Positions 1-64,000 of a stretch of DNA of 64,000 nt are shown here, in pieces; positions within the stretch are counted from its first letter, which is position 1; each line of letters begins with the position of its first letter. The DNA is taken from the IMG/VR virus record IMGVR_UViG_3300033977_000098, positions 1 to 64,000 of that record. One strand, given 5' to 3'. Both the position numbers and the translations under genes were made by a program. The notes beneath the pieces were generated by a model. That model saw only the letters and a program-made list of their open reading frames with translations, had not been told where the DNA came from and did not search any database. Source of the DNA: a virus.

Positions 1-2
1 AA

Positions 3-458
3 CCGCGCCGTGGCGCACCGGCGCTTGAGTTGGGCATCAATTGACGGATTCACGAATTCCACTCCGCGCCCCACGTAGCTGTGGATCATCTCCGTCGGCC
101 ATTTGATGACGATGCCAGCGTGCGAGTAGCACAAGCCGAACTTGAAAAGCGCGATGTCGCCTTTGTGCGGTTCATTCACTTCACGGCAATACTTTTGCAG
201 GCCCCCTAAGTAGAGTTCGTCCTTGCGGTGCAGCATGAATTGCGCGGAATACTTGGGCACCTCGACCGCATCGACCACGCCTACCGCTGTATAAACTCCC
301 ACCAGCAACCCGAGGCAATCGCAGCCAACGCCTTTCAGACAAGCGTTATCGTGGAACTTGGTCCTCAGCCATGACATGGCCTCGGAGATAACTTGCTCGC
401 GCTGCCTGAACTCCAAACAATCACAAATAGTTTCGCCGATCATTGAGATTGCGCTCAT
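3..458 (-). CDS. NlpC/P60 (C40) phage tail cell-wall peptidase, runs off the window edge
   Basis: Manual translation MSAISMIGET...EAMSWLRTKFHDNACLKGVGCDCLGLL...GDIALFKFGLCYSHAGIV gives the DC and H catalytic motifs; GGAGG SD; follows DUF2163. Confidence 0.85.
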   Translation of the reverse strand, partial: MSAISMIGETICDCLEFRQREQVISEAMSWLRTKFHDNACLKGVGCDCLGLLVGVYTAVGVVDAVEVPKYSAQFMLHRKDELYLGGLQKYCREVNEPHKGDIALFKFGLCYSHAGIVIKWPTEMIHSYVGRGVEFVNPSIDAQLKRRCATAR

Positions 459-480
459 GCTGCGCCTCCGAAAACAAAGG

Positions 481-1419
481 TCAGACAGCGCTTTCTGGGA
501 CGGGCGTGAACGGTGTACCACCAAAGTTAATAAGATTATTGAACTTATTTAAGCAAGTATTCATAGATTTATCACACCCCGGAAATAGCGTGCAGGCATC
601 GCCTGTTGCGGGCGCGTTGACCAGCGGCGTGTAGAGCAGCACCGTATTCGGCGAGCCCGCCGTGAAGGCCCGCACGGGGACTTCCAGGCCGCTGTTAACG
701 CCGGAGGTGAACTTGAGTGTGCCTTGGGCGAAATAGCCAGACGGATTCGTCGGTCCGGAGACCATGAGTTTCTGGGTCCCACTTCCGGTAGCCACCGTGC
801 CGCTCACGCCAAAACTTGATTTCGTCAGCGTGCATCCCGGGCCATATAGTACCCAGCGGCAGCCGGGCATATAGACGTTGAACGGCATGGGAATATTCAG
901 CAGCTCGCGCCGGTCCTTCAGCGAAAAGACGGCGTGTTCGCGGCCGACCTCGGTGATATCCGAGACGTTGCCTTGAAAGAGCGGAATCGTGCCGCGCGAA
1001 GTATCCACGGGGCCCGGGCTGGGCGAATAAATTCGCTCAAGTTGCGCAAGCGCCCCGTCCAAATTGCCATTGACTAAAGCCTCTAAGAGCGTGAGACCCT
1101 GGTCTAGTGTGCCGGGCGAGGCATCCAGCGCCAGGCTGATTTCGTCCGTCTGCACGCCCATGCCCCACTTCAGATTATATGGATGGTCCTTCATGGGCTG
1201 GGGATAGAGGCTTACATTGGACGAGAACGTCACTGTGCCGGTGCGCGAGTCGCCTGGAAACGATGGATAGGTGAGCGTCACGTCCTGATCGCCGCTTGTG
1301 ACGCGGAAAACCGTTCCATCATTTAGGGTGAATGTCCAGAGGTCGGTCACGAGTAGCGCCATGTCGGTGCCCATAGCCGACTCAAGTAACGAAATCATGC
1401 CTGTCGTTGCCGGTTTCAT
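481..1419 (-). CDS. DUF2163 baseplate hub protein (GTA/TIGR02218-like)
   Basis: C-terminal GCDKS..TC..KFNN..NFGG.PF.P motif and CRWVLY..GC motif. Confidence 0.9.
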   Translation of the reverse strand: MKPATTGMISLLESAMGTDMALLVTDLWTFTLNDGTVFRVTSGDQDVTLTYPSFPGDSRTGTVTFSSNVSLYPQPMKDHPYNLKWGMGVQTDEISLALDASPGTLDQGLTLLEALVNGNLDGALAQLERIYSPSPGPVDTSRGTIPLFQGNVSDITEVGREHAVFSLKDRRELLNIPMPFNVYMPGCRWVLYGPGCTLTKSSFGVSGTVATGSGTQKLMVSGPTNPSGYFAQGTLKFTSGVNSGLEVPVRAFTAGSPNTVLLYTPLVNAPATGDACTLFPGCDKSMNTCLNKFNNLINFGGTPFTPVPESAV

Positions 1420-1556
1420 CCAAGAACTCCATGCCTACCAGAAAGACGCGGACCAGATCCTCGCGCCAGGGCGTTACTTCGTAAGTGAGACGGCAGAGCC
1501 GGAAGCCCAGGCTCACCACCCACACACGCTGCACTTCGATGCATACCACCGGCTCC

Positions 1557-1943
1557 TCACGCCGCGTGCTTCCCGAGCACGCCGGCGCCGCTCGTAAGCG
1601 CGCGGTAAATCTCTTCGGCGTGCGTGGGCTTGCGAAAGACTTTAAGACCCATGTGCTCGGCTCTGCGCGCAATCTCGTCATCGCCAGTGTGGAGCAGGAA
1701 GCGTGCGTGCTGTTTCATGCACTTCGCAAGCACCGCCAGCCAGTGGTCCTTTGAGTTCTCCCGCGCTGGGAAATTGCCATCGCAAATCACTGCGTCACAG
1801 CCAGACAGTGCGTCCAATGCTTCCTCAAGATTCCCGGCCTCCCGAATCTCGTCAATCGAGCCCGCCGAGCCGTCAAGCATCCAAAGCAACTCCGCTAGGA
1901 TAGCGCGGCACTCGGATTCGTCGTCAATGATGAGCAGCTTCAT
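1557..1943 (-). CDS. Stand-alone response-regulator receiver domain
   Basis: MKLLIIDDE, DAVICD (phospho-Asp), HTG and FRKP motifs. Confidence 0.7.
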   Translation of the reverse strand: MKLLIIDDESECRAILAELLWMLDGSAGSIDEIREAGNLEEALDALSGCDAVICDGNFPARENSKDHWLAVLAKCMKQHARFLLHTGDDEIARRAEHMGLKVFRKPTHAEEIYRALTSGAGVLGKHAA

Positions 1944-1948
1944 GTGGC

Positions 1949-2593
1949 TCACAATTTCACCGAGATAATTTCCACTTGCTTCAGGGACCACAGTTGAAAC
2001 ATGAAGTTCTCCAGCTCCAGCATGTCCTTCTCGAACCGGCACGTGAAGTTATACGAGAAATCGGCCGTGATGACCACGCCGCTTCCTGGTGCCGTATTAA
2101 ACGTGATAATGCCCGTGCTGCCGATGGAGTAGCTGGTTGCCGCTTGCAGAGTGCCGTTCAAATAGACGTTGATTGCCGGGTTGCCAAAGGGCGCCTGAAT
2201 GGGCTCGATGAATCCGCCAAAAGTCCTCACCATCTGGAACTGGGTTTGCGTGGCGTTCCCTGTGCCGATGATCTGGCCCTGCACGGTATTGTCCGATGGG
2301 TCGAAAAACAAAAACGGATTCAAGCTGCCTTGCATTTGCAGGAAGAATCCTTCGAGCGTGCGCAAGTCGGTGTCGGTATTCTGCTCGTAAAGGTCATCGG
2401 GATTGTCCTTGAGGTAGTTGTATGAAATCTCGTAATGCCATCGGGGATATGTCCAGTACGCTAGGCGGAACTCCTTGCCCGAAGTCGCCTCGTGAATCTG
2501 CGTGCGCCATTCTGGGTGGCGCTTGATCGGCCAAGTAAGACCGCGCACGCCTAGACCTGCCGGGTCTATCGAAGGATAATAAGGCAAACTCAC
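1949..2593 (-). CDS. DUF2460 distal tail protein (TIGR02217-like)
   Basis: PEWRTQIHEATSGKEFR, FLFFDPSD, GTGNATQTQFQ, ITADFSYNFTCRF; sits after the tape measure gene. Confidence 0.9.
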   Translation of the reverse strand: MSLPYYPSIDPAGLGVRGLTWPIKRHPEWRTQIHEATSGKEFRLAYWTYPRWHYEISYNYLKDNPDDLYEQNTDTDLRTLEGFFLQMQGSLNPFLFFDPSDNTVQGQIIGTGNATQTQFQMVRTFGGFIEPIQAPFGNPAINVYLNGTLQAATSYSIGSTGIITFNTAPGSGVVITADFSYNFTCRFEKDMLELENFMFQLWSLKQVEIISVKL

Positions 2594-5037
2594 CGTCTAA
2601 TTCCACCTCGACTCGTCGCACCGTAGCCGCGCAGCATCCGCGCTACGGCATTCTGGAATTGCTGGTTGCGCCGCGCGAGGACCCGATCTACTCCCTTGGC
2701 GTCAAGCGCGCTAATGGGCCCCTGATGCAGCGAAACGTTATGTGTCCCTCCGCCGCCCAGCGTGCCTTCGCCGAGCGCTTTGAAGGCTGGCGTCAGCCAA
2801 GAGGGCGAAACGACTTCGGTCTCATGCACTAGCGCGAGCCCCGTCGCTCCTACTTGGCCGCCCTTCTGAAAAGCGGCAAGCGCCATCACCCCCGCAAAGG
2901 TTGCCGCAGCCGCAGCGGCGCCCAGCGCCGGGCCTACCACGGGAATATCAGATAAGGCATCCCAGGCTTTCGCGGCCGCAGATTTCGCAGATTTCAAGAT
3001 GCTCAGGCTCGCGCTGCCAGTTTCGATAGCCTCCCTTTGTGCCGCCGCTAGAGCCAAATTAGCTGTCTGCGCGGTCTCGGCGGTGCGTGCTGCGATCGTC
3101 TCCGCAACTTTCCCAGCAATGAACTTCTCGGTTATCTTCACGATGTTCTCGAAGGCTGTGTTCACCACGTTTGCCCACATACCGACCCAGGCATAGCGCC
3201 AGCGCTCTTGCCCCGAGGTCCATTTGAAGAGCGCCGAATCGAAAGAGTCCGTCATCTTCGTCATGCCTTGCTGCATGTTTAAGACTTCCTGGTTTTGCAG
3301 CTTTTGAACCTCTGCCTCGTACTTCTGGCGCGCGAGTTTCATTTTATTCAGCGTTTCCTGGTATTTCTCGTAGTCATCTTCGTAGGCTTTGAGGTCGATC
3401 TCGAGGGTCTTCTCCTGGGCGTCATATTGCGCCAGTGCCAAGTCTTTGAGCTTCGCTATTTTTTGATTAAAGCTCAATGTCCCCAGGGAGGATGCTTGTT
3501 CTACGGCGGTACGCTGCTGTTCGATCTGTCCGTCAGCAAATTCCTGCTCCTGCGCCGCCGCGCTGCGCTTTCGTTCCGCAAGTATCTCGGCTCCGCGGCG
3601 CGCTTGAGCATCGCTCTCCGCTTGTTGACGCACCTGCCTTTCAAAATTCGCAACAGTCGAATCTTGAATGGTCTTCTGGCCGGCCACGAAATGGTCCGTG
3701 ACTTCCGCGTCTAAGCTCTTGAGCTTGTCATCGTGCTCGACTTGGGCAGCCTCAATCTCGTGATTGATCGCCACAACTTCTGCCAGACGCTTGATGGGGC
3801 TTATCTCTGGCTCGGCTTCCACTCTGGCGCGCTTGGCAAGCAGAGCTTCAGTCTTGATGCGGTAGAGTTCGTCGGCATGCACGCGCTCGGCAGCAATTTC
3901 TTCACCCCAGGCATCCTTGTTGATCTTTGCAGTCTCCTTGGCGCGGTGGAGCGTGGCATCGACCAGGGCCGTGTCGCGCTTCTCGGTGGCTCCTAGGATG
4001 GCGGCGCTTCCTTCCAGCTCCTCCTTGACGGTATCGGTTGCTGCCCGCAACCTAGCGTTGTGCAGTTTTTCATCCTCAGCCCCGATACTTCGCTGCGCGT
4101 CCTGATAGAGCCGTGTTAACGCTGCGATCTGTGGACCGGCACGCGCTGCTCCCGTTGCCGCCAGTCGCGCCTCTTCCTCAGTGATCTCCTTGAGTCCCGC
4201 CCGCATTTTATCAACGGTGTCATGGGCCTCTATCCAGTTATAAATCCACGCCTCCAACTCGCTATTACTTTTTTCAGAAATAGTTGTCCCTGCGGCAACC
4301 GCCGAGCCCATCACTATGCCCATGGTTGCCATGTCTTTCATGTATTCCCAAGCGATACGTATGTTATCGGCGGTCGCCTGCCAGAAACTCGACTGCGTTT
4401 CGAGTACCTTGTTTGTATCCTCTATTGCACCCTTGAGGACGACGTGCATTTTCGGCATATCTTCGATTTCGGCGCGGTACTTGGCAAGCGGGCCTTCCGT
4501 GATTCCGATGTATTCCTCGTGAAGCTTGAGCAGCTCATCGGACTGGCGGTCCTCGGATTCCTTCAGCTCCATCGACGCTTTCGCGGTCTCAAGTTGCTTC
4601 TTCTCATATGCCTCGAAAATGGATATCCCGGCCGCGATAATACCAACAGGCACAAGTGCTGCCAAGACAGGCCCCACTCCTGCCGCTTGCACGCCAAGCA
4701 TTTCGATGAGCCGCCCCATGCGCGACATGCCAGGAACAGCTTCGAAAGCCATGTGGCCGGCCATGCGCGCCATGGTGTGTTCCATGCGCTCGACGTTGCC
4801 GACGCTGGCTGCGTTGGCTTCACCTAGCGCGCGCTGCGCAGTGGCGGCGCGCGCCAATGCTTCGCCCAAGTTTTTGAGATTTTCTTCAGAGCGCGTTTCC
4901 GTGGCGGCCGCTTGCGCGGCGTGGACCTGCTTTAAGGCATCGGAGTAGCGAAGGCTCGCTTCCGCAACCTGGTTCCAGCGGTTGACGGTTTCGTCTACGC
5001 CATCGACGACCAGCGTCGACCGCAACTCATCCGCCAT
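2590..5037 (-). CDS. Tail tape measure protein
   Basis: About 815 aa, Ala/Glu-rich helical; C-terminal IPVVGPALGAAAAAA..AFQKGG; synteny. Confidence 0.88.
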   Translation of the reverse strand: MADELRSTLVVDGVDETVNRWNQVAEASLRYSDALKQVHAAQAAATETRSEENLKNLGEALARAATAQRALGEANAASVGNVERMEHTMARMAGHMAFEAVPGMSRMGRLIEMLGVQAAGVGPVLAALVPVGIIAAGISIFEAYEKKQLETAKASMELKESEDRQSDELLKLHEEYIGITEGPLAKYRAEIEDMPKMHVVLKGAIEDTNKVLETQSSFWQATADNIRIAWEYMKDMATMGIVMGSAVAAGTTISEKSNSELEAWIYNWIEAHDTVDKMRAGLKEITEEEARLAATGAARAGPQIAALTRLYQDAQRSIGAEDEKLHNARLRAATDTVKEELEGSAAILGATEKRDTALVDATLHRAKETAKINKDAWGEEIAAERVHADELYRIKTEALLAKRARVEAEPEISPIKRLAEVVAINHEIEAAQVEHDDKLKSLDAEVTDHFVAGQKTIQDSTVANFERQVRQQAESDAQARRGAEILAERKRSAAAQEQEFADGQIEQQRTAVEQASSLGTLSFNQKIAKLKDLALAQYDAQEKTLEIDLKAYEDDYEKYQETLNKMKLARQKYEAEVQKLQNQEVLNMQQGMTKMTDSFDSALFKWTSGQERWRYAWVGMWANVVNTAFENIVKITEKFIAGKVAETIAARTAETAQTANLALAAAQREAIETGSASLSILKSAKSAAAKAWDALSDIPVVGPALGAAAAAATFAGVMALAAFQKGGQVGATGLALVHETEVVSPSWLTPAFKALGEGTLGGGGTHNVSLHQGPISALDAKGVDRVLARRNQQFQNAVARMLRGYGATSRGGIRR

Positions 5038-5395
5038 GGGCCTTCTCCTTCTTCCGCTGTTCCGCAAGCGCGCGCACGTCGGGCGGCAGTTGGTCCCAGG
5101 TCGTAATGCCGACTTCGCGCGTCATTCCTGCGCGGCTCGTAACAGTTTGTTCGGTGTTGGTCAAAGGCGGACGCGACTCGGAGTGCTGCCCGATGCGGAT
5201 GCCGAAAGCCGCAGCGAACATTTGGGTGAGCTGGCGGAGTGCCAGGTGGGGAGGCGGGAAGCGGCGGAAGTAGTCACACAAATCCAAGACCTTCGGGAAT
5301 TCCATGTCATCGAGTTCTTTCCAGCCGATATGGGTCGCGACTAGGATGCAACCCCGGATGTCGCGGAGGAGCTGCCCGGGATTGCTGACTTTTCC
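5027..5395 (-). CDS. Tail assembly chaperone, -1 frameshift extension (gpT-like)
   Basis: The -1 frame is open from the GGAAAAG site at 5389-5395 through the 92-aa ORF. Confidence 0.6.
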   Translation of the reverse strand, partial: GKVSNPGQLLRDIRGCILVATHIGWKELDDMEFPKVLDLCDYFRRFPPPHLALRQLTQMFAAAFGIRIGQHSESRPPLTNTEQTVTSRAGMTREVGITTWDQLPPDVRALAEQRKKEKAHGG

Positions 5396-5811
5396 GGGGG
5401 CGCCGCCGCCCTTCCTAACCCGCTGAACGCCAGCACCTCGTCAGGAAGGAAGCTCCAGAAAAGCAGCGGATCCAGTTCGTCCTTGAGACGCTGTTCCGTC
5501 CATTGTTCGGACGCGGGCGTTGCGAGCGCCTCGATTTCCTCTCGTAGCGCAGTCCACTCGTCTTCCGCTCCTTCCGCAGGTTGCAACTTCTCAATAAACG
5601 CCAGCAGTTTGACGAGCACGCGGCGGTGCGGATTCATGTCGCCGTTGATCGCATTATTCAGTGCCTTGCAGAGAAGTGCCGCATTGCTGATGATGGCCTC
5701 GGGGCGCCTTGTGGGCGTCGGCTCGCTGAGATACTCCTCGACTTGGGCAAAGGTGAGTGGCGCGATTCTGAAGCTCGCGCCATCGAAAGTGACGAGTTTG
5801 GTTCTCGGCAT
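5341..5811 (-). CDS. Tail assembly chaperone (gpG-like)
   Basis: Lies between tail tube and tape measure; IAPLTFAQVE motif. Confidence 0.7.
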   Translation of the reverse strand: MPRTKLVTFDGASFRIAPLTFAQVEEYLSEPTPTRRPEAIISNAALLCKALNNAINGDMNPHRRVLVKLLAFIEKLQPAEGAEDEWTALREEIEALATPASEQWTEQRLKDELDPLLFWSFLPDEVLAFSGLGRAAAPPEKSAIPGSSSATSGVAS

Positions 5812-5895
5812 CGCGCGCTCCTTTACGTGTGCGGATTTGCGGCGACGCACCCCGCCGCCCTAGGAGCATTAGGGATCGGATGAGCCTGATGAGGC

Positions 5896-6642
5896 TCAAG
5901 CTGATATCTGGAAGAAATCCACCACCTTGCCTGCCGCGTTCGGGTAGGCTTCAAACTCGAAGTCCGAAATCAGGTAATTGTCCCGCTTCAGCGGGTTCGA
6001 CATCTTCGAGCACCGACACGTATAAAGATGAACCCCATTGGTCCCTTGATAGGGCTCCAGCAAGAACAGTTCGAATGTCGGGCCGTACCCTTGCAAATGG
6101 TTGTTGGCCGTCAGCGTCGTCCCAGAGCTTGAAGTGTAGACATAGCTGATGAGGACAGCGGCTCCAGCGTCGCCAGAATAGAACGTGTATGTCCCCGTGG
6201 ACGTGCTGACCGTGTATTGGCCCGCAGCGGTGAGGCTCGACACGCGCACGAGCGGTTGCCCCGTGCTGGCGTACTGTACCCCTAGGTCCTCGCTGTAAGT
6301 GGCATGGTTAGTGACCTGGATAGTATATGGTCCCGGGCTGGTCGGCACAGGCTGCGATTCTTGCGGTTGCACAATGCTGATGCCCGTAACCGTCGTCTCG
6401 GCGTAGAAGAGTGCATTGTAGATGTTGATTTCGATGTTCGCGAAGGCCGCCTTGCCGCTGATCTTCATGTCCGAGGGAGCCACATCGTCCGGAAACTTGT
6501 TTTGCCCGTAGAGGGACTGGAGCTTCTGCGTGATCTCCAAGTCTACATTCTGAATCGTCCCGAAGCGCTGCGGCCAGGATGGTGAGCCCTGGTTGCCGCC
6601 GTTTGGGTTGCCATACATCCCGCCTACGCCGAATTGAAACAT
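5896..6642 (-). CDS. Major tail tube protein, copy 2
   Basis: FGTIQNVDLEIT..LYGQNKFP..KISGKA; position upstream of chaperones; GGAGGT SD. Confidence 0.8.
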   Translation of the reverse strand: MFQFGVGGMYGNPNGGNQGSPSWPQRFGTIQNVDLEITQKLQSLYGQNKFPDDVAPSDMKISGKAAFANIEINIYNALFYAETTVTGISIVQPQESQPVPTSPGPYTIQVTNHATYSEDLGVQYASTGQPLVRVSSLTAAGQYTVSTSTGTYTFYSGDAGAAVLISYVYTSSSGTTLTANNHLQGYGPTFELFLLEPYQGTNGVHLYTCRCSKMSNPLKRDNYLISDFEFEAYPNAAGKVVDFFQISA

Positions 6643-6660
6643 TGGATAATACCTCCGTGC

Positions 6661-7401
6661 TTATACAGAAATCTGATAGAAGTCGATCACCTTCCCGGCG
6701 GCATTCGGATATGCTTCAAACTCGAAGTCGGAGATGAGATAGTTGTCACGCTTCAACGGATTGCTCATCTTCGAGCAGCGGCAGGTGTAGAGGTGTACAC
6801 CGTTCGTGCCCTGATACGGCTCCAAGAGAAAAAGCTCGAAGGTGGGGCCATAGCCCTGGAGGTGGTTTAGCGCCGTCAGTGTGTTGCCCGAAGTCAGCGT
6901 ATAGCTGTAGGAGATGAACACTGGAAAGCCGCTGGACACGTCGGCCGAACTGAACGTGTAAGTCGCGCTGCTCACCGTGTACTGGCCTGCGGCGGGCGTA
7001 CCGCTGGGGAGGCGCACGAGCGGTTGGCCGGTCGTGCCGTTACGCACCCCGAGGTCCTCGCCGAAGGCCCCGCTGCCGGGCGGCGTGATCGTCACCGTGG
7101 AAGCGATGGCGTGACTTTCATCCGGGCTTACCGCCGTGATGCCGCTGGCGACCGTGTCCGCGTAGAAGAGTGCATTGTAGATGTTGATTTCGATGTTCGC
7201 GAAGGCCGCCTTGCCGCTGATCTTCATGTCCGAGGGAGCCACATCGTCGGGGAATTTGTTCTGCCCGTACAGCGAGACGAGTTTTTGGGTGATTTCGAGA
7301 TCGACGTTCTGGATGGTGCCGAAACGCTGCGGCCAACTGGGTGACCCGGCATTGCCGCCGTTAGGATTTCCGTACATTCCGCCCACGCCGAATTGAAAAA
7401 T
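6661..7401 (-). CDS. Major tail tube protein, copy 1 (probable ATT start)
   Basis: N- and C-terminal thirds nearly identical to copy 2; GGAGGT-8nt-ATT TTT CAA TTC aligns with GGAGGT-8nt-ATG TTT CAA TTC. Confidence 0.8.
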   Translation of the reverse strand: MFQFGVGGMYGNPNGGNAGSPSWPQRFGTIQNVDLEITQKLVSLYGQNKFPDDVAPSDMKISGKAAFANIEINIYNALFYADTVASGITAVSPDESHAIASTVTITPPGSGAFGEDLGVRNGTTGQPLVRLPSGTPAAGQYTVSSATYTFSSADVSSGFPVFISYSYTLTSGNTLTALNHLQGYGPTFELFLLEPYQGTNGVHLYTCRCSKMSNPLKRDNYLISDFEFEAYPNAAGKVIDFYQISV

Positions 7402-7469
7402 GGTCGTGTACCTCCGGCCTGTTGGCCAGCCGCGTTATTTACCGGACGATGGTGCGTCCAAGGGCAACG

Positions 7470-7640
7470 CTAGAAAGCAGAATTTGAGCCGTCAAGCGAT
7501 TTTTTTAAGGGTAGGCCGATTTCCTTGGCGAGCTTTTCGCGGAGTTGTTTGGCGAGTTGGATCTCAGTGAAATTCAATGCGCCGTGCGCGAGGGCGCTAT
7601 CGAGGGCAAGGATAATAACTTTCTTCTCGTCATCGGACAT
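7470..7640 (-). CDS. Small hypothetical protein (MSDDEKK...)
   Basis: 56-aa ORF whose ATG shares its A with the tRNA-Thr CCA. Confidence 0.4.
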   Translation of the reverse strand: MSDDEKKVIILALDSALAHGALNFTEIQLAKQLREKLAKEIGLPLKKSLDGSNSAF

Positions 7641-7715
7641 GGAGCCGCCGAGAGGACTCGAACCTCCAATTGCCAGTTTACGAGACTGGTCCTGTCGCCA
7701 CTGAGGCACGGCGGC
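7640..7715 (-). tRNA. tRNA-Thr(CGT)
   Basis: GCCGCCG/CGGCGGC acceptor stem, CCAGT-CT CGT AA-ACTGG anticodon arm, GGTTCGAGTCC T-arm, encoded CCA. Confidence 0.92.
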
Positions 7716-7800
7716 TGGCGGAGGATAGAGGAGTCGAACCCCACGGTGTTACCCGCCCTGGTTTTCAGGACCAGTTGCCGCCCGCGCAGCAGTATCCTCC
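7716..7800 (-). tRNA. Non-canonical 8/4 tRNA-Ser(TGA), allo-tRNA-like
   Basis: 8-bp GGAGGATA/TATCCTCC acceptor stem + GCCA; 4-bp T-stem; 5-6-bp D-stem with tetraloop; long variable arm; anticodon loop CC TGA AA. Confidence 0.85.
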
Positions 7801-7864
7801 GGGTGTCGTGCGTTGGCGTCTCAGCCAAGGGTGCGTTTCGCCGCGTTGTATTAAATTGCAAGGT

Positions 7865-7937
7865 TGGTGAAGGGCCGTGGAGGGTTGCCGAGAGCGTCGC
7901 CGCTGAGCCAAGTTCAGCGGCAAGGCCACGGCCCTTC
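7865..7937 (-). ncRNA. CCA-ending tRNA-like structured RNA
   Basis: 12-bp GAAGGGCCGTGG/CCACGGCCCTTC followed by ACCA; inner 10-bp hairpin with a 7-nt loop. Confidence 0.55.
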
Positions 7938-8110
7938 ATATCGCGCACTCTCAACCTCTGAATGAATTCTTTCCTCTATAGCCTTTAGCACCAGTGCGTC
8001 GATCCAATCGCGGCTAAAGAAGTGCTTGGCTGAAACCGCACACCATCGCCACAACAATATCGGCAATGGCTCGTCACGATAAATCGCCGTTCGTTCTATT
8101 GCTTCCATAC

Positions 8111-8581
8111 TCATATCGCGCACATGACGTGGACTTCCGCCTCCAAAGCGCATTGCTGGTCGAGTACGCCCGGCTGCATGTTGACCTCGCCGTCGATCCA
8201 GGCGTTCACCACGCCTGCGACTCCCAACGTTTGCGGTTGGCCAGGAGGCGTGCCCAAGAGCGCCGCCTGAATGGCCTGCCAGCATTGATTGAGTAAAGTC
8301 TGCGGAGCGGTAGGGTTAGTGGGGCTGACATTCGCGTCGGCCCGTGTGTACACCAGAGCCAGAAGCCGCAGCGTGTAGCGCGGCGCACCCCAGGCTTGGT
8401 TTTGCTCAACCCGGCCCCCGAAAGGCAGCAGAAAGAAAGCTGGCTGCTCGGCCGGCGTGATGTTCGCCCAAATCCGCGCGTGGCGGCTGAACAGTTTGAA
8501 CTGTCCGGGCACTGCCGTAGTGATCGCTGACTTCAACAGCGAAAACAGCGTCGATTCCACAAGTTCGGGATTGAAGGCCAT
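8111..8581 (-). CDS. Tail terminator/completion protein
   Basis: QPAFFL, QTLG..GVVNAWIDG motifs; neck-region synteny. Confidence 0.75.
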   Translation of the reverse strand: MAFNPELVESTLFSLLKSAITTAVPGQFKLFSRHARIWANITPAEQPAFFLLPFGGRVEQNQAWGAPRYTLRLLALVYTRADANVSPTNPTAPQTLLNQCWQAIQAALLGTPPGQPQTLGVAGVVNAWIDGEVNMQPGVLDQQCALEAEVHVMCAI

Positions 8582-8620
8582 GGTATAATCCCAGCGTGCT
8601 GGTCTATCTTGCCAAAGGAC

Positions 8621-9115
8621 TTATCCTTTCATCGCCTCACGGAGTTCGAAAACAATACGCTCTTTCATTTCCGCCAAGCTCGCCCGCATGAAACTCCTCT
8701 CGGGCATGTGGACTGTATAATCACGGACAGCAAAAGTCTTGGCGCCGATTAGTTTCCCTGACCTTGTGTAGCGCATTCGGACAGCTTCTCTGGCAGGGAC
8801 AGTCCAAGAACCTCCGTACTCGTGGACACGCGCATAGAGGACAGGTCCTCCTCCGCCCAGCACGGCACCCTCGATGCGGTCACCCTTGATTTCCGCGGGC
8901 TCGACGCGAATCGAGCCGATGAGTTTACCGCTGCGCTGGTGAAGAAGGGTGGGGCTGGGCCCCGGAGGCGCCGAGAGATGCTCACGTTGGATGTGGGCCT
9001 GCAATTCGATGAGCGCCCGGTCCATCCGGACTCGCACGCCTTCGATGATGCGCGCGCCGCGCACGCGCAGGCGCTGCCCGAAATTCTCAATGTTTCCGAC
9101 TACCAGGCGAATCAT
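8621..9115 (-). CDS. HK97 gp10-like neck/tail completion protein
   Basis: RSGKLIGSI, YARVHEYGG, MPERSFMRASL. Confidence 0.8.
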   Translation of the reverse strand: MIRLVVGNIENFGQRLRVRGARIIEGVRVRMDRALIELQAHIQREHLSAPPGPSPTLLHQRSGKLIGSIRVEPAEIKGDRIEGAVLGGGGPVLYARVHEYGGSWTVPAREAVRMRYTRSGKLIGAKTFAVRDYTVHMPERSFMRASLAEMKERIVFELREAMKG

Positions 9116-9987
9116 GCCAACGCCAGTTGCGTGTAATTGACGATGATCTTCTCGTCTTCAGGCTCAATGTCGAAGTCGCGATAGCTGACTGTGCCTGCGC
9201 CCTGGGCAAGTGCTTGACTCTTCTGCCCGATCCATTGCCGCGTCTTGTAATTCTTTGCCACGACGCGGCGGCACGCGAGCTCGAGGTCATAAGGTGTGGA
9301 TGTGAAGCCTGCCTGATAAACGACTTCGATGTTGAGTACACCTTTCTGGAATGACAGTCCGGCCGACCCGCCCCACAGTCCCCACGCCATCGTGGTGTTG
9401 TAAAAATTGGGTCCGCCGATTCCGGCTCCTGAGCGGAGACGCAAGCTCTTGCCGTCGGGCGCGATGACCCAGCCCGCTTGGTTCAACGAGGCTGACTGTG
9501 TGATCGTGTTGCCGTTGATCGTGAGGGAACTGACGCTTTGAATCGGCGTCTGCCGGAGGAAAAGCTGATTCGAGCCGTTGCCGTCATACCATTCCGTGTA
9601 AGCCTGCGGAGCCACCAGCGGAGAGGCGGCAGGAACATCACCGTTCGAGGGGAGCCGGCCGGTGCGCCACAAAAAGAACAGTGATGCCGCCGTGATGCAA
9701 TCCTGGATCATTTCGTCTTCGCACAGGCCGCCATCCTGCCAAGTGACGTTGCCATCTGTGGTCTGCCCCCCATTCTCATTCCAGGTAGGCGCAGTCCCGC
9801 CCGACTGGCCATTGCCCGTGATGCCGACAACGGTTTGCAGATGGCCCGTACCGCCCGAGCTGGCATCATTGATTTGGGAGGGAGGGCTCAGCGTGTAAAC
9901 CGTATTCTTCGTCCAGGAAGGCAGCACGGCGCTTTGCAGCCATGCTTTGACTCGGGCTAAAGACGTTAAATCTATAGCGTTAGACAT
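9112..9987 (-). CDS. Head-tail adaptor with an inserted carbohydrate-binding-like module
   Basis: DLTSLARVKAWL, EWYDGNG..L.LRQTPI, NIEVVYQAGF..PYDLELAC; insert WTKNTVY...PTW..TTDGNVTW. Confidence 0.75.
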   Translation of the reverse strand: MSNAIDLTSLARVKAWLQSAVLPSWTKNTVYTLSPPSQINDASSGGTGHLQTVVGITGNGQSGGTAPTWNENGGQTTDGNVTWQDGGLCEDEMIQDCITAASLFFLWRTGRLPSNGDVPAASPLVAPQAYTEWYDGNGSNQLFLRQTPIQSVSSLTINGNTITQSASLNQAGWVIAPDGKSLRLRSGAGIGGPNFYNTTMAWGLWGGSAGLSFQKGVLNIEVVYQAGFTSTPYDLELACRRVVAKNYKTRQWIGQKSQALAQGAGTVSYRDFDIEPEDEKIIVNYTQLALA

Positions 9988-10516
9988 TCATCTCTTCTTT
10001 TACCCGCAGTATTTGGTTCGTCGTCCAGTCAGAAACCGCCTTCAATTCGAAAGCAGTTGCGTTTCTTTTTATCGAATTCGCCCGGAAAGAGATGACGGCA
10101 ACATTGCCAGGAACGTATCCAAGCTCTGGGATGATTTTATCGATGGATGGACGTGAATCGACTATCGATCCATCGAGTTTTATTCCCAGGACTGGACAGA
10201 ACTTAGGGATTAGGGCCGCCAGATATTCTTCCGTGATGGTGAATGCAAAATTTTCTTTTTTTGCCCTGGCCTTTGCATGTTGCCACATGATTCTAGCCGG
10301 TCTGATCCTCGCCAAGTTTTCGTCTCTGTGTTTTCGTGCTTGCTTCACCTCTGGTTTCGCATGATAATCGCGGTTATAGTTAGCCTGACACGAACGGCAG
10401 AGCGTTTGTCGTCCACGTTTCTTCCTTGCGAATTCCGAGAGGGGCTTCGGACCGCATCCGCTGCAAATTCTGCTTTCCTTTCCTGGTATATCATTACTGA
10501 ACGGAGCCGGACACAT
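9980..10516 (-). CDS. HNH-type homing endonuclease
   Basis: CxxC..CRSC Zn motifs; CPVLG..PSIDKIIPELGYVPGNVAVIS..AN. Confidence 0.8.
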   Translation of the reverse strand: MCPAPFSNDIPGKESRICSGCGPKPLSEFARKKRGRQTLCRSCQANYNRDYHAKPEVKQARKHRDENLARIRPARIMWQHAKARAKKENFAFTITEEYLAALIPKFCPVLGIKLDGSIVDSRPSIDKIIPELGYVPGNVAVISFRANSIKRNATAFELKAVSDWTTNQILRVKEEMNV

Positions 10517-10533
10517 CTTTACCTCTCGTTGTC

Positions 10534-11790
10534 TTAGACATAGGTGTACCAAATCGTCGTCTCGGGAGCGATTTGAGCCCCCGTAACGCACTCATCGACG
10601 GCCTGGCGCACGCTCGGCCAGTTTTCCGCGTAGTCGTGCCCGCAGAGCAATCCACCAGGCGCCAACCGGCCGCGCCAGGTTTCGATGTCGCGTTTCAGCT
10701 CGTCATATTCGTGGCTGCCGTCCAAAAATACCATATCGGGACCGTGCGGAGCGGTTAAGCATTCCGTAGCTTCTGCAGGACAGGCTTCAAGAACAGCGAC
10801 CGCATGGTCTGACCGTTGCGGGCGCACCTTACCATTCAAATTCTCCATATTGACGAGGAAGCGGTCGAAGAGTACGGCGCGATCGGCGGCAGAAAGCGTT
10901 GCATCGCGTGGCCCGTTCCAATCGTCGATCGCATGAACGTGCCCCGGCGTGTTGTCGCCGAGGACGCGCGTGGATCTTCCGAGATAACTGCCGATTTCCA
11001 CGATACATTGATGCGCCCTGGCTTGTTTGCCCAACCATGCCAACTCGGTTTCTTCCATCCAGCCGTCAATCTGAATGGCGCGTTCGAGGTTAACGCCGGG
11101 ATACGTGCGGGCCCGCCACCGCTTCCACGGCAGGCTCTCTTTGGGAAGCTCGTGGACCTTCCCCGTACCGATATCACAGTGCAAACACAACACGGAACTG
11201 TCCACCAAGATCCGGCATCCCGCTTCGTGGAGCTTCTGGCAGAAGTATAGGTCCTCCCAGGTTTCCAGGTTGTATTTCACCCCGCCCCACGTGACTGGCT
11301 TTTTCTCGAAAGTGAAATAGGGCTTGGCGAGCTTGTCAAACACGCTCATGCGGATGAGGGCGCAGCCCAAGCCGATCTCTTCGACTTCGAAAGTATCGCT
11401 CACCGTCCAGTCCCAAAAAGGTCCGTCCCCGGCTTTTTTGAAGACGACCGGCGCCGGCGGGTCCTGCTTCGACACATAGATTCCCGAGACCACGTCAATC
11501 TCCGGGTGATTCTCGAGATCATAAATGAGGCGCACTAGGCCGTGGACGGGAGGCACCGTGTCGTCGTCCACAAAGTAGAGGAGGCGGCAGTTCGCAGATT
11601 GCGCAGCTTCTACCATCTCGTTACGCGCAATGTCCGTGCGCTTGCCGACCGTATGAAACCGCAGGATATAAAAATTGGGTGGGTCAGGAAGGCCAGGAAC
11701 GGAAAGTGCCCACTGGTAGGGAACCGGACGGCCGGACAAAGGGACGCAGAAAGCTAATCCGCGCCGCACTTTGTCCGGGTAAACATGCAT
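10534..11790 (-). CDS. GT2-like glycosyltransferase fused to a class I SAM methyltransferase (Methyltransf_24-like)
   Basis: ARN..FVDDD..GLGCALI..EDLYFC; VEIGSYLGRST..DMVFLDGSHEY..PGGLLCGHDY. Confidence 0.85.
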   Translation of the reverse strand: MHVYPDKVRRGLAFCVPLSGRPVPYQWALSVPGLPDPPNFYILRFHTVGKRTDIARNEMVEAAQSANCRLLYFVDDDTVPPVHGLVRLIYDLENHPEIDVVSGIYVSKQDPPAPVVFKKAGDGPFWDWTVSDTFEVEEIGLGCALIRMSVFDKLAKPYFTFEKKPVTWGGVKYNLETWEDLYFCQKLHEAGCRILVDSSVLCLHCDIGTGKVHELPKESLPWKRWRARTYPGVNLERAIQIDGWMEETELAWLGKQARAHQCIVEIGSYLGRSTRVLGDNTPGHVHAIDDWNGPRDATLSAADRAVLFDRFLVNMENLNGKVRPQRSDHAVAVLEACPAEATECLTAPHGPDMVFLDGSHEYDELKRDIETWRGRLAPGGLLCGHDYAENWPSVRQAVDECVTGAQIAPETTIWYTYV

Positions 11791-11857
11791 TCATGGCCTC
11801 GCGCGGCCTTTTGGCCGCGTAGTGTATCTCAGCGGCGCTTCCCGGCAAACCATAGCT

Positions 11858-12376
11858 TTAGGAGAACGTGATGCCGGTGGCCGCGTCCACAAGGTACCAC
11901 AGACCGCTGTACGCGCGCAATGTGAAGCTGGCGCCGGCATTGCCGCTGAACGTAGCCGTGCGCCGCACTCCCGTGGCGCCCACGATCAGCTTACCGGCCG
12001 CTGTCGTGACGGTGTGACTGTATCCGCCCACGTCCTGCACGGTGACCGTTTTCATGTCGTCCGTCCCGGGCGTCGGCGTGGCCAGGGTCGTAGCGTCGGC
12101 GGCGGTGGCCGCAATCAAGTTGACGCCGGGGTACGTGATGGCATCGCCCGTGCCGCTCAGGACGACTTTGGGCGGCATCGTTGCGCCCTGAAAGATGGGG
12201 CTCTGCGTGCCGTTGTTGATGCCGTTCTGAAAGCAGGCCGCTTCCAGGTTGGCAACGCGAATAAAGAAGTCCGTCTCGGTGTTCGCGAGGATGTTTACGC
12301 ACACCTCGCGCGGCCCCACATACTCCCACCGGAGATTCAGTACATCTTCGAGTTTCTTCAGGCGCTTTTCGTTCAT
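11858..12376 (-). CDS. Putative head decoration/virion protein
   Basis: Thr/Ala/Gly-rich beta protein just downstream of the capsid gene. Confidence 0.5.
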   Translation of the reverse strand: MNEKRLKKLEDVLNLRWEYVGPREVCVNILANTETDFFIRVANLEAACFQNGINNGTQSPIFQGATMPPKVVLSGTGDAITYPGVNLIAATAADATTLATPTPGTDDMKTVTVQDVGGYSHTVTTAAGKLIVGATGVRRTATFSGNAGASFTLRAYSGLWYLVDAATGITFS

Positions 12377-13011
12377 GTCTGTCCTCCAAATAGGAATTTC
12401 AATTGCTCACTTTCGTCGCTGCCATTCTCAGCGCGCGCCGGAAACCGCCGCGCGACCAAGCGGCACAGCGCGATGAACTGCTCCTGGGAAAGCTCGAACT
12501 TCATTTTGTTGATCGCCGGGTTGCAGGGCACGCAGTTCTCGAGCGTATAGCCTTTCGTGCTGTCCACACGGTCGATGCCGTTGTACACATATAGATCGCC
12601 TGACTTCGTCCTAAATACGTGCGCCGGTGCGAGTCCCGAATAATAGCATGGCGAACCCGTCAGGCGTCGGAAGTCCTCGTCTGTGATCTCCCAGGCAATG
12701 TTCCTTGCGCGTGCGTTCTGCTTGTACTGGCGAATGAGGTCGCGAAATGCTACGTCCTTCCGATGAGTTCCCGCACGAAGCGGGTTAAGTTGAGCGATCC
12801 GCTTTCCTTGCTGGACGTGATAATCGTGGGCGAGACATCCACAGCTCTGGGTCAGCCCAAGCTGAAGGTTCACACCCTTGACGATGCATTTGTTCCGGCA
12901 CTCGCACTCACATTCCCACAGCGTAAAGTGTCGCTTGTTGATCCCGGCGAAGCCTACGACCGTGAGTCTTCCAAATTTCTTGCCTCTTAGCTCCAGCCGA
13001 TGCATAACCAC
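12373..13011 (-). CDS. HNH homing endonuclease
   Basis: GKKFGRLTV..WECECEC..SCGC; CYYSG..NGIDRVDSTKGYTLENCVPCN..N. Confidence 0.88.
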   Translation of the reverse strand: MVMHRLELRGKKFGRLTVVGFAGINKRHFTLWECECECRNKCIVKGVNLQLGLTQSCGCLAHDYHVQQGKRIAQLNPLRAGTHRKDVAFRDLIRQYKQNARARNIAWEITDEDFRRLTGSPCYYSGLAPAHVFRTKSGDLYVYNGIDRVDSTKGYTLENCVPCNPAINKMKFELSQEQFIALCRLVARRFPARAENGSDESEQLKFLFGGQT

Positions 13012-13051
13012 CCCGTAGGTGATTATACACCATCCCGCGCACTAATTATAT

Positions 13052-14596
13052 CTAACTCGAACCAATCCCCGTAAGTACCCCGAGGCCGAACGGGATGTAG
13101 TGCTGCAACGTTTCAAAGGCGTACACCCCGACCTGGTGCTGCAAACGGACATACGGCCAGCGGATCGAGAAGTGGTCCTCAAGCGTTGCAATGCGCCGCA
13201 CCGCCGGGATGGCGTTGCCAGCCGCCGGATAAGGGTTGTTGATAAGATCGGCAAGGATCACGCCCTGGGGAATCCAGGGGTGGGTCTGCACGTCGAGCTG
13301 CTTCATCTGCCCCGGCCCGTACTTCGAGCGGTAGGCCACGGCAAACGTGCCGCCCACGACGCGGCCGGCCGTATCTTGCTCCAGGAAGACCCGCATCACG
13401 TTGTTGGCGACGCCGGCCCCCAGAACCTTCTTCGAGAAGGCGTCGATCAGCGTGCCCCCGAGCCAGAACTTGTCGGGCGTGATCTTGTAGTTCAACCAGA
13501 AGTAGTCCATCATTGCTTCGATTTCGACGATGGTGCCGTCGCCGTTCGCGGTCATGTTAGCGCCGCCCAAGTCTTTCCAGTAGGACGGCTTGGTGGCGCT
13601 GGCATAAGTCGCTGCCCAAGCGAACAGGCCGGTGAAGTCCAGGCTGTTGGCCGAGCAGTCGTTGGCCAGAAGGCTGGTGTGGTTCGGCGCGTCCGCCGCC
13701 TGATTGGTCGTAGTCGGCGTGGTGGTGACGGTGAGCGTCGGCGCAGAAGTCTGCGCGTAGAAGTAGCACTGGGAGATAGGCAGCGCGCTTGACCCGGAGC
13801 CTGTCCCGATGAACCAGGCGTAACCCAAGGCGCCAGCCACGGGCGTGACGGAGACCGTGCAGGATGGGCTCCCACTGCTGGCGAGCTGGGTGCTAGCCAC
13901 GCCCGTGGAGAGAGCCGACGTCCCGCCGTTGATCGTGTCCGTCGAGCCATCCGCGTTCTGGCGCGTGTACGGCAATGCCACGCCGGTCGCACTGCACATC
14001 ACGACGCCCCAACCCGTCAGTGCCACGCAATACGCGGTAACATACTGGCTTTGCAGGGCGGTGGTGGTGCCGCCGGTGGCGTTCGGGGTCAGCGTGGGGG
14101 TGGGTCCGGACCCCAACTGAAATCCATTGCCCCCACTGCCATCATTGCCGAATAGGATAGCCCGCTCCTCATCGTTCAAGAGCGCGTTGAGCAGCGAGAC
14201 TTGGGCCAGGCCGATGTTGTCCTCGAACCCCAAGCCCATTTGCTGCGCAGCGAAGCTGACTTGAGTGTCCTTGCCGAGGAACTTGTAGTTCGCTGCGTAG
14301 TTCTTCTCGGTGATCTGCATGACCGCGTTGCGGTTCCCTTCTGAGAGCATGGGATAGCCGCCTTGGTCTATGGCCGTCACCGCTTTCCAGTTCACCGCCT
14401 GGCCTCCGATAATCATGCCGTTGAAGGTGGGCTGATAGCGGGGGATGCTCGCCAACAGCGGGTAGATGACGGGGTAAATCGTCTTCGCGGTCGGCTCCAG
14501 GTAGTAGAAGTTCAGGCCGGTAACGCTGGAAATTCCGGTCGTGGTCGCATCCTTGCGCAGCGTTTGGATGGTCTTCAAGACATCTTCGAGTTGCAT
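13052..14596 (-). CDS. Major capsid protein
   Basis: 514 aa directly after the protease/scaffold; LEPTAKTIYPV..PLLASIPR; C-terminal GLGVLTGI. Confidence 0.8.
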   Translation of the reverse strand: MQLEDVLKTIQTLRKDATTTGISSVTGLNFYYLEPTAKTIYPVIYPLLASIPRYQPTFNGMIIGGQAVNWKAVTAIDQGGYPMLSEGNRNAVMQITEKNYAANYKFLGKDTQVSFAAQQMGLGFEDNIGLAQVSLLNALLNDEERAILFGNDGSGGNGFQLGSGPTPTLTPNATGGTTTALQSQYVTAYCVALTGWGVVMCSATGVALPYTRQNADGSTDTINGGTSALSTGVASTQLASSGSPSCTVSVTPVAGALGYAWFIGTGSGSSALPISQCYFYAQTSAPTLTVTTTPTTTNQAADAPNHTSLLANDCSANSLDFTGLFAWAATYASATKPSYWKDLGGANMTANGDGTIVEIEAMMDYFWLNYKITPDKFWLGGTLIDAFSKKVLGAGVANNVMRVFLEQDTAGRVVGGTFAVAYRSKYGPGQMKQLDVQTHPWIPQGVILADLINNPYPAAGNAIPAVRRIATLEDHFSIRWPYVRLQHQVGVYAFETLQHYIPFGLGVLTGIGSS

Positions 14597-14686
14597 CGTA
14601 GTCTCCTTACGTGCGCGTGCTCCTCGCGCCCGGAATTATTCAGTTCATGGCCATATATGGCCACAGAGAGCCATATATGTCGAACA

Positions 14687-17224
14687 TTACCGCCCGAGCA
14701 GAGCCGCCGCCGGACTGTTCGGCGCCATCAGATGTGCGGGAACAGGCCCGGCCTTGATGAGCCGCGCGAGCTTCAGTTTGGCGTCGATATCGCCCTGCGT
14801 GAGTCCTTTCACAACGTCGTCCTTCGTGGGCTGTGCCGCGTTGGCACCTGGCGGCACTGCGCCCGTGTCGTTTTCCTTCGGCCCGGCAGGGTGCGTGACG
14901 GGCGGCGCCGCCTTGACCAGAACTTGTGTGCGATCACCGATCCCGGGCGCCGTACCGCCCGTATTCTCGGGCTCGCCGTACATGGCGATGAAGATTTTGT
15001 TCATGTCTTCCAAGCTCTGCTCGCGCGATTTGGCCAGCTTTTCGTCGAGCAGCTTCACCACGTCTTCCAGAGTGAACGCTTTGTCATTCGGATGCGCCTG
15101 GCCCGGATATGCGCCCTGGGTGCCGCCGCCGACCGAAGTCGGGGCCGGACCTGCGCCCGCGACATCGACGCCGCTGATCGTCTTGCTCGCATCGACGCTG
15201 GCACTCGCGCTCGCGCTCTCCGAAACGCTGGCGCTGCCCACGGCCTTCAAGACGCGATTAATGATGCCAGTGCAGCCGTCCATGTGACCCTTGGCCAACG
15301 CGACCGCCCGGGAATGGTGCGCCTTGTGCATCGTACCCAGCACTCGCAGGAGATCGCCAGCACTGCGCGCCTTAGCCAATTCTTCCTGTGCCACTTTTTC
15401 AAGCTGTTCGAATTCTTCCATGGTTTTGTTCTCCTTTGCGGCCAGTGCGGCCTTTTCTGCCTGAAGTGCTTCCAGTTCGCGCGTTTCCAGTTCGACTAAA
15501 CTCGTCATGCAGCCGATGGACTTATCGAGGAGCGCGGCCACATCTTCCGGATTGTCGCCCTCTTCTGCCGCCGCTGCCTTCAGAAACTCGACGGTGTCGT
15601 GGACCTCAGCAAGCTGCTCGGCTGTCCATTCGGCGGCCTTGCTCATGTCGGGCTCCATGAGGAATTGATACGCCAGGGCGATCTTCTTGGCTTCAGCGGA
15701 AACCTCAATCCCGAACTTCTTGGCGGCCGCCCGAATACGCGCCAGCACCTTCGACTCTTGCTCGGAAGGAATGCCTTTATGCTGTCCCCAGCGCGCCAAG
15801 GCGTTCCGCACGTGCGCGGCATCGTGAATCGGATACTTCCACGTCGCGATGTCGTCGGGGTCCCCGACATAGGCGAAGTCAGAGGCGTGCAGGTCTTTCC
15901 CACCCTTCCGTTTCGTCTTGCCCGCTTTGGTGAGTGCTTCCCAGGCTTTGAGTGCGGCGGTTTCCGGGAGCGGCTTTTCGAGAGCCACGCTGGCTGGGTC
16001 GCGCAAGTCCGTCTTGCAGCATTCCGCCTGCGCCGTGGCAAGTGACGTGTCGCTCAATTCTTTTCCGCACTTCGCGCAGTAAACGGCTTCGCGCTTTCTT
16101 ACCTTAGCGATGAGCGCCTCGACGCGCGCCAAGTCCATGCCGACAGCTTCAGGGGCCATGTGAGCCCCCACGATTGCCGCTAAATCGGCTTTGCCAACTT
16201 CTTCATAGGTCTGCCGGACCTCGATGGGATCTCCGAAGGTGATCTCGCCATCCTTGCCCATCTTGTAAGGGATTTTGTAGGTCTTGCTGTCGCAGTCCAC
16301 ATAGACTTCGGCGTCCGTGAAGTCGCGCATCCAGCAATACTTACCGCTAGGCGCCCCCATGTCCATGCCCGACCGTGGGTTGTACTTGTCGCTCACCGCG
16401 TCGCGCAGCACGCGCTCTTTCTGTTCGTGGGTCAACTCTTCAGCCTTGATGAATTCAGCTTTCAGTGCTGCTTTGATGCCCGCAGCGGCGCATTTGGGGC
16501 ACATGGTTTCGCTGCCCACGGCCTTGAACGTCTTGCCGCATTTGGAGCATTTCGTATCGCCGGTGGGCGCAGGCTGAATTGTGCCGTCAGGTCCGACCGT
16601 AACGCCGCTTCCTGGAGTTTGTCCGTAGGGCGGAGGGACGACAGGCTTCGCTCCTTCCTCGGGCACCGGGGGGAGGCCCCCAACGCTAGCGACTTGCGCC
16701 TTCTTGAATTCGCGCTGTTCGCTCATGCCATTCGCCTTGACCAATTCGAAGCGCGCTTCCTTGAGACAAGGCGAGTCCACAAGAGAGATTTCGCCGGGCT
16801 TTGCCGTGTACCAGGTGTATTCGCGGGTTTGTTTCGTGGCCGGATCGGTGTACGGCGCGCGCCAAGTCTTCACGTAATTGCCGCCCTGAGAGAAGCCAGT
16901 GTAAACACCTTCCATCACCTTCTTCCAGGCGTCGTCGTCCACGACCTTGAAGCCCATGGCGATCTGTCTATTGGCATCGCGGAAGTCAATGGATTTCCCC
17001 ACTCCTGCGGCTTTGAGCTGATGCATTTCCCGCAAGGGCGCGATGGACTTTCCATCCGTGGCCTTACTAAATTCTTCATTCATGTCTTTGTAGTAGGGTA
17101 CGGTGGAGGTGTAGTGGAGAACCTCATCATCGCGGTCGGGCCGTTCGCCAGTCACGACGCCATAGACAGTGCGCGTCGCTTCGTCTACTTTGGCAAGCGG
17201 CCAGAATTTTCGGAAGTTCAACAT
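14687..17224 (-). CDS. Prohead protease/scaffold polyprotein (XkdF-like protease + DUF6582-like domain)
   Basis: VYGVVT..DRDDE, LREMHQ, GVYTGFSQGG, EISLVDSP; DFAYVG..WKYPIHDAAHVRNALARW; coiled C-terminus. Confidence 0.85.
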   Translation of the reverse strand: MLNFRKFWPLAKVDEATRTVYGVVTGERPDRDDEVLHYTSTVPYYKDMNEEFSKATDGKSIAPLREMHQLKAAGVGKSIDFRDANRQIAMGFKVVDDDAWKKVMEGVYTGFSQGGNYVKTWRAPYTDPATKQTREYTWYTAKPGEISLVDSPCLKEARFELVKANGMSEQREFKKAQVASVGGLPPVPEEGAKPVVPPPYGQTPGSGVTVGPDGTIQPAPTGDTKCSKCGKTFKAVGSETMCPKCAAAGIKAALKAEFIKAEELTHEQKERVLRDAVSDKYNPRSGMDMGAPSGKYCWMRDFTDAEVYVDCDSKTYKIPYKMGKDGEITFGDPIEVRQTYEEVGKADLAAIVGAHMAPEAVGMDLARVEALIAKVRKREAVYCAKCGKELSDTSLATAQAECCKTDLRDPASVALEKPLPETAALKAWEALTKAGKTKRKGGKDLHASDFAYVGDPDDIATWKYPIHDAAHVRNALARWGQHKGIPSEQESKVLARIRAAAKKFGIEVSAEAKKIALAYQFLMEPDMSKAAEWTAEQLAEVHDTVEFLKAAAAEEGDNPEDVAALLDKSIGCMTSLVELETRELEALQAEKAALAAKENKTMEEFEQLEKVAQEELAKARSAGDLLRVLGTMHKAHHSRAVALAKGHMDGCTGIINRVLKAVGSASVSESASASASVDASKTISGVDVAGAGPAPTSVGGGTQGAYPGQAHPNDKAFTLEDVVKLLDEKLAKSREQSLEDMNKIFIAMYGEPENTGGTAPGIGDRTQVLVKAAPPVTHPAGPKENDTGAVPPGANAAQPTKDDVVKGLTQGDIDAKLKLARLIKAGPVPAHLMAPNSPAAALLGR

Positions 17225-17244
17225 GAGCCTCCGGCACCAGACAA

Positions 17245-17273
17245 AAGTTAGGAAACCGGATTTGAGGCGTCAA
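17245..17273 (-). promoter_or_regulatory. Sigma70-like promoter for the head genes
   Basis: TTGACG-17nt-TAACTT upstream of GGAGG-ATG. Confidence 0.5.
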
Positions 17274-17300
17274 GACTTTTTTTATTGATTCCGTGGAAAA

Positions 17301-17507
17301 GTGCTATACTCGGGAGAGAGTGAAGCTATGGAGGCTTTTACCCAAATCGCTCCGCCGATACCGGAAGTCACATTTGCCGCGTGTTTGGGATGCGGTCAAA
17401 TGAAGGCTCTGAGCGATGTTTTCGACGGGACGCTCTGCGAGGCGTGCCGGATCGCCAAGGGCTTGCTGCGGCCTGACGATGCCTTACTGGAGACGGTCGC
17501 TGCATGA
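17301..17507 (+). CDS. Small Zn-finger protein, antisense to the late operon
   Basis: CLGC..CEAC; TGnTATACT near the annotated start, so the true start is probably the downstream ATG. Confidence 0.45.
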   Translation: MLYSGESEAMEAFTQIAPPIPEVTFAACLGCGQMKALSDVFDGTLCEACRIAKGLLRPDDALLETVAA

Positions 17508-17629
17508 TTCAAAACGTAGCCGGCACGACCTTGAACGCTCCCCCGTGAAACTGAACTGGCAGGCGCTCGAACCACAGCGCCGGGTCCGTTTGTCGCGTGA
17601 CCACGCGATAATCGCTCGGACCTGCGGCC

Positions 17630-20600
17630 TCACCCGGCTTCGGGCGCTTTTTGTCCAATCATGCTGGCAGGGCCCTGCTCGATTACGCCCGCGTCATTGA
17701 TGAACACATGCGCGCCACGAATGGTCACCCAGCCCTTGCCCAAGGCTTTGTTGAAACTGACCGCAATGACGGCGCAATCGCAGTTCTTGACCACAATACC
17801 GCCTATGTTGTATATATGAGAAGTGGTGGATGCGTCAAAAGCCCAGCCATGAAATCGCCCAACTTGAGTCTGAAGAATTCGCGCCGCCTTAAAGAACGGT
17901 GGTCCCGGTTCACAGCAGAGCAGCGCAAGATCATCCTGGCACCCGCTCACGCCGCTGCCAGCGTTGCCAACAGGGCTCGCATGAAAGAATTTTGGCGCAC
18001 TGCTACGCTCAGCCAACGTCGAAAGATGCTTGAACCTGCCCACGCTGCTGCGCGCGGTCGCAAAGAACGCCTGGAATCCAAGTTGGCACGTGCCGCAACT
18101 CGCTACATGCGCGCCGTCGGGATAGGCCCCCGAGAGCGGGCATTTGCAAAGATGCTCAAGTTCGCTGGAATCAAGTTCCGACAGCAAACTCCTTGCGGGC
18201 CTTACAGCTTGGACTTCACCATAGACGAAAGTTTCGTCGCCGTGGAAATACGAACGGGGAGCAGCAACAAACGAGTAGCCAAAGCGGCCGCGCAGAGACT
18301 CAAAAGCGTCCTGGATCAATGGCACCTGTTCGAGGTTCGGTTCCATAGCGGGCATCCTCGCCGATTCCATGCGCATGTCATAAAGCAACTCGTCACCTTT
18401 CTTCAGTTCGTGCGCAAACAAGAAACCACGGCAGGTCAACATTGGGTGGTTAGGCCCGATGGTCAGTTTTATCCGTTCCGAGCCTATGGGCCGCGTAGGC
18501 CAGCCGTGATCACCAGGGAGCAATTGGCGCTCGTCGAGCGCCTCTTTAAGCTTAACGTCTCGTTGCGGAACATCCGTCGTGAAACTGGAGTAGCTCGGCG
18601 ACGACTGCCCGCAGTTCTCAGCCAACTCCAGCTCCAGCGCAATCGCGGGGCCGTGGTATGGCGCACCAAGCATTTGCTGAAGTCTGCCATAGGGCGCAAA
18701 AACTGAGCCTTCAAATACCGCGTTGGGATGTGCCGGGGGGGCCTCTACGTCCACGCCAGGGAAGGTTTCGCCTAGCGAAACGACCTCTCCATTCGCATCC
18801 TTACAGTCATCGCACGTGTTGGGCTCAACCGAAGTCTGCCATTGAAGTTTTTTTACTACCCCGCTGTCTTTCCAGACATCATAGTTCGCGTGGCATTGGG
18901 CGCGTGCGACCTCGGTGCGGGCAATCATCTCGGCGCGGGAATCAGAGAACGCGCCCGCCTCGCGGATTTGCTCGATAAGGTCGGGCATTGGAGTTTCTTT
19001 GCCGAAAGCATCCGTCACGATGCTGCGGAGATCGTCCCGCGTGGTATCACTGATGGCCCACTTCGCGTCGGCATTCTCGACGAACGTCCCATCTTCCAGT
19101 TTGTGCATTCCCACCAGTTCGGCCGCGCGTTCATCCGCCCAATCTTGTGCGCCTTGGTTCAGGGCAGAGATCATGTCGTCGTCCGTCAAGTCCAGTTCAG
19201 CTACACCTTTCCCGATGCCTGCGAACGCGGCGTGTCGCAGCGGGGGCGCTGCCTCCATTGGGATCTCGCCGAAAAGTTCCTGAAGCGCCTCGAAAATCGC
19301 ATCTGCGATGTTGATGGCGTCATCGTCCTGCTTAGCCAAATCGAACTCCTCGATTTTCTTTTTTCCATTCTTAAAGGGGATAGTGCGGATGCGCTCGAAA
19401 TCATCCGGGTCCGCCTGGCGCGCCCGATAACTGGAATCTGTTTCCTGAATCTCCGTTTTGAAGTCATGGTCCTTCAGCCATGCGCGCACATCTTCTTTTG
19501 TCCACGCATCCTTCGGCATGAAGAGGATCGACTGCGCCTCTGTCCGCCCACCTTCCGGACCCTTTTCGGAAGGCTTGCGAACGCCCACCGTTGCCGAAAT
19601 GCGCCGCGCCGCTTTCCCGAAGCCATCCACAATCAGGGCGTGCACCATCTCATCATGGACCTTCAGCAAGCGGTCAGCCTTTTCCTTGGCGCGGTCGCGC
19701 TGCCGGCGAAAAACTTTCTTGATAATTTCTGCCAGCTCGCGCTCCGCTTCCTGGAGGGCGGGCGTGGAATGCGAGGGGTCGATTTTGATGTTGGCCGCCT
19801 TCGCTAGTGGCAGGGAGCGGCTCTTAGTGGAAACGCTTGGTGCTTTGTCAATTAACTCGTCGCACGTCCCGCACTTGAATTGGCGCACTTGCTCATCGGC
19901 TGGCCCGAAATCGTTGCAGCAGCCCAGCTCCTTTGAGACACCACCTTTGACATAGACGGTTTTGCAATCGGCGTCTTTGACGGCACCTGGGAACTCCATG
20001 TACCCGGCGTCTTCTTCAGGCTTGCGAGAATCGCGTTTGAGAATCGTAAGCGTCTGCGCGCCACCAGTGGCTTTCCAATACGGTTGGAAATTCTTGACCG
20101 CCTCGATGAATTCCGGCGTCCACTCGCCCAGGAACTGGGTGGCTTTGTCGTCCACAAACTCGTGCGCCATGACCGGCTTGACGTTCGTGATGTCCAGTAC
20201 GTAGGCGCTCGCCTTGTTTTGTTGCAGCGCCACCCACACGGGTCCGAAGTCTGTCCGCGCTGTGAAGATCAAGATATCAAAATCCTTAGACAACTCCCGC
20301 AGGGCGTCCACGGCGCCGTCGATAAACTCCGTGATCGCCGTCGGGTCGTCGGGGTCGCCGACTTGAATGGTGGAATCGAAGTCGAGGCAGAGAAGGGGCT
20401 TTTGCAGCAAATCGGTTAGCGCCTTGACGAGTTCGCGCTCATAGGCGGCTGTCGGCATTTGCTGCAAGCCTTCATGTTTCACATAAACATTAGCATTGCT
20501 CAACTCCGTTGGCAAATCCTCTTCCACGATAAGGCTGTCCGACGCGATGGCAATGCCATCGGCCCGCACCAATAAGTTGGCGAGGTTGGTAAGTGTGTTC

Positions 20601-20797
20601 CGCACATCAGCGCTCACGTTGCCCTGCGCCGCAAACAGCGCCGCCTTGCGTAACGCTTCAGGGTCCGTGCTGTACCCCTGGTCGCAGAACTTCTGTAGTT
20701 CGCTGGGCCCCTCGCCAACCGCCGCGCAGAGGTCAGACCAGCCTCTACCTGAAGCCAGCGGACCTACGTAGTCAGTGCCGAACAATGATATACTCAT
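17630..20797 (-). CDS. Multidomain MuF/gpF head morphogenesis protein with a HAD domain and an intein
   Basis: SRAEMIARTE, W..CDDC, PPAHPN/CDC; DFDST..FTAR..VDDK HAD; GAGGTG SD before ATG 20797. Confidence 0.85.
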   Translation of the reverse strand: MSISLFGTDYVGPLASGRGWSDLCAAVGEGPSELQKFCDQGYSTDPEALRKAALFAAQGNVSADVRNTLTNLANLLVRADGIAIASDSLIVEEDLPTELSNANVYVKHEGLQQMPTAAYERELVKALTDLLQKPLLCLDFDSTIQVGDPDDPTAITEFIDGAVDALRELSKDFDILIFTARTDFGPVWVALQQNKASAYVLDITNVKPVMAHEFVDDKATQFLGEWTPEFIEAVKNFQPYWKATGGAQTLTILKRDSRKPEEDAGYMEFPGAVKDADCKTVYVKGGVSKELGCCNDFGPADEQVRQFKCGTCDELIDKAPSVSTKSRSLPLAKAANIKIDPSHSTPALQEAERELAEIIKKVFRRQRDRAKEKADRLLKVHDEMVHALIVDGFGKAARRISATVGVRKPSEKGPEGGRTEAQSILFMPKDAWTKEDVRAWLKDHDFKTEIQETDSSYRARQADPDDFERIRTIPFKNGKKKIEEFDLAKQDDDAINIADAIFEALQELFGEIPMEAAPPLRHAAFAGIGKGVAELDLTDDDMISALNQGAQDWADERAAELVGMHKLEDGTFVENADAKWAISDTTRDDLRSIVTDAFGKETPMPDLIEQIREAGAFSDSRAEMIARTEVARAQCHANYDVWKDSGVVKKLQWQTSVEPNTCDDCKDANGEVVSLGETFPGVDVEAPPAHPNAVFEGSVFAPYGRLQQMLGAPYHGPAIALELELAENCGQSSPSYSSFTTDVPQRDVKLKEALDERQLLPGDHGWPTRPIGSERIKLTIGPNHPMLTCRGFLFAHELKKGDELLYDMRMESARMPAMEPNLEQVPLIQDAFESLRGRFGYSFVAAPRSYFHGDETFVYGEVQAVRPARSLLSELDSSELEHLCKCPLSGAYPDGAHVASCGTCQLGFQAFFATARSSVGRFKHLSTLAERSSAPKFFHASPVGNAGSGVSGCQDDLALLCCEPGPPFFKAARILQTQVGRFHGWAFDASTTSHIYNIGGIVVKNCDCAVIAVSFNKALGKGWVTIRGAHVFINDAGVIEQGPASMIGQKAPEAG
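17783..18721 (-). mobile_element. Intein in MuF (313 aa, Ala start, ends KN/C)
   Basis: Removal restores PPAHPN-CDC; blocks AVFEGS, LTIGPNHPMLTCRGF..A.EL..GD, AFDAST, VVKN. Confidence 0.8.
17849..18706 (+). CDS. Antisense nested Vsr/DUF559-like endonuclease with repeats and an HTH
   Basis: E..FAKML..GIKFRQQ..GPYSLDF..FVAVEI; duplicated W....QR....PAHAAA; C-terminal HTH. Confidence 0.7.
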   Translation: MKSPNLSLKNSRRLKERWSRFTAEQRKIILAPAHAAASVANRARMKEFWRTATLSQRRKMLEPAHAAARGRKERLESKLARAATRYMRAVGIGPRERAFAKMLKFAGIKFRQQTPCGPYSLDFTIDESFVAVEIRTGSSNKRVAKAAAQRLKSVLDQWHLFEVRFHSGHPRRFHAHVIKQLVTFLQFVRKQETTAGQHWVVRPDGQFYPFRAYGPRRPAVITREQLALVERLFKLNVSLRNIRRETGVARRRLPAVLSQLQLQRNRGAVVWRTKHLLKSAIGRKN

Positions 20798-21409
20798 CGG
20801 TATCCACCTCATCGACCTTACTGGACAGCGGTTTGGTAAGCTCGTCGTTCTGCGACGGAGCCCGAAGCTGGTAGCGTATGGTTCGCTTTGGGAGTGTCTC
20901 TGTGACCATCGTCTCCATCCTCTTGGATGCCTCGGCAGGCCATAAACCTGGAAGATGCGAACCACAGTTATTTCCGTGCGCCTAATACGCTTAGCAACCT
21001 GCTTCAACGTGAGACCCGCCATGTAGAGCTGGTGCATCGGCCGCACGACCTCGATGGGCCACAACGTTGTGCGGCGGCGATTCAGGCGCGGACCGCGCGA
21101 GCCAGTCGGACGTCTCTCTACGCCGAATCGCCGCAATGCATACAAAATCGCAGTATGATGGACGCCATACCGGTCCGCAAGCTGGTGAAGCGTCCAACCT
21201 TTCCGGTAAAGCTGCGCGCATTCCTGTAACGGCACTGTGGCGTGAAACGGGCGTATGGGAAAGCCGTTGCGCGCGAAGAGCTGACGGACCCGTTCGCGGG
21301 ACAGGCCGATGCGCCGCGCCACTTCCGCGACCGTGAGCCCTGCGACGTGAAGCCGATGCAGCTTTCGGATGTGCTCTGTGGTCCATCTTCGAGCATGTTC
21401 ACTTCGCAT
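20798..21409 (-). CDS. Triple-HTH DNA-binding module, in frame with MuF and with no stop between them
   Basis: Three repeats of LY..G.T...VA.R.G. Confidence 0.6.
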
Positions 21410-22823
21410 CGGGATTCTCCAAAAAGCTACCATCATCAAGTTTGTGTAGAGCAAACGGCGATGTGATTTTGCTGATAAATGCCCGAAGCTGCTTGAGGTT
21501 TTTGAGCGGGGTCATCTGCCCTATTCGGAACGCCCCCATGCCTTCGTGCACGAATATCTTTTCACCCCCCCCTCGGTTGTCGATGAGTACGCAATAGCCT
21601 TTCGCACGATTCTGCGTCAGGTCTTCTAGCTTTCTCTCTCGGCATTCTGGCCGCATGTTGATGCGCACGTTCGTCAGCTTCTTGCCCAACAGCGTCTTGA
21701 CCTCAAGCCCGACCTTACCGCCCCCGGCGCGCACGTAGATATCGAGGGGGGAATTGTCTGGTGTGCGCTCACCGCCTACCGCCTCCGCAACGCGCTGTTC
21801 GTTCGCATCCGCCTTGCGCTGGTGCGCCTTCAAGGCCGGCTTGAAGTTCTTAAGCGCGGCCGTGCACTTGTCGGCAACCAGCGAGCCATCTGGCTTGAGC
21901 TGGTGGCCTACCATGCTGTGGGGGCCGTGCGTGATGCGCCCAGCCTCGTCGATAAACACGTGGGCACCGCGGATCGTGACCCAGCCTTTACTAACTGGTT
22001 GCGGCGCCGCGCCCTCTGTCCATCGTCCGTGCTCATCACGCGGCTGGTCCGGCGAATACTTGCTCAAGCTTTCCCACGCTGTTAACGCCTTGTTCACGCC
22101 GAAGCGTGCGCCAATAGCGTCGCGCCGGCCGATGAGCGCGTTCGCGTATTTCCCGGACAGCCCAGCTTCGTTCACTAGCTCGCGGATCGTGTCGTCATCA
22201 AGGGTGGCGACGAGGTGTTGCGCCTGGGCTTGCAATTCGTCATCAGTGAACCCCGCAAATATTGGTGCCGCATCAGGCGCCGTTTCCCGGTCCCGCATTG
22301 AATCAATCTCCGGGACTATTATTGCTGAAACGTCCTTATCCTGGCCTTGGGCTCGGAACGCGAACGTGCTTCCATTGTCGATGCGCAGATCGCGGCCATC
22401 AACACGTAGGATATTGCGGCCGCTGCTGCCGATGACATCGTGGTTAGCAAGGAGACAATCTGTAAGAAACCCGTCGCGCACGTCGGGGCTTTCGGCCAGT
22501 TCGTCACTGTCCAACTGTTCGCCTTCGACCATCTTGCCCGCGATGCCCAGGCCGCTCGCCTCGCCCCACCCGGCGTGGCCGGAAACGAGCTGCTTCTCTG
22601 GGACCGGCAATCCTACCGTGCGGTAAACCAGCGTCGCCAATAGTTCGGCGCGAGATTGCTCAGGGTCAAGCTGAGGGAACTTGACGTACCACTGCTGTCC
22701 GCTCTCGTCCTCGTAGACGCCGCCAGGATTTGAGCCTTTGTGCTGGCTGACGTGCCACCAGGAAGCAATGGACTCAGGTGCGCTCGCCTTGGTGAGCGTT
22801 CCGGCAATGAGAGAAGCGTCCAA
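21399..22823 (-). CDS. HipA/PI3K-like kinase + MuF-type linker motifs + PD-(D/E)xK nuclease
   Basis: GSNPGG..YVKF, AELLA, LANHDVIG..NIL..RIDNG; YSPDQPRDEHGRWT; PLDIYV..GLEVKT. Confidence 0.75.
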   Translation of the reverse strand: MDASLIAGTLTKASAPESIASWWHVSQHKGSNPGGVYEDESGQQWYVKFPQLDPEQSRAELLATLVYRTVGLPVPEKQLVSGHAGWGEASGLGIAGKMVEGEQLDSDELAESPDVRDGFLTDCLLANHDVIGSSGRNILRVDGRDLRIDNGSTFAFRAQGQDKDVSAIIVPEIDSMRDRETAPDAAPIFAGFTDDELQAQAQHLVATLDDDTIRELVNEAGLSGKYANALIGRRDAIGARFGVNKALTAWESLSKYSPDQPRDEHGRWTEGAAPQPVSKGWVTIRGAHVFIDEAGRITHGPHSMVGHQLKPDGSLVADKCTAALKNFKPALKAHQRKADANEQRVAEAVGGERTPDNSPLDIYVRAGGGKVGLEVKTLLGKKLTNVRINMRPECRERKLEDLTQNRAKGYCVLIDNRGGGEKIFVHEGMGAFRIGQMTPLKNLKQLRAFISKITSPFALHKLDDGSFLENPDAK

Positions 22824-22825
22824 AT

Positions 22826-23224
22826 CTAGTGCCCCGACTTCCTCACAAGTGCCGCCGTGTCTTCAGATGCCGTGCCGGTTATGCCAACCGTGAGCAACGC
22901 GGCAGGGTTGACAACAAATTCCCAATCCACTAGGCCCGTGCCGGTCATTCCAAGACTCCCCCATACGAACTCGCCCAAGTCAATGCCGGAGGCCGCTAGC
23001 GGCTGGAAGCCGTCAAAAACGTAATTGTCGTCGTTTTGATTGGTTGGGCCAGCATCCAGCACCGAGGCAAGGATGGATTTACTATTTGCCAGGTTCGTGA
23101 CGCGCACAACTTTGTTGAACGCACGGATGGATGGCAACGCCACGAACGGCGTGGTCGTGTCGATGAGCCGTCCCGTGAACGTCTTCCCTCCCACGTTACC
23201 TTTTCTCGTTGCAATCACGTGCAT
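22826..23224 (-). CDS. RlpA-like double-psi beta-barrel protein
   Basis: FVALP..VRVTN..VLDAGP..IDL. Confidence 0.65.
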   Translation of the reverse strand: MHVIATRKGNVGGKTFTGRLIDTTTPFVALPSIRAFNKVVRVTNLANSKSILASVLDAGPTNQNDDNYVFDGFQPLAASGIDLGEFVWGSLGMTGTGLVDWEFVVNPAALLTVGITGTASEDTAALVRKSGH

Positions 23225-24672
23225 CAGAGCACCTCCGTTTGACGAATCAGAATAGTTACCCGCTGGACGGGATAGCTGAAGCCTGACGGCCGCATGAATC
23301 CCACTTCCTGCTTTCCGATGTTCTCCACCTTGAACTCACCGTGCGTCACAACCTCGCCCTGGTCTCGGTCTGCCAGCGCGTCCAGTGCAATGCCTTTCAC
23401 TGGCCCCTGCGTCTTCAGGATGTATTCGTAATTGAGCGCCTTGCCCTTCTCGGCAAAGTGCAACGCCATCTTATCCCGGAGCGAGAATGAAACGAGCCGG
23501 TCGAGAGTGAGCGTATCCCCGGCTTTTAGAAGTTCCAAGTCTTTTATCGGCTGGTCGCCGTGGAGCCCGCGGTAGAGCGTGATGTCGCGCTCGGGCGCCT
23601 TGCGGATGTACTCGACGAACCGCTTTGCGGCGCGTGCGGCGATCTCGGCCGACGCCTGAACGGGCTGCCCATCTAGCCGCTTGTGCTCGTCTTTGTAGTC
23701 AAACCGATAGCGGGCATCAGCGGCGCGTGCCAGCAGCCAGCCCGCCAAGCCTTCGTCGCCTCTGTGGATGTATTGCTGGGAAGCATCGCTGACGGCCCGG
23801 CTCCATTGCACGACGGGCGAATAAGCACATGCCGCTTCAATGTCCTTTTGCAATTCTGGGTCTTCTTGGCTCCGCTCAGCCAGCTCGGCACTTACGGCTG
23901 CCCGCTCCTCGCGGGACCAGCTCGGATCCATCTCGTGAATCAGATAGCCGCCCTCCCACTCCGGGCTTTCTTTCGCGTACTTGGAAAGTTCACGATCGTA
24001 ATAATTTTTATGACGTTTGCCAAGCGCCTCTTGGAATGCCAGCACTTTGCCATTCTTTTGGCACAGTTTTGCCATAGTTATTTTTGCGAGATGCTCGCGC
24101 AACACGGCAAGAACCTCATGGTCTGCCGTCTCGGCGCCGCGCACGTCCAACAGTAAGTCGCTTAGGCTCCTGACGGGAGCGAGCACGACGCGCTCGGACT
24201 CCATGTCGCCGTCCCAAGGCGCACCACTGACCCGGTGTCCCACGTAGTAGCGGGTGGAATAAAAATCACCGAGCCATGAATCAACTGCCGCGATGATGCC
24301 GCTCTCCTCCCACGTTTCGCGGATCGCCGCGTGCTGCGGGGATTCGTCGTCTTGGAGATGTCCCTTGGGAAAAGTGTTGACATAGCCGCCGTACTGGTCG
24401 GCTGGGGATACCAGCCAGACCCGGCCATCCGGCTCGAGAACGACAATGCCCGCTGAATCGAATGTAGCGATAGGCTCTTCGATGCCGTCGCTGATAAGTT
24501 GCGCGTAATCGGGTTCGATGACGCTGAGGAAAGGAATGCCGTTCAGCTCGATGGGGGCATGGTCATCCGGCGTCCACGACATGACGGCGCCGGCAATGAT
24601 TGCCTTGAGCTGAGCGTACAGGGCCCGCCGCACGGCGTGGATTTGCTCAACGATGGCAGGACTCTCATTCAC
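23224..24672 (-). CDS. Nudix hydrolase fused to an R-S-E ADP-ribosyltransferase
   Basis: FPKG......AAIRETWEESG Nudix box; LYRG..SFS..QGEVV. Confidence 0.8.
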   Translation of the reverse strand: MNESPAIVEQIHAVRRALYAQLKAIIAGAVMSWTPDDHAPIELNGIPFLSVIEPDYAQLISDGIEEPIATFDSAGIVVLEPDGRVWLVSPADQYGGYVNTFPKGHLQDDESPQHAAIRETWEESGIIAAVDSWLGDFYSTRYYVGHRVSGAPWDGDMESERVVLAPVRSLSDLLLDVRGAETADHEVLAVLREHLAKITMAKLCQKNGKVLAFQEALGKRHKNYYDRELSKYAKESPEWEGGYLIHEMDPSWSREERAAVSAELAERSQEDPELQKDIEAACAYSPVVQWSRAVSDASQQYIHRGDEGLAGWLLARAADARYRFDYKDEHKRLDGQPVQASAEIAARAAKRFVEYIRKAPERDITLYRGLHGDQPIKDLELLKAGDTLTLDRLVSFSLRDKMALHFAEKGKALNYEYILKTQGPVKGIALDALADRDQGEVVTHGEFKVENIGKQEVGFMRPSGFSYPVQRVTILIRQTEVL

Positions 24673-24919
24673 TCCGCCCCCGCTCTGCGGCTTGCAGAAT
24701 GGCGAAACCTTTTGCTAATCGGAAGGGAATTCTTCTGGTCGTGAGCGAAACCACGTCCGGCTCAGAGTAAGTGCCGATTCGTCCCTTTGCCGTCTTGTCA
24801 TTTGGGCCGAGCGTGCAACAGCATTCTGATAAGTGGATGCAGTAGGGGCAGCTAGTGTATCCCGACCCGTAAAAACCGTCGGCCTGGTCGTTAGGATGCG
24901 CAATAATATCGTGAGACAT
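24665..24919 (-). CDS. Small Cys-rich hypothetical protein
   Basis: Coupled ORF with CPYC. Confidence 0.4.
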   Translation of the reverse strand: MSHDIIAHPNDQADGFYGSGYTSCPYCIHLSECCCTLGPNDKTAKGRIGTYSEPDVVSLTTRRIPFRLAKGFAILQAAERGRSE

Positions 24920-24922
24920 AAT

Positions 24923-25147
24923 TCAATCCGGCACGCGAAATTTCCGAGCCGGCTTGCTTCGCGGCTCGGGTGACCGCTGCGTTTCGGCCGGAGGCAGAGG
25001 TCGCGGTGGTACAAAGCCGTTGCGCACCGGCTCAAGCGGTGGCATAACGAACGGCGGAGGCCACAGAGCAAACCCCAGAGTGTTTGCAGTCGTACATATA
25101 AAGTGAATTTCGCTCCCGTCGCCACCATTTCCTGGGTAGTCCCTCAT
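24923..25147 (-). CDS. Small hypothetical protein
   Basis: Starts immediately after the portal stop. Confidence 0.4.
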   Translation of the reverse strand: MRDYPGNGGDGSEIHFICTTANTLGFALWPPPFVMPPLEPVRNGFVPPRPLPPAETQRSPEPRSKPARKFRVPD

Positions 25148-28100
25148 CTAATCCTCCACCCTAAACTTGCGCTGTCCGGCTTTACTCAGCTCATAAACGT
25201 CTTCGACCTTTTGGAGTCGGGATAAGGCGCAGCGGAAGCAACCATCCTTGTACTCAGGATGCGTGGTGCATTCGATGCGACTGTGCCCGTTGCCCCCTTT
25301 CACTTTCTTTGTCTTAGGTTGGCCTCTGGGCGCTGGCCCACCAGCCTCGGGTGGCGCTTCCTCGCCCGGCAGGCCTTTCCCCTTTGCAGTTTGCAGCTCC
25401 AGGGCCCGGGCATGAGCTTGTTCGCCACGCGCTTGCAACTTTGCTTCTTGCTCGTCGGCGTGGTCCTGCATGTTGCCGACTAGCATTTTGCCTGCCGGTC
25501 CTGCCGCCGAACCCACCGCACCTGGTTGGCCAATCACGCCCGCTGTGAGCGGCACGAAACCGTTCTGAGTGAGCACACCCGGCTCATCCGCTTCTTTGAA
25601 AGGCAGCGGGTCGAGTCCCAGGCCATCGCGCACCTCATTGATCGTCTTGACCCCGCTGCTTACGTAAACCTTGTCCACGTTGGCTTGGATTTCGGGATCA
25701 ACTTCCTTGTTTTGTACCCACGCGAACTCGATATCGCTGAACTGCATCTTGCGCTGGATGATGAGATTGATGAGGTCGGCAATCCAGCGCATCTTGGGCG
25801 CCAGCCCTTCCTCCTCCGCCGTCTGTACGTTCGTCTGAGCCGTGGCGCGGTTCATCATGCGCATCAGCGCTTGTGAGGGTACGCCGAAGCAATAGCACAC
25901 GATCTGCCACAACCACTCGAACAGCGGGTCTTTGAGCAAGCGCTCTTTCGGGAAGATGACGTTTGGGCGCGCGTTCTGGCCCGTGCCGTAACCGGGAAGG
26001 AAGGTCAGGCGCCGGCGCTTTGCCAAGTCGCCTGCCAGAATTGAATCAAACCACTCCTGCACTTCACGGATGCGCTGGATGGGAATGTCCTGCGGCAAGA
26101 AGCACATCGCCTCCGGGATGTTGCCCGAGGTGTTGCCGCACCACGCTGCCTTACCGTTGCGTCGAACGTAAAGGAAAGTGTGGGGCACCTCAAAACAAGA
26201 GACTTCGCCGTGATACTCGATTTCCTGGACCGAAGAGATATGGCTCTTCTTACGCTGGCCCCGATACACCGTCCATCCGCCACGCGACCACCCGCTCGGA
26301 CGACCTGGGAAACGATATATACCTGCGGGACGACAGGAGACCGTCGGTGCATAACCAGCCTTCTGCAAAATCTCCGTAAGTTGATCGGCCAATCTCCGGC
26401 TGGAGGTGAAAGCGCTTTGATTCACCCTGCCATCCCCGCTGGCTTGGCCATCACCGGCGGAGTAAAATCTCCAAAAGATTTCCAACTGGCGCGGCGTTGC
26501 TTCCCGGATGTCCTCGGGGATAAATTTTTCGTGAGCATGGCCGAACCTTCGTAAGAATGGACGCATCGTTGCTGCGCAGACTTCCAACTGCTTTTCGCCC
26601 GCCGCTACTGTTCCAAATATCCGCGTAAGCAATTCCAGGTAAAGAGCGCGCGAACCACGCTGATCTTCTGGCTGTGCGATGCCGATTACCCCGTTGGATT
26701 TACAAGAGCCCTCAGCCAAGTACATCCCCATAAAGGCGCAATAGTCATCGCCAGACATGCGAACGGCCCGAGCTTTTCTGTGTCCATAAACAGACCTGCG
26801 CTGCCATCCCGTGCGCAGAGCGTGGTAGGTTTCGTGTGCTGTCTGCATGGAGATGCCACAGGCTTGCCCAATGGCAGCGAAACTCTTTCCTTGGCGGCGC
26901 AGGGATAAAATCAGTTCATCACGGTGCGCCGCTTGGGCCATCGCCATACGATGTTCTGATTCACCGAAAGTCTTCTCGACAATCTCTGTTCCCTCCCACA
27001 CCGAGGTTTGCGGGATGCAAGTTTGACCCGTATAGTGCGCTGCCAAGTCACGCGCCAGCAACTCAATTTCCCGTTTCGGTTGCGGCTTCCCTAATCGAAG
27101 TGAGCGTGGCATTGAATCCACTAACATACGGTGACCGGGCATGACCAGTAGGTCCAATGACCGGGCCCCAAAATGAAGCATTGTGCCCTCGTACCAATCG
27201 CAATGGCGTGCCGTTGCTTTTTGCCATTCGAAGTTTCCGGTGTTGATCTGACGAGTTGCCAGCTCGTCGGCACCATCAATTTCATGATACCTTAACCAAC
27301 CGCGTCGAGTCAGGTACTCCGTATCCTCTGAATAGCAGTACGCATCCAAGGTGAACTTCTGCGCGTTCAGCCCCGTAGCAATCGTAATCATGATTTGCTC
27401 GACCGGGGGAAAGCCGTACCGCTTGTGGTTTCGGCGATTGCGCATCGAGTAAATCAAATCGTCCACCGTCATGTCGAAGGCCGGCAAGCCATAGAGAATT
27501 TCCTGATAGGCCACTTGCGGCGCGGGGGGTGTGGTCCCTTGATCGGTCAACATGCGGGCGATGAGTGCCCCGTCGATGGTACGCAAGCTGGCGATCCGCT
27601 TTTGTTGGTCCTTCTCAAGATAGATTGCGGAGGCATCCAGGACGAGCATGTCCTCGATTAAAGGCCGCAGCCAATCGGACCACGGATGTTCGCCGTCGGG
27701 ATAGGCGAAGAATTTATTGAGCTGGTCAATTCGCGTGTCACTGTCGCTGCGCTTCTGATAATCCCCTTGCTTCTCACTCTTCTTGCGCACCAGGCGGAAT
27801 TCGTACTCTGCCGTGCAGAGCCGGTCTTTGACCGTCTCAATCACGCAGCGCAGCAAGTCCCAGGAGTCCGCAAAGGCGCGCAGAACCGGATAGCCGACGC
27901 CGGCGCCCTCAGCCTCAGTCTTGGGCGTCCAGATGATGTTGGCACCGGGCGGGATCTCGTACTGCCGAATTGCCTGCCCGGCAGGGGCCATGGGCTTGAT
28001 CGGCTGGAGAGCTGACTGGCCGCACCAGGCCGGCTTGCCGTTCCTCCGCGTATAGACAACACCCGCAGGCACGTTCGGGCACCAGACTTTACCCCTATAA

Positions 28101-29392
28101 GGTACAATCTCCTTCGCAGTAATTTCGGCACGTTTTAAACTCTTGTAGGCGCTCACAATAAATATCGAGCTTGCCTTGATGAGACGGAGTGAGCCATTCG
28201 GCTCTCGTATGAAACGGTCCGGGCGTTGCTCTGTGTGAATGACCGCGGTACTGCCCATCTTCTGTGCAACTTCTTGTAGTTGGTCCGCCATGCGATGGGA
28301 CGTTGTAAAGAGCCGTCCAGTCTTGTTGAGTCCGTCCCCTAGCTGGAAAAATTTCCAGAAGATCCGCAACTGATTCGGTGGGGCATTTAAAATTTCGTCT
28401 GGAATCCATTTGTCTCGGGCGTGCCCAAACTGACGGCAGTACTCAGCCAGCACCGAATCATGAATGCGAAACCCATGCTTATCGCTGCTATGGCGGCCAG
28501 GCGCGATGCGCTCGACGAGATGACCAAATTCCTTGCGACCGCGGCCCTTGAACGTCTGCGTGATCGCGACGCATGAGGCATGTCCGTCGCGTTGCCGAAT
28601 AAAGCATGAACCTTCGCTTAGATAAGCCCCCATGAACGCAGCGTAGTCATCGCCGGTCATTCGCACGGGTGCCTTTTCCGCAAAAGGCTTTTTGACTTCC
28701 CCCTTGAGCCAATGTCGGACAGTCGTGCGAGGCAGACAGAGGGCCTGGGAAATGAATCGGCTGCGATGCCCCGCGTCCCGAAAGCGTTTGAATCTTTCAT
28801 ATTCCTGTCTGCGATCCTGCCCGAAAGCGCGCGGAGGAATGGGGATGCAATTCCAGAGCGACGTGAGCGGGATTCTAGCCCGATGCCGACCTGTGGCTGC
28901 CGTATTTGCCGTGAACAGGTCTTTGGCAGGGACAATCTCACCGCAGCGATAATGAATTGGCGTCCCCCGGTCGCAAATCCACCAATCTACGAGCATACGG
29001 TGATCGGCAGTAACCATTAGGTCGAGAGCGCGTGAGGTGAAATGGTACAGTTCACCTTCAAAATCATTGACACTCAACGCACGAACGGTTTGCCATTGGA
29101 AACATTCCTGTGTGTCACGAGTTGCAACCTCGTCTTGACCAGCAATAACTTCGTTCCAACGAAGCCACCCGCGCCGCGACAAGACTTCCGTCTGCTCGTC
29201 ATAACAGAACCAGAACCCCGCCACGACATCCGTGATGCCGTGCGACCCTCCCGGCGGCATGATTTGTGGGATGTTTAATGGCTTAGGAATGGGGAGAATT
29301 TGCGCGCCTTGGGGAAGTTGGTCTTGTTTGATCTTGGCAAGCGCTGTCGAGTCCGACTTTGGTTTACCCAGCAACCAGTTACGGATGGCCAT
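25148..29392 (-). CDS. Portal protein with two inteins
   Basis: LR.FADSWDLLR, DMLVLDA, IDGALI, YGFPPVEQI, ICYCFGVP-like motif (IVCYCFGVP), TINEVR..LGLDP. Confidence 0.9.
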   Translation of the reverse strand: MAIRNWLLGKPKSDSTALAKIKQDQLPQGAQILPIPKPLNIPQIMPPGGSHGITDVVAGFWFCYDEQTEVLSRRGWLRWNEVIAGQDEVATRDTQECFQWQTVRALSVNDFEGELYHFTSRALDLMVTADHRMLVDWWICDRGTPIHYRCGEIVPAKDLFTANTAATGRHRARIPLTSLWNCIPIPPRAFGQDRRQEYERFKRFRDAGHRSRFISQALCLPRTTVRHWLKGEVKKPFAEKAPVRMTGDDYAAFMGAYLSEGSCFIRQRDGHASCVAITQTFKGRGRKEFGHLVERIAPGRHSSDKHGFRIHDSVLAEYCRQFGHARDKWIPDEILNAPPNQLRIFWKFFQLGDGLNKTGRLFTTSHRMADQLQEVAQKMGSTAVIHTEQRPDRFIREPNGSLRLIKASSIFIVSAYKSLKRAEITAKEIVPYRGKVWCPNVPAGVVYTRRNGKPAWCGQSALQPIKPMAPAGQAIRQYEIPPGANIIWTPKTEAEGAGVGYPVLRAFADSWDLLRCVIETVKDRLCTAEYEFRLVRKKSEKQGDYQKRSDSDTRIDQLNKFFAYPDGEHPWSDWLRPLIEDMLVLDASAIYLEKDQQKRIASLRTIDGALIARMLTDQGTTPPAPQVAYQEILYGLPAFDMTVDDLIYSMRNRRNHKRYGFPPVEQIMITIATGLNAQKFTLDAYCYSEDTEYLTRRGWLRYHEIDGADELATRQINTGNFEWQKATARHCDWYEGTMLHFGARSLDLLVMPGHRMLVDSMPRSLRLGKPQPKREIELLARDLAAHYTGQTCIPQTSVWEGTEIVEKTFGESEHRMAMAQAAHRDELILSLRRQGKSFAAIGQACGISMQTAHETYHALRTGWQRRSVYGHRKARAVRMSGDDYCAFMGMYLAEGSCKSNGVIGIAQPEDQRGSRALYLELLTRIFGTVAAGEKQLEVCAATMRPFLRRFGHAHEKFIPEDIREATPRQLEIFWRFYSAGDGQASGDGRVNQSAFTSSRRLADQLTEILQKAGYAPTVSCRPAGIYRFPGRPSGWSRGGWTVYRGQRKKSHISSVQEIEYHGEVSCFEVPHTFLYVRRNGKAAWCGNTSGNIPEAMCFLPQDIPIQRIREVQEWFDSILAGDLAKRRRLTFLPGYGTGQNARPNVIFPKERLLKDPLFEWLWQIVCYCFGVPSQALMRMMNRATAQTNVQTAEEEGLAPKMRWIADLINLIIQRKMQFSDIEFAWVQNKEVDPEIQANVDKVYVSSGVKTINEVRDGLGLDPLPFKEADEPGVLTQNGFVPLTAGVIGQPGAVGSAAGPAGKMLVGNMQDHADEQEAKLQARGEQAHARALELQTAKGKGLPGEEAPPEAGGPAPRGQPKTKKVKGGNGHSRIECTTHPEYKDGCFRCALSRLQKVEDVYELSKAGQRKFRVED
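26132..27337 (-). mobile_element. Portal intein 2 (402 aa, LAGLIDADG, C...GN/T)
   Basis: CYSEDTE, PGHRM, FMGMYLAEG, YSAGDG, YVRRNGK..WCGN. Confidence 0.9.
28016..29206 (-). mobile_element. Portal intein 1 (397 aa, LAGLIDADG, ends in Gln)
   Basis: CYDEQTE, TADHRM, FMGAYLSEG, FQLGDG, YTRRNGKPAWCGQ/S. Confidence 0.9.
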
Positions 29393-29718
29393 TAGCGCTC
29401 CTTCTCCGCGTGCTCTTTGACAACCTCGGCAGGGGGCGCGGGAAGCGGTACCGACCACAGTTCACTTGGAACCAGCGGCGGCTTAAACCAGTATGCCTGA
29501 CATGCCTTGCACCAACAAACGATTGCTCCTGGTTTGCGCTGAGTCTCGGCAGGCCATTCGAGCTGGGGCTCCCACTGAATGCGATTGCCGTCGCGGTTGC
29601 CGCAGGCCGGGCATTTCTGATTCGGCTCGATGCGCGCCACTTTGTCGTGCGCGCCGCCTGGACGCGCCAGCCAAGTCACGTACCAGCGCGCGAGAGCGGC
29701 CTTGAGGCGGGCGAGCAT
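29392..29718 (-). CDS. Zn-ribbon hypothetical protein
   Basis: CPACG..CKAC; TAATG coupling to the portal gene. Confidence 0.65.
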   Translation of the reverse strand: MLARLKAALARWYVTWLARPGGAHDKVARIEPNQKCPACGNRDGNRIQWEPQLEWPAETQRKPGAIVCWCKACQAYWFKPPLVPSELWSVPLPAPPAEVVKEHAEKER

Positions 29719-29894
29719 GGTTAGGCTATAGCATGAAGAGTTAGAAAATGAAAGCCTTTAATCGTACAACACGTGGCAAACGCCGCAGATTCTCATGCTG
29801 GGATTTGCTCGCTTATGGTCACAGAGAGGCCAGTGGCGTCGGCTGAATCGTCGGAACTCAAGCGTTCTCTTCTTGGACACTCTGAGACACATGA

Positions 29895-30233
29895 TTACGG
29901 CTCCGGTTCTGACTTTCCAGAAGTTGACGGTGGCGTGACTTTAGGATTCTTAATTTCCAGCATAAAAGAGAATCCGGCTGGGAAGTTTTTCAGTGTGCCG
30001 CGCAACTGGTTAAGAGCATCAACGAACTTCGCAATCGTAATCTCACAGCTTGACTCGTTGACCGTTGCCCAATTCCTCCCGCATACCGGGCAGTCATTCA
30101 GCTTTCCGCGTTCCTCGGGTCTGAGCATGTCGCGGGATGACGGTATGGATAACTCGCTCACGCAATGCTTGCACGTCAGCTTGAGCGAAAGCACATCCGA
30201 AAGCTCTATGAATTTCTTTATTTCTTCCGTCAT
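29895..30233 (-). CDS. Zn-ribbon hypothetical protein
   Basis: CKHC..CPVC. Confidence 0.6.
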   Translation of the reverse strand: MTEEIKKFIELSDVLSLKLTCKHCVSELSIPSSRDMLRPEERGKLNDCPVCGRNWATVNESSCEITIAKFVDALNQLRGTLKNFPAGFSFMLEIKNPKVTPPSTSGKSEPEP

Positions 30234-30235
30234 TC

Positions 30236-30643
30236 TTATTTCACCGGATGTGCTTTGTCGTAGGCCGCATCCGCCCTTCGCTTTGCTGCTTCCTGCTGAG
30301 CCTGGGCCTTGTGCATAGCAGCGATAATAGCCTGACATTCCGCCCACTCGCGGCGAGACATACTGCTATTAGCAGGTCGGGTGCCCCCTCCCGTGGGAAA
30401 GCCCTGCATATAGCATAGTTCCAGATGGTGAGCAGAGACAGGCCCAACAGTTGTCTCAGCGTACTGGACCTGAAGCCGCTGCATTTCTTGTTCGTGCTCC
30501 TGGTGGATTTGCTCAAGCTCAAGTTGACCTCTCGCCCGGCGGAGTTCATTCTCCTCGCTCTGGTCATAGATGTAGATGGCCCCGGCGATCACAACGATCA
30601 AGCCAAGAATAATCCCAAGCCCCACCTTCGCTGCTTTTGTCAT
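30236..30643 (-). CDS. Single-TM membrane protein
   Basis: N-terminal hydrophobic helix followed by coiled coil. Confidence 0.6.
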   Translation of the reverse strand: MTKAAKVGLGIILGLIVVIAGAIYIYDQSEENELRRARGQLELEQIHQEHEQEMQRLQVQYAETTVGPVSAHHLELCYMQGFPTGGGTRPANSSMSRREWAECQAIIAAMHKAQAQQEAAKRRADAAYDKAHPVK

Positions 30644-30703
30644 GGCTGCCTCCGCGGGCGACGATTTGCTGCGCATAATACCGCCATGTTGATGCAGAAG
30701 CAA

Positions 30704-31840
30704 CTACGCCGATGGTTCGGCAAGATTTATCCATCCCGGCTTTTCCACCCTTTGGATTTTAGAGACCTTGCCGACCACCTGATTTTCAGCGCCGCAATCC
30801 ACACATTTTAGTGTCGCTGGTTCTGTATCCTTGCCGGGATTGGCCAGCATGTACTCGTAGAGGCCGGTACAGTTGCGGCATCTAAATATAATCGGCTTCC
30901 CCAAGGCCCACATTCTTGCGTCCTCAAATCGAGCTTTAACTCCTCTTTCACGCTCGGGGTCATGCAGGTACCTTCCGGTTCCATCGGCGAAAATCGTAGT
31001 TATCCCAGGTGGGCGACGCGGATAGGGGTCATCCGTGCTTATGATTTCCTCCCACGTTAGTCTTTCCATTGTTCTGTCGATGTGCTGCATGTGCAAGGCT
31101 TGCGCGGCTTCAGAGAAGCCGCCTAGCAACTCTTTCAATTTGGATGAATGAATACTTGTGTCAGCGCAGGCCAAAAATAATCTTCCTAACAGCGCATCGT
31201 ATTCCTTGAGTCGGTCCTGCATTAGGCCGATGTATTTCTGGGGCTCCATCCAGATTCCGTTGCCGCGAATTATTGCGATGTCAAATGGACTACGAACGTA
31301 GTTTGAGGTTTTCTCTGCCAAGGTCAGCAAATAGATTCCGGCAAGTACGGCTTGCGGAATTTTCATGTCGGAAGAAATAAACCGCTTTATGGTCTCCCGA
31401 TAGAGCTGTTCTCCGTGGCCGGTCAATTCGTGGTCGCCGAAAGGGCACAGCGTAGCGTTCTGCGTGATCCAACCATTGTATTCCCCTGTTCGTAAGCAAC
31501 ACACACCAACGATAAACTGTACCCCTTCAGAACTTGGGCTCTGTAGTGAGGGATCGCTGTCATAATGTGCGCTCAATTCATGCTCGAAAATTCGCACAAA
31601 GTCAGTCAGTGATTCAGCAGCGTTAGCATTCAGTGCCCGGCGCAATTTCTCTATGAAGGAAAGAATGGACGGTGTAACACCAGAGCCCGCTATAATGACT
31701 TTGTAGTTGCCCATCTGCTCCGGCTCGATTTTCTGGACCGTTTTCCGGTACTCGACCGCGTCATCACCTACGATGGTCTCCTGAGAATCAGCGTGGATTA
31801 CAATGCAGTCGGAAAGACGCCAAGCAGCTATGAGGGTCAC
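30704..31840 (-). CDS. Proteasome-beta-like Ntn hydrolase with a C-terminal Zn ribbon
   Basis: GGAGG-GTG start, (M)TLIAA....IHADSQET..K..IAGSG; CRNC..CVDC. Confidence 0.7.
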   Translation of the reverse strand: MTLIAAWRLSDCIVIHADSQETIVGDDAVEYRKTVQKIEPEQMGNYKVIIAGSGVTPSILSFIEKLRRALNANAAESLTDFVRIFEHELSAHYDSDPSLQSPSSEGVQFIVGVCCLRTGEYNGWITQNATLCPFGDHELTGHGEQLYRETIKRFISSDMKIPQAVLAGIYLLTLAEKTSNYVRSPFDIAIIRGNGIWMEPQKYIGLMQDRLKEYDALLGRLFLACADTSIHSSKLKELLGGFSEAAQALHMQHIDRTMERLTWEEIISTDDPYPRRPPGITTIFADGTGRYLHDPERERGVKARFEDARMWALGKPIIFRCRNCTGLYEYMLANPGKDTEPATLKCVDCGAENQVVGKVSKIQRVEKPGWINLAEPSA

Positions 31841-32300
31841 GGTTCGCCTCCTGCTCCGCTTCCGTGGACCATTTGAAAGCGGCCTTGGAGCCGATGTATA
31901 TAGACTTCTTGAGCTTTTGTGAAGTGAATAATCGCGCATCTGAGCAACACGGTCTCGCCAACGCACTAAACGATTCTGACGCACCCGTTCACGAATTTCC
32001 TCGGCTGTATAACGGCGACAGCCGAGCGGCGCGTAAAGGACCTGCATTGATGGACTCATCCAGCGCCTCGTCAGCCTAGAACTTGAAGGCTGTGTCGGCA
32101 TCACAGCCGAGGGCTTCTCGCTACCAGAGTCGTGTGGCCTTGCGGCCGAGAGTGTCTCGTTTCATGCCGGTCTTGCGGCTTAGGCTGGAATCCAGGCAAG
32201 GGTGCCTGGCAAGTTCCTAAGTCCCAAACAATCCCCGAGAACCACGACACCCGCTCTTCGCGGCGCACAGCCATAAACTCATTATTCTACAGCATATGGC

Positions 32301-32465
32301 TCATCTGTCCATCATCTCCGCAAGCAATCGAATCCGATTGGCAAGAACCAAGATTGCCGCTTGGTTGTTGAGTTCGGGAGTCGCGGTAAGCAGCCCCCAC
32401 GACTCCTTAAGCATCGTCTGGACATGGAGAAAGTCCTCGACTTCCTGCTCGACTTCCTGCTTCAT
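32301..32465 (-). CDS. Small hypothetical protein
   Basis: ATGA overlap with the terminase stop. Confidence 0.5.
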   Translation of the reverse strand: MKQEVEQEVEDFLHVQTMLKESWGLLTATPELNNQAAILVLANRIRLLAEMMDR

Positions 32466-35245
32466 CGTGTTCCCTTCCAATTGCATCTGTTGCAGATGAC
32501 TACTTCACCGTACACGCCCACTTGAGCATTCCCGCAGTTCGCGCATACCGGCTTGCTGCGCACCTGCGGCCGGCGAAGAGCTAATGCCTCTTGCGCCATT
32601 TGTACAATCGTGGCTTCCTTGACCGGCCATTTCTCGGCGCCGAACAATCCCCGACGCGATAGCTCTTCTTTCTGCGCCTCACCGAGAACGGGAGGTACTG
32701 TAACACTTTCCAATGCCTTTGTCTCGCTAATTGTTAAGCCTTGCTGGGCGGGTCGGTCTAATACCCTGGGCTGCGCAGCCTCAGCCGCCTGCCGCCCCGC
32801 CACTTGCTGTTGCCAATAAAGCATGAGTGGATGCAGCGCACTCCCGCTTTCAGCGGCATGCGCGAGACACATGGCCCACCAGTGGTCCGAATTTCCTGAC
32901 CAGCAGGGTTTCCCGTTGCGGCGCACATACAGCAGGCCCGATGGGACTGTGCAGCAATGTACGGGGCCAGAGTATGGCACCACGAAATGTTCTAGCTTAC
33001 GCTTGTTGGTTTGCGGCGTGAGGCGAGTCCTGTTGATATTCACGCGCCACAGGGTTTCAATGTTCTTCGCCTTTGGATTCGGCTTCGATGGTACGACCGT
33101 ACCCGCCATCCCGATGCGCAGAAGCAACGCTTGAAAGTCGTCTGCCAAGCGGCGACTCGAACTGTAGTAGCACCAATTTTCCTCTCCTCGGTGTCCGTCT
33201 CCGTGCATCATGCCATCAAATAGTTCCCTCAAGAGATCACTGCTTAAACTCAGGACCTCCGGCGGGACGTATTTCTCCGGCGCTTTACCGAGCGGACGGA
33301 GTGACTGCCAAAGCCCTTTGCTTTTCGTGCGGACGGAATCGGCCTGCTGGCCGCCCCGTTCGACATGAAAACGCCATGGCAATTGCCGCACACAGTCCAT
33401 GATGAAGCTGTCGCCCTCGATCTCTTTCTGCGTGATACCGACGCGATTTGCAGTGGACGTAAATCCTTCGGACAAAAATAACCCAAGGAAGCGCATCCAT
33501 GCTTTCGCTGGTATGTGGTGTCCGTCCACCGATACGGACTCGATCCCTGCTCCTCTCCAGACAGCGCCTTTCTTGTACTCTATGCGGGCCTTGCTTCCAA
33601 TCAGCGTTCCTGCCGGGAGCTTTCTGAAGCCTCCAGAAAGGCCAGGGACGCGAGCATACATCGCGTGATTTGGCGTCACAAGGAGATCAACCTGCTGATT
33701 AAGGACGCCCACCATCTCGCCGTTGTACTCATAATGCTGCACAGCCGAGCAGGGCTCAAAAACCAGTTCCTCTCCCCGCAATGAGGCCACCATGTCGCCA
33801 ACGCTCAGGTGGTCGAACCTTCTCCAGCCAGATAGCGTGAGCAGCTCTGTCTGGTCGTCGTAGCAGTGCCCCCATTTTTCGTCGTGTTCCGAGTCGAAGC
33901 GTGCTTGCCCCGTCGCGGTGGTCACTTTCTTGACCATGCGGAAGGAATTGCGGACAGCCGGCAGATCCGGAATGCGCACCTTGCGCTCCTCCATGCGCCG
34001 CTTCGATTCCACGGCCATGGCCTCTTTGTGTTGGAGCGTGAACGTAACCCCTTCGATTTGGCCGCTGCCGAATTCCTTGAGCAACGTCTCGTACATCGTC
34101 AAGCCCATGGAGCCCGTGTCGATGCACATCCGTTGCACGACCGGGGGTTCAAGCTTGCCGTCATCGCCCGGCTGCTGTCGCAGGAATTGCCGCGCTTCCT
34201 CAATCTGGTCAGGTGTGGGGCGCTTGGACATCTCAAAGATGCCGCGGCATACCGCGATGTCGCCCACCAGCTCATTGAACCAAACGACGGACAAATCCTT
34301 GTGGCGCGCGACGTCCCAGCCTGCATAAAGGTTCCGCAAGTGCATCGGCGGGTTGTTGCCTAATCGGCCGATGTCTTGAGTCACTAAAGTGTCGATGTTG
34401 GGCGCATCCATGAGCTCCGGAGGGATCCACTGCTGCGCTGTAGACTGGAAGTGGCAATTGTACTCCTGAAGCCAGGTATCGTCATCGCAGCCCGCGCGCA
34501 GTTCCTTGGGGTCCACCGGGAAGCCGTCTTGCACCGCGTGGAAGATGTCGATGTAATGCAGGGACCAGCCGTCTTTGACATAATAATCGCCACGTGCTCG
34601 GGCCTCCTTCAGTGCTTTGGGCTCGACGCCATCCGCCACGCCCAACTTCTGCGCCATCTCGTAGAACTTACCTTGCTGGCCGTTGGGCGTCGAGATGATG
34701 CGCATTCGAAAGCCCAGCGTGATCTGGCGGTACGCGGCCTTGAAGATGTCCGCACTCTGGGGGTGGAACGCGAACTCGTCCAGCACTACATCGCCAGTGT
34801 ACCCACGGGCTGTTTCCGGATTGGAGGACAACGCGATAATGCGCGAGCCGTTCGGGAACTTGATGGTGTGTTCGAGGATGAGGGTGTTCTGGAAAAAGCC
34901 TTCACTTAAATGGGCTTCTACGCCCTTGAGCTTGTCCACGAGGAGTTTGGCTTTGCGCGCGAGTTCCTTCGCCTGCGGTTCCGAGCGTGAAAGGATGATG
35001 ACGAGATGATTCTCCCGTGCAATGCACTCGCCCACCGCCCACGCGGCGCTGGCGGTCGATACGCCGATTTGCGCGCCTTTGACGCAGAAAATCAATCGGT
35101 TGGGGTCACGAATGTAGCTAGTCTGGAAGGGACGCCAAGGTGTGACAGGCTCAATCCGCGCCTGCTTGTCTTGCATGATGCTTACCTGTTTTTGTTTCGG
35201 GTAGGGCCTGCCGCGAGGTTTCGCTGGAGCTTCGGTGGGCATCAC
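32462..35245 (-). CDS. terL: Terminase large subunit with an intein
   Basis: KGAQIGVS Walker A variant, ARGYTGDVVLDEFAF, ISTPNG, AGWDVARHKD, CIDTG, H/SDHWWA. Confidence 0.93.
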   Translation of the reverse strand: MMPTEAPAKPRGRPYPKQKQVSIMQDKQARIEPVTPWRPFQTSYIRDPNRLIFCVKGAQIGVSTASAAWAVGECIARENHLVIILSRSEPQAKELARKAKLLVDKLKGVEAHLSEGFFQNTLILEHTIKFPNGSRIIALSSNPETARGYTGDVVLDEFAFHPQSADIFKAAYRQITLGFRMRIISTPNGQQGKFYEMAQKLGVADGVEPKALKEARARGDYYVKDGWSLHYIDIFHAVQDGFPVDPKELRAGCDDDTWLQEYNCHFQSTAQQWIPPELMDAPNIDTLVTQDIGRLGNNPPMHLRNLYAGWDVARHKDLSVVWFNELVGDIAVCRGIFEMSKRPTPDQIEEARQFLRQQPGDDGKLEPPVVQRMCIDTGSMGLTMYETLLKEFGSGQIEGVTFTLQHKEAMAVESKRRMEERKVRIPDLPAVRNSFRMVKKVTTATGQARFDSEHDEKWGHCYDDQTELLTLSGWRRFDHLSVGDMVASLRGEELVFEPCSAVQHYEYNGEMVGVLNQQVDLLVTPNHAMYARVPGLSGGFRKLPAGTLIGSKARIEYKKGAVWRGAGIESVSVDGHHIPAKAWMRFLGLFLSEGFTSTANRVGITQKEIEGDSFIMDCVRQLPWRFHVERGGQQADSVRTKSKGLWQSLRPLGKAPEKYVPPEVLSLSSDLLRELFDGMMHGDGHRGEENWCYYSSSRRLADDFQALLLRIGMAGTVVPSKPNPKAKNIETLWRVNINRTRLTPQTNKRKLEHFVVPYSGPVHCCTVPSGLLYVRRNGKPCWSGNSDHWWAMCLAHAAESGSALHPLMLYWQQQVAGRQAAEAAQPRVLDRPAQQGLTISETKALESVTVPPVLGEAQKEELSRRGLFGAEKWPVKEATIVQMAQEALALRRPQVRSKPVCANCGNAQVGVYGEVVICNRCNWKGTR
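32891..33865 (-). mobile_element. TerL intein (325 aa, LAGLIDADG)
   Basis: CYDDQTE, VTPNH, LGLFLSEG, MMHGDG, YVRRNGKPCWSGN/S. Confidence 0.92.
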
Positions 35246-35256
35246 AGCCTCGCATC

Positions 35257-35811
35257 CTAGCCCGCAGGTGCTCCGCCGTCAAGCACTTGCGCAATAGAGT
35301 TGGGCGGCGCGGGTGGCGCTCCGTTCTCGCCATTACCCCCGTTGTTCACAATCTCGGCGTCAATCGCGTTGCCATTGTCGAGTTGAGGAGTGAATGCGGC
35401 CGGCGGCTTCCTGTCCGCAAACCCCAACGCCTCGCGCACCGCAAACACCCATTCGACCCGTTCCGGCGGCAATGGCTTGCCTCCGGGGCCCCCAATCTCG
35501 TGCCGCTCCGTCTTTGCAAACAATTGCGGCCAACGGCGCTCCAACAGCCACGCCGCCGCTGTCCATTGGCCATTCTTGGCCGCAAGCAGGATGATCGACG
35601 TGAGACCCTGGATCAATTCTCCTTCTGCGCCTTTTATCGCGGCGACAAGCTCCAACTTTTTACGTTTCGCCTTGTTAAGTGTCGAATCATCAATGTGAGC
35701 GAGACGGCAGGCATATTCCAGGGGGACGCCGATCCTCAAGGCGTCGCAGATCACCTTGACCCTTTTAGGCGTGAGAGTGTGACGTTTCCTGCTGTGGGAT
35801 GTCGTTGCCAT
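35257..35811 (-). CDS. terS: Terminase small subunit
   Basis: HTH followed by WTAAAWLLERRWP; directly upstream of terL. Confidence 0.75.
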   Translation of the reverse strand: MATTSHSRKRHTLTPKRVKVICDALRIGVPLEYACRLAHIDDSTLNKAKRKKLELVAAIKGAEGELIQGLTSIILLAAKNGQWTAAAWLLERRWPQLFAKTERHEIGGPGGKPLPPERVEWVFAVREALGFADRKPPAAFTPQLDNGNAIDAEIVNNGGNGENGAPPAPPNSIAQVLDGGAPAG

Positions 35812-35883
35812 GCAAATTCAAGGCGCGAAGGGCTCCAAAGGTATCTTCACAGCCCCTGTGCTCCTCGCCTCATTGTCCTGCCA

Positions 35884-36066
35884 CTATCGCCGACGTCGAG
35901 GACGAGCTTTAGGCGGCTTCGGCACCCGTCTGACCCTTGCTGGCCGAGGTGTTGCGCTAGTTACCCCCCTGCCCGTAGCCCTCGTCGTGAGCCGTTCCGG
36001 CTCGTAGTTCACAATTACTGGCCCCTCGTACTGCCAACGAAAATGCAACGCATCGCTGAGTTGCAT
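35884..36066 (-). CDS. Small Arg-rich basic peptide
   Basis: GGAGGT SD; TTGACC-17-TACCGT upstream; RPARVRRVPKPPKARPRRRR tail. Confidence 0.5.
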   Translation of the reverse strand: MQLSDALHFRWQYEGPVIVNYEPERLTTRATGRGVTSATPRPARVRRVPKPPKARPRRRR

Positions 36067-36183
36067 GTTCCTAAACCTCCAGCCTAATTACGCAAAACCA
36101 AAGTCACGGTACATAGGAGAGTGTGAGAGGTCAAGGTTTATTTTTTTTGAAGCTTCATCCCCCGCGCTGCGCGCGGGGCGGAA

Positions 36184-36813
36184 CTACATCCGAATTCTCC
36201 GAAACGAGATGACCCACACCCAAGGATTGCTTGACCAAGGACATCTCTTGTCGTTGATAGAGTCCCAAATGTCCGCAAAAGCCAAGATTGGCCCAGCAAG
36301 GCGGCGGAGCCAATCGCCTCCCAAGTACCGTGAGTCGTGGCGCGGCACCCCTTCGGCTATAGCATCCTGTTCTGTGATATCCTGTAATCGCTCGACCCGC
36401 ACAGCGGTAATGCCCAGCGTCAGCCGCGAGGCCCAGCGAGGCATGAAAATGGCAGGCTTCCAGCGCAGGACATTACCGTGTTCTCCGTCAGCCCTATAAG
36501 CCCACGCACAACGTAATTCCTCGGCCTTCGCTTCGCCCACTTCACGAAAGGTCTCTCGCACCCAAAGCCGGTCACCTGGCCTCCCGTAGGCGCATTTGAT
36601 GAGTTCAGAACAACCATCAGCCATAAACCATCTTACGCCGTCTTGCAATGGCCATTGAGGAACTACCGCAACCGCGCCTCTTGCCAGAAATTCTGGACAA
36701 GGTTGGGGGTGGCAAACCCGCCTCGTCATGGTCTTGCGGCCCTCAAGAACAGCTTGAACCATCGGGCCAGAAAAGATTATCGGACGTTCCTTCACCGTGA
36801 GCTCTGTACTCAT
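36184..36813 (-). CDS. ASCH/PUA-like phage protein
   Basis: KERPIIFSGPMV..GRKTMTRR, PGDRLWVRE, WKPAIFMPRWASR, NPWVWVISF. Confidence 0.85.
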   Translation of the reverse strand: MSTELTVKERPIIFSGPMVQAVLEGRKTMTRRVCHPQPCPEFLARGAVAVVPQWPLQDGVRWFMADGCSELIKCAYGRPGDRLWVRETFREVGEAKAEELRCAWAYRADGEHGNVLRWKPAIFMPRWASRLTLGITAVRVERLQDITEQDAIAEGVPRHDSRYLGGDWLRRLAGPILAFADIWDSINDKRCPWSSNPWVWVISFRRIRM

Positions 36814-36910
36814 GTCACCTCCACTGCGTGCGTCAAATGGTATGTTCCATAAGCCTTCGGGTAATCCTTTAGAATGTGGGGCACTAGGATCGTTTCCCAG
36901 TCTTGCAGGC

Positions 36911-37813
36911 TCACCCAGCCTGAATCGTTGTGCGGGTACGCCTAGCTCTCGCACTTTTCCGTTCAATCTCCTGCCGTGCCCGGCGCCGCGCTGCCAATTC
37001 CGCAGCCTCTTCGAGCGTCATCGCCAACTCCGCGAGTTGCGCTCGCAGCCTTACCGTGCTGGGAGGAAACGGTAGTAAGGGTAAGGCGATCCCCATGCGC
37101 GCTGCCAGCTTCATCCCGTCCAAGTAACTTCCGCGATAGAGTTTCTCCCCTGCCCACAGAGTTTCGATGAAGAAATCTCGCTGTTCGAAGCTTCCGAAAC
37201 ACACGCAGAACCAGTACTCTTTTTCATTCACCATATCAAGATAAGCGCGCCGTTTCTGTGCGGCTTTAAATATGCTGTCACGCTTTGTCGCCGCGATCTG
37301 TGCTTTGCGGTCGGCCTCCGCCTTTTCCAGTTCCGCGGGCAGTATCAACTTATCGCTCACAGCCAGAATTTCCTCGTCTTGACCGCTGGGGTTTATGACC
37401 TTGGCCGTACACGCGGGTAGAATAATCCCTAAATCCCGCGCCAACCCGATGCCATCAATGTACTTGTCCATGCCTTCCGCATGGACCGTCGGCCACGCCT
37501 TTTCAATGAAGACCTCCTTCTGCTCCTGGCGCTCGAAGACCGCGCAAAACCAGTACGGGGTTGCGCCTGCCCAAAACTCCTTTCTGGGTTTATGTTCATC
37601 AAGCGCCTTTTCCAGCCGCGCCAGCGCTTCCAGCCCTTGCCGCAGCCAAGCGTCAGCCTTAAATTTCTTGTCAAGCCGCACGCTCTCGTTTAAGCTCTCG
37701 GGCAGCAAGTCTGTAATGAATTCCAATCCGGCGCCGTCAGCGTGATCCTTCCCTAACAGCTTGTCCAGATAGTCCAACTGCCCTGTGCTGAACTGCGAAT
37801 TCGTGCCGCGCAA
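36911..37813 (-). CDS. Hypothetical partner of the PAPS reductase, with an internal domain duplication
   Basis: Two copies of YWFC..F...EQ...F......Y.DG..LA..LGI.LP; GGAGG-TTG start inferred. Confidence 0.6.
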   Translation of the reverse strand: MRGTNSQFSTGQLDYLDKLLGKDHADGAGLEFITDLLPESLNESVRLDKKFKADAWLRQGLEALARLEKALDEHKPRKEFWAGATPYWFCAVFERQEQKEVFIEKAWPTVHAEGMDKYIDGIGLARDLGIILPACTAKVINPSGQDEEILAVSDKLILPAELEKAEADRKAQIAATKRDSIFKAAQKRRAYLDMVNEKEYWFCVCFGSFEQRDFFIETLWAGEKLYRGSYLDGMKLAARMGIALPLLPFPPSTVRLRAQLAELAMTLEEAAELAARRRARQEIERKSARARRTRTTIQAG

Positions 37814-38501
37814 ATTCCGCCTCCACCATCGGAAAGATTTTCTTGATGCGTGCAAAATCCTCGGGAAAGAATCGCTCAATATTAACCAAATACTTATAAT
37901 CGAAATTTTCCCACGACCGGTCCATAAACTTGTAGTCAACAGCCAACTTGATGCCTGCGTCCCGAATCGTGCTGAGCACTCGTGCCAACGGCCAGTCCCA
38001 AATCGGCTTGAATTCGTGCCTCTCGAAGTTGAGCGGCCCATATTTGTTGAGAACAAACCCGCGAAGCATCGAATCCTCTGTGCGAATCCCAAATCCGCCC
38101 CAGGCGTGCTCCGGGAGATCCAATTGTTGTTTGAGTGCGACCCGCGCCTTGTCGAACCAGTAGAAACGCGGCCAATGTGAGTCAAGCGCATCGAGAAGCG
38201 GCCAGCGTTCGGGCGGCTGATAGATGAATTCACGCAAGGCCGTGATCGTGTTGTTGTGCATCATCCGCACAATTTTGCTGCCTAACTTATCCTCCAAATA
38301 ATCGAGATAATCTTCCACGAAGTGCAGGCCCGGCAGATAGGACATATGAATCGGCACGATGCGCTTAAAATACGGCCGACAAGCAACCCACATCGCGACA
38401 GAATCCTTCCCACGACTGAGACTCAATAAGATCGTGTCCGTCAGCTTCGCCACTTGCGCGACTGTCTCATCGCCCGTAGGCCAGTTGATTTCCTGAATCA
38501 C
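37737..38501 (-). CDS. PAPS-reductase-family (PP-loop) protein
   Basis: LSLSRGKDSVA, GIRTEDSMLR, FKPIWDW. Confidence 0.8.
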   Translation of the reverse strand: MIQEINWPTGDETVAQVAKLTDTILLSLSRGKDSVAMWVACRPYFKRIVPIHMSYLPGLHFVEDYLDYLEDKLGSKIVRMMHNNTITALREFIYQPPERWPLLDALDSHWPRFYWFDKARVALKQQLDLPEHAWGGFGIRTEDSMLRGFVLNKYGPLNFERHEFKPIWDWPLARVLSTIRDAGIKLAVDYKFMDRSWENFDYKYLVNIERFFPEDFARIKKIFPMVEAEFARHEFAVQHRAVGLSGQAVREGSR

Positions 38502-38885
38502 GGCTTCACCACCCTCCGCGTTCCTGACAGCATCGTACCCTCAGCCTTCCAGCGAATCCAGTTGAATCGTAGCCGTTGTAGGAATGCCCATAGTGCAAGT
38601 CCTGGATCTCCGTCCGCGTCACGGTGAACTGCTCCAACTCGTAAATGACCGCGTGCCCGCTTGCGCCGGGCCCCAACATTCTCGTTATTTCCTCGATCCT
38701 AAATTTGCGCTGCCCGATCATTTCCTTTTTCCTTCAATAGCGCTAGCCGGTAGAGCCAGGCATCCAGCGCCGCATTCAGCTCGACCCCGTCGCGGGCCGC
38801 CGCCACCTCGGTCTCCAGCAGCAACTCAATCTCCGTTTCGTTCATCGGCCCTCTGCGATTGACGTACCTACCAACAAATCACCAC

Positions 38886-38973
38886 CATTATACCGCGCCT
38901 GTCAAGCCCTTTCACGGCATATAAGCGCACAGCTAGAAAATTCCCTTGCTTTCCTCCTGTGTGCTGCTACAAT
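38886..38973. promoter_or_regulatory. Divergent promoter region between the leftward and rightward gene blocks
   Basis: + strand TTGCTT-16-(TGc)TACAAT; - strand TATAAT near 38890; gene orientation flips here. Confidence 0.5.
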
Positions 38974-39021
38974 ATAGCCGTAAGATAGCTGCCAAGCTAT
39001 ATTGAAGGAGGACTGCAACAT

Positions 39022-39219
39022 TTGCAAACCGAACTGACTTTCCCGTTGCGGCTCGCGGAGAAATACCGGGGCCGAACCTTGAGCGACTTTATTGGACTCG
39101 AACGACCAAAAGCCGTGTTAGCGACCTTCCTCGCCAAGCCTTACCTGGAAGCTTTTTTCTTCCTTGGGCAGAAACTCGATTACCGATACGAGTACGTCAT
39201 CATGCCGATGCAGGCTTGA
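39022..39219 (+). pseudogene. Truncated clamp-loader-type AAA+ ATPase fragment
   Basis: LAEKYR..TLSDFIG..K..L; breaks off at FFFLG, before Walker A. Confidence 0.65.
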
Positions 39220-39305
39220 CGGCAGGATGCAACCAAGCTACATTATGGCGTGAGCCGGGCCACAGTCCGGCTCACGCCGGAAAGGACAATCAGAGGAGCA
39301 ACGGA

Positions 39306-39527
39306 ATGAAAAGACCCAAAAGGATGCCGGACCACGCAGGCTTTGAAGTTATGCATCTGCGCTTCCGCTCGGACGAAATCGCCAAGGTGCGTGCCGTGGT
39401 GAACAAGCGCCTCGAAGCCTACCGCAAGTCGCCCCGCACCACCGCGAAACCAACGCTGACGGATTTTGTGGTCTTGGCCGCCGTGGAACGCGCCAATGCC
39501 GAGCTCGCCCAGGGAGCGGTGGAATAA
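39306..39527 (+). CDS. Small RHH-like DNA-binding protein
   Basis: MHLRF..DE...V, TLTDFV..AAVERA. Confidence 0.5.
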   Translation: MKRPKRMPDHAGFEVMHLRFRSDEIAKVRAVVNKRLEAYRKSPRTTAKPTLTDFVVLAAVERANAELAQGAVE

Positions 39528-40375
39528 TGGGCGAGAACTCCAAGATAAGTTGGACGCACCATACATTCAACCCTTGGTGGGTTTGCACGCAAGTATCCCC
39601 GGGCTGCGACCATTGCTACGCCATGGAGCTGGCGCACCGGCTTGGTTACGACTGGAACCAAAATGCGCCGCGCCTGTTCTTTGGCGAGAAGCATTGGAGA
39701 GAACCCTTGCGCTGGAATCAGCGCGCCCAAAGTCAGGGTGAACGTGAGCGCGTCTTCTGCGGCTCCATGTGCGACATCCTCGACACTTGGCAAGGCGAAA
39801 TCATTTACTCCGGTGCACCGCCCGCGCAAGAACGCGCCAGGAAGTGGTGGGGAACCGGTTGGCCGCAGGCTTGGGGCGCCCGTCCTGTCAATCTCAATCT
39901 CGCCCGCGAGCTACTCTGGGAACTAATCGACGCCACATATTGGCTCGACTGGCTTCTGCTTACGAAACGGCCCCAGGATTACCGCAAGATGTTGCCTCGG
40001 CGTTGGCTGAAGAATCCCCGTCCAAACGTTTGGATAATGACCACAGTGGAAAGCCGCGAATACCTGTGGCGACTAGATGCCATCGCCGCGATCCCCGCCG
40101 TGGTTCACGGCGTGTCGTGGGAGCCGGCGCTTGGGTACATCAACTTTATACCCTACGCTCAGCGTATGCCGTCGCTATGGGTGATTGGAGGTGGTGAATC
40201 CTGCGCTGGCTGCCGTCCTTTTGACCCCAACTGGGCCAGGCTGGTCCGCGAGGATCTGGCGCCGACCCACACGCCGTTTTTCCTGAAGCAGCTTGGGGGG
40301 CACCCAGACAAGCAAGATAAACCCGCGCGCTGGCCGCCCGACCTCCGCGTACAGCAATTTCCGGTAGTGTCCTAA
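39527..40375 (+). CDS. Phage Gp37Gp68 / DUF5131 protein
   Basis: SKISWTHHTFNPWWVC..VSPGCDHCYA, LLTKRP, WVIGGGES, FFLKQLGG. Confidence 0.92.
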   Translation: MGENSKISWTHHTFNPWWVCTQVSPGCDHCYAMELAHRLGYDWNQNAPRLFFGEKHWREPLRWNQRAQSQGERERVFCGSMCDILDTWQGEIIYSGAPPAQERARKWWGTGWPQAWGARPVNLNLARELLWELIDATYWLDWLLLTKRPQDYRKMLPRRWLKNPRPNVWIMTTVESREYLWRLDAIAAIPAVVHGVSWEPALGYINFIPYAQRMPSLWVIGGGESCAGCRPFDPNWARLVREDLAPTHTPFFLKQLGGHPDKQDKPARWPPDLRVQQFPVVS

Positions 40376-40382
40376 AATTGCG

Positions 40383-40410
40383 TTGACAACATACTTGAAA
40401 CTGCTAAACT
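40383..40410 (+). promoter_or_regulatory. tnpB promoter with its -35 inside the left TIR
   Basis: TTGACA-16-(TGc)TAAACT. Confidence 0.6.
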
Positions 40411-40456
40411 AAGAAGTGGCTGGAGGGCCGTAACCCTGCCAGCCACAAGCCAAAGG

Positions 40457-41623
40457 ATGTCGAGGCATCCGATGACCAACCAAAGTATAATCCGCCGCAC
40501 CTATCAGTTTCAACTCCGCCCTACAAAAAGACAGATTCGTTTGCTTGAATCGGCTTTGGCTGTGTCCTGTGAGGTTTACAACGCGGCTCTTCAGGAAAGG
40601 CGTGAGGCTTGGAAGCGCTGTCGCAAGAGTGTAACCGCTTTTGACCAAACTAAGGAACTCACCGAAATTAGAGCGATTCGGATGGATGTCGCAGAGTTGC
40701 CCGTCGATATGGTGCGTGAGCCGATTCGCCGGGTGGACAGAGCGTTTCAGGCGTTTTTCCGAAGGTGCAAGGCAGGCCAGAAGCCAGGGTTCCCACGTTT
40801 CCGCTTGCGGGACCGCTATGACTCTCTGGCGATGTCTTCTCCAACCTTCAAGGTTGAAGGGGGAACCATCATTGTGAGCAAGATGGGCGGCTTCAGGATG
40901 CGGATGCACCGCGAAATGCGAGGCACGCCGAAGCACTGTACCATAAAGCGCAGCGGGAAACGCTGGAGGGTTTCGATCACTTGTGAATGCGGCCCTGTTC
41001 CCGAGAGGAAGCCTGTATCTTCGGCTATTGGGATTGATTTGGGCTTGACGCACTTTCTCACGTTCTCGGATGGCCAGATAATTGACGCGCCGAAATGGGT
41101 GAAGGAAAGTGAAGCGGAAATCGCACGCAGGAACCGCGAATTGGCAACCAAAAAGCGGGGATCGCGGAATCGGCGCAAAGCAAAAGAGCAACTGAGGCGG
41201 GCGCACGAGCGCGTGGCGAATCGCCGATTGAACTTTTGCCACCACCTCTCGAAGCGGCTGATGGAGAATTTCGACCTTGTCGCTTTCGAGAAGCTGAACA
41301 TCTCCAGTATGATCAATGGAAAGTTCGATAAGAACATCTTGTCGGTGGCGTGGGGAATTCTGCTCTGGCAACTCACCTACAAAGCTGCGAACGCTGGCAA
41401 GTGGGCAGTGCCGGTCAATCCCCGAGGGACGACGAAGCGATGTTCGGGATGCGAAACGGAAGTTCCGAAAGCCTTGTGGGACCGCGTTCATCGTTGCCCC
41501 CGGTGTGGTTTGGTGATCGACAGAGACCATAATGCCGCTATCAACATACTTTCCGAAGGTTTGCGGCTCGGTAGGAGCCGTGCGGAGCCCTTGCTCCAAA
41601 GAGTCCCGTCAACGCAATTTTAG
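40457..41623 (+). CDS. tnpB: RNA-guided endonuclease TnpB
   Basis: YQFQLRPT, KPGFPRFR, RuvC IGIDLG / VAFEKL / DRDHNAAINI, CSGC..CPRC. Confidence 0.95.
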   Translation: MSRHPMTNQSIIRRTYQFQLRPTKRQIRLLESALAVSCEVYNAALQERREAWKRCRKSVTAFDQTKELTEIRAIRMDVAELPVDMVREPIRRVDRAFQAFFRRCKAGQKPGFPRFRLRDRYDSLAMSSPTFKVEGGTIIVSKMGGFRMRMHREMRGTPKHCTIKRSGKRWRVSITCECGPVPERKPVSSAIGIDLGLTHFLTFSDGQIIDAPKWVKESEAEIARRNRELATKKRGSRNRRKAKEQLRRAHERVANRRLNFCHHLSKRLMENFDLVAFEKLNISSMINGKFDKNILSVAWGILLWQLTYKAANAGKWAVPVNPRGTTKRCSGCETEVPKALWDRVHRCPRCGLVIDRDHNAAINILSEGLRLGRSRAEPLLQRVPSTQF

Positions 41624-41925
41624 GACACTACCCAATCCACAAGCGAATAAGCCCACTGGCAACCGTCATCAGCGCGACAGGCTGAGGGCACACTTGATAG
41701 CGCCTCTGAACATCATCTTCCCGTAGCAGAGCAAAGCGAAAGGACAAACCTCGTGACCACCCAAGAATCCCTTCTCGTCCAACAAAGCCGCGACCCTAAC
41801 GTGGTCATGGCCATCTTGGTCGATATTATGCTGAGAACCGTTTCTGGTCTCAGCGCCCTGCAACTTTCGTTTCTTCACCAACAACCCCGTTATATCAATT
41901 AAAATCTCTCGAAAGGAGAATCACC

Positions 41926-41990
41926 GTGGACTTCCTCAGTCAGTTCAAAGCTGCGCGCAATGCCAGCACGCCGCTCATTGCAGTCAGCCG
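41926..41990 (+). pseudogene. N-terminal fragment of an AAA ATPase-like phage gene
   Basis: Strong SD + MDFLSQFKAARNASTPLIAV, then loses coding character. Confidence 0.35.
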
Positions 41991-42291
41991 TGCGCAAATT
42001 CCGAGTCTGAGAAAGGAGCAAAACCGTGTTAGCCCAAATCCAAGCTCTCCGCGTGTTCTGGTATCGCGCCAGCGGCCAGTACGACCGCACCGTGAACCGC
42101 CGACTCGCGGAAATCCGAAAGGAGAAATCCGTGAACCCCTACACCTGCGTTGCCTGTGGCGGCGCAATCGACAACAAAGGCTTCTGCCTGAACTGCGGCG
42201 CCCAGGCCGGCACCGTCTGCCCGGTAGTGGTACAGTTTGAATTTTTTAGGGCTGTGGAGCGCACTTGAGCTTGCGGGCTCCGCTGGCACTG

Positions 42292-42669
42292 CTAATGTTG
42301 GTGCGCAGCCGAGAGTACTGACTGCGCCCAGGTCGCCATTTCTTTAGCCTCGTTCGAAACGAGCTTGAATCCCGTGCCCCGCGCTATTATTGCCTTGAGT
42401 TCCTGCTCAGCGCGGCTTCGAGCAGAATCGCCATGCTCGCCCCGTACAGCATGGACCAAATACTCCTGGAACGGAAGCCACACGGCACCGCAGGAAAGGC
42501 AAAAAGCCTGCACTGTGAGTTTCCCATTCTGCGCTACTAGAACACTGGCGGCCATATCCTCAGTCAGAAATGCTGTCAGCAAGCCAGCAGCAACATTTTT
42601 CATCGGGACCAACTGACCCTGCACCGTGTTGGCCCCGCACTTTGGGCAGGATACTTGAGACGTGTTCAT
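42292..42669 (-). CDS. Zn-ribbon hypothetical protein
   Basis: CPKCG..CLSCG. Confidence 0.55.
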   Translation of the reverse strand: MNTSQVSCPKCGANTVQGQLVPMKNVAAGLLTAFLTEDMAASVLVAQNGKLTVQAFCLSCGAVWLPFQEYLVHAVRGEHGDSARSRAEQELKAIIARGTGFKLVSNEAKEMATWAQSVLSAAHQH

Positions 42670-42828
42670 GGAGCACCTCCACGGTGCGGCGTATGCGCCT
42701 AGCGTTACGACGCGCATCATACTGCTGCCCTAGGGCAAAGACAAGCACGCCATGAAAAAAGGGTGTATTTTCAATTTAGGCCAGGAAAGTTCTTGCTTCT
42801 GTCAAAAAAATTCTGTTAGGGTTAACCC

Positions 42829-43197
42829 ATGACCGACAGAGAATGGAAGGCTATTGATTCGCTAGCAGAGGATGAATGGGAAATCTTCAAGCAGAAGGTC
42901 AAGGCTGAGTGCGAACAGATGGCCAGCGTCACATCCATGGACTTTAGGTACACAGAGACAAGCGCAACCTTGGAAGTTCAGAGATTTGAAAATGGCGTAG
43001 CTATGAAGGTTTTGCGCCTCCGATTTGACGCCGCAGTGCCACGAATCGTCTGGCAGTGCCTCAATCCATCCGAGAGGAAAGGGTGGATTACCTTCCAGCT
43101 CCATGGTCCGAATCTCTTTTATCTCTTTGGCAACGTGAATACGCCGATACCGGAAATCATCGCGCGCCTGACCATGTGCTTGACGGGTCAGCTCTAA
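42829..43197 (+). CDS. Hypothetical protein
   Basis: Clean 122-aa ORF of lower GC. Confidence 0.55.
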   Translation: MTDREWKAIDSLAEDEWEIFKQKVKAECEQMASVTSMDFRYTETSATLEVQRFENGVAMKVLRLRFDAAVPRIVWQCLNPSERKGWITFQLHGPNLFYLFGNVNTPIPEIIARLTMCLTGQL

Positions 43198-43420
43198 ACT
43201 CTCAGATTTCAGTTCTTTTTCTCAGCGAAAGCGCAAGGAAGGCCGTCCTAGCACGGTGGGCCAAGTACAACGCTAAGACGGCCTGAGCCTTGCGTTTGCT
43301 CTTGACTGGTGGGGACCGACAGTGTAGATTACACACGTGGGACGTTGTACTCGTCATAACGTCTCGATTCGACCGCCAGCGAATCCGCCTGATAAACGAC
43401 ATTCGCTGGCGGTTGTGTTT

Positions 43421-43621
43421 TTAGTTCCTTCTCCTTTTGTGGTCGTGCCCGGCCTCGCAGAGTCTTATCAATTCGTTTCTGGAAATCCGAAAATACTTAC
43501 CGCCAATGCGAGAGGCTTTCAGATCTCCAGTGTCGATCAACCTATAGATCATTACACGACTCGATTGAAGTAACTCTGCGGCCTGCTCCACTGTCAAAAT
43601 TTCCCGATTGTGCTGACGCAT
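43421..43621 (-). CDS. Excisionase-like HTH_17 protein
   Basis: ILTVEQAAELL..SR..IYRLI..GDLKASRIGG..FRI. Confidence 0.8.
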   Translation of the reverse strand: MRQHNREILTVEQAAELLQSSRVMIYRLIDTGDLKASRIGGKYFRISRNELIRLCEAGHDHKRRRN

Positions 43622-43682
43622 CACGGTAACATCCTTACGCATTCGACCATAGAAATGAATAAATACATCACAAGGAAAACCC

Positions 43683-44153
43683 ATGCGCGTCATTTTTCTC
43701 GACATCGACGGCTGTTTGACCAACTCATGGTCGTTTCGCCCTGGATGCCCGTCGGGCCTCCAAGCCGTAGCTGACCCGCTCTGCATCACGGCCCTGAATC
43801 GCATCATCCACACCACCGGCGCCGCTATCGTGATTTCCAGTGATTGGCGCAAAAGTCTCACCAATCGCGGGCTCGCCCGCATCCTACTCCGCTGGGGCGT
43901 ACTCGGCCAATTTATCGGCAGTACGCCCGTCCTGCCAGGCATGATTCGTGGTGAGGAAATCCTCGCATGGCTGCGCCGACATCCGCGCATCAAGCAGTTC
44001 GTCATTCTCGACGATGACCGCGATATGGGACCGCTCGAACCTCACCTCGTCCGCACAGGCTTCCGTAAAGGGCTCACCGAAGCGTTGGCCGACGAGGCTA
44101 TCGCGATTCTCAAGAACCAATCGCTCGCCGTCCAAACCGAATTTTTCGCTTGA
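43683..44153 (+). CDS. HAD-domain protein (RNA-repair HAD_SAK_2-like)
   Basis: VIFLDIDG, IVISSDWR, RGEEI..WL, FVILDDD. Confidence 0.88.
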   Translation: MRVIFLDIDGCLTNSWSFRPGCPSGLQAVADPLCITALNRIIHTTGAAIVISSDWRKSLTNRGLARILLRWGVLGQFIGSTPVLPGMIRGEEILAWLRRHPRIKQFVILDDDRDMGPLEPHLVRTGFRKGLTEALADEAIAILKNQSLAVQTEFFA

Positions 44154-44220
44154 CAGACCTACCAAAGCAATTCAATACTGTATTCCGTAAATTCCATCCG
44201 AAGGAGGATCGGAGATAATC

Positions 44221-44466
44221 ATGGGCAAACATGCTAACTTTGCTATCGTGGAAGACACGGCCAGACATCTACTTATCCGCGACATCGGGCCGTGGAATGT
44301 TTATCCTACGGTTACGAATGACGCCGAAGAAGTCGTGAAAAAACTCGCCCCGATACTCGGCGACCGTCGCCTTTTCTATTTCGATTCGGAAGGCGAATTA
44401 GACGAGTTGTTGGTCAACAACGGGCATTTCGCTGGATTCGCCGTCGTGGACGGAGTAATACCGTGA
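44221..44466 (+). CDS. Phage hypothetical protein
   Basis: SD; TVTNDAEEVV..RRLFYFDSEG. Confidence 0.65.
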   Translation: MGKHANFAIVEDTARHLLIRDIGPWNVYPTVTNDAEEVVKKLAPILGDRRLFYFDSEGELDELLVNNGHFAGFAVVDGVIP

Positions 44467-44865
44467 ACCAATACTCAAGCGTTACCGCCTCGTGTCCAGA
44501 GTGCAATTGGATTCATCGCGTTGATTACAACCCTCGCAAGCATTGGGACACCAAGACCCGCGCCCGATTCGGGCTGCGCCTCCACCTCGAAAAAATCCAC
44601 AAGCAGACTCCTGCCCAAGCGTGGGAAAATGCCCTGCTTCAGTTCCCGGAGGCTAAATGAACAGATCAAGTCTCAAAAAATTAGAGACCAGTGCCTATAA
44701 TAACGGGCGTATGCAGGAAGTGAGTCGCTTCCTGCACTTTTTCAACACGCTTCGCTGCCCGGAAGAAATCTCTTCACGTGCCCTAGCCCGCATCGCCGAT
44801 TTTGCAGACGACGAAATTAACGACATATCCCTCCAAGGCGCATCCGCGCCAGAAAGGAAGGAACC

Positions 44866-46551
44866 TTGAGTGTTTTCGAAATCCCATTGTCCGCAATCGC
44901 ACCGTCTACCCTTAACCCCCGGAAGCAGACCAATACCAGCGAGCTTGAATCGCTGGCCGCGTCCGTAATCCAAAAGGGCGTGCTGGAGCCCGTACTGCTC
45001 CGGCCGATCCCCAAGAAAAACGGCTACGAATATGAAATGGTCTGTGGCTCCCGCCGGTTCGCGGCCGCTGCTCTCGCCAAAAAAGACACCATCCCCGCCG
45101 TCGTGCGCGAAATGACCGACCAGGAGGCAATGGAAGCGCAAATTGTTGAGAACCTCCACCGTGCTGATCTCCATTACCTCGATGAAGCCCAAGGATTCCA
45201 GGCGCTTCTGGACCGCGGGCAGAGCCAAGAAGATATTGCCGCGAAAGTCGGCAAGCCCCTTGGCTACGTCGCCAGCCGGCTGTCCCTGCACCGCCTCGTC
45301 AAGTCCTACCACAAATATGCCCTCGCTGGCGACCTGCCTGTATCCGTTGCCCTGCGCCTGTCCCGCCTCACAGCGACGATTCAAAAAGCGTACTTCGAGG
45401 AGCACTGCAAGGAAAGCGACCAGGAAGATTATGACATTGCCGACGCTTTTCACATGGGCAACCTCGACCACTGGCTCCATGGCTACGTTTATCTCAATCT
45501 CGCCAAGGCTGCGTTTGACCCCGCGTCCGCCCAACTTGTGCCGAAAGCCGGAAGCTGCCTGCTCTGCCCCAAGCGCACCGGCACCAATCTCCTGCTCTTT
45601 CCTGAATTCACCGCACAGGGCGCGGACAACATCTGCACCGACCCCTCCTGCTATGAATCGAAGGCCAAGGCTCTCATCCAAATCCGCGAGAAAGAGCATC
45701 CCGAAGCGATCAAAATCGTGGTGAGTGACGACCTAACCGAAGCCCAGCAGAAACAAGCGGAAAAACAGAACTACCTGGCGCCCTACAGCTATTGGAATAC
45801 TGAAAAGGGCTATCGCTCGAGCACTAAAGATGCCTGCCAAGACACCAAATTGGCCATCGTTGTCATGGGCGCCCCCAACCAGGTCGGTTCAACCATGCAC
45901 GTGTGCACTGCCAAGGAATGCAAGACCCACACCGGCTCACGCCGCATCACGTCGCCCCGCGAACCCGGCGTGATGGACCCGGAGCGCGTCAAGCAACAAG
46001 ATGAACTCTGGAAACGCCGCACGGCCAGGGCCTGCCGGCTCGGGCTGCATGAAGCCTTACGCCAGCGGCAGGACGAATATCTCAAAGCCATCCCTCCTGC
46101 CGCCGCCCTTGCGCATGTCATGCCGCCTGATGCCCTGCGCTTCGCCGTCACCAAAGCCTGTGAAGCTCTGCGTCCGCAGAAAGACGGCAGTGAATATCTC
46201 GAATCCGTGTGGTTGCCCAAGCGCAAAAAGGAAGGCATCGGCTGGGGTGGGAGAAACCTATTCCCCCTGTTCAAGGAAGCCGACCACGCCACACTCCTCC
46301 GGCTCCTGCTCGATTTCGCAATCGCCGACAACATTGCGAATAAGCACAACACCGAAAAGAAACTTGTCGGCGAGGTTGCCGAAGCCTACGGCCTCAAGGT
46401 TGACAAGGTGCTCGCCCCCGTCTTGGCCGAGTGGGACGCAAAGCGCCTGGCCAGCATCGAAAAGCGCAAGACGCGGTTGGCGAACGAACGCAAAAAGGCG
46501 CCACGGACGAAGGCCCGTGCGCCTGGATCGTTAAGGGATTTATATACTTAA
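44866..46551 (+). CDS. ParB/RepB/Spo0J-family protein, 3' end hit by an IS
   Basis: NPRK..LAASV...GVLEPVLLRP..GSRRF..ENLHRADL, HTH. Confidence 0.9.
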   Translation: MSVFEIPLSAIAPSTLNPRKQTNTSELESLAASVIQKGVLEPVLLRPIPKKNGYEYEMVCGSRRFAAAALAKKDTIPAVVREMTDQEAMEAQIVENLHRADLHYLDEAQGFQALLDRGQSQEDIAAKVGKPLGYVASRLSLHRLVKSYHKYALAGDLPVSVALRLSRLTATIQKAYFEEHCKESDQEDYDIADAFHMGNLDHWLHGYVYLNLAKAAFDPASAQLVPKAGSCLLCPKRTGTNLLLFPEFTAQGADNICTDPSCYESKAKALIQIREKEHPEAIKIVVSDDLTEAQQKQAEKQNYLAPYSYWNTEKGYRSSTKDACQDTKLAIVVMGAPNQVGSTMHVCTAKECKTHTGSRRITSPREPGVMDPERVKQQDELWKRRTARACRLGLHEALRQRQDEYLKAIPPAAALAHVMPPDALRFAVTKACEALRPQKDGSEYLESVWLPKRKKEGIGWGGRNLFPLFKEADHATLLRLLLDFAIADNIANKHNTEKKLVGEVAEAYGLKVDKVLAPVLAEWDAKRLASIEKRKTRLANERKKAPRTKARAPGSLRDLYT

Positions 46552-46736
46552 CTACCATGCCTCACAAAACAAAGGAAATAGAGTTTCGGCATCTTACGGA
46601 AAGCGCCTTGCAACTGACTCAAAACAATACGAATAAAGTACTTGACTCCCGCAGGGGAGTAGTCTACTATAAGCACATGAAGGCGAGAGAAACAAAACGA
46701 GATAAAGCAAGCGGCTACCAGCCGCAGGAGAATAAC

Positions 46737-47108
46737 ATGAACGAATTGCATCTTGAAAAAGACTACAACGACTTGACGCTTTCGCAACGCTGCAATGCTG
46801 TGCGGGCAGCACGCGAGGCTGGCTATGAGTGCGGACATCACGATGAGGATGGACCGTTCGGGGAAAATCCATTGGGACCGAAACAGCCTGCTACCACGCT
46901 GCCCCTGGCCGCCATCAGCGGCGAAGAGTTCTTTTTGACTCTTGTCGAGCCCGCTTGGCAGGCGGATGAAATCAGCGACGAGCAAATGGAGACACTTAAA
47001 GACATACATCTTGATGACCCCCGCAAAGATGCCTTTGAGGCTGGCCTGCGGCAGGGCAGGCAGGCACTCGCAGATGAAATCATTCAAGAAGAGTTGGAAC
47101 AAGAGTAA
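46737..47108 (+). CDS. Passenger hypothetical protein
   Basis: AGGAG SD; TTGACT-17-TACTAT at 46642. Confidence 0.6.
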   Translation: MNELHLEKDYNDLTLSQRCNAVRAAREAGYECGHHDEDGPFGENPLGPKQPATTLPLAAISGEEFFLTLVEPAWQADEISDEQMETLKDIHLDDPRKDAFEAGLRQGRQALADEIIQEELEQE

Positions 47109-47597
47109 TCTCCGCGCAAGCGGGGCGTCTGGCGTGGTAGCCAGGGCCGCTACGTAACGCGGCAAGAGGCTTACATGAATGACCACCTGACCATCAGCAC
47201 CTACCAAGTCTTTTCGATGTTCCCCAACGAAGAGTCTGCCCGCGTTTACCTCGAAGGTCGGCTCTGGCGGGATGGAGTCAAGTGCGCGGACTGCCACTCC
47301 GGCGAGCGGATCACGACGCGCAAGGGCGGCTTCTATCGTTGCAACGCTTGTAAACTGGACTTCACCATCCGCACGGGGACTATCTTTGAGCGCAGCCACA
47401 TACCGCTGAATAAATGGATTTACGCGATGTACTTGCTCGTGACCGCCCGCAAGGGCATCTCTTCGATGCAACTCTCGAAGGAGATCGGGGTCACACAGAA
47501 GTCGGCATGGTTCATGCTCTGCCGTTTGCGCGAAGCGTGCCGAGCGCGTCTCCGCGTAACCGGAGCGCTCGCGTGGTAGCGAGGGGCGGTACGTAAC
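47109..47597 (+). repeat. Two ~50-bp imperfect direct repeats (47109-47158, 47549-47597)
   Basis: TCTCCGCG.AA.CGG.GCG...GCGTGGTAGC.AGGG.CG.TACGTAAC. Confidence 0.75.
47175..47579 (+). pseudogene. IS1595 transposase, N-terminal Zn-finger/HTH only
   Basis: CADC..YRCNAC..FTIRTGTIFERSHIPL..KGISSMQL; DDE domain absent. Confidence 0.88.
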
Positions 47598-48017
47598 TCG
47601 CCACTTTCCAGCGAGGAATCACATGAGCCGTTCCACGATCAGCACGTTTCAACTGACAAGTTTCTCGCCTGCCACAGCCGACACCACGGCTACGGGCGGT
47701 CCTCGTCAATCGTCGCAGCGGACTCCTGACAACGGGAGAAGCACCAATGCCGTAGCAGCACGACGTGAAATGAGGGGCAGGCGAGAAGATCGAGAGGAGG
47801 TAATCGGATGAGCAAACATCAATCTGAGATAGCAACGATTTTTCGCACGACCAGCACGGCTGTCTACGCCGTGTCGGAATCGGTGCGAGGAGGCGTGATC
47901 TATCGCCGCGTCGTGCGGCTGTGCTCGGCAGGTATGGGGCATGTGCTAGGCGACAAACATTCCTGCGACGAGCGCGAACTGACTGCGCGTCGAATTTACT
48001 GAGACAGAGAGGGAACA

Positions 48018-48191
48018 ATGCGTGACCCGGAAGAGGACTATCAATTTGACCCTTGCGAAGAGAAAGACCGCGAGGCACTGAATCGGATAACCGACGCGGT
48101 TTTGGCCTACAAGCCGAAGCCGAAAACGAAGGCAGAGAAGCGCCGAATCCGGCGCAAGAAACGCGAGGCGAGGAAACTAGCGCCCGCCTGA
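48018..48191 (+). CDS. Small basic IS1595 passenger peptide
   Basis: LNRITDAVLAYKPKPK; SD present. Confidence 0.5.
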   Translation: MRDPEEDYQFDPCEEKDREALNRITDAVLAYKPKPKTKAEKRRIRRKKREARKLAPA

Positions 48192-49026
48192 TTTCCACGG
48201 AATTTTCAACAGGCTGATGCCTATGACGAAATATAAGAAAGGTAGTCAAATATATAATTCCCATCGTTAAGCCCAAAAAGCTACGCGGACACGGTCGCGG
48301 CTGGAAGCCCGGAGTGTGTTCCAACCCGAAATGCGTATTAGCCTTCGACAAAGAAAAGAAGGCCACGAAGAAAGCGGGCTGACATGAAGTGGCTGGTCTT
48401 TGGTTTTGTACTTTGGCTTCTCGTGGCGCTGCTCGTGATTTTCGTGCACGGCAGCCGTGGGCCTTTCGAGATTGAAGATGAAGAGCCCTTGCCGCGCAAG
48501 AAACCCAAAGTGAAAGGAGATCTGTGAGCAGCCGACGGGCTATCCGCCGCCGCAAGTGCGGTCGCAAGCAAAAGCACGACACGCTGGAAACCGCGCTTCA
48601 GGCGGCGGTGCGGCTGCACCGTGCCAAAGGCGGCGAATGGCTTCAAGCCTATCGCTGCCGATTCTGCAAGAAATGGCACATTGGACACCGATGATTCTAG
48701 CGCTGGAAAAGGAGACTAAAGTGCAAAAAGCAACAATGCGCGTCGAGGCTGGAGCAATTATAAGAGAATGTGCAAACAGCTTGCAGGAGCAAGGATGGGC
48801 CTGCTATGGGTTAATTATCGGACTGGATATGATTCGAGCTTCTCTTTGTCGAATCGCTCAACGAGCGTTGCAAACTGGTGACGAATTCTTGCTCAACGAG
48901 TGTTATATTCTGTGTTTGCTTAAGAAACCAGAAGAGCAAAAAGACCAACCTGTTGTTTAATGAAGACTAACGAAAGAGGGGACCCGTGCTGCGAGCCTTC
49001 AATATTTCACGTTCGGCAGAAACCAC

Positions 49027-49674
49027 ATGAATAACACTGCGCGACTGAAACCTAGCGACTACATCGAAGCCTCACGAGTCCCACAGCGCTTGAAGCCGCA
49101 AATTTTCGGCCTTTGGTCAATCACCCGTCAGAGCTTCAACCGTTCTTGGCCTCTATTTCAAATCCTCGAATGGCAGCGCAATGCCGCCTTCGACAGCGTA
49201 ACATTTCTCAAACACTTCACCATGGCCACGCTCCACCAGGACGGCGAGACGGTCATGGAGGACGGCATCACGGAACTTCGCCGCCATCTGCCGATCCGGC
49301 TCGCTGCTCACGGCCGCGTGCTAATTACCGGCCTGGGCCTCGGGTGCGTCGTCCGGGGACTGCTCGCAAATTCCGATGTTGACGTTATCGACGTGGTGGA
49401 GATCGATCGGCAAATCCTTCGCATCATCGGCCATGAATTCCAGTCGAACCGGCGCGTTAGGCTCCATTGCTGCGACGCGCTAACTTGGGAATCCCCTAAA
49501 GGGGCGTGCTACGATTTTGCGTATCACGACATTTGGCGAGACGAACAGCGCCACATATCCCTGGCGCACCTAGAGCTAATCACGCGCTATCACGGGATAG
49601 CGAACACGCAGGATGCCTGGGGAATGCCGCGATTCGCTCGCCGTATCCTGTCCCACACCATCAACCTTTTGTGA
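49027..49674 (+). CDS. Spermidine-synthase-like SAM methyltransferase
   Basis: GRVLITGLGLG, DVVEID, YDFAYHDIW. Confidence 0.8.
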   Translation: MNNTARLKPSDYIEASRVPQRLKPQIFGLWSITRQSFNRSWPLFQILEWQRNAAFDSVTFLKHFTMATLHQDGETVMEDGITELRRHLPIRLAAHGRVLITGLGLGCVVRGLLANSDVDVIDVVEIDRQILRIIGHEFQSNRRVRLHCCDALTWESPKGACYDFAYHDIWRDEQRHISLAHLELITRYHGIANTQDAWGMPRFARRILSHTINLL

Positions 49675-49691
49675 TTACAAGGAGAGAGACT

Positions 49692-50129
49692 ATGGATCAC
49701 GAATCCCGAATCTACATCTTTCACGAAGCACACCGCGACCCGCTCGGCCAGCCCATCCGCGATAGGCGCACGTTTGCCGTGATGGTGGACCCAGTGTTTC
49801 CCACCGAAAGCGTAGGTGGCCCGCTGCAATTCAGGGTGTCCTTGCGCATCGGCATCGCTCGCTGTTCGCCCCTCGACCAATTCTCCCGAAGGACGGGCCG
49901 GCGCATTGCCACCGATCGTGCTATCAGCGATATTCGTCAAGAGCACCACGGTCCGGCCTGGCCGGACGCCTCTAAATACATGCTCCGCTTCGAACTAACT
50001 TCACCCAAAAACTTGGCGGATGGCAAGACGTTGTTCAGTGAGATCGTCACCTATCTCATTTGGAAGCACAATTTCCGCCCAAGATTCACGCTATACGCCG
50101 GTTCAACAAGGAGGGAAAATGAAAAATAA
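49692..50129 (+). CDS. Phage hypothetical protein
   Basis: SD; GIARCSPLDQFSRRTGRRIA. Confidence 0.6.
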   Translation: MDHESRIYIFHEAHRDPLGQPIRDRRTFAVMVDPVFPTESVGGPLQFRVSLRIGIARCSPLDQFSRRTGRRIATDRAISDIRQEHHGPAWPDASKYMLRFELTSPKNLADGKTLFSEIVTYLIWKHNFRPRFTLYAGSTRRENEK

Positions 50130-50529
50130 ATGCAAAATCTTGACGATTCTGGCCGTCACCTTCACCGTCATCTTCGCGCTGGTTTGCCTGGCGGCCAAAG
50201 TCTGCGGGCAAACCAATACCCAACCGACTATTACGCTACAGCCCTACGGCACCGGCCCCTCAGTCCTATATGGGTTGGAAGTGCAAAACAGCAATGCCGA
50301 CCAAGCCATTGTCACGGCTTTTTATCACACCGCTCTGCCTGGACTGCCTGGACACGTAATCCTGCTTTCCGAAGTTGATGTTCAACCTATAATGGACGGT
50401 GCTCCCACAGCCATCGGTGGTTTCAAATGGCGAGGGGAGTTCAAAGATATTGCGTGGGTGGAAGTCCGTCTGGTCAAGACTGTTCACACGAAGAAATTCT
50501 ATTTTTCTGACAACAAGGAGCTGCCATGA
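50119..50529 (+). CDS. Secreted hypothetical protein
   Basis: AGGAGG SD; signal peptide. Confidence 0.6.
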   Translation: MKNKCKILTILAVTFTVIFALVCLAAKVCGQTNTQPTITLQPYGTGPSVLYGLEVQNSNADQAIVTAFYHTALPGLPGHVILLSEVDVQPIMDGAPTAIGGFKWRGEFKDIAWVEVRLVKTVHTKKFYFSDNKELP

Positions 50530-50882
50530 CACGCTTTGAGAAGTTCATTGCGGTGGGGGTGTTGATGGTCGTCGCGCTGCTCTTGGCGACCGTATGGGAT
50601 GACTTGGCCCAAGGCCAACAGCCTGCCTCACAGCCAATAGAAACCAGGCCGCTAAGTCGGCCGGGCTGGGACCGCCTTCAAGACCTTGCCAAAGAAGTCG
50701 CTGCCTTCCAAAAGGATTTCGCGGCGCTGCAAGCGAGTGAACTTGCGGCCGCTGGGCTCAAAGCTGAGGATGGCTGGTCCCTCCAGTGGGACCTCGGCGC
50801 CAATAAGCCGCCCACGGGCTGGCTCATGCGAGTTAAGCCGAATGCGCCTGCGCCAAGTCCCCCGGCGGCACCCGCTCACTGA
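50526..50882 (+). CDS. Secreted/membrane hypothetical protein
   Basis: ATGA coupling; signal peptide. Confidence 0.55.
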   Translation: MTRFEKFIAVGVLMVVALLLATVWDDLAQGQQPASQPIETRPLSRPGWDRLQDLAKEVAAFQKDFAALQASELAAAGLKAEDGWSLQWDLGANKPPTGWLMRVKPNAPAPSPPAAPAH

Positions 50883-51091
50883 GCCGTAATCGCAACGGTT
50901 CGCCAATCGAGGCCCTTCTTGGGGTCTTTGGGCAGGTTTCCCCCATTGGCTTCTGCCAGCAACTCGTTGCGGATCGTCCAATAGGACAAGCCGAAGCGCA
51001 GACTTATTTCATGGATCGTCATGCCCTCACGATACAGCTTGACAATCCTATTGTGCCGCTCGCGGCCCGGCGGCATCGCCTGACTGTGCAT
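50876..51091 (-). CDS. Small HTH protein
   Basis: RIVKLYREGMTIHEISLRFGLS. Confidence 0.6.
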   Translation of the reverse strand: MHSQAMPPGRERHNRIVKLYREGMTIHEISLRFGLSYWTIRNELLAEANGGNLPKDPKKGLDWRTVAITAQ

Positions 51092-51248
51092 GTCGCTCCT
51101 GAGCTACGGTGATAGGCAACCCGAAAGCTGTATAGACGGGTTTTTTTGATTCGTCAAGCGGCAAGTCGAGGCGGTAGTGTCTTAAAAGTGCGTTGAAGCC
51201 GTCCAAATAATTCTTGATTCTCTTCCTGCCCAGTTTTAACTTGGAAGC

Positions 51249-51563
51249 ATGAAAAACAATTCGAACGGCGATAGCATTGAAGCCTTGAAAAACATGCTCT
51301 CCGAGGTGGACTTGCTTCTTTCCACTACGGAGCCCTTGCCACAGAACCGGACGCCACGATGCCGCGAATTGCTCTCCGCTGCCTTAGCTTTGGCCGATGA
51401 CCTCAGCAAACAAGAGGGAGTCTCTTCCGCCGCTGCCCTTGGCCACAAAGGGGGCAGTACCACGGCCAAACGCCATGGGCCTGAACATTATCGCCAGATG
51501 GCCGCCGCCCGCAAGACCCACCGGGGCGGCAGGCCGCGCAAGAAATCCGAACAACCGACCTGA
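51249..51563 (+). CDS. KGG-motif basic protein
   Basis: AAAALGHKGGSTT..RHGPEHY..RGGRPRK. Confidence 0.7.
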   Translation: MKNNSNGDSIEALKNMLSEVDLLLSTTEPLPQNRTPRCRELLSAALALADDLSKQEGVSSAAALGHKGGSTTAKRHGPEHYRQMAAARKTHRGGRPRKKSEQPT

Positions 51564-52299
51564 ATTCCTGCTAAAGTTTTGGTGGCCGCCTAGCCCGGCC
51601 AGGCGACAAACGGGAACCCTACCCGCTGGCGGCTACTCCCCTTTAAGGGCATCGCTGAGGGAGCGATGGCCTCTTCTGATTTCTGGCGAGACCTTGCCAA
51701 AGAATTTCGAGCCATACTAGGCTCCGAAACGCTTCAGGCTCATTGGGAATGTGACGCTGAAACCAATGAATACAAATCCAAACCACGTCCTCCAAAGTGG
51801 CAGTAGTCGCCTTCAGTTTTCCCCTGTTTCCCCCATTCCTCCCCCATTTTCCCCCCAATAAACCCCGATAGACACGCCCTATTTTAAGGCAGTATTTTGA
51901 ATGCGTTGCGGTGGAAGCCTACCCGCAGAAAGCAGAAAGGCCAGCGAAACGATTCTTGAGGCGCGTTTCGCTGGCCCTCTGAGAACTTGGGCCTAGCAGG
52001 TTCGCCGGGAACGCCCGCAAAGCAACTCCCGGAGAGTTCGAGTCGCTCGCCTGGCAGCGAGCGTCACACTCTTTGTGCTGACAAACACTAGAGTAGCACG
52101 GGGGTGTGTCAAATGCAACTCTGGATTTGGCATCTGCATGTCGCCCCACGAACAATTCGACCTATGGTGAATTAGGCCATCGAAAAGAGAGGCAATTTGA
52201 ACTTGGTACTGAAAAGAAAATCTTTACAGAATCAGAATTTGAAAAACTGCCATCAACAAAAGATCAGACCCAGATAAGCTCTCATACGGAGCCCGTCGA

Positions 52300-52572
52300 A
52301 TGAGGATTCTTCTCATCACTTACGAGTTGAAGAATAAGTTGAAGGACTATTCCTCTTTTTTCGAGGCAGTAAAAAACAACGCGCATCAGTGGTGGCACTT
52401 TCTTCCTTATGTTTACATTGTGGCGACTTCTTACTCAGCGAACGAATATGCAAATTTCTTACTCCCTCACATCCAGAGGGCTGATAACTTGTTGGTGGTG
52501 AGGATTACTGCGGAACATCAGGGATGGCTGCCGAAGGATGCATGGGACTGGCTCAACGATAAGCAGTATTAG
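52300..52572 (+). CDS. Cas2/VapD-like ferredoxin-fold small protein
   Basis: LLITYEL....DY..F...K, WWH..YIV, LLVVRI..GWL. Confidence 0.55.
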   Translation: MRILLITYELKNKLKDYSSFFEAVKNNAHQWWHFLPYVYIVATSYSANEYANFLLPHIQRADNLLVVRITAEHQGWLPKDAWDWLNDKQY

Positions 52573-52624
52573 TTTTCATCAACGCACATTCAAGACATTA
52601 CCGTCGAGGCGGTACTGGCTGAAT

Positions 52625-53188
52625 TTATGTTGCTGATTTTTTGGTCTCGGGAAAAGTTACCTCGCCGTCCGTTAAGGTCATCAACAAGGTACCGTTGTCT
52701 TTGACCCACTGAAAGGGAACGTTCTTTCGGTACCGTTGTGGGTACGGGTCAGGATATTGGGCGAGCCACTTGCTGAAGAACGCTTTCATTGAACTGCCGT
52801 GGGCGTAGCGCAGGTCCACACGGCGAAGGTTATCCCGATGGTCGAAAAACAGATGGCCAACTTCCGAGTCTCGCTTTAGTTTGGCTTTGCCGGTGTTCTT
52901 GTGATACTGATACTCGTAGTTGCCGCCGTCTTGGGACGATTTAACTTCATACTCTGATAAGTCGATACCAGCCGCCAGTTTCTTACCGACATCCTTCACC
53001 AGGATGGAAGCGAACACCTCCCAATCAGAGGACATTGCCACGCCCGGAGGCCGGACTTGGCGCGCAGCATACAATCTTAGTTTCCCGTGAAGCGGACCGT
53101 ACATATAGGCGTGGAAAAACATCAACGCCTTCTCGAAGTCCAGCTCCGATGGTGGACCACCGATGATGTGGGGTGCTCTGTAGCGCAA
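52625..53188 (-). CDS. Putative type II restriction endonuclease
   Basis: DWEVFA..GIDLSEYEVKS PD-(D/E)xK-like core; downstream of the C5 methylase. Confidence 0.6.
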   Translation of the reverse strand: MRYRAPHIIGGPPSELDFEKALMFFHAYMYGPLHGKLRLYAARQVRPPGVAMSSDWEVFASILVKDVGKKLAAGIDLSEYEVKSSQDGGNYEYQYHKNTGKAKLKRDSEVGHLFFDHRDNLRRVDLRYAHGSSMKAFFSKWLAQYPDPYPQRYRKNVPFQWVKDNGTLLMTLTDGEVTFPETKKSAT

Positions 53189-53204
53189 GGTTTGACGGCC
53201 AGCT

Positions 53205-54359
53205 TTAAGCGACAGACTGCAACTCGCCGGAGGTCGCCAAAGGCCGCAGGAGATATTTCTCTAGCCAGCCAACGACTGGAACCACAACGCCGTCGCCGAA
53301 GACATGATAGGCTTCGTTATAGTTATTCGCAAGCGGGTAATCGTCAGGGACGCCCATTAGCCGCGCGGCCTCCCGAGGGGACAGGAGCCTTGTACGAATA
53401 TAGCCGTTCTCGACGATGATAACTGTTTGACGGCTTGACCCGCCCACGGGAGTTCTCAGGCATCCCGAAATACCGTCAAATCGTACTTCGGCGCACTGCT
53501 TCATAATCCCTTCACGGTTTGGACGGGTGCGCTTGTAGATGGTTCCGACATGCCGACCCGTGAGCTTGCTTACTTTCGCCACCTTAGCCCGATGCAAAGG
53601 GCGCATCAGATCAAGGACTTTTTTTGTCTCCGCGTCGCTATGCCAAGCGGTCAGGACAGGAAGCGCCTGAATTACTGAATCCAGCCGGGAAGTCGGTGCC
53701 TGGGGAATCGGCAAGTTCCACCATACCCAATGAGATCTAACAGAGGCTGCAAGGCCGTCAACGGCCCTAAGCAGTGAGTGCGGGTGCCAAGCTCCTGACG
53801 CAGATTGTTCGTAGAGACCGTTTTTCAAGTGAAGGCTGGCTTTAACGCCCACCAAAAACAATCGTGGCCGAGACTGCGGTAGGAAGCGAACCGCGTCGAT
53901 GACTAACGCCCCGACTTTATAATCTATCCCTGCGAACCCCGCGACTATGGCGGCGAAGTCGCTCCCTCCGTGAGAGGTCAGTGTTCCAACTACGTTCTCC
54001 AGAGCGATAACGGTAGGGCCACGTCCATCGCTCACCAACCGTTTAACGAGTCGCCAAAACGGTCTGAACGTGCCGCTCCGTTCTCCATTAAGACCAGCCC
54101 CTGATCCGGCTAAGGAAAGGTCCTGGCAAGGGAACGAAGCCCATACAAGATCGCATCTGCCTGGCAAGTCATCCGCTGAAAGTTTCGCCACATCCTCAAC
54201 CTTCAATTCGGGAGATGGCCCGAAAAATGAGCGATACGCCAGCGCCTTTTTCGGGCACCACTCGTTTGCGAAGGTGCATTGCCATTTGCGCCCAAGGCCG
54301 AGTCGGGCCATCCCGCCGCCTGCGAAAAACTCGTACCATGTAAATCGCCGTTCAGCCAT
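53205..54359 (-). CDS. dcm: DNA cytosine-5 methyltransferase
   Basis: EFFAGGG, SFPCQDLS, LENV, PQSRPR, GDGV. Confidence 0.95.
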   Translation of the reverse strand: MAERRFTWYEFFAGGGMARLGLGRKWQCTFANEWCPKKALAYRSFFGPSPELKVEDVAKLSADDLPGRCDLVWASFPCQDLSLAGSGAGLNGERSGTFRPFWRLVKRLVSDGRGPTVIALENVVGTLTSHGGSDFAAIVAGFAGIDYKVGALVIDAVRFLPQSRPRLFLVGVKASLHLKNGLYEQSASGAWHPHSLLRAVDGLAASVRSHWVWWNLPIPQAPTSRLDSVIQALPVLTAWHSDAETKKVLDLMRPLHRAKVAKVSKLTGRHVGTIYKRTRPNREGIMKQCAEVRFDGISGCLRTPVGGSSRQTVIIVENGYIRTRLLSPREAARLMGVPDDYPLANNYNEAYHVFGDGVVVPVVGWLEKYLLRPLATSGELQSVA

Positions 54360-54762
54360 TTCCGCCTTCCAAAAACCTTCGGATTCGATTGCGGGTGCCA
54401 TTTGCATTGACTTCGCATTCCCAGACGACAAGAGATTTCCAGCCGAGTTGCCTTAGTTCTTTTCTTACCCTCGTATCCCTCTTTTCGTTTCTCGTCCTTT
54501 TGGCCCTCCAATAATCCCGATTCGATGCTGGAAGGTCGGCGGCTCGGCATGAATGCCCGTGCCAAAAACAGCCATGCACAAAGATTACTTTATGTAATCG
54601 GCTGAAAACCAGATCGGGATGACCTGAAAGTTTCTCGGAGTGGAGTCGGTACCGAAACCCCATGTCTGACACCAAAGCGCGAACTGCGATTTCAGGCTTT
54701 GTGTCCTTCGAGCGAACCCGACGCATTATTTCGCTCCGCTTTCCTGGCGTAAATATGTCCAT
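54352..54762 (-). CDS. vsr: Very-short-patch repair endonuclease
   Basis: RSEIMRRVRSKDTKPE, GHPDLVF, FVHGCFWHGH, VVWECE. Confidence 0.95.
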   Translation of the reverse strand: MDIFTPGKRSEIMRRVRSKDTKPEIAVRALVSDMGFRYRLHSEKLSGHPDLVFSRLHKVIFVHGCFWHGHSCRAADLPASNRDYWRAKRTRNEKRDTRVRKELRQLGWKSLVVWECEVNANGTRNRIRRFLEGGNG

Positions 54763-54767
54763 ATGAT

Positions 54768-55712
54768 CTACGCTCGCAGCAATTCGCTTATACTCCAAAC
54801 GTGGTCAGCAATTCCAGCCTCCATTCCAGGTGTCACTCTCAATGTCATGTGCGGACGGCACAGGTTGTACCACGCGACATACAGAGCAACGGCTGCTTTC
54901 AGGTTGTCGAGCTTTTTGCTGAAAGCATTAACCAGTCGCGTGAATCGGCGAAGGTGCATCCGGAAATTCAGGTTGGAACGTTCCACGTGGCTGGTACAGA
55001 CGTGATCGAGATCGGGGTTGCCAGTGATGGGATTTGATACCGTGTCGATGACCTTGGCCGGACCGTACCAGTCCGGGCCAGCATTGTCCGGCTTTCCGTA
55101 CAGTTTGATGAGTTGGGCAAAGTCCACATCGGCGCCGAAACATTCCTCAATGGCTCCAATGTAGGGCTTGAAAGCATCGGAAGTTATCTGCGTTCGAGTA
55201 GCCAGCCGTCGGCTGAGGTCGGTCACGAAATTTAGGGCGCTCGGGCCGTCGCGCTTCGCCACCAAGTGAGAAATTATCAGCTTCGTGTCTGCATCCAAAG
55301 CAACCCAAGTGTAGGCGTCGCCCCATTCGTTAGAATCACTAGACTTAAGGTGTTTCTCTTTTTTGAAAACGAAGGTCCAAAGCTCATCGAGTTGAATATA
55401 TTTCGGTCGAAGGCCACGGATGCGGGTGTCAAGAAGGCTCTGACACTTCCCTCCCGTCGTCACAAGGATAGAAAGAAGCGTGTTGCGGTCTACTCCAGTA
55501 ACGCGGGATATGCCACGGATACTCATTCCCTCTACCATCAAGGATATGACCTCCGCAGTCCGATCAACGCTCAAGTAATGGCTGCCAAACCTATTGAATC
55601 GCGTGTCACTGAAAGTTGTCTTGCAATTCTGGCAACGGTAACGCTGAATCTTGTGTCTGCCGTATCTCCCAAAGCGTTTCACGTTTTCGTGCTTGCACCT
55701 AATGCAGGTCAT
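54768..55712 (-). CDS. IS1-family single-ORF DDE transposase
   Basis: CxxC..QRYRCxxC, QLDELW, ITSD, TSHVERSNL..R..RRFTR..FSKK. Confidence 0.92.
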   Translation of the reverse strand: MTCIRCKHENVKRFGRYGRHKIQRYRCQNCKTTFSDTRFNRFGSHYLSVDRTAEVISLMVEGMSIRGISRVTGVDRNTLLSILVTTGGKCQSLLDTRIRGLRPKYIQLDELWTFVFKKEKHLKSSDSNEWGDAYTWVALDADTKLIISHLVAKRDGPSALNFVTDLSRRLATRTQITSDAFKPYIGAIEECFGADVDFAQLIKLYGKPDNAGPDWYGPAKVIDTVSNPITGNPDLDHVCTSHVERSNLNFRMHLRRFTRLVNAFSKKLDNLKAAVALYVAWYNLCRPHMTLRVTPGMEAGIADHVWSISELLRA

Positions 55713-55722
55713 TGGACTCTCC

Positions 55723-55838
55723 TTGACAATCCCAGCGGAGAGTCCGACAATTGCATCGGGTCTTTCCATGCGGGCTGAATCCGCGTGGGAGATTTGCCCC
55801 GCAGACAGTTAGCCGCTGCCTGCGGGGTTTATTGTTTT
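55723..55838 (+). ncRNA. Putative antisense RNA unit opposite the transposase leader
   Basis: TTGACA-17-GACAAT, a hairpin, then the terminator CCCCGCAG..CTGCGGGG-TTTT. Confidence 0.45.
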
Positions 55839-56010
55839 AGGCCGACTTCTTTTCCATTCCCTCCGAGACGGCGCGACGGAGCACCGTCACAATATAGTCT
55901 TTGAGGCTCATCCGGCTCTGAGCAGCACGTGTCTTGCACAGCCAGTACAGATCGTCAGGAAAATTCCGCACGTTTAATGGCCTCACGTCAATCTGCTTTG
56001 ACCGTCTCAT
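55837..56010 (-). CDS. Arc/RHH regulator
   Basis: LNVRNFPDDLY...K..AA....SLKDYI. Confidence 0.75.
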   Translation of the reverse strand: MRRSKQIDVRPLNVRNFPDDLYWLCKTRAAQSRMSLKDYIVTVLRRAVSEGMEKKSA

Positions 56011-56029
56011 CGCGTCCTCCATCGTCACG

Positions 56030-56058
56030 ATAGTAACATTGGTAACTAAGAATGTCAA
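56030..56058 (-). promoter_or_regulatory. Promoter with GTTAC direct-repeat operator
   Basis: TTGACA-17-(TGt)TACTAT; GTTACcaatGTTAC in the spacer. Confidence 0.65.
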
Positions 56059-56130
56059 GACATTTTTTGTGACCACCTGGCTACCAACACCTTTCACCGC
56101 GCATCAGACTTGTGGTATCGTCTGACCGCC

Positions 56131-56982
56131 ATGCGCTCCTTAATTTTCGTCATCAGATTCGATCAAGGACTCGCCAAACGGCACCGGCTGCCGCTTGACC
56201 ACGCCCTTAGTGCACTCCGCGAGGTGCGCTTGATGATTCAGGAGGTCGGGCGGCAAATTCAGCGTGAAAAGGGAATCGAGAGGGCGACCGGCGATTTCGG
56301 CCTTGAATTGGTGGGCGGCATCAAAAAAGGCAGCGTGCAGGTTGACATTGCGCTTACACAAGACACGCAGAACGCCCGGGAGACAGCAGAGCAGATCATT
56401 TGCACGGTGAATTGGCTTGCGAAGATGGGCGGACGTGCCGACGAGGTAAAGCAACCGGACGAAATCAGCAGGCATGTTGTGCGGCATCTCAACCGGATTG
56501 CGGAGATTCAGAGGACCGACAAAACCGAAATGCGGCTTGAACTTAAGAATGGCAAGAAAAAGCGCGAAGCCACGTTTGGAGAAGCCGCAATTGCATCCAC
56601 CGAAGTGCTACGCTCTCCGCAGTTCCAAATGGGCGGCACCACGCTTTATGGCAAACTCTATGAACTGCGCGACAGTTCTCCCGAGGAGGAGGAAGGAAAA
56701 TATTTTTGGGGAGAACTAGTGCGCGATAACGACGAGCATTGGCGAATTCAGTTTGAAAGCAACCGCGCTAACGAAGCGGTTCCCCTTTTCAGAAAGCAAG
56801 TCGCAGTGACAGGAACAGCATTCTATTACCCCGTTCAAACCCCGAAGCTCGTTGCTGAGAGCTTCGGGCCGGATACGGACCGTGATTATGAGGCCGCATT
56901 TGACGAACTATACGGGTCCAAACAGGCACTTTACAAGGCTCCCCTTGATGATCTTTTGAAGGAGATTCGTGGAGAGGGTTAG
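56131..56982 (+). CDS. Hypothetical protein, partner of the PIN protein (possible C-terminal OB fold)
   Basis: Coupled to the PIN gene; TLYGKLYEL..VAVTG. Confidence 0.65.
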   Translation: MRSLIFVIRFDQGLAKRHRLPLDHALSALREVRLMIQEVGRQIQREKGIERATGDFGLELVGGIKKGSVQVDIALTQDTQNARETAEQIICTVNWLAKMGGRADEVKQPDEISRHVVRHLNRIAEIQRTDKTEMRLELKNGKKKREATFGEAAIASTEVLRSPQFQMGGTTLYGKLYELRDSSPEEEEGKYFWGELVRDNDEHWRIQFESNRANEAVPLFRKQVAVTGTAFYYPVQTPKLVAESFGPDTDRDYEAAFDELYGSKQALYKAPLDDLLKEIRGEG

Positions 56983-57551
56983 TGCTTTCTGCCTATTTCG
57001 ATACCAGTGTTTTCCTGGCCATCTTTAATGCAGAGCCCAGCGGTCCGCAAATCAAGACGCTGCTGCGCGAATTAAAGCGCGACCGCGTGCGCATTTATAC
57101 GTCGATCATCACAATTCAAGAAGTATCGGTTTTGTCATTCCGCAAGGGCGGAGCGGGGGATGATAATTACGTCCAGGTCGGAAAGCTGGCGAGAATTGAG
57201 ACGATCACGCGGGAGATTGCGCTATTAGCGGCGAAGATCGAAGCCCAGCTAATCGACATGCTTCCAAAGGACCAAGAGGACAATAAGCGCCGAAAGTGGG
57301 ACTGCTTTCACATCGCAACGGTTGTTCAATTGGGATGTGGAAAACTCTACGCGGAAGATAACAAGCTATTGAAGCGAAAGGCGCAATTGGGATTGTCAAT
57401 CGATTTTCTCCAGCCGCGTCCCCAAAGCCCGGACTTATTTCCTCCCTCTGTCCCGGCATCCGTTGTGCCTGTTCCCCTGCAGCCTCAGCCATCGCCAGCC
57501 GAAGAGGAAGCTGACGCATCCGAACCGCCAAAGCACAAGACAACGGAATAG
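56982..57551 (+). CDS. PIN-domain (VapC-like) nuclease
   Basis: AYFDTSVFL, TS.ITIQEV, WDCFHIAT, LYAEDNKL. Confidence 0.88.
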   Translation: MLSAYFDTSVFLAIFNAEPSGPQIKTLLRELKRDRVRIYTSIITIQEVSVLSFRKGGAGDDNYVQVGKLARIETITREIALLAAKIEAQLIDMLPKDQEDNKRRKWDCFHIATVVQLGCGKLYAEDNKLLKRKAQLGLSIDFLQPRPQSPDLFPPSVPASVVPVPLQPQPSPAEEEADASEPPKHKTTE

Positions 57552-57577
57552 CAAGCAACAACAATTCAGCCACTACC

Positions 57578-57822
57578 GACTGGCGCTCGCCCTTGGAAAG
57601 GATGACGTACTGCGTGCGCTTCTCCACGCACTTGATGACGGCGCGCAGCGCCGCGGCAAAGCTCTTGCCGCTCTGGCGGCTCCAGACCGCAATCTTCAGT
57701 TGCGAGTCGTCCCGGATCCAGCGATCCTGGTAGGGAAGGACGGGGATCGCTTTCGCACTCGCTTCCCGAAGTGCCTTGGCCGTGGGCGGCTGCTCTTTTG
57801 CGATTTGGGCTTTTCTTTTCAT
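57578..57822 (-). pseudogene. Mu gp28-like terminase large subunit, truncated by the IS1 end
   Basis: LPYQDRWIRDDS..WSRQSGKSF..VILSKGERQS, followed directly by the TIR. Confidence 0.88.
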
Positions 57823-57982
57823 CTGTCTGCCCATCGGGCCATCGAGCCATCGGGCCATTGACGAATTCGGACTCTTGCCTTTTGCCTTCGTTACTGCGGA
57901 TCTAGCCCTCACCGCGCCTTGGAATTACTGGTATCATTGCGCGGTGCCACATCAGACCAGCGAACTTGCGGTGCCTTAGAAG

Positions 57983-59084
57983 GGCGTCAATATATTTGAG
58001 TAAGCACGGGCGAAATGAAAAAGCATACGCAATCTTGAGTGGCTTGATTTGCTTTATTCCCAATTATTTACAAGGCCCAGAAAAGAACCTAACAACCAAT
58101 ACGCGCACAGGAGGAGAATAAAGCCAATCAAGCCGGAAAGGAGCCACCCATGCCAAGTGCTGCAAGCCACGGAAAGCCTACGGATGAGAAACCACCCTGC
58201 GATAGCACAACCGAGGCCCCCAAGAAAGAGAATCCCCTCCTTAAAGCTCTTAATAATTTCTGGCATTGCGATGAAGTACGAAAATTCAGGAGGGACCCCA
58301 GGACTTTGGTTGAGATAATTGCGCTCGTAACTGTGATCTGCTATACGCATTACGCTAGCAGGAGCCTGGATCAACTTAGAAAGCAAACTCCCAAAATCAC
58401 GGAAAGCGCTAACGCCGCTAAAAGTGCTGCAGATACCGTCGCCCGTCAATTGGAGTTGTCCGAGCGTCCTTGGGTTTCCATCGTCCCGTCCATTGCTAGC
58501 CCTTTCTGGATGGATCGAAACGGGGCGAATCTCATCCTTGAATTTGAAGTGAGCAATACTGGAGTCACTCCCGCAGTTGGAACGTCTGTCTATGCCAAAT
58601 TCTTCCCGCCTTATCACACGGCGGAAGAATATGAATCCCAAATGAAAGAAGCCTGCGAGAGCGCAATCCGCCTCGGAAGAGGGTCCAGAGACATTCTTGT
58701 TCGTGACGCGCCTACACGGAAAAAAGTGCATTTTATTTTCTCTTCCAGCAAGATTGAACGCGATTCCCGTGGGGGGTTCTTCATGGTTAACATCGTCGCC
58801 TGTCCCGCTTACCAGTCCACCTTCAACGAGGTGACTTATTCGCATGGGCAGATGTACCATTTCTACCGTATCGATCCTAACGGGGGAGCCCTTGCCTTCA
58901 AGGTGGGTCAGACTGTTCCCGCCAAAGAATTGCACATTGGAGTTGAAACCGAGAGCGTGACCCTGGTAGAGGAAAACTATGTGGTTGGAGGAAAATAACA
59001 AAGCAATTAGAAGCACTAGCGCTATGAACATACACCAAGCCCTCCATCAAAACAAAACTCTGGTTAGTCAAGTACGTTAACGCC
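57983..59084. mobile_element. Non-autonomous IS1595-like one-gene cassette
   Basis: TIRs GGCGTCAATATATTTGAGTAA / GGCGTTAACGTACTTGACTAA (16/21); exact 8-bp TSD CTTAGAAG. Confidence 0.75.
58150..58998 (+). CDS. Single-TM hypothetical protein
   Basis: TM helix, SANAAKSAA..ERPWV..NTGVTPA. Confidence 0.7.
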   Translation: MPSAASHGKPTDEKPPCDSTTEAPKKENPLLKALNNFWHCDEVRKFRRDPRTLVEIIALVTVICYTHYASRSLDQLRKQTPKITESANAAKSAADTVARQLELSERPWVSIVPSIASPFWMDRNGANLILEFEVSNTGVTPAVGTSVYAKFFPPYHTAEEYESQMKEACESAIRLGRGSRDILVRDAPTRKKVHFIFSSSKIERDSRGGFFMVNIVACPAYQSTFNEVTYSHGQMYHFYRIDPNGGALAFKVGQTVPAKELHIGVETESVTLVEENYVVGGK

Positions 59085-59113
59085 CTTAGAAGGCATCGCG
59101 TCTAATTGGCGAA

Positions 59114-60139
59114 ATGTTCTCCACTAGGGTCAAGCCCAAGCAACGAAAACCAATGATTCCCGTCCCAACTGACATAAACGCGGTAGTTGATTACCGTCAG
59201 GGTCCTTCGATCGTCGGAAAAGGAAACGGACGACATGCCGGTATCAGCAAGCTCGACTTCGAACAACTCAGGGGTTTTGCCCTCGTACTCGTTTGTGCTG
59301 TCACATCTCTGCCTGCATGGTCCCAGGTGAATATTGGTACGACGTTGGTTGTTGGCTATTCCAAGGATAAGGTGATCATGGCGGCTGACAGCCGAGTTAC
59401 CCACCTGGACGGCAGGGTGGAGGATGACCAATGTAAGATCGTTGCATTGGGCAAAAAACTGCTGTTCGGAGGTGTTGGCATTGAGGGATTTCGTTCCAGG
59501 ACTCCCGTGCTTCATTCCTGGGAGGGCGTAGCTGAGGCCCGCCAGGCTTTCGCAAACGAAAAAGTCCGGAAGTCGGGAAGCGTGGAACTTATGTCGGCGT
59601 ACTGGGCGCGTAGCATAAATAGCTATTTGGAAGAACAGATTGCGCACAACCCGGAAGTCATCGTCCACTCGATAGAAGCTTACGGCTCTGTGCTTGTCTA
59701 CGGGATTTTTGCTGGAAAGGATTCTAATGGCAGGCTTGTTTGCCTCCTTGTAATGGCAAGTTGTGATAACAAGCTTCCCCAGTTTCCTTGCACGGCAGAC
59801 CTCATCAGGACAAATCGAGCGCGTCTCGCCGTGCAGAAAATTGACTTTCCGGTCCCCCAGACCAAAGTGAAGTTCGAGGCTTTTGGAGTTTCCTCCACGT
59901 TCCTGAAATTTGAAGACGCGCCGCAGAACCTCTCCGCCGATGACCTCAGAATTTGGAATAGTATTCCCCTGAGAAAGGCGATCAAAGATCCGGATGCACA
60001 GCGGGCGGTTAAATTCGTTGACCTGACGATTGCCTATGATCCCCTCAAGCAAGGGGTCGGAGGGGATGTTGACGTGGTTGAACTGACAACTTGCGGCGTC
60101 AAATGGCTCAACCGCAAGCAAAACTGCCCAGCAGACTAG
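59114..60139 (+). CDS. Secreted proteasome-beta-like Ntn hydrolase
   Basis: Signal-like segment, then GTTLVV....VIMAADSR..CKI; C-terminal VGGDVD; true start probably further downstream. Confidence 0.65.
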   Translation: MFSTRVKPKQRKPMIPVPTDINAVVDYRQGPSIVGKGNGRHAGISKLDFEQLRGFALVLVCAVTSLPAWSQVNIGTTLVVGYSKDKVIMAADSRVTHLDGRVEDDQCKIVALGKKLLFGGVGIEGFRSRTPVLHSWEGVAEARQAFANEKVRKSGSVELMSAYWARSINSYLEEQIAHNPEVIVHSIEAYGSVLVYGIFAGKDSNGRLVCLLVMASCDNKLPQFPCTADLIRTNRARLAVQKIDFPVPQTKVKFEAFGVSSTFLKFEDAPQNLSADDLRIWNSIPLRKAIKDPDAQRAVKFVDLTIAYDPLKQGVGGDVDVVELTTCGVKWLNRKQNCPAD

Positions 60140-60281
60140 GAGCTCAAGTTTCCTTCGCGGAGGCGAGTGTGGTTCCCTGAACGCCTGGCATTGGACCCCA
60201 AGGGTCCGAGCAGCCTTGACGCACCTAATTTGACTCTTGCCTTTTGTCATTTGCCCTTTGCCTTGCTCTTGACGAATCGAT

Positions 60282-60968
60282 TCATCGGTTCTCGGCGCTT
60301 TCTTTGTCTGCGCTGGCGGGAGCATCCGATGAGGGCATCTGCTCCGGCCCCACTGGCGCTGGATTATCAGCGGCCACAGGCGGCGCCTCGCCTTCTCCCG
60401 CGCCCAGCAGCCTCTGAGGTGGCGGCACGATTTCCGACATCCCGATGCCGAAAATTTCCTTCACCTGTGCCACTACTCTCTGTGCCCTGGCGTAATCGTC
60501 GGCGGCATCTACCACCGTAACCTCGCCTGCTTTCTCGGCGCTGCGGCGTTCCTTCATCTTCTGGCGGTGCTCTTCCGCGAAGAGGGCGAACCGCTTCTTC
60601 ATCAGTGCCACCTTTTCGGTGTCGTTCGCGACTCTCTTGAAGGCAAGCAATTGCGTTGGGGTCATAGTCTGGAGAGCTTGCCAGAGCAAGGCGTTCACGC
60701 CGGCGCTCAAGCCGTCTTCGCCAATGAGGTCCGCGAAGAGCTTCATGGTCCTTTTCCGCTCTTCGAGCTTTTCCTTTTGCACCTTCCAGTGATGGTTCTT
60801 GTAGGTTTTGACGGCGTACCAGGAGATCTTTTCGCCGTAGTCGCGCACGATCATCTCCTGGACCTGCTTGAGAGTGGCAAACTCGTCAAACATCCTGTCC
60901 ACAGCCTGTAAGAGGCCTTTGTGCTTGACGCTGAGAATCTGTACCTTCGATGCGAAGTTTCGGGGCAC
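60282..60968 (-). CDS. DUF3486 / Mu gp27-like small terminase
   Basis: SKV..L.....L...VD.MF....T..QV......YGE.IS; upstream of the terminase. Confidence 0.6.
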   Translation of the reverse strand: MPRNFASKVQILSVKHKGLLQAVDRMFDEFATLKQVQEMIVRDYGEKISWYAVKTYKNHHWKVQKEKLEERKRTMKLFADLIGEDGLSAGVNALLWQALQTMTPTQLLAFKRVANDTEKVALMKKRFALFAEEHRQKMKERRSAEKAGEVTVVDAADDYARAQRVVAQVKEIFGIGMSEIVPPPQRLLGAGEGEAPPVAADNPAPVGPEQMPSSDAPASADKESAENR

Positions 60969-60986
60969 TTAATTGCTCTCCGCGAT

Positions 60987-61821
60987 TGTAGCGGCGCTCG
61001 ATGAGCGCCGACGGCGGTCGTAGACCGCCGCTACAGAGGTCGCTCTTCGCTCGCCAATTCGCCGATGGCGATCAGAGCCGCCGACCTCTCCCGAATCGGC
61101 GCCGCTTTCACCTCGAGGGCGAGGCCGGGGAACTGTCCGTCCAGTTTTTCGACGTCGGTCCGCTTCAGGACTTTGCGCTTTTTAGCCAAGGCACGCCTCT
61201 CCTCTGCCTGTGGTCCGTCGCGTTCCGCTTTGAGCCTTGCGAGCTCTCTTGCGCTCCACCTCTTCCGCGGCGAGGGCCTCTAACCTCCGCCGCAAGCGGG
61301 CCTCCCGCTGGCGCACCCAACGCCGGCAGCGATAACTCGATACCAAACTTTCCGCCACCGGAACGTTGTAGCGGCCCTCGAGGCGGCTGGCGATCGCCAG
61401 CGCCGTAACGCCCTGCTCGAACCACGCATTCACCTGGGCCGCGAGACCCGGAAAGCGCTGGTCGAGTTTTTCAATCAACGTCAACGGTTCTCTGCCCATT
61501 CAGCCCTCTAAGCGGCGCTCTCGGAGCGCCGACGGCGGTCATAGCCCAACGCTGTCCAAATTAGAGATCGATCATCACGATGATCTGGGCTTCGCCCTCT
61601 GCTGTGCGGAAGGGCTCTGCCCTTCCGGCCTAACTCCCCCACTTGTTCCTGAATCTGCGTCGCGGGAAGGCATGGCCTTCCGGCGACGCAGATCGGGTTG
61701 GTGGGCGGGGTCGCCTGACGGAAAGGCGCAGCCTTTCCGCACAGCGGGGCGGCGAAGCCGCAGGTCATGGCCGACCGAGCGGAGCGGAATTTGGACAAGC
61801 CTGGTCATAGACCGCCGCCAC
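60987..61821. repeat. REP-like palindromic elements
   Basis: TGTAGCGGCG..CGGCGGTCGTAGACCGCCGCTACA at 60987 with variants near 61511 and 61803; GGAAGG..CCTTCC hairpins at 61600-61760. Confidence 0.65.
61182..61499 (-). CDS. DUF3486-like paralog (short)
   Basis: IEKLDQRFPGL..QV..WF..G.T. Confidence 0.6.
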   Translation of the reverse strand: MGREPLTLIEKLDQRFPGLAAQVNAWFEQGVTALAIASRLEGRYNVPVAESLVSSYRCRRWVRQREARLRRRLEALAAEEVERKRARKAQSGTRRTTGRGEACLG

Positions 61822-62083
61822 AGAGGTCGTTCCTCGCTTGCCAATTCCTGGGAGGTGTGCGGGCCGCCTTCCTCGCCGGAATCTGCTCCCGCCGCGCCGC
61901 CCAATCCCGGGTCTTGTATCTCCAAATGGCGACGATCGAGATACCCTCGCCGTAGTGGGAGAGGATCCTTTCCTGGACGGCTTGGAGCGTCGCCCCGGCG
62001 TCGAACCTCGCATCTACCTCTTGACGCAGGCCGGGGTGCCGGACGTCGAGCTCGAGAATTTTCTTGAGGCTATCACGTGGCAT
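61805..62083 (-). CDS. DUF3486-like paralog (short)
   Basis: KILELDVRHPGLRQEVDARF..G.T..YGEGIS. Confidence 0.6.
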   Translation of the reverse strand: MPRDSLKKILELDVRHPGLRQEVDARFDAGATLQAVQERILSHYGEGISIVAIWRYKTRDWAARREQIPARKAARTPPRNWQARNDLCGGGL

Positions 62084-62102
62084 TTCTTTCCCCCTCCTGG
62101 GG

Positions 62103-62262
62103 GGATCGGGTCATCGGGTCATCGGGCCTACGCCCACCGAAGGGCTTCGGCCCGCAGGCGGGTCATCGGGTCATCGAGCCATCGAGCCATTTAAGAGCCA
62201 TGCGATCTACCGATCGCCAGATGGCCCGATGGCCAGATCACCCGATGGCGCGATCGCCAGAT
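62103..62262. repeat. Octamer tandem repeats (ATCGGGTC/ATCGAGCC) with inverted copies; also at 57833-57858
   Basis: Seen directly in the sequence. Confidence 0.7.
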
Positions 62263-62567
62263 TATCTGGGCCCGCTGAGCTGCTTGACCCGGCGGTCGTA
62301 TTCATCGACGCCATCGGCGGTGATGCGCACCCAGAGGATGGCTTCGGGCTGGCCAACCTGCTTCTCCACGCCCAGCTCGACCCATTTCCGGTCGTGCATG
62401 TAGCGCAGGTGGAACTCGATGGCTTCCAAGGTCACGGGGCGGAGGCAGTCGTCCAGATAGACCATGATGCTCCGCGGGGTGACGGGCTGAAGCCCGCATT
62501 CGTTCAGGTAACGGAGAATTTCCGTCCGGTCGAGCTCGTGTTCAACCTTGCTTTTCGTCTTCGGCAT
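62262..62567 (-). CDS. Mu gp26-like winged-helix protein
   Basis: R.EILRYL...HLRYM..RKWV..RITADGVD. Confidence 0.7.
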   Translation of the reverse strand: MPKTKSKVEHELDRTEILRYLNECGLQPVTPRSIMVYLDDCLRPVTLEAIEFHLRYMHDRKWVELGVEKQVGQPEAILWVRITADGVDEYDRRVKQLSGPR

Positions 62568-62895
62568 GGCAGCAGAAGCCCTCAATCTTTCGTGACATGA
62601 TTCGCAGCTCACGGCCGATCTCCTGGCGTTCCACCGTGATTTTTTGAATGTCCTCGCGGGTGGCGGTCAGCATGGCTTTGAGCTCGACCACCATGGCGCC
62701 CACCGCGTTGTGCATCTCCGAGGCTTGGGCCGAGCGTTCCAGCGCGTCCGCGCCGCGCTCCAGGCTGACGGGAATCTGCGCCACATGGCGCGCGGCTCCG
62801 GAGAAGAGCCGGTAGGCGCCCACCCCCGCCATGCTGGTGCCCAAGAAACCGCCGGCGCCGAGCATCCAGGCTTGAATTTCGCTGGCAGAAATCAT
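62542..62895 (-). CDS. Mu gp25-like TM/coiled-coil protein
   Basis: N-terminal TM helix, coiled coil, synteny. Confidence 0.55.
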   Translation of the reverse strand: MISASEIQAWMLGAGGFLGTSMAGVGAYRLFSGAARHVAQIPVSLERGADALERSAQASEMHNAVGAMVVELKAMLTATREDIQKITVERQEIGRELRIMSRKIEGFCCHAEDEKQG

Positions 62896-62950
62896 GTGAA
62901 TTTCCGGAAGCTAGAAGCTAGGAGCGAGAAGCGAGAAGACGCTTCCATTC

Positions 62951-63304
62951 TCACTTCTTGCTCCTCACTTCTAACTCCTTGCTCGGCACCAGGTGCCGCC
63001 AGAAGCCTTCGTAAAAAACATGCTGGCCGCCAAACTGCATGGCCGCGGACACGAGCAAGGTCACCAGCCCGCGCGCCAACGTCGCGCCCTCCGGCCAGGT
63101 GATCGTCAAGCTGTGCGGCGCATGCACGACCGCAATTCCCGTTGAGGTCGCGAGAGCCACGGCGGCGCTGGTGACGACTGAAATCAGCGGCTTGCGTTGG
63201 TCGATCCAAGTGAGCGCCTGCGCTTGGCTCCGCTTGGCGAGCTGGATCAGGAACGGGGTGAGGAACGTGATCAGCGCCTGCACTTGCAGCGATTGCGTGT
63301 CCAT
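62951..63304 (-). CDS. Putative holin
   Basis: Three hydrophobic segments; lysis-region position. Confidence 0.55.
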   Translation of the reverse strand: MDTQSLQVQALITFLTPFLIQLAKRSQAQALTWIDQRKPLISVVTSAAVALATSTGIAVVHAPHSLTITWPEGATLARGLVTLLVSAAMQFGGQHVFYEGFWRHLVPSKELEVRSKK

Positions 63305-63392
63305 GGTTTCTCCAGTTTTCAGCAGCGCGCTCTTCAACCGTCGCGGCGGAAGAACCGCAGACCTTGCGGAACAGGTCTGCGCTACAACACCC

Positions 63393-63752
63393 TCACTGCA
63401 ACGCGTACTTTTCATAGCCGGACCGGGCAAGCACTCCATTGAAGTCCTGCTTGAACTGCTTCACCGAGCGGCGCTGGGCAGGCGTGGCAATACGCTTAGC
63501 CCGTTGCGCTCTCGCTGGCGGAGCCGCCGGAGCGGGCAAGGCGGCGGCAAACCCGCTGAGGGTCGAGATAATGACGCCCAACAATCCCTCGATCAGCGCG
63601 GCCAGCTTCGCATCGGGAATCTTGAGGGCGTTCCAGAACTGCTGCACGGAGTCCTCGGCGGCGGTGAGCGCGGTCGCGATCTTGCCGGCCAAGGTGGTTT
63701 TGTTGGCGGCGGGCGCTGCGTCGTAGGCCGAAATGGCGCTGGCAACGCCGGC
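63393..63752 (-). pseudogene. 5'-truncated phage membrane/lipoprotein-like gene
   Basis: Ala-rich frame AGVASAISAYDAAPAANK... begins abruptly inside the neighbouring Zn-finger ORF. Confidence 0.45.
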
Positions 63753-63996
63753 AAATCCCGGAGCGGTTATATTTGGCGAGAAGGTTCTTGCGGCAGAGTT
63801 TGCAGCGCCTGCGCGTCATCACTGGGCCCCCCAGGAGGCCATTCCGCCGCGCCGCATCCGCTTGCTTTTTCGTCGTGCGCTTGCCGAAGCACGCGGGGCA
63901 CGCCAGTGCGCCCGGCCCTGGCAACGCCGAGGGGGGTTTCAAGTGCATCTCGACTTGGCACCAAATGCACAGCCCTGATAGGTTCCGTTTCGCCAA
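63740..63996 (-). CDS. Zn-finger basic protein, apparently fused to the downstream gene
   Basis: CIWC, CPAC, CKLC, CRRC; AARRNGLLGG. Confidence 0.45.
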
Positions 63997-64000
63997 GCGG

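Follow-up and report, generated by a model that had tools for sequence, protein, structure and literature searches.

A hairpin resembling a tRNA acceptor end, encoded upstream of two tRNA genes in the tail operon of an uncultured peat phage: a possible cis-acting processing signal

The tRNA cluster of phage T4 specifies small stable RNAs (species 1 and 2, rnaC/rnaD) which are not tRNAs and which are co-transcribed and co-processed with them. A stable 3' hairpin protects the message that lies upstream of it. Bacterial RNase P cleaves acceptor/T-stem model hairpins that end in RCCA, together with phage M3 RNA, C4 antisense RNA and pre-4.5S RNA; the RCCA is read by the P15 loop of type-A RNase P RNA, and replacement of the T-loop by a tetraloop in model substrates lowers the efficiency of RNase P and shifts the cut (PMC11143913). 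In plant mitochondria, t-elements and acceptor-stem-like stem-loops set the ends of mRNAs, in some cases inside reading frames (Forner et al. 2007, PMC1920247).

Here we describe a candidate hairpin RNA of 73 nt (7865-7937, minus strand) from an uncultured peat phage, which we compared with these systems. The window is the whole stretch of DNA that was analysed, that is, the first 64,000 nucleotides of an IMG/VR virus contig (IMGVR_UViG_3300033977_000098); the phage genome measures 74.6 kb. Since the genes in this part of the genome all lie on the minus strand, the element must be read as the reverse complement. The hairpin is real and unusual, and a role in tRNA processing is plausible for it. 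The reading that we favour, at somewhat short of an even chance, is that it may be an acceptor-end look-alike which works in cis, signalling processing and protecting an end. Its parts are as follows.

7865-7937, minus strand: whole element, with an outer stem of 12 bp, a branched interior of 45 nt and, at the end, A-CCA
7926-7938, minus strand: 5' arm of the outer stem (G7937-G7926) plus U7938; perfect 13-nt inverted repeat
7897-7923, minus strand: inner 10-bp hairpin, arms 7923-7914 and 7906-7897, with one G-U pair
7881-7896, minus strand: 16-nt unpaired 3' linker, CGCUCUCGGCAACCCU, which contains CGGCAA
7869-7880, minus strand: 3' arm of the outer stem, CCACGGCCCUUC, pairing perfectly with 7937-7926
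7865-7868, minus strand: A-CCA tail, in which CCA (7867-7865) comes after a discriminator-like A7868, from the sequence

The original prediction described a perfect 12-bp helix followed directly by ACCA, 73 nt overall, inside which sits a 10-bp hairpin whose loop has 7 nt; all of this is present on the minus strand. The loop reads ACUUGGC (7913-7907). Twelve base pairs is indeed the combined length of the acceptor and T stems of a tRNA. The helix is continuous, opens with G7937-C7869 in the place of G+1:C+72 and ends in a 3' A-CCA, as in a minihelix; it also contains a 7-bp acceptor-type stem with discriminator and CCA (GAAGGGC/GCCCUUC, A, CCA). Position -1 of a pre-tRNA is represented here by U7938. 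Because this base is able to pair with A7868, the inverted repeat is really 13 bp long and the CCA is the sole overhang. Between the outer stem of 12-13 bp and the inner one of 10 bp lies an asymmetric 2-nt/16-nt internal loop. An alternative pairing of TTGCCG with CGGCAA had also been proposed; it exists (in the RNA, UUGCCG of the inner hairpin with CGGCAA of the linker) but is minor, having a folding energy of -38.5 as against -41.9 kcal/mol (3.4 worse) and an occupancy of about 0.4%.

The fold is clearly more than chance. The element has a minimum free energy of -41.9 kcal/mol with a z-score of -5.9, and none of 200 shuffled sequences folded equally well. Among 73-nt loci across both strands of the whole 74.6-kb genome (37,282 windows of that length; mean -19.0, sd 5.8) it ranks second in stability, and the pair probabilities of its stem stay at about 1.0 within a 310-nt context. 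The interior taken alone reaches a z-score of only about -2.1. The most stable 73-nt fold of the genome (61637-61709, plus strand, -51.8 kcal/mol) has an imperfect inverted repeat of 19 nt (61653-61693) at its core. The flanks of the element fold no better than shuffled sequences or coding controls, which makes it a stand-alone hairpin rather than a portion of a larger RNA. Folding is equally good for the two DNA strands (z-scores of -5.94 and -5.98); the choice of strand therefore rests on gene orientation and the CCA only, thermodynamics having no preference.

The weight of the CCA depends upon the frame of reference. Genome-wide, eight perfect hairpins with stems of at least 11 bp were located, and this element is the one of the eight that is directly followed by CCA. 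For perfect stems of at least 12 bp the average is 0.25 per following trinucleotide, and 15 of the 64 trinucleotides have at least one; a stem followed by NCCA becomes common once G-U pairs are allowed. The chance of finding CCA is about 0.22 genome-wide, whereas that of NCCA is about 0.03 (2/64, two registers), given a strong hairpin in line upstream of tRNAs. The tail is thus not significant across the genome, and its place in line with the tRNAs makes it evidence that is only suggestive.

Searches for known RNA classes returned nothing at the element itself. The absence of a T- or D-arm, part of the original prediction, was borne out on the element strand: ARAGORN was empty there in the default, -ps, -ps70, -mt and -mt -ps80 modes, and the Rfam tRNA model was empty at E<=10 in a 1-kb search. 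Whereas a 7-nt anticodon loop of a tRNA has U33 and a purine at position 37, the loop ACUUGGC carries C at the place equivalent to 33. A minihelix closed by a T-loop was likewise rejected; the 12-bp helix is closed by the 45-nt interior with its nested hairpin, and there is no GTTCRANYC motif. No family of Rfam 15 matched the element, either at the gathering thresholds or at E<=10. The plant-mitochondrial t-element motif GGTTCRANYCC is absent from 7865-7938. A SECIS element was dismissed because the UGA lies inside a hairpin arm instead of before it and the anticodon of the neighbouring tRNA is that of Ser. The tail of the element, ACCAACCUUGC, has no U-tract and a terminator scan was empty at this position, so it is not a canonical intrinsic terminator. 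The phage's own terminator-like stem-loops (43372-43413, plus strand, and 51939-51976) are intergenic and compact, with perfect 13-bp stems and U-rich tails.

The surroundings of the element comprise the following features.

7387-8110, minus strand: cassette of about 724 nt, flanked on one side by the 156-aa gene (8581-8111) and on the other by the first of the phrog_8234 tail genes (7386-6661)
7914-8114, minus strand: ORF1, 66 aa, doubtful as a coding gene; it begins in an ATGA overlap with the stop codon of the 156-aa gene and terminates within the element
7936-7948, minus strand: direct repeat of 13 nt, GTGCGCGATATGA, second of two copies; the 13-bp stem opens with the last three bases of this copy
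7801-7864, minus strand: 64-nt spacer to tRNA-Ser, with no significant structure (z -0.6), from the sequence
7716-7800, minus strand: tRNA-Ser(UGA), CCA encoded, with an unusual 8/4-like shape (ARAGORN)
7640-7715, minus strand: tRNA-Thr(CGU), CCA encoded, with zero spacer after tRNA-Ser (ARAGORN; Rfam RF00005, 58.4 bits)
7470-7640, minus strand: ORF2, 56 aa, codon score 0.396

The neighbourhood is a siphovirus-type late operon on the minus strand. A tail-completion-like gene (9115-8621) is followed by the 156-aa gene, ORF1 and the element; after the spacer come tRNA-Ser, tRNA-Thr, ORF2, two phrog_8234 tail-tube-like paralogs and the tape measure gene. The two paralogs stand in tandem (5896-7386, minus strand), and the same duplication is seen in the relative L002 (3986-4720 and 4745-5734). 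As predicted, 64 nt separate the 3' end of the element from tRNA-Ser, with tRNA-Thr adjoining it on the same strand. These two are the only tRNA genes in the genome. The spacer holds an A/U-rich tract, AAUUUAAUACAA, at 7857-7846, and no promoter or terminator consensus was located in its 64 nt.

The tRNA-Ser is atypical, with an 8-bp acceptor stem and an anticodon loop, CCUGAAA, which has C at position 33. With the Rfam tRNA-Sec model it scored 40.6 bits, under the cut-off of 47. A C at the second loop position is common to this anticodon loop and to the 7-nt loop of the element.

The two small reading frames of the cassette differ in codon score. ORF1 scored -0.145, whereas twelve of the 13 structural genes that were scored lie at 0.26-0.61; its GC3 is 0.51, and it may be non-coding; its UGA stop (7916-7914) lies inside the 5' arm of the inner hairpin. 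ORF2 looks coding, judging from its codon usage. The A of the ORF2 start codon, ATG (7638-7640), is at the same time the last base of the CCA of tRNA-Thr, and excision of the tRNA would thus leave the ORF2 message leaderless or 5'-truncated.

Relatives of the phage were reached via a tail protein and the 156-aa protein (L002-L012). The tail module proved to be common to seven viral contigs, one metagenome contig and three prophages in metagenome-assembled genomes (MAGs) of Acidobacteriota or Binatia. In these relatives the homolog of the 156-aa gene is followed by a gap of 13-113 nt and then by the tube gene; the tRNAs, a conserved strong hairpin and the cassette are absent from all of them at the junction. 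Since the relatives lack the cassette, the element belongs to an inserted segment of about 724 nt, holding the doubtful ORF1, the hairpin, the two tRNAs and the small ORF2, and not to the ancestral operon.

No second copy of the element emerged from the wider searches. BLASTN of the locus against GenBank phages matched the tRNA parts alone. An IMG/VR scan with both stem arms, a free interior and a free tail gave no matches, and neither did the IMG/VR scans for the inner hairpin and for a zero-spacer Ser/Thr junction. ORF1 and ORF2 have no relatives in IMG/VR or in an index of 5.8 billion proteins, ORF1 matching only itself, and no ORF2 homolog was recovered by either word-indexed search or exhaustive HMMER. 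A single-sequence covariance model of the element was run against 3 + 151 Acidobacteriota genomes; its matches were at chance level (11 at E<=0.1 per genome versus about 15 expected), and in the 154 genomes they were heterogeneous, with neither tRNA neighbours nor a common tail. The best-looking of them (L013, 24 bits) was rejected as the core of a long REP/MITE-like inverted repeat with no CCA, which occupies 1470-1590 on the minus strand of G002:C2 in an intergenic position (GTCATCCTCAGCGAAGGGAAGGACC...GGGTCCTTCGCTTCGCTCAGGATGAC). The one sequencing run matched to the phage DNA is a DNA run from a peat metagenome; no variants were seen there at the element, which is covered only by its probable source contig. 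The element is therefore a singleton.

The base of the stem coincides with what looks like a recombination junction. The first copy of the direct repeat GTGCGCGATATGA (8123-8111) forms the end of the 156-aa gene, stop codon included; the copies are exact and stand 175 nt apart, and the final TGA of the second forms the base of the stem. A 68%-identical homolog of the 156-aa protein (P0005), encoded on a 96.6-kb contig that is absent from IMG/VR, likewise ends in ...CAI*. This suggests that the hairpin may once have directly followed the ...CAI* stop, and that the ORF1 segment was inserted later.

Such a junction would suit a relic devoid of function: either what decay has left of a tRNA gene, or the 3' portion of a tRNA that gained an inverted copy in the recombination that built the cassette. 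Decayed tRNAs are frequent in phage tRNA clusters, the repeat which marks the junction abuts the stem, and the 3' arm of the element reads like a T-stem strand, an acceptor strand and ACCA. We nevertheless rate this origin improbable: no tRNA model scores the element, even when relaxed, and decay would not yield a perfect 13-bp stem together with a 10-bp inner hairpin. Furthermore, a tRNA in which a T-loop is followed by the 3' arm of the element (at most 2 mismatches) was not found in 401 Acidobacteriota genomes, the recurrent matches not being tRNAs.

The same arrangement, a perfect 13-bp inverted repeat adjoining a 13-nt direct repeat, could also be taken as a DNA-level site unrelated to RNA, that is, a protein-binding site, a recombination site or a cruciform, and the equal folding of the two strands would be in keeping with this. 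The element belongs to a late operon whose genes all run one way, and the integrase region, near 51.5 kb, is far from it, which makes this very unlikely indeed; no recombinase or transposase gene is adjacent, and an inner hairpin that is nested and off centre is characteristic of folded RNA or single-stranded DNA and not of double-stranded DNA operators. An integron attC site was rejected for lack of R' and R'' cores, and attP because of the distance from the integrase region. That region is marked by an int-alpA RNA motif (Rfam; 51583-51649, plus strand, 49.6 bits, above the gathering score), which implies a temperate lifestyle.

The host phylum is presumed to be Acidobacteriota, solely on the strength of prophage relatives with 37-48% tail-protein identity. 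The tRNA genes of two Acidobacteriota MAGs which carry related prophages (G001 and G002; L034-L063) were sampled in order to compare tRNA ends. CCA is encoded in all 33 of the sampled genes. A73 occurs in 19 of the 33, with U(-1) in 13 of those 19, and a Watson-Crick -1:73 pair is present in 19/33, well over the chance expectation of 25%; both phage tRNAs have a pairable -1:73 as well (C:G and A:U). Type-A RNase P RNA is encoded in both genomes. The ends of the element, U(-1)|G1…C72-A73-CCA, are those seen most often on pre-tRNAs of the presumed host phylum, and this context somewhat strengthens the tRNA-end reading. The tRNA genes of one MAG include dense arrays, one with 25 in the 18-kb locus L064 (G002:C12:182158-190367) and another with 10 in the 5.5-kb locus L066 (G002:C17:20658-22013), the latter sharing its contig with the prophage relative L011. 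Recurrent CCA-ended hairpins other than tRNAs were absent from the host tRNA arrays of G001 and G002.

For the cis-acting look-alike, we infer the transcription, each of the cleavage steps and the benefit from the observed structure, position, end sequence, cassette restriction and host-lineage context. The element would be transcribed with the tail operon as the first of three units, namely hairpin, 64 nt, tRNA-Ser, 0 nt, tRNA-Thr. Type-A RNase P and the 3'-trimming exonucleases would read its 12-bp helix, U(-1), G1-C72 and A73-CCA as they do on pre-tRNAs. RNase P would cut between U7938 and G7937 and at the 5' ends of the tRNAs, an endonuclease, perhaps of the RNase E type, would enter at the A/U-rich tract 7857-7846, and 3' exonucleases would trim back from there and halt at the stem-proximal A-CCA. 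As a result, the head/neck message would be severed from the tRNA precursor at a fixed point, and the stem with its CCA would persist as a free 73-nt RNA. If RNase P did not cut, the stem and CCA would instead stay attached to the upstream mRNA and cap its 3' end against nucleases.

We favour this scheme for several reasons. The fold is exceptional and robust in context; the hairpin stands in line with the only two tRNAs of the genome, on the same strand and with array-like spacing; and it arrived with the tRNA cassette, the relatives lacking both. The combination of a 12-bp helix, U(-1), G1-C72, A73 and CCA agrees with the host tRNA-end pattern and with type-A RNase P, the element is unlike the U-tract terminators of the phage, and the published RNase P hairpin substrates and t-elements provide precedents. 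Against it, the element is a singleton with no comparative support, and its CCA could be due to chance. A 45-nt branched interior takes the place of the T-loop, the strands fold equally and the host is a presumed one. In addition, the cut at 7938/7937 would remove the stop of ORF1, if this is a real gene, and the mRNA upstream of it would then end in unstructured sequence.

A first rival is a generic RNA hairpin with a coincidental CCA, acting as a 3'-exonuclease barrier or stabiliser of the late mRNA upstream after excision of the tRNAs, as an RNase III-type site or as a pause or attenuator at the end of ORF1. We treat this as a live possibility, though on balance we doubt it. The element is very stable and specific to the cassette, its CCA is without genome-wide significance, its two stems together amount to about 22 bp and the ORF1 stop lies inside; given the unstructured flanks, a barrier would also be useful once RNase P has cut at tRNA-Ser. 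The four independent end features (U-1, G1-C72, A73 and CCA) match the host pre-tRNA consensus, however, and the lack of a U-tract sets the element apart from the terminators of the phage. Moreover, a simple barrier needs neither a 12-bp stem nor a nested hairpin.

The original prediction took the element for a tRNA mimic or decoy, possibly aminoacylated or titrating tRNA-directed defences. Carried furthest, such a reading would make it an 'armless' tRNA-shaped RNA of 73 nt which host tRNA-maturation enzymes would excise, to act in trans as a decoy or sponge for defence toxins that recognise the acceptor stem and CCA end, or as a substrate for CCA addition or charging, within a counter-defence cassette that includes the two tRNAs; in this complete form we find it very improbable. 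The idea that the ends imitate an acceptor end gains some support, since together they form the commonest host pre-tRNA end. Against an aminoacylated mimic or a decoy, there is no T-loop, D-loop or U33, the third pair is A3-U70 and not G3:U70, and no identity set or recognisable identity element is present. A broader version, in which an L-like 73-nt RNA would be charged, would be CCA-repaired or would soak up toxSAS, MenT-type nucleotidyltransferase or GNAT toxins, is unlikely as well, though it has points in its favour. The arms of 12 and 10 bp, the 7-nt loop and the tRNA-like end suit such a molecule, and just two phage tRNAs, one of them unusual, fit a counter-defence cassette better than codon supply. 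A decoy is conceivable because phages supply tRNAs against tRNA-targeting defences and because toxSAS toxins accept bare minihelices, as in the modification of one by FaRel2 (bioRxiv 10.1101/2024.07.05.602228). On the other hand, no homolog was found, and one copy that is not conserved makes a poor case for an RNA dedicated to this purpose; nor was any gene for defence or anti-defence recognised beside the element. Were it to act in trans on defences directed at CCA ends, it would represent a novel type of anti-defence RNA.

At present the element amounts to a well-characterised lead, a single unconserved sequence from a peat metagenome, and the preferred reading, the cis-acting look-alike, can be set against the systems described at the outset. 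The small stable RNAs of the T4 tRNA cluster are comparable as non-tRNA products of a phage tRNA array; they are longer (about 120-140 nt, as against 73 nt), and their phage is a lytic myovirus that infects Enterobacteria. Stabilising 3' stem-loops and RNase III sites of the T7 type resemble it as two-tier hairpins between phage cistrons; RNase III sites such as T7 R1.1 comprise some two helical turns of double-stranded RNA with an internal loop in between. These need no NCCA tail and no 12-bp register, both of which the element has, and the internal loop of RNase III sites is usually small and more symmetric, in contrast to the asymmetric 2-nt/16-nt loop found here.

The RNase P hairpin substrates (M3 of the phi80 type, C4 of P1/P7 and pre-4.5S) come closer. 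Like the element they are non-tRNA molecules with a helix of about 12 bp, G+1/C+72, RCCA and U(-1), and some of them are phage-encoded, as it is. They have no sequence relation to the element, which differs in standing in line with tRNAs inside a tail operon and in that its cleavage is only predicted; the model hairpins, furthermore, are closed by a 7-nt T-loop, which contacts the specificity domain of RNase P, and the element by its 45-nt branched interior. The t-elements, for their part, are tRNA-end look-alikes within mRNAs, and some of the RNase P/Z cuts that they direct lie within reading frames, as would be the case for ORF1. Canonical t-elements keep the GGTTCRANYCC motif of the T-arm, which the element is without (PMC1920247); they are organellar and mostly driven by RNase Z, with the CCA added, whereas that of the element is encoded. 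If it is processed like a tRNA, then this phage would punctuate its structural-gene transcript with a stripped-down acceptor-end mimic at the place where tRNA genes were inserted, and the element would give bacterial viruses an equivalent of the t-elements and of the tRNA punctuation known from organelles.

Follow-up and report, generated by a model that had tools for sequence, protein, structure and literature searches.

An intein in a phage MuF-type gene with a predicted Vsr-like homing endonuclease encoded antisense within it

Results and Discussion

The 64,000-nucleotide stretch of viral DNA analyzed here (positions 1 to 64,000 of IMG/VR record IMGVR_UViG_3300033977_000098; hereafter the window) appears to carry a two-gene selfish element on both strands of approximately 860 bases, namely a splicing intein and a homing endonuclease encoded antisense to it. 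We assign a probability of roughly 0.8 to this reading. The initial annotation of this DNA proposed a dual-coding element with one strand for splicing and the other for homing, and the proposal is supported by the open frames, the selection on both of them, and the Vsr-type fold of the antisense protein, the function being predicted. The element in the window is a new example of a published kind, not a new kind.

The intein and its MuF host gene

The host gene lies on the minus strand (17630–20797, with the stop codon at 17630–17632) and encodes a MuF-like head-morphogenesis (minor capsid) protein. The corresponding ORF extends over 17630–21454 and matched Pfam Phage_Mu_F (PF04233) with an E-value of 1e-11 at ORF residues 814–911, ending in ...PPAHPN. 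The start of the gene was placed near 20797 (MSISLF...) by alignment to an intein-less relative, P0021 (the BLASTP match begins at ORF residue 220). The PPAHPN motif is followed by an insert of 313 residues (17783–18721, minus strand) and then by CDC; the split of this motif was already seen in the initial annotation, and the exact HPN/CDC junction is borne out. In P0021, the same MuF reads ...AHVN-CDC... uninterrupted, and its C-extein is 78% identical to that of the window. An intein-less allele is present in a relative. A single open frame runs through the host gene and the intein, which are not split into two ORFs.

The insert begins with AVFEGS (Ala1), carries TIGPNHPMLT as block B and AFDAST as block F, and ends with VVKN, so that a Lys-Asn pair precedes Cys+1. 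The Hint blocks read earlier in AVFEGS, AFDAST and VVKN are consistent with both the motifs and the predicted fold. The AF2 model of the insert aligned to the Mtu RecA intein with a Z-score of 11.8 and an rmsd of 1.7 over 107 residues, and to KlbA with a Z-score of 8.5. Altogether, 57 chains matched the model at Z >= 5, and among the 47 matches listed (Z >= 5.7), all were inteins, BIL or Hedgehog Hint domains. With Foldseek, the insert model and the antisense protein model both gave weak E-values, and the clear Z-scores were obtained by re-scoring with VIA-align. No Hint or intein family matched the insert in the Pfam and NCBIfam searches. End-to-end homologues were found in 20 proteins and 46 viral loci, in which the inserts occupy the same MuF site and span 198–313 residues.

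Along the minus strand, the N-terminal splicing region, block A (residues 1–30; 18632–18721), was modeled with pLDDT >90. It is followed by an additional insert between blocks A and B (residues 31–86; 18464–18631), which is filler in the intein frame (pLDDT <50 at residues 41–80), and by block B, containing His92, with the succeeding Hint strands (residues 87–117; 18371–18463; pLDDT of approximately 90). Blocks F and G constitute the C-terminal splicing region (residues 284–313; 17783–17872) and contain Asp296, Thr299 and Asn313. His92 and the latter three residues are invariant across relatives that share approximately 30% identity, and Cys+1 is nearly so.

The window intein is non-canonical, as it has Ala1 and a penultimate Lys and lacks both the usual His and the Cys of block F. 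It does not have the class 1 residues, with Ala1 in place of Cys/Ser/Thr and Lys312 in place of the penultimate His; Cys1 or a His-Asn ending is present in some distant relatives. Class 3 inteins possess a triad of Trp at B:12, Cys at F:4 and Thr at G:5, and this triad is absent (Met/Val/Ile, Asp296 and Val at the respective positions). Ala1, Cys+1 and a block-F Asp are present. Because residue 1 is Ala and the block-F Cys is missing, splicing probably follows a route like that of class 2 (KlbA-like) inteins, with a direct attack of Cys+1 on the upstream junction.

As Ala1, the penultimate Lys and the missing block-F His are non-canonical, splicing competence is not assured. The same residues and the missing block-F Cys, together with the failure to match a Pfam Hint family, would also suit a Hint-derived module that stays in MuF or cleaves its C-terminus only, the frame being open so that MuF is made. 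We regard such a non-splicing insert as quite improbable. Blocks A, B, F and G are selected in the intein frame (counted here as intein-frame-only selection; see below), the splicing residues listed above persist among highly diverged relatives, and relatives of the same family possess Cys1 and the penultimate His. Furthermore, 313 unspliced residues in the most conserved motif of MuF would probably disrupt the protein, and class 2 inteins with Ala1, such as Mja KlbA, do splice. We favor an intein that is expected to splice.

A Vsr-like protein encoded on the opposite strand

The plus strand of the intein DNA contains an ORF of 285 codons, from ATG at 17849 to TGA at 18706, just as the initial annotation had placed it. 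This ORF is nested inside the intein limits, and its triplets coincide exactly with the codons of the minus strand (the two boundaries have the same residue modulo 3). The N-terminal part comprises a tandem module (...KE.W..T..QR..L.PAHAAA; 17876–18052), the two copies of which are 31 codons apart. The duplication, previously noted from the motif, is real: the halves are identical at 15 of 28 positions (BLASTP E-value of 5e-8), and relatives have one copy where the window has two.

Residues 90–209 (18116–18475) are predicted to form a Vsr-like nuclease core derived from PD-(D/E)xK, as judged from VIA-align and profile comparisons. The AF2 model of the protein (mean pLDDT of 86) matched Vsr (1cw0), 3hrl and I-Bth0305I (3r3p) with Z-scores of 11.6, 11.2 and 10.6, respectively. 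In the comparison of the family profile with PDB sequences, 3hrl (a DUF559 structure) and 3r3p were recovered at E-values of 5e-6 and 8.5e-4. The match to Pfam DUF559 (PF04480) passed marginally, at 21.2 bits against a gathering threshold of 20.6 (E-value of 2.8e-4), and NCBIfam PRK09767 matched at 4.7e-5. The core had been described as Vsr/DUF559-like, and this description fits the marginal Pfam match and the fold model.

The C-terminal part (residues 223–278; 18515–18682) is predicted to be an HTH DNA-binding module, as claimed earlier: the model has helices at residues 223–234 and 239–246 and aligned to the HTH domains of DesR (Z of 6.0) and Tc3 transposase (Z of 4.8), and the region is conserved in a subfamily (see below). 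An exhaustive phmmer search recovered 657 relatives at E <= 1e-3, including 102 at E <= 1e-10, whereas a word-index protein search found none. Many of these relatives bear independent Pfam HTH domains, namely HTH_58 (1e-10), HTH_7 and HTH_23.

Glu96, Gln113, Asp122, Glu133 and Arg150, which are conserved in the nuclease family, are retained in the window copy; Asn120, found in 90% of the relatives, is Ser in the window. The E.DG..H motif that follows the third strand in DUF559 is absent, the window reading VEIRTGSS and the family consensus being AVE..G.GN, and the family as a whole lacks the active-site His of Vsr and DUF559. The initial annotation had listed RTG in place of DG..H as a caveat. 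The replacement is real, but it is a trait of the entire family, not a defect of the window copy.

Both reading frames are open and selected

The two frames were compared across 46 related viral loci, which correspond to 34 non-redundant inteins including that of the window. Whether both frames stay open in homologues and which of them is selected had been put forward as checks. Both frames were open in every locus. Codons that would be stops in the antisense frame account for 2.1% of the extein codons in the related loci and up to approximately 7% in low-GC loci; within the 34 inteins, they are confined to approximately the first 33 or the last 25 codons and are completely missing from the cores. 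Even in the loci of 44–47% GC, the antisense frame was open, although 5–7% of the extein codons would be antisense stops.

Selection was measured by resampling synonymous codons (the shadow null) and by variability at codon positions. The identity in the intein frame was 0.314, in comparison with a shadow expectation of 0.200, and that in the antisense frame was 0.363, in comparison with 0.187. Each frame is thus conserved well above the shadow of the other. Under the shadow null, approximately 177 stops were expected in the intein frame and approximately 227 in the antisense frame. The sequence comparison indicates that both readings are under purifying selection.

The selection is divided by region, which provides internal controls: the splicing blocks are selected in the intein frame, and the nuclease and HTH in the antisense frame. 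In block A, the excess identity was +0.19 to +0.25 in the intein frame and approximately 0 in the antisense frame. The corresponding values for blocks F and G were +0.12 to +0.31 and approximately 0.01, and Thr299 uses all four codons. The wobble periodicity flips strand between regions, and the codon tables agree. The insert between blocks A and B faces the HTH and evolves in the manner of a sequence coded on the antisense strand, in line with the match between the two suggested earlier: in a subfamily of eight members, in which the HTH is conserved, its antisense identity reached 0.429 (null, 0.184), and variability was highest at the antisense wobble position.

These results bear on the possibility that the plus-strand ORF is no more than the in-register antisense frame, poor in stops, that a real intein would leave, and that its likeness to a nuclease arose by chance. 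In-register antisense frames are indeed stop-poor in GC-rich DNA, the DUF559 score exceeds its threshold only slightly (21.2 vs. 20.6 bits), and the word-index search returned no relatives. On the other side stand the frame kept open in all 34 inteins including the 44–47% GC loci, the antisense identity of 0.363 vs. 0.187, the switch of wobble periodicity to the antisense strand, the Vsr-like fold at a pLDDT of 86, the 657 relatives with genuine HTH domains, and a Shine-Dalgarno (SD) site conserved in relatives. We give an artefact of this sort hardly any credence and rejected it on the open frames, the identity above the null, the regional selection and the wobble switch.

Two short stretches are constrained in both frames. 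One is block B (codons 88–97), through which the antisense ORF reads, as the initial annotation had stated. The other is HGD in the intein frame (residues 160–162; 18236–18244, minus strand), which is opposite V-A-V of the VAVE strand of the nuclease. Over the 34 inteins, His was found in 34 (CAC in 32), Gly in 33 (always GGC) and Asp in 34, so that the nine bases are nearly invariant; the antisense-conserved residues neighboring HGD show free wobble. The central part of the intein had been considered filler, which holds for most of it but not for HGD, invariant and selected in the intein frame. HGD may be a working part of the intein, either as a relocated His that would stand in, during Asn cyclisation, for the His absent from block F and from the penultimate position, or as a latch docking the linker onto the Hint core, and the intein and nuclease would then be a co-evolved, obligate pair with double-coded catalytic residues. 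We hold this idea to be doubtful. If true, the double coding would comprise HGD opposite the VAVE strand and TIGPNHP of block B opposite G.H/Y.VIR.DG of the nuclease, and a nuclease family of approximately 650 clusters would live only inside these inteins, in phages of Proteobacteria and Actinobacteria.

Expression and proposed mode of action

In five related loci (L001–L005), AAGGAGG is conserved 4–5 nt before the antisense ATG, and related sites were found in two others (L008 and L012). No SD site precedes the antisense ATG of the window (17849), though many genes of the phage have one, and no in-frame start with an SD site was found for the window ORF. A promoter/terminator scan found no sigma-70-like promoter for the antisense ORF, and terminator-like matches were at chance level. 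We infer that the antisense gene is transcribed and translated, and the expression of the nuclease may be uncoupled from that of the late gene.

We propose that the element works as follows. The intein, inserted at the conserved HPN/C.C motif of MuF, would splice out after translation and restore MuF. The plus strand, in exact codon register, would encode a free-standing protein composed of a Vsr-like nuclease core and an HTH. During co-infection, this protein is expected to cleave MuF alleles that lack the intein, near the sequence coding for HPN-C.C, and repair of the cut allele would copy the element in (homing). Opposite the nuclease and HTH, the intein frame would mostly encode unstructured linker that need only stay free of stops; opposite blocks A, F and G, the nuclease frame would be unconstrained or outside the ORF. 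The specificity of cleavage is presumed, and the window copy is probably still mobile.

Alternatively, the antisense protein may exist but have ceased to act as a homing nuclease in this lineage, for example being retained for DNA binding only or decaying, with the intein vertically inherited. The window copy without an SD site or promoter, its duplicated N-terminal module, the change of Asn120 to Ser, and the catalytic His of Vsr missing in the family are compatible with such a relic, as is the vertical-looking inheritance of some groups of VSR-like inteins (bioRxiv 10.1101/2025.01.02.630785). Set against these, the five family-conserved residues are kept, the ORF is intact over 285 codons, purifying selection is strong family-wide, and the element must have been gained or lost, given that a close relative has an allele without the intein. 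We find a relic or domesticated protein improbable and prefer an active homing endonuclease.

Comparison with known systems

The initial annotation implied that the antisense layout was novel, which does not hold. Antisense LAGLIDADG genes in the inteins of Synechocystis dnaX and a SpoVR-like gene of Chloroflexus (Gorbalenya 1998; Gogarten 2002) are cited in bioRxiv 10.1101/2025.01.02.630785, and inteins with antisense LAGLIDADG genes are also reported in bioRxiv 10.64898/2026.09.14.751524. As in the window, these inteins are contiguous and their homing endonuclease is read out of frame or from the antisense strand, but they differ in nuclease family and host genes.

The nearest system comprises full inteins with a VSR-like gene on the antisense strand, reported from the minor capsid proteins of actinophages, Rhodococcus phage REQ3 among them (bioRxiv 10.1101/2025.01.02.630785). 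Likewise, these are contiguous inteins in MuF-type minor capsid proteins with a VSR-like ORF antisense within, and their structural matches, 1CW0 and 3R3P, are the same as those of the window protein. The REQ3 intein of 225 residues and its antisense ORF are direct homologues of those of the window (tblastn, 41.5% identity, E-value of 6e-27). The window intein differs in being larger (313 residues) and from an uncultured phage contig. Its antisense ORF runs opposite block B, almost to block A, and encodes a protein with a duplicated N-terminal module and a C-terminal HTH, the latter giving rise to the extra insert between blocks A and B. The preprint placed the REQ3 intein in class 3; the Trp-Cys-Thr triad is absent from the REQ3 intein as well as from that of the window.

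In the "fractured genes" of phages, split inteins are separated by a free-standing gene for a Vsr-like homing endonuclease between the halves (Dassa et al., 2009; PMC2677866). There, as in the window, a phage Vsr-like endonuclease is a gene of its own at the place of the endonuclease domain of an intein. In the window, by contrast, the host frame runs on without a break, and the endonuclease gene overlaps it on the opposite strand. The predicted catalytic domain shares its fold, with similarity at the profile level, with I-Bth0305I of the EDxHD family (PDB 3R3P; PMC3239194) and with DUF559/Vsr (3HRL and 1CW0). I-Bth0305I is encoded in a group I intron (PMC3239194), unlike the window nuclease, and the E.DG..H of DUF559 vs. 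AVE..G.GN of the window family points to a different make-up of the active site.

The element clearly exemplifies extended double coding on the sense and antisense strands of a phage, over approximately 860 bases, and the strand under selection can be mapped along it by measurement. It suggests that an intein can house a free-standing homing endonuclease with the host frame unbroken, which would be a contiguous counterpart to the split inteins of "fractured genes". To the kind already published for actinophages, this study adds the breadth of hosts, quantitative evidence of selection, and two sets of doubly constrained codons, those of HGD and of block B.

Cultured phages of Rhodococcus, Gordonia, Pseudomonas, Klebsiella and Cronobacter share this arrangement. 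Four GenBank phage records were examined (Rhodococcus, Pseudomonas, Klebsiella and Gordonia), and none of them annotates the antisense gene. The matches in Cronobacter and other phage records lie under genes for MuF-type or hypothetical proteins, and annotation mis-sizes the MuF proteins that bear the insert.

Locus organization

The window derives from a 74.6-kb uncultured virus record, and its MuF ORF (17630-21454, minus strand; Pfam Phage_Mu_F, E 1e-11) has a domain that ends at ...PPAHPN, after which a 313-aa insert (17783-18721, minus strand) precedes the continuation of the MuF motif with CDC. The insert starts with AVFEGS, contains TIGPNHPMLT and AFDAST, and ends with VVKN. Entirely within it, the plus strand carries an ORF of 285 aa (17849-18706, ATG to TGA), whose codons align exactly, triplet for triplet, with those of the minus strand. 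The AT skew changes sign across 17750-18350, the first hint of plus-strand coding there. All of the elements listed in the initial annotation were found in the window, including the duplicated N-terminal module of the antisense ORF (two copies, 15/28 identical; E 5e-8).

The minus strand encodes an intein

The insert was recognized by neither Pfam nor NCBIfam. End-to-end homologous inserts were found at the same HP(N/R)/C.C site in 20 database proteins, comprising MuF, portal-MuF, and polyvalent ART/Nudix/topoisomerase fusions, and a scan of viral contigs yielded 46 more loci (34 non-redundant inteins including that of the window). Ala1 (Cys or Ser in some), Thr87, the block B His92, Asp296, Thr299, Tyr304, Asn313, and Cys+1 are invariant or nearly so. 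The AlphaFold2 model has pLDDT >90 for aa 1-30, 81-120, and 280-313, and superposed on the splicing domain of the Mtu RecA intein with a Z of 11.8 (rmsd 1.7 Å, 107 residues). In total, 57 chains matched the model at Z of at least 5, and every one of the 47 matches listed (Z of at least 5.7) was an intein, BIL, or Hedgehog Hint domain. The close MuF relative P0021 reads ...PPAHVN-CDCSMIAVSF... uninterrupted, with a C-extein identity of 78%; lacking the insert at the MuF motif, it demonstrates that an empty site exists. The minus-strand reading is an intein.

P0021, the closest intein-less MuF homologue, bears a PI3/PI4-kinase domain (PF00454) and MuF on one polypeptide; the kinase in the window is a separate upstream gene according to the initial annotation. 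The inteins of L034-L046 and those of the window and L001-L031 (all related viral loci) constitute one homologous family with both Cys1 or penultimate-His (class 1-like) and Ala1 members, the latter having Lys, Ser, Ala, or Gln before the terminal Asn. These residues suggest that the splicing chemistry may have changed within the family.

The plus strand encodes a predicted Vsr-like nuclease

The DUF559 matches of the antisense protein were marginal (21.2 bits in Pfam; 4.7e-5 in NCBIfam) but backed by an exhaustive phmmer search, which recovered 657 cluster representatives at E<=1e-3 and 102 at <=1e-10 (best match, 48% identity). Many of the relatives have independent HTH matches of their own at significant scores (HTH_58 at 1e-10, HTH_7, and HTH_23, among others). 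The nuclease fold proposed in the initial annotation is upheld by the AlphaFold2 model (mean pLDDT 86), in which aa 90-209 superposed with Z scores of 11.6 on Vsr (1cw0), 11.2 on the DUF559 protein 3hrl (23% identity), and 10.6 on the homing endonuclease I-Bth0305I (3r3p), and aa 223-278 superposed on HTH domains. The family profile also matched 3hrl (5e-6) and 3r3p (8.5e-4) in sequence. The DG..H signature is indeed absent, as had been remarked, but this is not a local defect since the whole family carries AVE..G.GN; the window copy keeps the family-conserved Glu96, Gln113, Tyr119, Asp122, Glu133, and Arg150. The plus-strand ORF thus represents a genuine protein.

Selection on both frames

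The in-register antisense frame was open over 194-310 codons in 46/46 loci and matched the ORF of the window, usually with a score above that of the intein reading. Would-be antisense stops (TTA, CTA, and TCA) made up 339 of the 15,999 extein codons (2.1%), reaching about 7% in the loci of 44-47% GC; inside the inteins, they were confined to about the first 33 and the last 25 codons. When synonymous codons were resampled with the intein protein held fixed, the antisense identity fell from 0.363 to 0.187 and about 227 stops arose. With the antisense protein held fixed, the intein-frame identity fell from 0.314 to 0.200 and about 177 stops arose. The dual coding claimed initially is thus borne out, with both frames being under purifying selection.

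We mapped the excess identity of each frame along the window intein (aa coordinates). The Hint blocks (aa 1-30, 98-117, and 284-313) had +0.12 to +0.31 in the intein frame and about 0 to +0.11 in the antisense frame, while the parts opposite the nuclease and N-terminal module (aa 128-157 and 178-273) had about 0.01 to 0.13 and +0.09 to +0.30, respectively. Both frames were constrained in block B (aa 88-97; +0.37 intein, +0.17 antisense) and the HGD region (aa 158-177; +0.15 to +0.31 and +0.23 to +0.36). The excess was near zero in the antisense frame at aa 1-30 and 284-313 and in the intein frame at aa 178-273, which serves as an internal control for the calibration of the null. The wobble periodicity flips in accord with this map: intein codon position 3 was the most variable in the Hint parts (0.66 vs 0.48), position 1, the antisense wobble, was the most variable in the nuclease parts (0.64 vs 0.51), and both positions varied little where the two frames are constrained together. 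Between blocks A and B lies a 55-aa insert that is confined to the subfamily of the window and evolves as antisense-coded HTH sequence (identity 0.429 vs null 0.184).

The intein-frame His-Gly-Asp (aa 160-162; window 18236-18244) was invariant in the 34 loci with its nine bases nearly fixed, and its codons overlie the stretch encoding the VAVE strand of the nuclease. Gly161 was always GGC and His160 was CAC in 32/34, while the antisense Glu and Asp opposite intein codons 159 and 170 were conserved in 34/34 with the wobble free; at the control Thr299, all four codons were in use. Most of the family lacks the usual block-F and penultimate His.

Translation signals and an upstream HTH region

The closest relatives (L001-L005) have a near-perfect AAGGAGG 4-5 nt upstream of the antisense ATG, which lies opposite intein codon 254 (235 in L004), and weaker related sites were found in L012 (codon 259) and L008 (codon 203). 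This Shine-Dalgarno sequence (AAGGAGGT) reads Lys-Thr-Ser-Phe in the intein frame just before block F, and thus the ribosome-binding site is embedded in the coding sequence of the opposite strand. The antisense ATG of the window (17849) directly abuts block F and has no site like those of its relatives, though many genes of the same phage have one; the window copy has lost it or never had it. No sigma-70-type promoter was found for the antisense ORF, and expression of this copy is putative.

At 20798-21454 (minus strand), about 219 codons of HTH repeats (HTH_23, 3.4e-9; Sigma70_r4, 4.9e-8) continue without a stop into the MuF start, and hhalign paired one of the repeats with the HTH at the N-terminus of the antisense-nuclease family (probability 93.6%, E 2e-7). 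The stretch may be either an independent DNA-binding gene or what is left of a free-standing endonuclease gene that lay upstream of MuF.

Proposed mechanism and relation to known elements

The best-supported reading combines three proposals: the intein would splice out of MuF, probably by a class 2-like route in view of Ala1 and Cys+1; the antisense protein would be a site-specific Vsr-like nuclease aimed at intein-less MuF alleles; and the two would travel as one element. We infer the expression, cleavage, splicing, and current mobility of this element.

Vsr-like homing-endonuclease genes are known between split-intein halves in "fractured genes" (Dassa et al., 2009; PMC2677866), for which, unlike the window, no antisense case was described. 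The Gogarten-lab survey of actinophage inteins (bioRxiv 10.1101/2025.01.02.630785) reported VSR-like endonucleases antisense in full inteins, with hosts including minor capsid proteins, and named the 225-aa minor capsid intein of Rhodococcus phage REQ3. The structural matches used there (1CW0 at Z 10.6; 3R3P by HHpred) are the same as those of the window protein, and the window element and the REQ3 locus are directly homologous. Therefore, the arrangement is already of a known kind. A passage of that preprint traces antisense LAGLIDADG inteins to Gorbalenya (1998), and a dnaX case is the subject of a 2026 preprint (bioRxiv 10.64898/2026.09.14.751524). What is added here is the extension of the family well beyond actinophages, the quantitative strand-by-strand selection map, and the intein-frame HGD motif under selection within the nuclease-coding stretch. 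[quoted passage not shown] The survey lists REQ3 as class 3, but the class 3 triad is missing.

Distribution in cultured phages

A tblastn search of GenBank phages detected the intein and antisense arrangement in 32 records, including Rhodococcus REQ3, 14 Pseudomonas aeruginosa phages, 8 Klebsiella phages, Cronobacter ES2, and 7 records of 4 Gordonia phages. Four carriers were examined, namely L048 (Rhodococcus phage REQ3), L049 (Pseudomonas vB_Pae_BR313c), L050 (Klebsiella RCIP0054), and L051 (Gordonia Fosterous); in these, the match lay opposite one annotated CDS (minor capsid, MuF, or hypothetical) with both frames open, and no antisense gene was annotated. These cultured and sequenced carriers are ready experimental systems.

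Follow-up and report, generated by a model that had tools for sequence, protein, structure and literature searches.

The tnpB unit and its ends

Positions 40363 to 41632 of the 64-kb stretch of DNA analyzed here (the window) hold a unit of 1,270 bp in which tnpB and its predicted guide-RNA scaffold are the sole cargo; all features of the unit are read on the plus strand. The tnpB gene (40457 to 41623) is intact and encodes a protein of 388 amino acids, which matches OrfB_IS605, Cas12f1-like_TNB, and HTH_OrfB_IS605 (PF12323, PF01385, and PF07282), all over their cutoffs, as well as NCBIfam guided_TnpB (271 bits; cutoff, 100) and the ISDra2 TnpB structures (E value, 5e-41). A preliminary description of this DNA had reported all three RuvC acidic residues, and indeed D189, E273, and D352 (residue numbers refer to a 383-amino-acid form) occupied invariant columns in an alignment with 20 relatives (alignment A1), as did the zinc-finger cysteines C324, C327, C342, and C345. 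The motifs GIDLG, FEKL, and RDHNAA aligned to solved TnpB-type chains.

The unit is enclosed by two terminal inverted repeats of the IS1-family type (left, 40363 to 40387; right, 41608 to 41632), the 25-nt arms of which are 100% complementary, just as first described. The stop codon of tnpB (TAG, 41621 to 41623) lies inside the right repeat, 9 bp short of the element end, which also agrees with the earlier reading. A promoter-like site, TTGACA-16-TAAACT (40383 to 40410), was found by a consensus scan as a pattern match, with 10 of 12 consensus positions and a TG ahead of the second hexamer; its first hexamer, previously taken as a −35 element in the left repeat, falls mostly within that repeat. 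Between this site and tnpB, a leader hairpin with the arms GTGGCTGG and CCAGCCAC (40416 to 40446) can be read from the sequence, and since it is unlike the 3' hairpins of the unit, the two do not make up an IS605-type pair of left and right ends. No Rfam family was detected over 40000 to 42000 at E values of up to 1, and a search for RNA sequencing runs containing this stretch returned none.

The unit occurs once in the 74.6-kb record. A third match to its repeat was found only at 51173 to 51197 in the window and the record, with 3 mismatches (22/25, and 17/19 over the outer 19 nt; chance expectation from shuffles, 0), so that the resemblance to this end claimed in the preliminary description was confirmed, and no exact 21-mer of the repeat was matched in viral contigs. 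An exact target duplication was not found around the unit (CAATTTCC versus CAATCCAC, 5/8 identical), a caveat already raised in that description. In one DNA run, probably from the source sample, we observed the filled site only, with no joint across the element, and two short contigs of the same run carried related repeat sequence. No orthologous empty site was identified, as a search with the upstream DUF5131 gene yielded no close relative in phages (best, 43%).

Elements with related ends and their transposases

An element of 2,957 bp on another viral contig (L376/L377) has ends that are 23/25 identical to those of the tnpB unit, and its transposase belongs to the IS1 family (PF03400, 34.9 bits; cutoff, 24.1); no target duplication was found around this element. 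Because ends so similar to those of the unit enclose an IS1 transposase, sequence comparison shows that the repeats of the unit are real IS1-family ends. Ends of the GGGAATTATATAC type also bound elements that range in length from 296 bp to 3.5 kb; the autonomous ones among these encode DDE_Tnp_IS1595 transposases, and exact 8-bp duplications were present around 31 of 39 tnpB-free elements with such ends.

Two further features of the window belong in this context. The match at 51173 opens a sister non-autonomous element (51173 to 52602, plus strand), which contains two small open reading frames with no Pfam family and, in line with the target site duplication reported previously, is flanked by the exact 8-bp duplication GTCGAGGC (51165 to 51172 and 52603 to 52610). 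We count this element, with its exact duplication, as evidence of recent activity. The second feature, earlier named an IS1 DDE transposase at 54.8 to 55.7 kb, is an IS1-family-like DDE transposase gene (54768 to 55769, minus strand) that scored 96.9 bits on the NCBIfam IS1 family, just below the cutoff of 100, and shares 45% identity with the transposase of L376 (E value, 3e-96). It is a candidate helper in trans, and no inverted repeats were found flanking it.

These neighbors bear on the possibility that the unit is a stranded relic, which an IS1 transposase formerly moved but which is now immobile in a phage-like contig, where tnpB would persist without serving the element. Such a history would fit the imperfect flanks, the single copy in the 74.6-kb record, and a nearest transposase that is without repeats and only distantly similar, at the 45% given above, to the transposase with matching ends. 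However, the 25-bp repeats are perfect, the open reading frame is intact with all catalytic residues present, further short contigs of this sample carry related ends, and the sister element with its exact duplication shows that a compatible transposase was recently active. We therefore regard a relic as rather unlikely.

TnpB relatives in inverted repeats

The closest TnpB homologues showed 69%, 63%, and 62% identity. At 43 to 59% identity, TnpB relatives are boxed in repeats of 18 to 32 bp that start with GG and are of the IS1 or IS1595 type; compact relatives have their start codon immediately next to the left repeat. Exact duplications of 8 to 10 bp were found for L171, L183, L395 (the record of L088), L211, L215, L404, and L387. 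Furthermore, the repeat-bearing TnpBs grouped in a single 70-tip clade (support, 0.91), with all 30 classical TnpBs outside it. In a sample of 401 genomes from the phylum of an Acidobacteriota MAG, in which about four candidates per genome were scored, no close TnpB relative was found at an E value of 1e-90 except in the center genome.

The preliminary description had proposed that TnpB was captured by a DDE-mobilized element and had suggested a search for the combination of repeats and tnpB at further sites with target duplications. The relatives provide exactly this: since they are boxed in IS1 or IS1595 ends, some with clean 8- to 9-bp duplications, the sequences support TnpB capture by DDE-moved elements as a trait of the family. 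Exact target duplications were much rarer in the tnpB-bearing relatives (8/31) than in tnpB-free elements with the same ends (31/39). A search for a target-adjacent motif (TAM) upstream of the duplications gave no consistent motif of 4 to 5 nt, and a one-sided G at position −9 was present in 21 of 31 elements.

Predicted guide-RNA scaffold and guide start

The preliminary description had noted hairpins at the 3' end of tnpB followed by GTCAAC. These are two stems, namely, stem A of 7 bp (41563 to 41581), on which a covariance model of the classical relatives aligns, and stem B, GGAGC/GCTCC (41584 to 41597), which has an equivalent hairpin in relatives, and GTCAAC opens the right repeat. The covariance model of the classical 3' scaffold matched the window at an E value of 1.8e-11 and the clade at 1e-5 to 1e-11. 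A weak terminal hairpin of 4 bp is also seen in the sequence of the right end (GTCC, 41603 to 41606; GGAC, 41623 to 41626); RNAfold on the window did not choose it, and compensatory changes were found in L166 (GGCTA/TAGCC) and L400 (11 bp). The 3' regions, when aligned with MAFFT, gave a gap-rich alignment on which RNAalifold predicted no pairs, and scaffold pairing was for this reason judged from per-sequence folds together with a script.

The loop of stem A (GGTAG, 41570 to 41574) is complementary to the outermost bases of the right repeat (CTACC, 41628 to 41632), and the two segments covary among relatives, as GGTAG/CTACC, GGTCGG/CCGACC, GGCAG/TTGCC, GGCTT/AAGCC, and GGGAT or GGGAA with ATCCC or TTCCC. 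The mean complementary run between loop and tip was 4.84, versus 3.17 across classes, and the observed sum was reached by 6 of 20,000 class permutations. In classical relatives, the equivalent loop pairs with GTAGTC or GTAATC, 2 bases ahead of the variable flank, and in IS1595-type members the central part of the repeat finds its partner in a segment upstream, the pairing including G-U pairs and compensatory changes (L181 and L189). To our knowledge, a pseudoknot just 5' of the guide is common to all TnpB/Cas12 guide RNAs. In the solved ISDra2 complex, the pseudoknot of the guide RNA uses nucleotides −6 to −2, directly ahead of the guide (PMC10097598), and CTACC at 41628 to 41632 is placed analogously. 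Since the tip pairs with the loop of stem A and the ISDra2 pseudoknot strand adjoins the guide, the scaffold most likely spans the whole right repeat, with CTACC as the proposed 3' strand of the pseudoknot and the last scaffold bases, and the guide would start at about 41633. The predicted guide, CAATCCACAAGCGAATAAGC (41633 to 41652), would then be derived from the flank; no second copy of it was found in the window.

The preliminary description had instead proposed that the repeat itself provides a fixed guide directed against transposon ends: the scaffold would end at or just before GTCAAC (41607 to 41613), and the rest of the right repeat would target the left end of the unit itself and the end at 51173. 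The end points of the covariance model favor this reading, and the loop-tip covariation argues against it. When forced end to end, the model placed its 3' end (AGUAGUCAC) at 41607 in the window and, in several relatives, within the inner portion of the right repeat, at GGTAGTCAT, GGGAGTCAT, or GCTAGCAACAC, which resemble the classical right-end motif; likewise, TTGAC or TTAAC in the left repeat resembles the TTAWC that flanks the left ends of classical relatives. However, the inner-repeat motifs are a property of the transposon end, as they are also found in elements without tnpB, and in two short variants, L177 and L183, the model extended to the repeat tip with high posterior. Moreover, the tip pairs and covaries with a loop about 55 nt upstream, and a guide is not expected inside a conserved pseudoknot; in IS1595-type members, the would-be guide start GTATAT pairs with a conserved upstream complement; and a TAM inside perfect repeats would expose both ends of the element to cutting. 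The fixed guide is thus not supported, and we consider it unlikely. A guide beyond 41632, which the preliminary description itself had named as evidence against its proposal, is by comparison the most likely arrangement.

It is hardly tenable that the unit is an ordinary IS200/IS605 element of the IS1341 group, moved by a Y1 TnpA and inserted 3' of TTGAC into an already present palindrome of host target DNA that now appears as repeats: TTGAC does close the left repeat and GTCAAC open the right one, the two arms if joined would fold into a hairpin, and a TAM on the left with a guide on the right would suit such a site, but the relatives of 43 to 59% identity share the architecture with 8- to 9-bp duplications outside the repeats, similar ends bound transposase-bearing IS1/IS1595 elements and many other cargos, and the abutting left repeat of compact relatives leaves no space for a left-end hairpin. 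The preliminary description had tied this reading to close homologues without inverted repeats and to an empty palindrome; the homologues keep their repeats, the empty palindrome was not found in viral contigs, and an exact-match scan of one viral contig collection returned no empty-hairpin pattern for IS1595-type ends, by which the reading is largely refuted.

Proposed mechanism

We propose that the unit is a non-autonomous IS1-family transposon that carries tnpB as cargo, is mobilized in trans, and uses a guide derived from its flank, a reading to which we assign a probability of roughly 0.68. An IS1-family DDE transposase supplied in trans would recognize the 25-bp ends and move the unit. 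The guide RNA would be read off the 3' end of tnpB and onward across the right repeat, its ends being placed by comparison with relatives, so that stems A and B would sit in the last tnpB codons and the outermost CTACC of the repeat would pair with the stem A loop GGTAG as the pseudoknot before the guide. The guide would accordingly not be fixed; the DNA past the repeat would supply it and reset it at each insertion, as in IS200/IS605 elements, and TnpB may then cut copies of the site that are without the element.

A further step would be that, with the transposon end built into the guide RNA, these elements spread or persist largely via the action of TnpB at the right flank and not via plain DDE hops. 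This would explain why exact duplications are so rare among the tnpB-bearing relatives, even with perfect repeats, why left flanks resemble target sites and right flanks do not, and why a one-sided G stands before the duplicated site, which would be a minimal TAM remnant. We regard this extension as quite unlikely at present.

Comparison with known systems

The DDE-associated TnpB branches DDE-1 to DDE-6, and solo TnpBs in such ends, were reported by Altae-Tran et al. in 2023 (PNAS; PMC10691335). Going by the accessible part of that paper, these TnpBs, like that of our unit, are flanked on both sides by symmetrical inverted terminal repeats belonging to a DDE transposon, one end of which lies close to the 3' end of tnpB, and mobilization in trans is presumed for the solo copies; the paper looked for tnpB genes ending no more than 250 bp from the transposon end, and in the unit the stop codon is 9 bp away. 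The partner families named in the literature consulted are IS630, ISL2, and IS1031, whereas the ends of the unit are of the IS1 type, and of the IS1595 type in sister lineages, with 8- to 9-bp duplications; the repeat tip as a pseudoknot strand is a proposed feature of the unit of which we found no description in the same part of the text. By these descriptions, the unit is of the same kind as the DDE-associated TnpBs known since 2023, from which it differs in the IS1-type vehicle and the proposed tip pseudoknot.

The unit shares with the ISDra2/IS1341 group the nuclease family and, by the predictions made here, would also share a scaffold that overlaps the gene at its 3' end, a pseudoknot directly before the guide, and a flank-derived guide. 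IS200/IS605 elements have neither inverted terminal repeats nor target duplications and instead carry subterminal hairpins and insert beside a short motif (PMC13565253); in contrast, the unit has 25-bp DDE-family repeats and no matching left and right hairpins. With IS1/IS1595 elements, the unit and its kin have in common ends that start with GG and, among the kin, 8- to 9-bp duplications; many derivatives of these elements are internally deleted (MITEs) or bear cargo, the autonomous forms encoding a zinc-ribbon DDE transposase. Unlike those derivatives, the unit carries as cargo an RNA-guided nuclease whose RNA appears to have co-evolved with the transposon end. Fanzors, the eukaryotic TnpB homologues, occur in transposons with terminal inverted repeats (Bao and Jurka 2013, PMC3627910), which is a likeness at the family level, of a TnpB-type nuclease in inverted-repeat, duplication-making DDE transposons. 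They differ in being proteins of eukaryotes or giant viruses with longer architectures.

Significance

Cas12 descends from TnpB, a nuclease believed to aid IS200/IS605 and IS607 elements, which excise scarlessly. How TnpB serves DDE transposons, which leave duplications and breaks, was posed as a question in a 2026 review (PMC13565253), and this locus and its relatives offer a concrete case with IS1/IS1595-type ends and tnpB as the sole cargo. If one strand of the pseudoknot is the transposon tip, a single stretch of 5 nt would be under constraint from the transposase as well as from the nuclease, and the natural variants with compensatory changes are a set suited to mutational tests. Furthermore, the rule that the loop is complementary to the tip would predict where the guide starts in such elements, which may be useful in mining for compact nucleases.

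Structure and ends of the tnpB element

The record containing the window, a 74.6-kb IMG/VR virus record, derives from a peat metagenome, and the structure at 40363-41632 is real and intact. Its left arm (40363-40387) is the perfect complement of its right arm (41608-41632) over 25 nt, and the only third copy of this repeat in the record lies at 51173-51197 with 3 mismatches. The single long open reading frame (ORF) between the arms (40457-41623) encodes a typical TnpB, as judged by Pfam, NCBIfam, and comparison with the solved ISDra2 TnpB, and its RuvC D/E/D residues and four zinc cysteines occupied invariant columns when it was aligned with 20 relatives. The right arm contains the stop codon (41621-41623), a promoter-like TTGACA-16-TAAACT (40383-40410) extends into the left arm at its inner end, and no exact duplication was found in the flanks (CAATTTCC and CAATCCAC). 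All that the preliminary description gives as observed holds. A strong hairpin (40416-40446), with 8-bp arms GTGGCTGG and CCAGCCAC around an inner GGG/CCC stem, lies in the tnpB leader, downstream of the promoter-like site and ahead of the start codon.

The upstream DUF5131 gene (phage Gp37/Gp68-like; 39527-40375) now ends inside the left repeat, with three codons and a stop (…QQFP-VVS*); its homologues end mostly 1 to 6 residues past the conserved FP. When its frame is read across the tnpB element into the right flank (41633-41652) with the right 8-mer dropped, the protein ends …QQFPSE*, a hint that the dropped 8 nt, just past the right repeat, formerly formed part of a duplication.

A degenerate repeat scan of viral contigs located a 2957-bp element in two records (L376 and L377), with perfect 28-bp ends that match those of the window element at 23/25 positions. 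It encodes a 311-amino-acid protein above the Pfam IS1 transposase threshold, which matches the IS1-like transposase of the window (54768-55769) over its full length with 45% identity (E value, 3e-96). Besides, a 1430-bp IS1-type nonautonomous element (51173-52602) shares 22/25 end positions with the tnpB element, is flanked by an exact 8-bp duplication (GTCGAGGC), and has as its only cargo two small ORFs (51249-51563 and 52300-52572) that match no Pfam family. Thus, the repeats are the ends of transposons of an IS1-family lineage, which transports various cargos and has been active on this DNA. The transposase of the window, a candidate helper, itself scored slightly below the NCBIfam IS1 cutoff. 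No inverted repeats were found around it, so that it may have decayed or been domesticated. Directly downstream of it are a C-5 cytosine methylase (53205-54431) and a Vsr mismatch endonuclease (54352-54798), all on the minus strand (53205-55769).

Distribution of repeat-boxed tnpB genes

The nearest homologues of the window TnpB in a large protein set shared 69 to 55% identity. Scans of metagenome, viral, and genome contigs yielded >200 tnpB loci; at 43 to 59% identity, about 30 were boxed in 18- to 32-bp inverted repeats starting with GG, and the right repeat overlapped or abutted the stop codon. Their ends are of three broad types: an IS1-like type (GGTAGTG...CTAAAA or ...CAGTTTG; the window, L166, L400, L404, and L219), GGGAATTATATAC..., and GGCTTTGCC.... 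Exact 8- to 10-bp duplications were found at L171, L183, L395, L211, L215, L404, and L387. Ends of the GGGAATTATATAC type without tnpB are abundant in viral contigs, where they bound elements 296 bp to 3.5 kb long; the transposase of the autonomous ones has ~305 amino acids and contains DDE_Tnp_IS1595 with its zinc ribbon. Such IS1595-type ends carry further cargos, e.g., an N6/N4 DNA methylase (568-1419 of L313, in an element at 553-2439), and some elements have several ORFs beside the transposase (other cargos are exemplified by L313, L272, and L312).

In a tree of 223 TnpBs, all from fetched loci, the repeat-bearing proteins fell into one clade (70 tips; support, 0.91) that contained none of 30 classical relatives, i.e., TnpBs of the ordinary IS200/IS605 (IS1341-group) kind without boxing repeats. 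Because relatives are boxed in repeats, duplications lie outside them, and the repeat-bearing TnpBs form a single clade, tnpB capture by IS1/IS1595-type DDE elements is a lineage trait, and the capture by a DDE-moved element proposed in the preliminary description is borne out. The lineage is sizeable and borne mostly by soil and peat phages. In the probable source peat sample (run X1), two short contigs over 41599-41641 carry a related right repeat, with 3 differences, next to other DNA, and one extends into a diverged tnpB 3' end; related elements thus exist in the same community.

Predicted position of the guide

In our judgment, the tip of the right repeat is most likely the last piece of the guide-RNA scaffold, and the guide is predicted to start near 41633 (CAATCCACAAGCGAAT...). 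The preliminary description had instead proposed that the scaffold ends at GTCAAC, the first bases of the right repeat, and that the remainder of the repeat is a fixed guide aimed at transposon ends. The 3' end of classical relatives (35 to 45% identity) is a hairpin and then AGTAGTCAC, beyond which copies diverge, and TTAWC precedes their left ends. A covariance model of the last 135 nt of these relatives, with the alignment forced end to end, matched the repeat-boxed clade at E values of 1e-5 to 1e-11; thus forced, its 3' end fell at the inner boundary of the right repeat in the window and many relatives, which would put the repeat in the guide position, but in the short variants L177 and L183 it reached the repeat tip with high posterior.

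Three further lines of evidence argue against a fixed guide. First, in IS1595-type members, a conserved upstream segment (AGAATnTATAC, in many cases with a nested hairpin after it) pairs with the inner and middle repeat, leaving the tip as a single-stranded tail of 6 to 9 nt. This pairing includes G-U pairs and shows compensatory changes in members with a divergent repeat (L181 and L189). The equivalent terminal pairing has 11 bp in L400 and 5 bp in L166 (GGCTA/TAGCC), and the window version is weak (4 bp; GTCC at 41603-41606 with GGAC at 41623-41626).

Second, the loop of a scaffold hairpin in the tnpB 3' end (stem A, 41563-41581), which lies within the codons of a conserved Leu-Gly-x-Ser, is complementary to the last 4 to 6 nt of the right repeat and varies with end type: GGTAG/CTACC in the window (41570-41574 with 41628-41632), L166, L404, L219, L172, and L167; GGTCGG/CCGACC in L400; GGCAG/TTGCC in L173; GGCTT/AAGCC in L211, L206, L215, and L209; and GGGAT or GGGAA with ATCCC, GTCCC, or TTCCC in other loci. 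The mean complementary run was 4.84 nt for true pairs versus 3.17 nt for cross-class pairs, and the observed sum was reached in 6 of 20,000 permutations of nine class representatives, which set aside within-class relatedness, though independent changes are still few (about five).

Third, in classical relatives, the same loop (GCTAC or GATTAC) pairs and covaries with a GTAGTC or GTAATC located two bases ahead of the variable flank; nucleotides -6 to -2 form the pseudoknot of the solved ISDra2 complex, immediately 5' of the guide (PMC10097598). Taken together, these comparisons make a guide composed of the repeat most likely wrong and place the predicted guide beyond 41632, a position that the preliminary description itself had named as contrary to its proposal.

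No second copy of the predicted guide was found within the window. In L400, on a contig shared with L090, a second copy of the 17-nt repeat tip (GGTGTTAGGACCCGACC) lies 30 nt past the element end, and each copy is followed by the same 29-nt stretch (a region about 110 nt past the right repeat), a local duplication of the scaffold end and presumed guide region.

Insertion and flanks

The alternative that the preliminary description set against its own reading, an ordinary IS1341-type element inserted into a palindrome, would entail close homologues lacking repeats and an empty palindrome; it fails, since homologues do carry repeats, duplications sit outside these, the left repeat touches the tnpB start codon in compact members and leaves no space for an IS605-type left-end hairpin, and an exact-match scan of viral contigs for an empty palindrome found none.

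Most likely, the element would be bound at its 25-bp ends and moved by an IS1-family transposase made elsewhere. tnpB would be transcribed from the promoter overlapping the left end, and a guide RNA, processed from the 3' portion of this transcript or of a nested one, would continue past the right end into the newly adjoining DNA, so that each insertion would give TnpB a new guide. By analogy with IS200/IS605, TnpB would then cut copies of the site lacking the element, which would need a TAM just before the duplicated bases.

No 4- to 5-nt motif was seen at that position among the tnpB elements. A left-flank G at -9 was present in 21/31 tnpB elements versus 28/78 ends of tnpB-free elements (P = 0.003), and in 7 of the 8 tnpB elements with a duplication, this G stands immediately before it. 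Exact duplications were much rarer with tnpB (8/31, versus exact AT-rich 8-bp duplications in 31/39 tnpB-free elements with the same IS1595-type ends; P = 9e-6; L171-L405 versus L257-L334). Three elements (the window element, L173, and L405) have perfect repeats yet no exact duplication. Left flanks of tnpB elements are A-rich, like target sites, whereas right flanks are not AT-rich. These contrasts may be partly a sampling effect, since the tnpB-free set was chosen by exact end matches.

Relation to known systems

tnpB within DDE-transposon ends is already known in kind, and the window element is a new variant. Altae-Tran et al. 2023 distinguish six branches of TnpB that are associated with DDE transposases and their inverted terminal repeats, as well as solo TnpBs between such ends, presumably mobilized in trans (PMC10691335). 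A 2026 review discusses why this association is rare (PMC13565253). The partners named in the review are ISL2, IS630, and IS1031, whereas the lineage of the window has IS1- and IS1595-type ends. A full-text literature search returned no paper pairing TnpB with IS1595, and the texts consulted name no pairing with IS1. The interest of the lineage lies in the putative double use of the transposon tip, as transposon end and as scaffold end, and in the unexplained asymmetry of its flanks.
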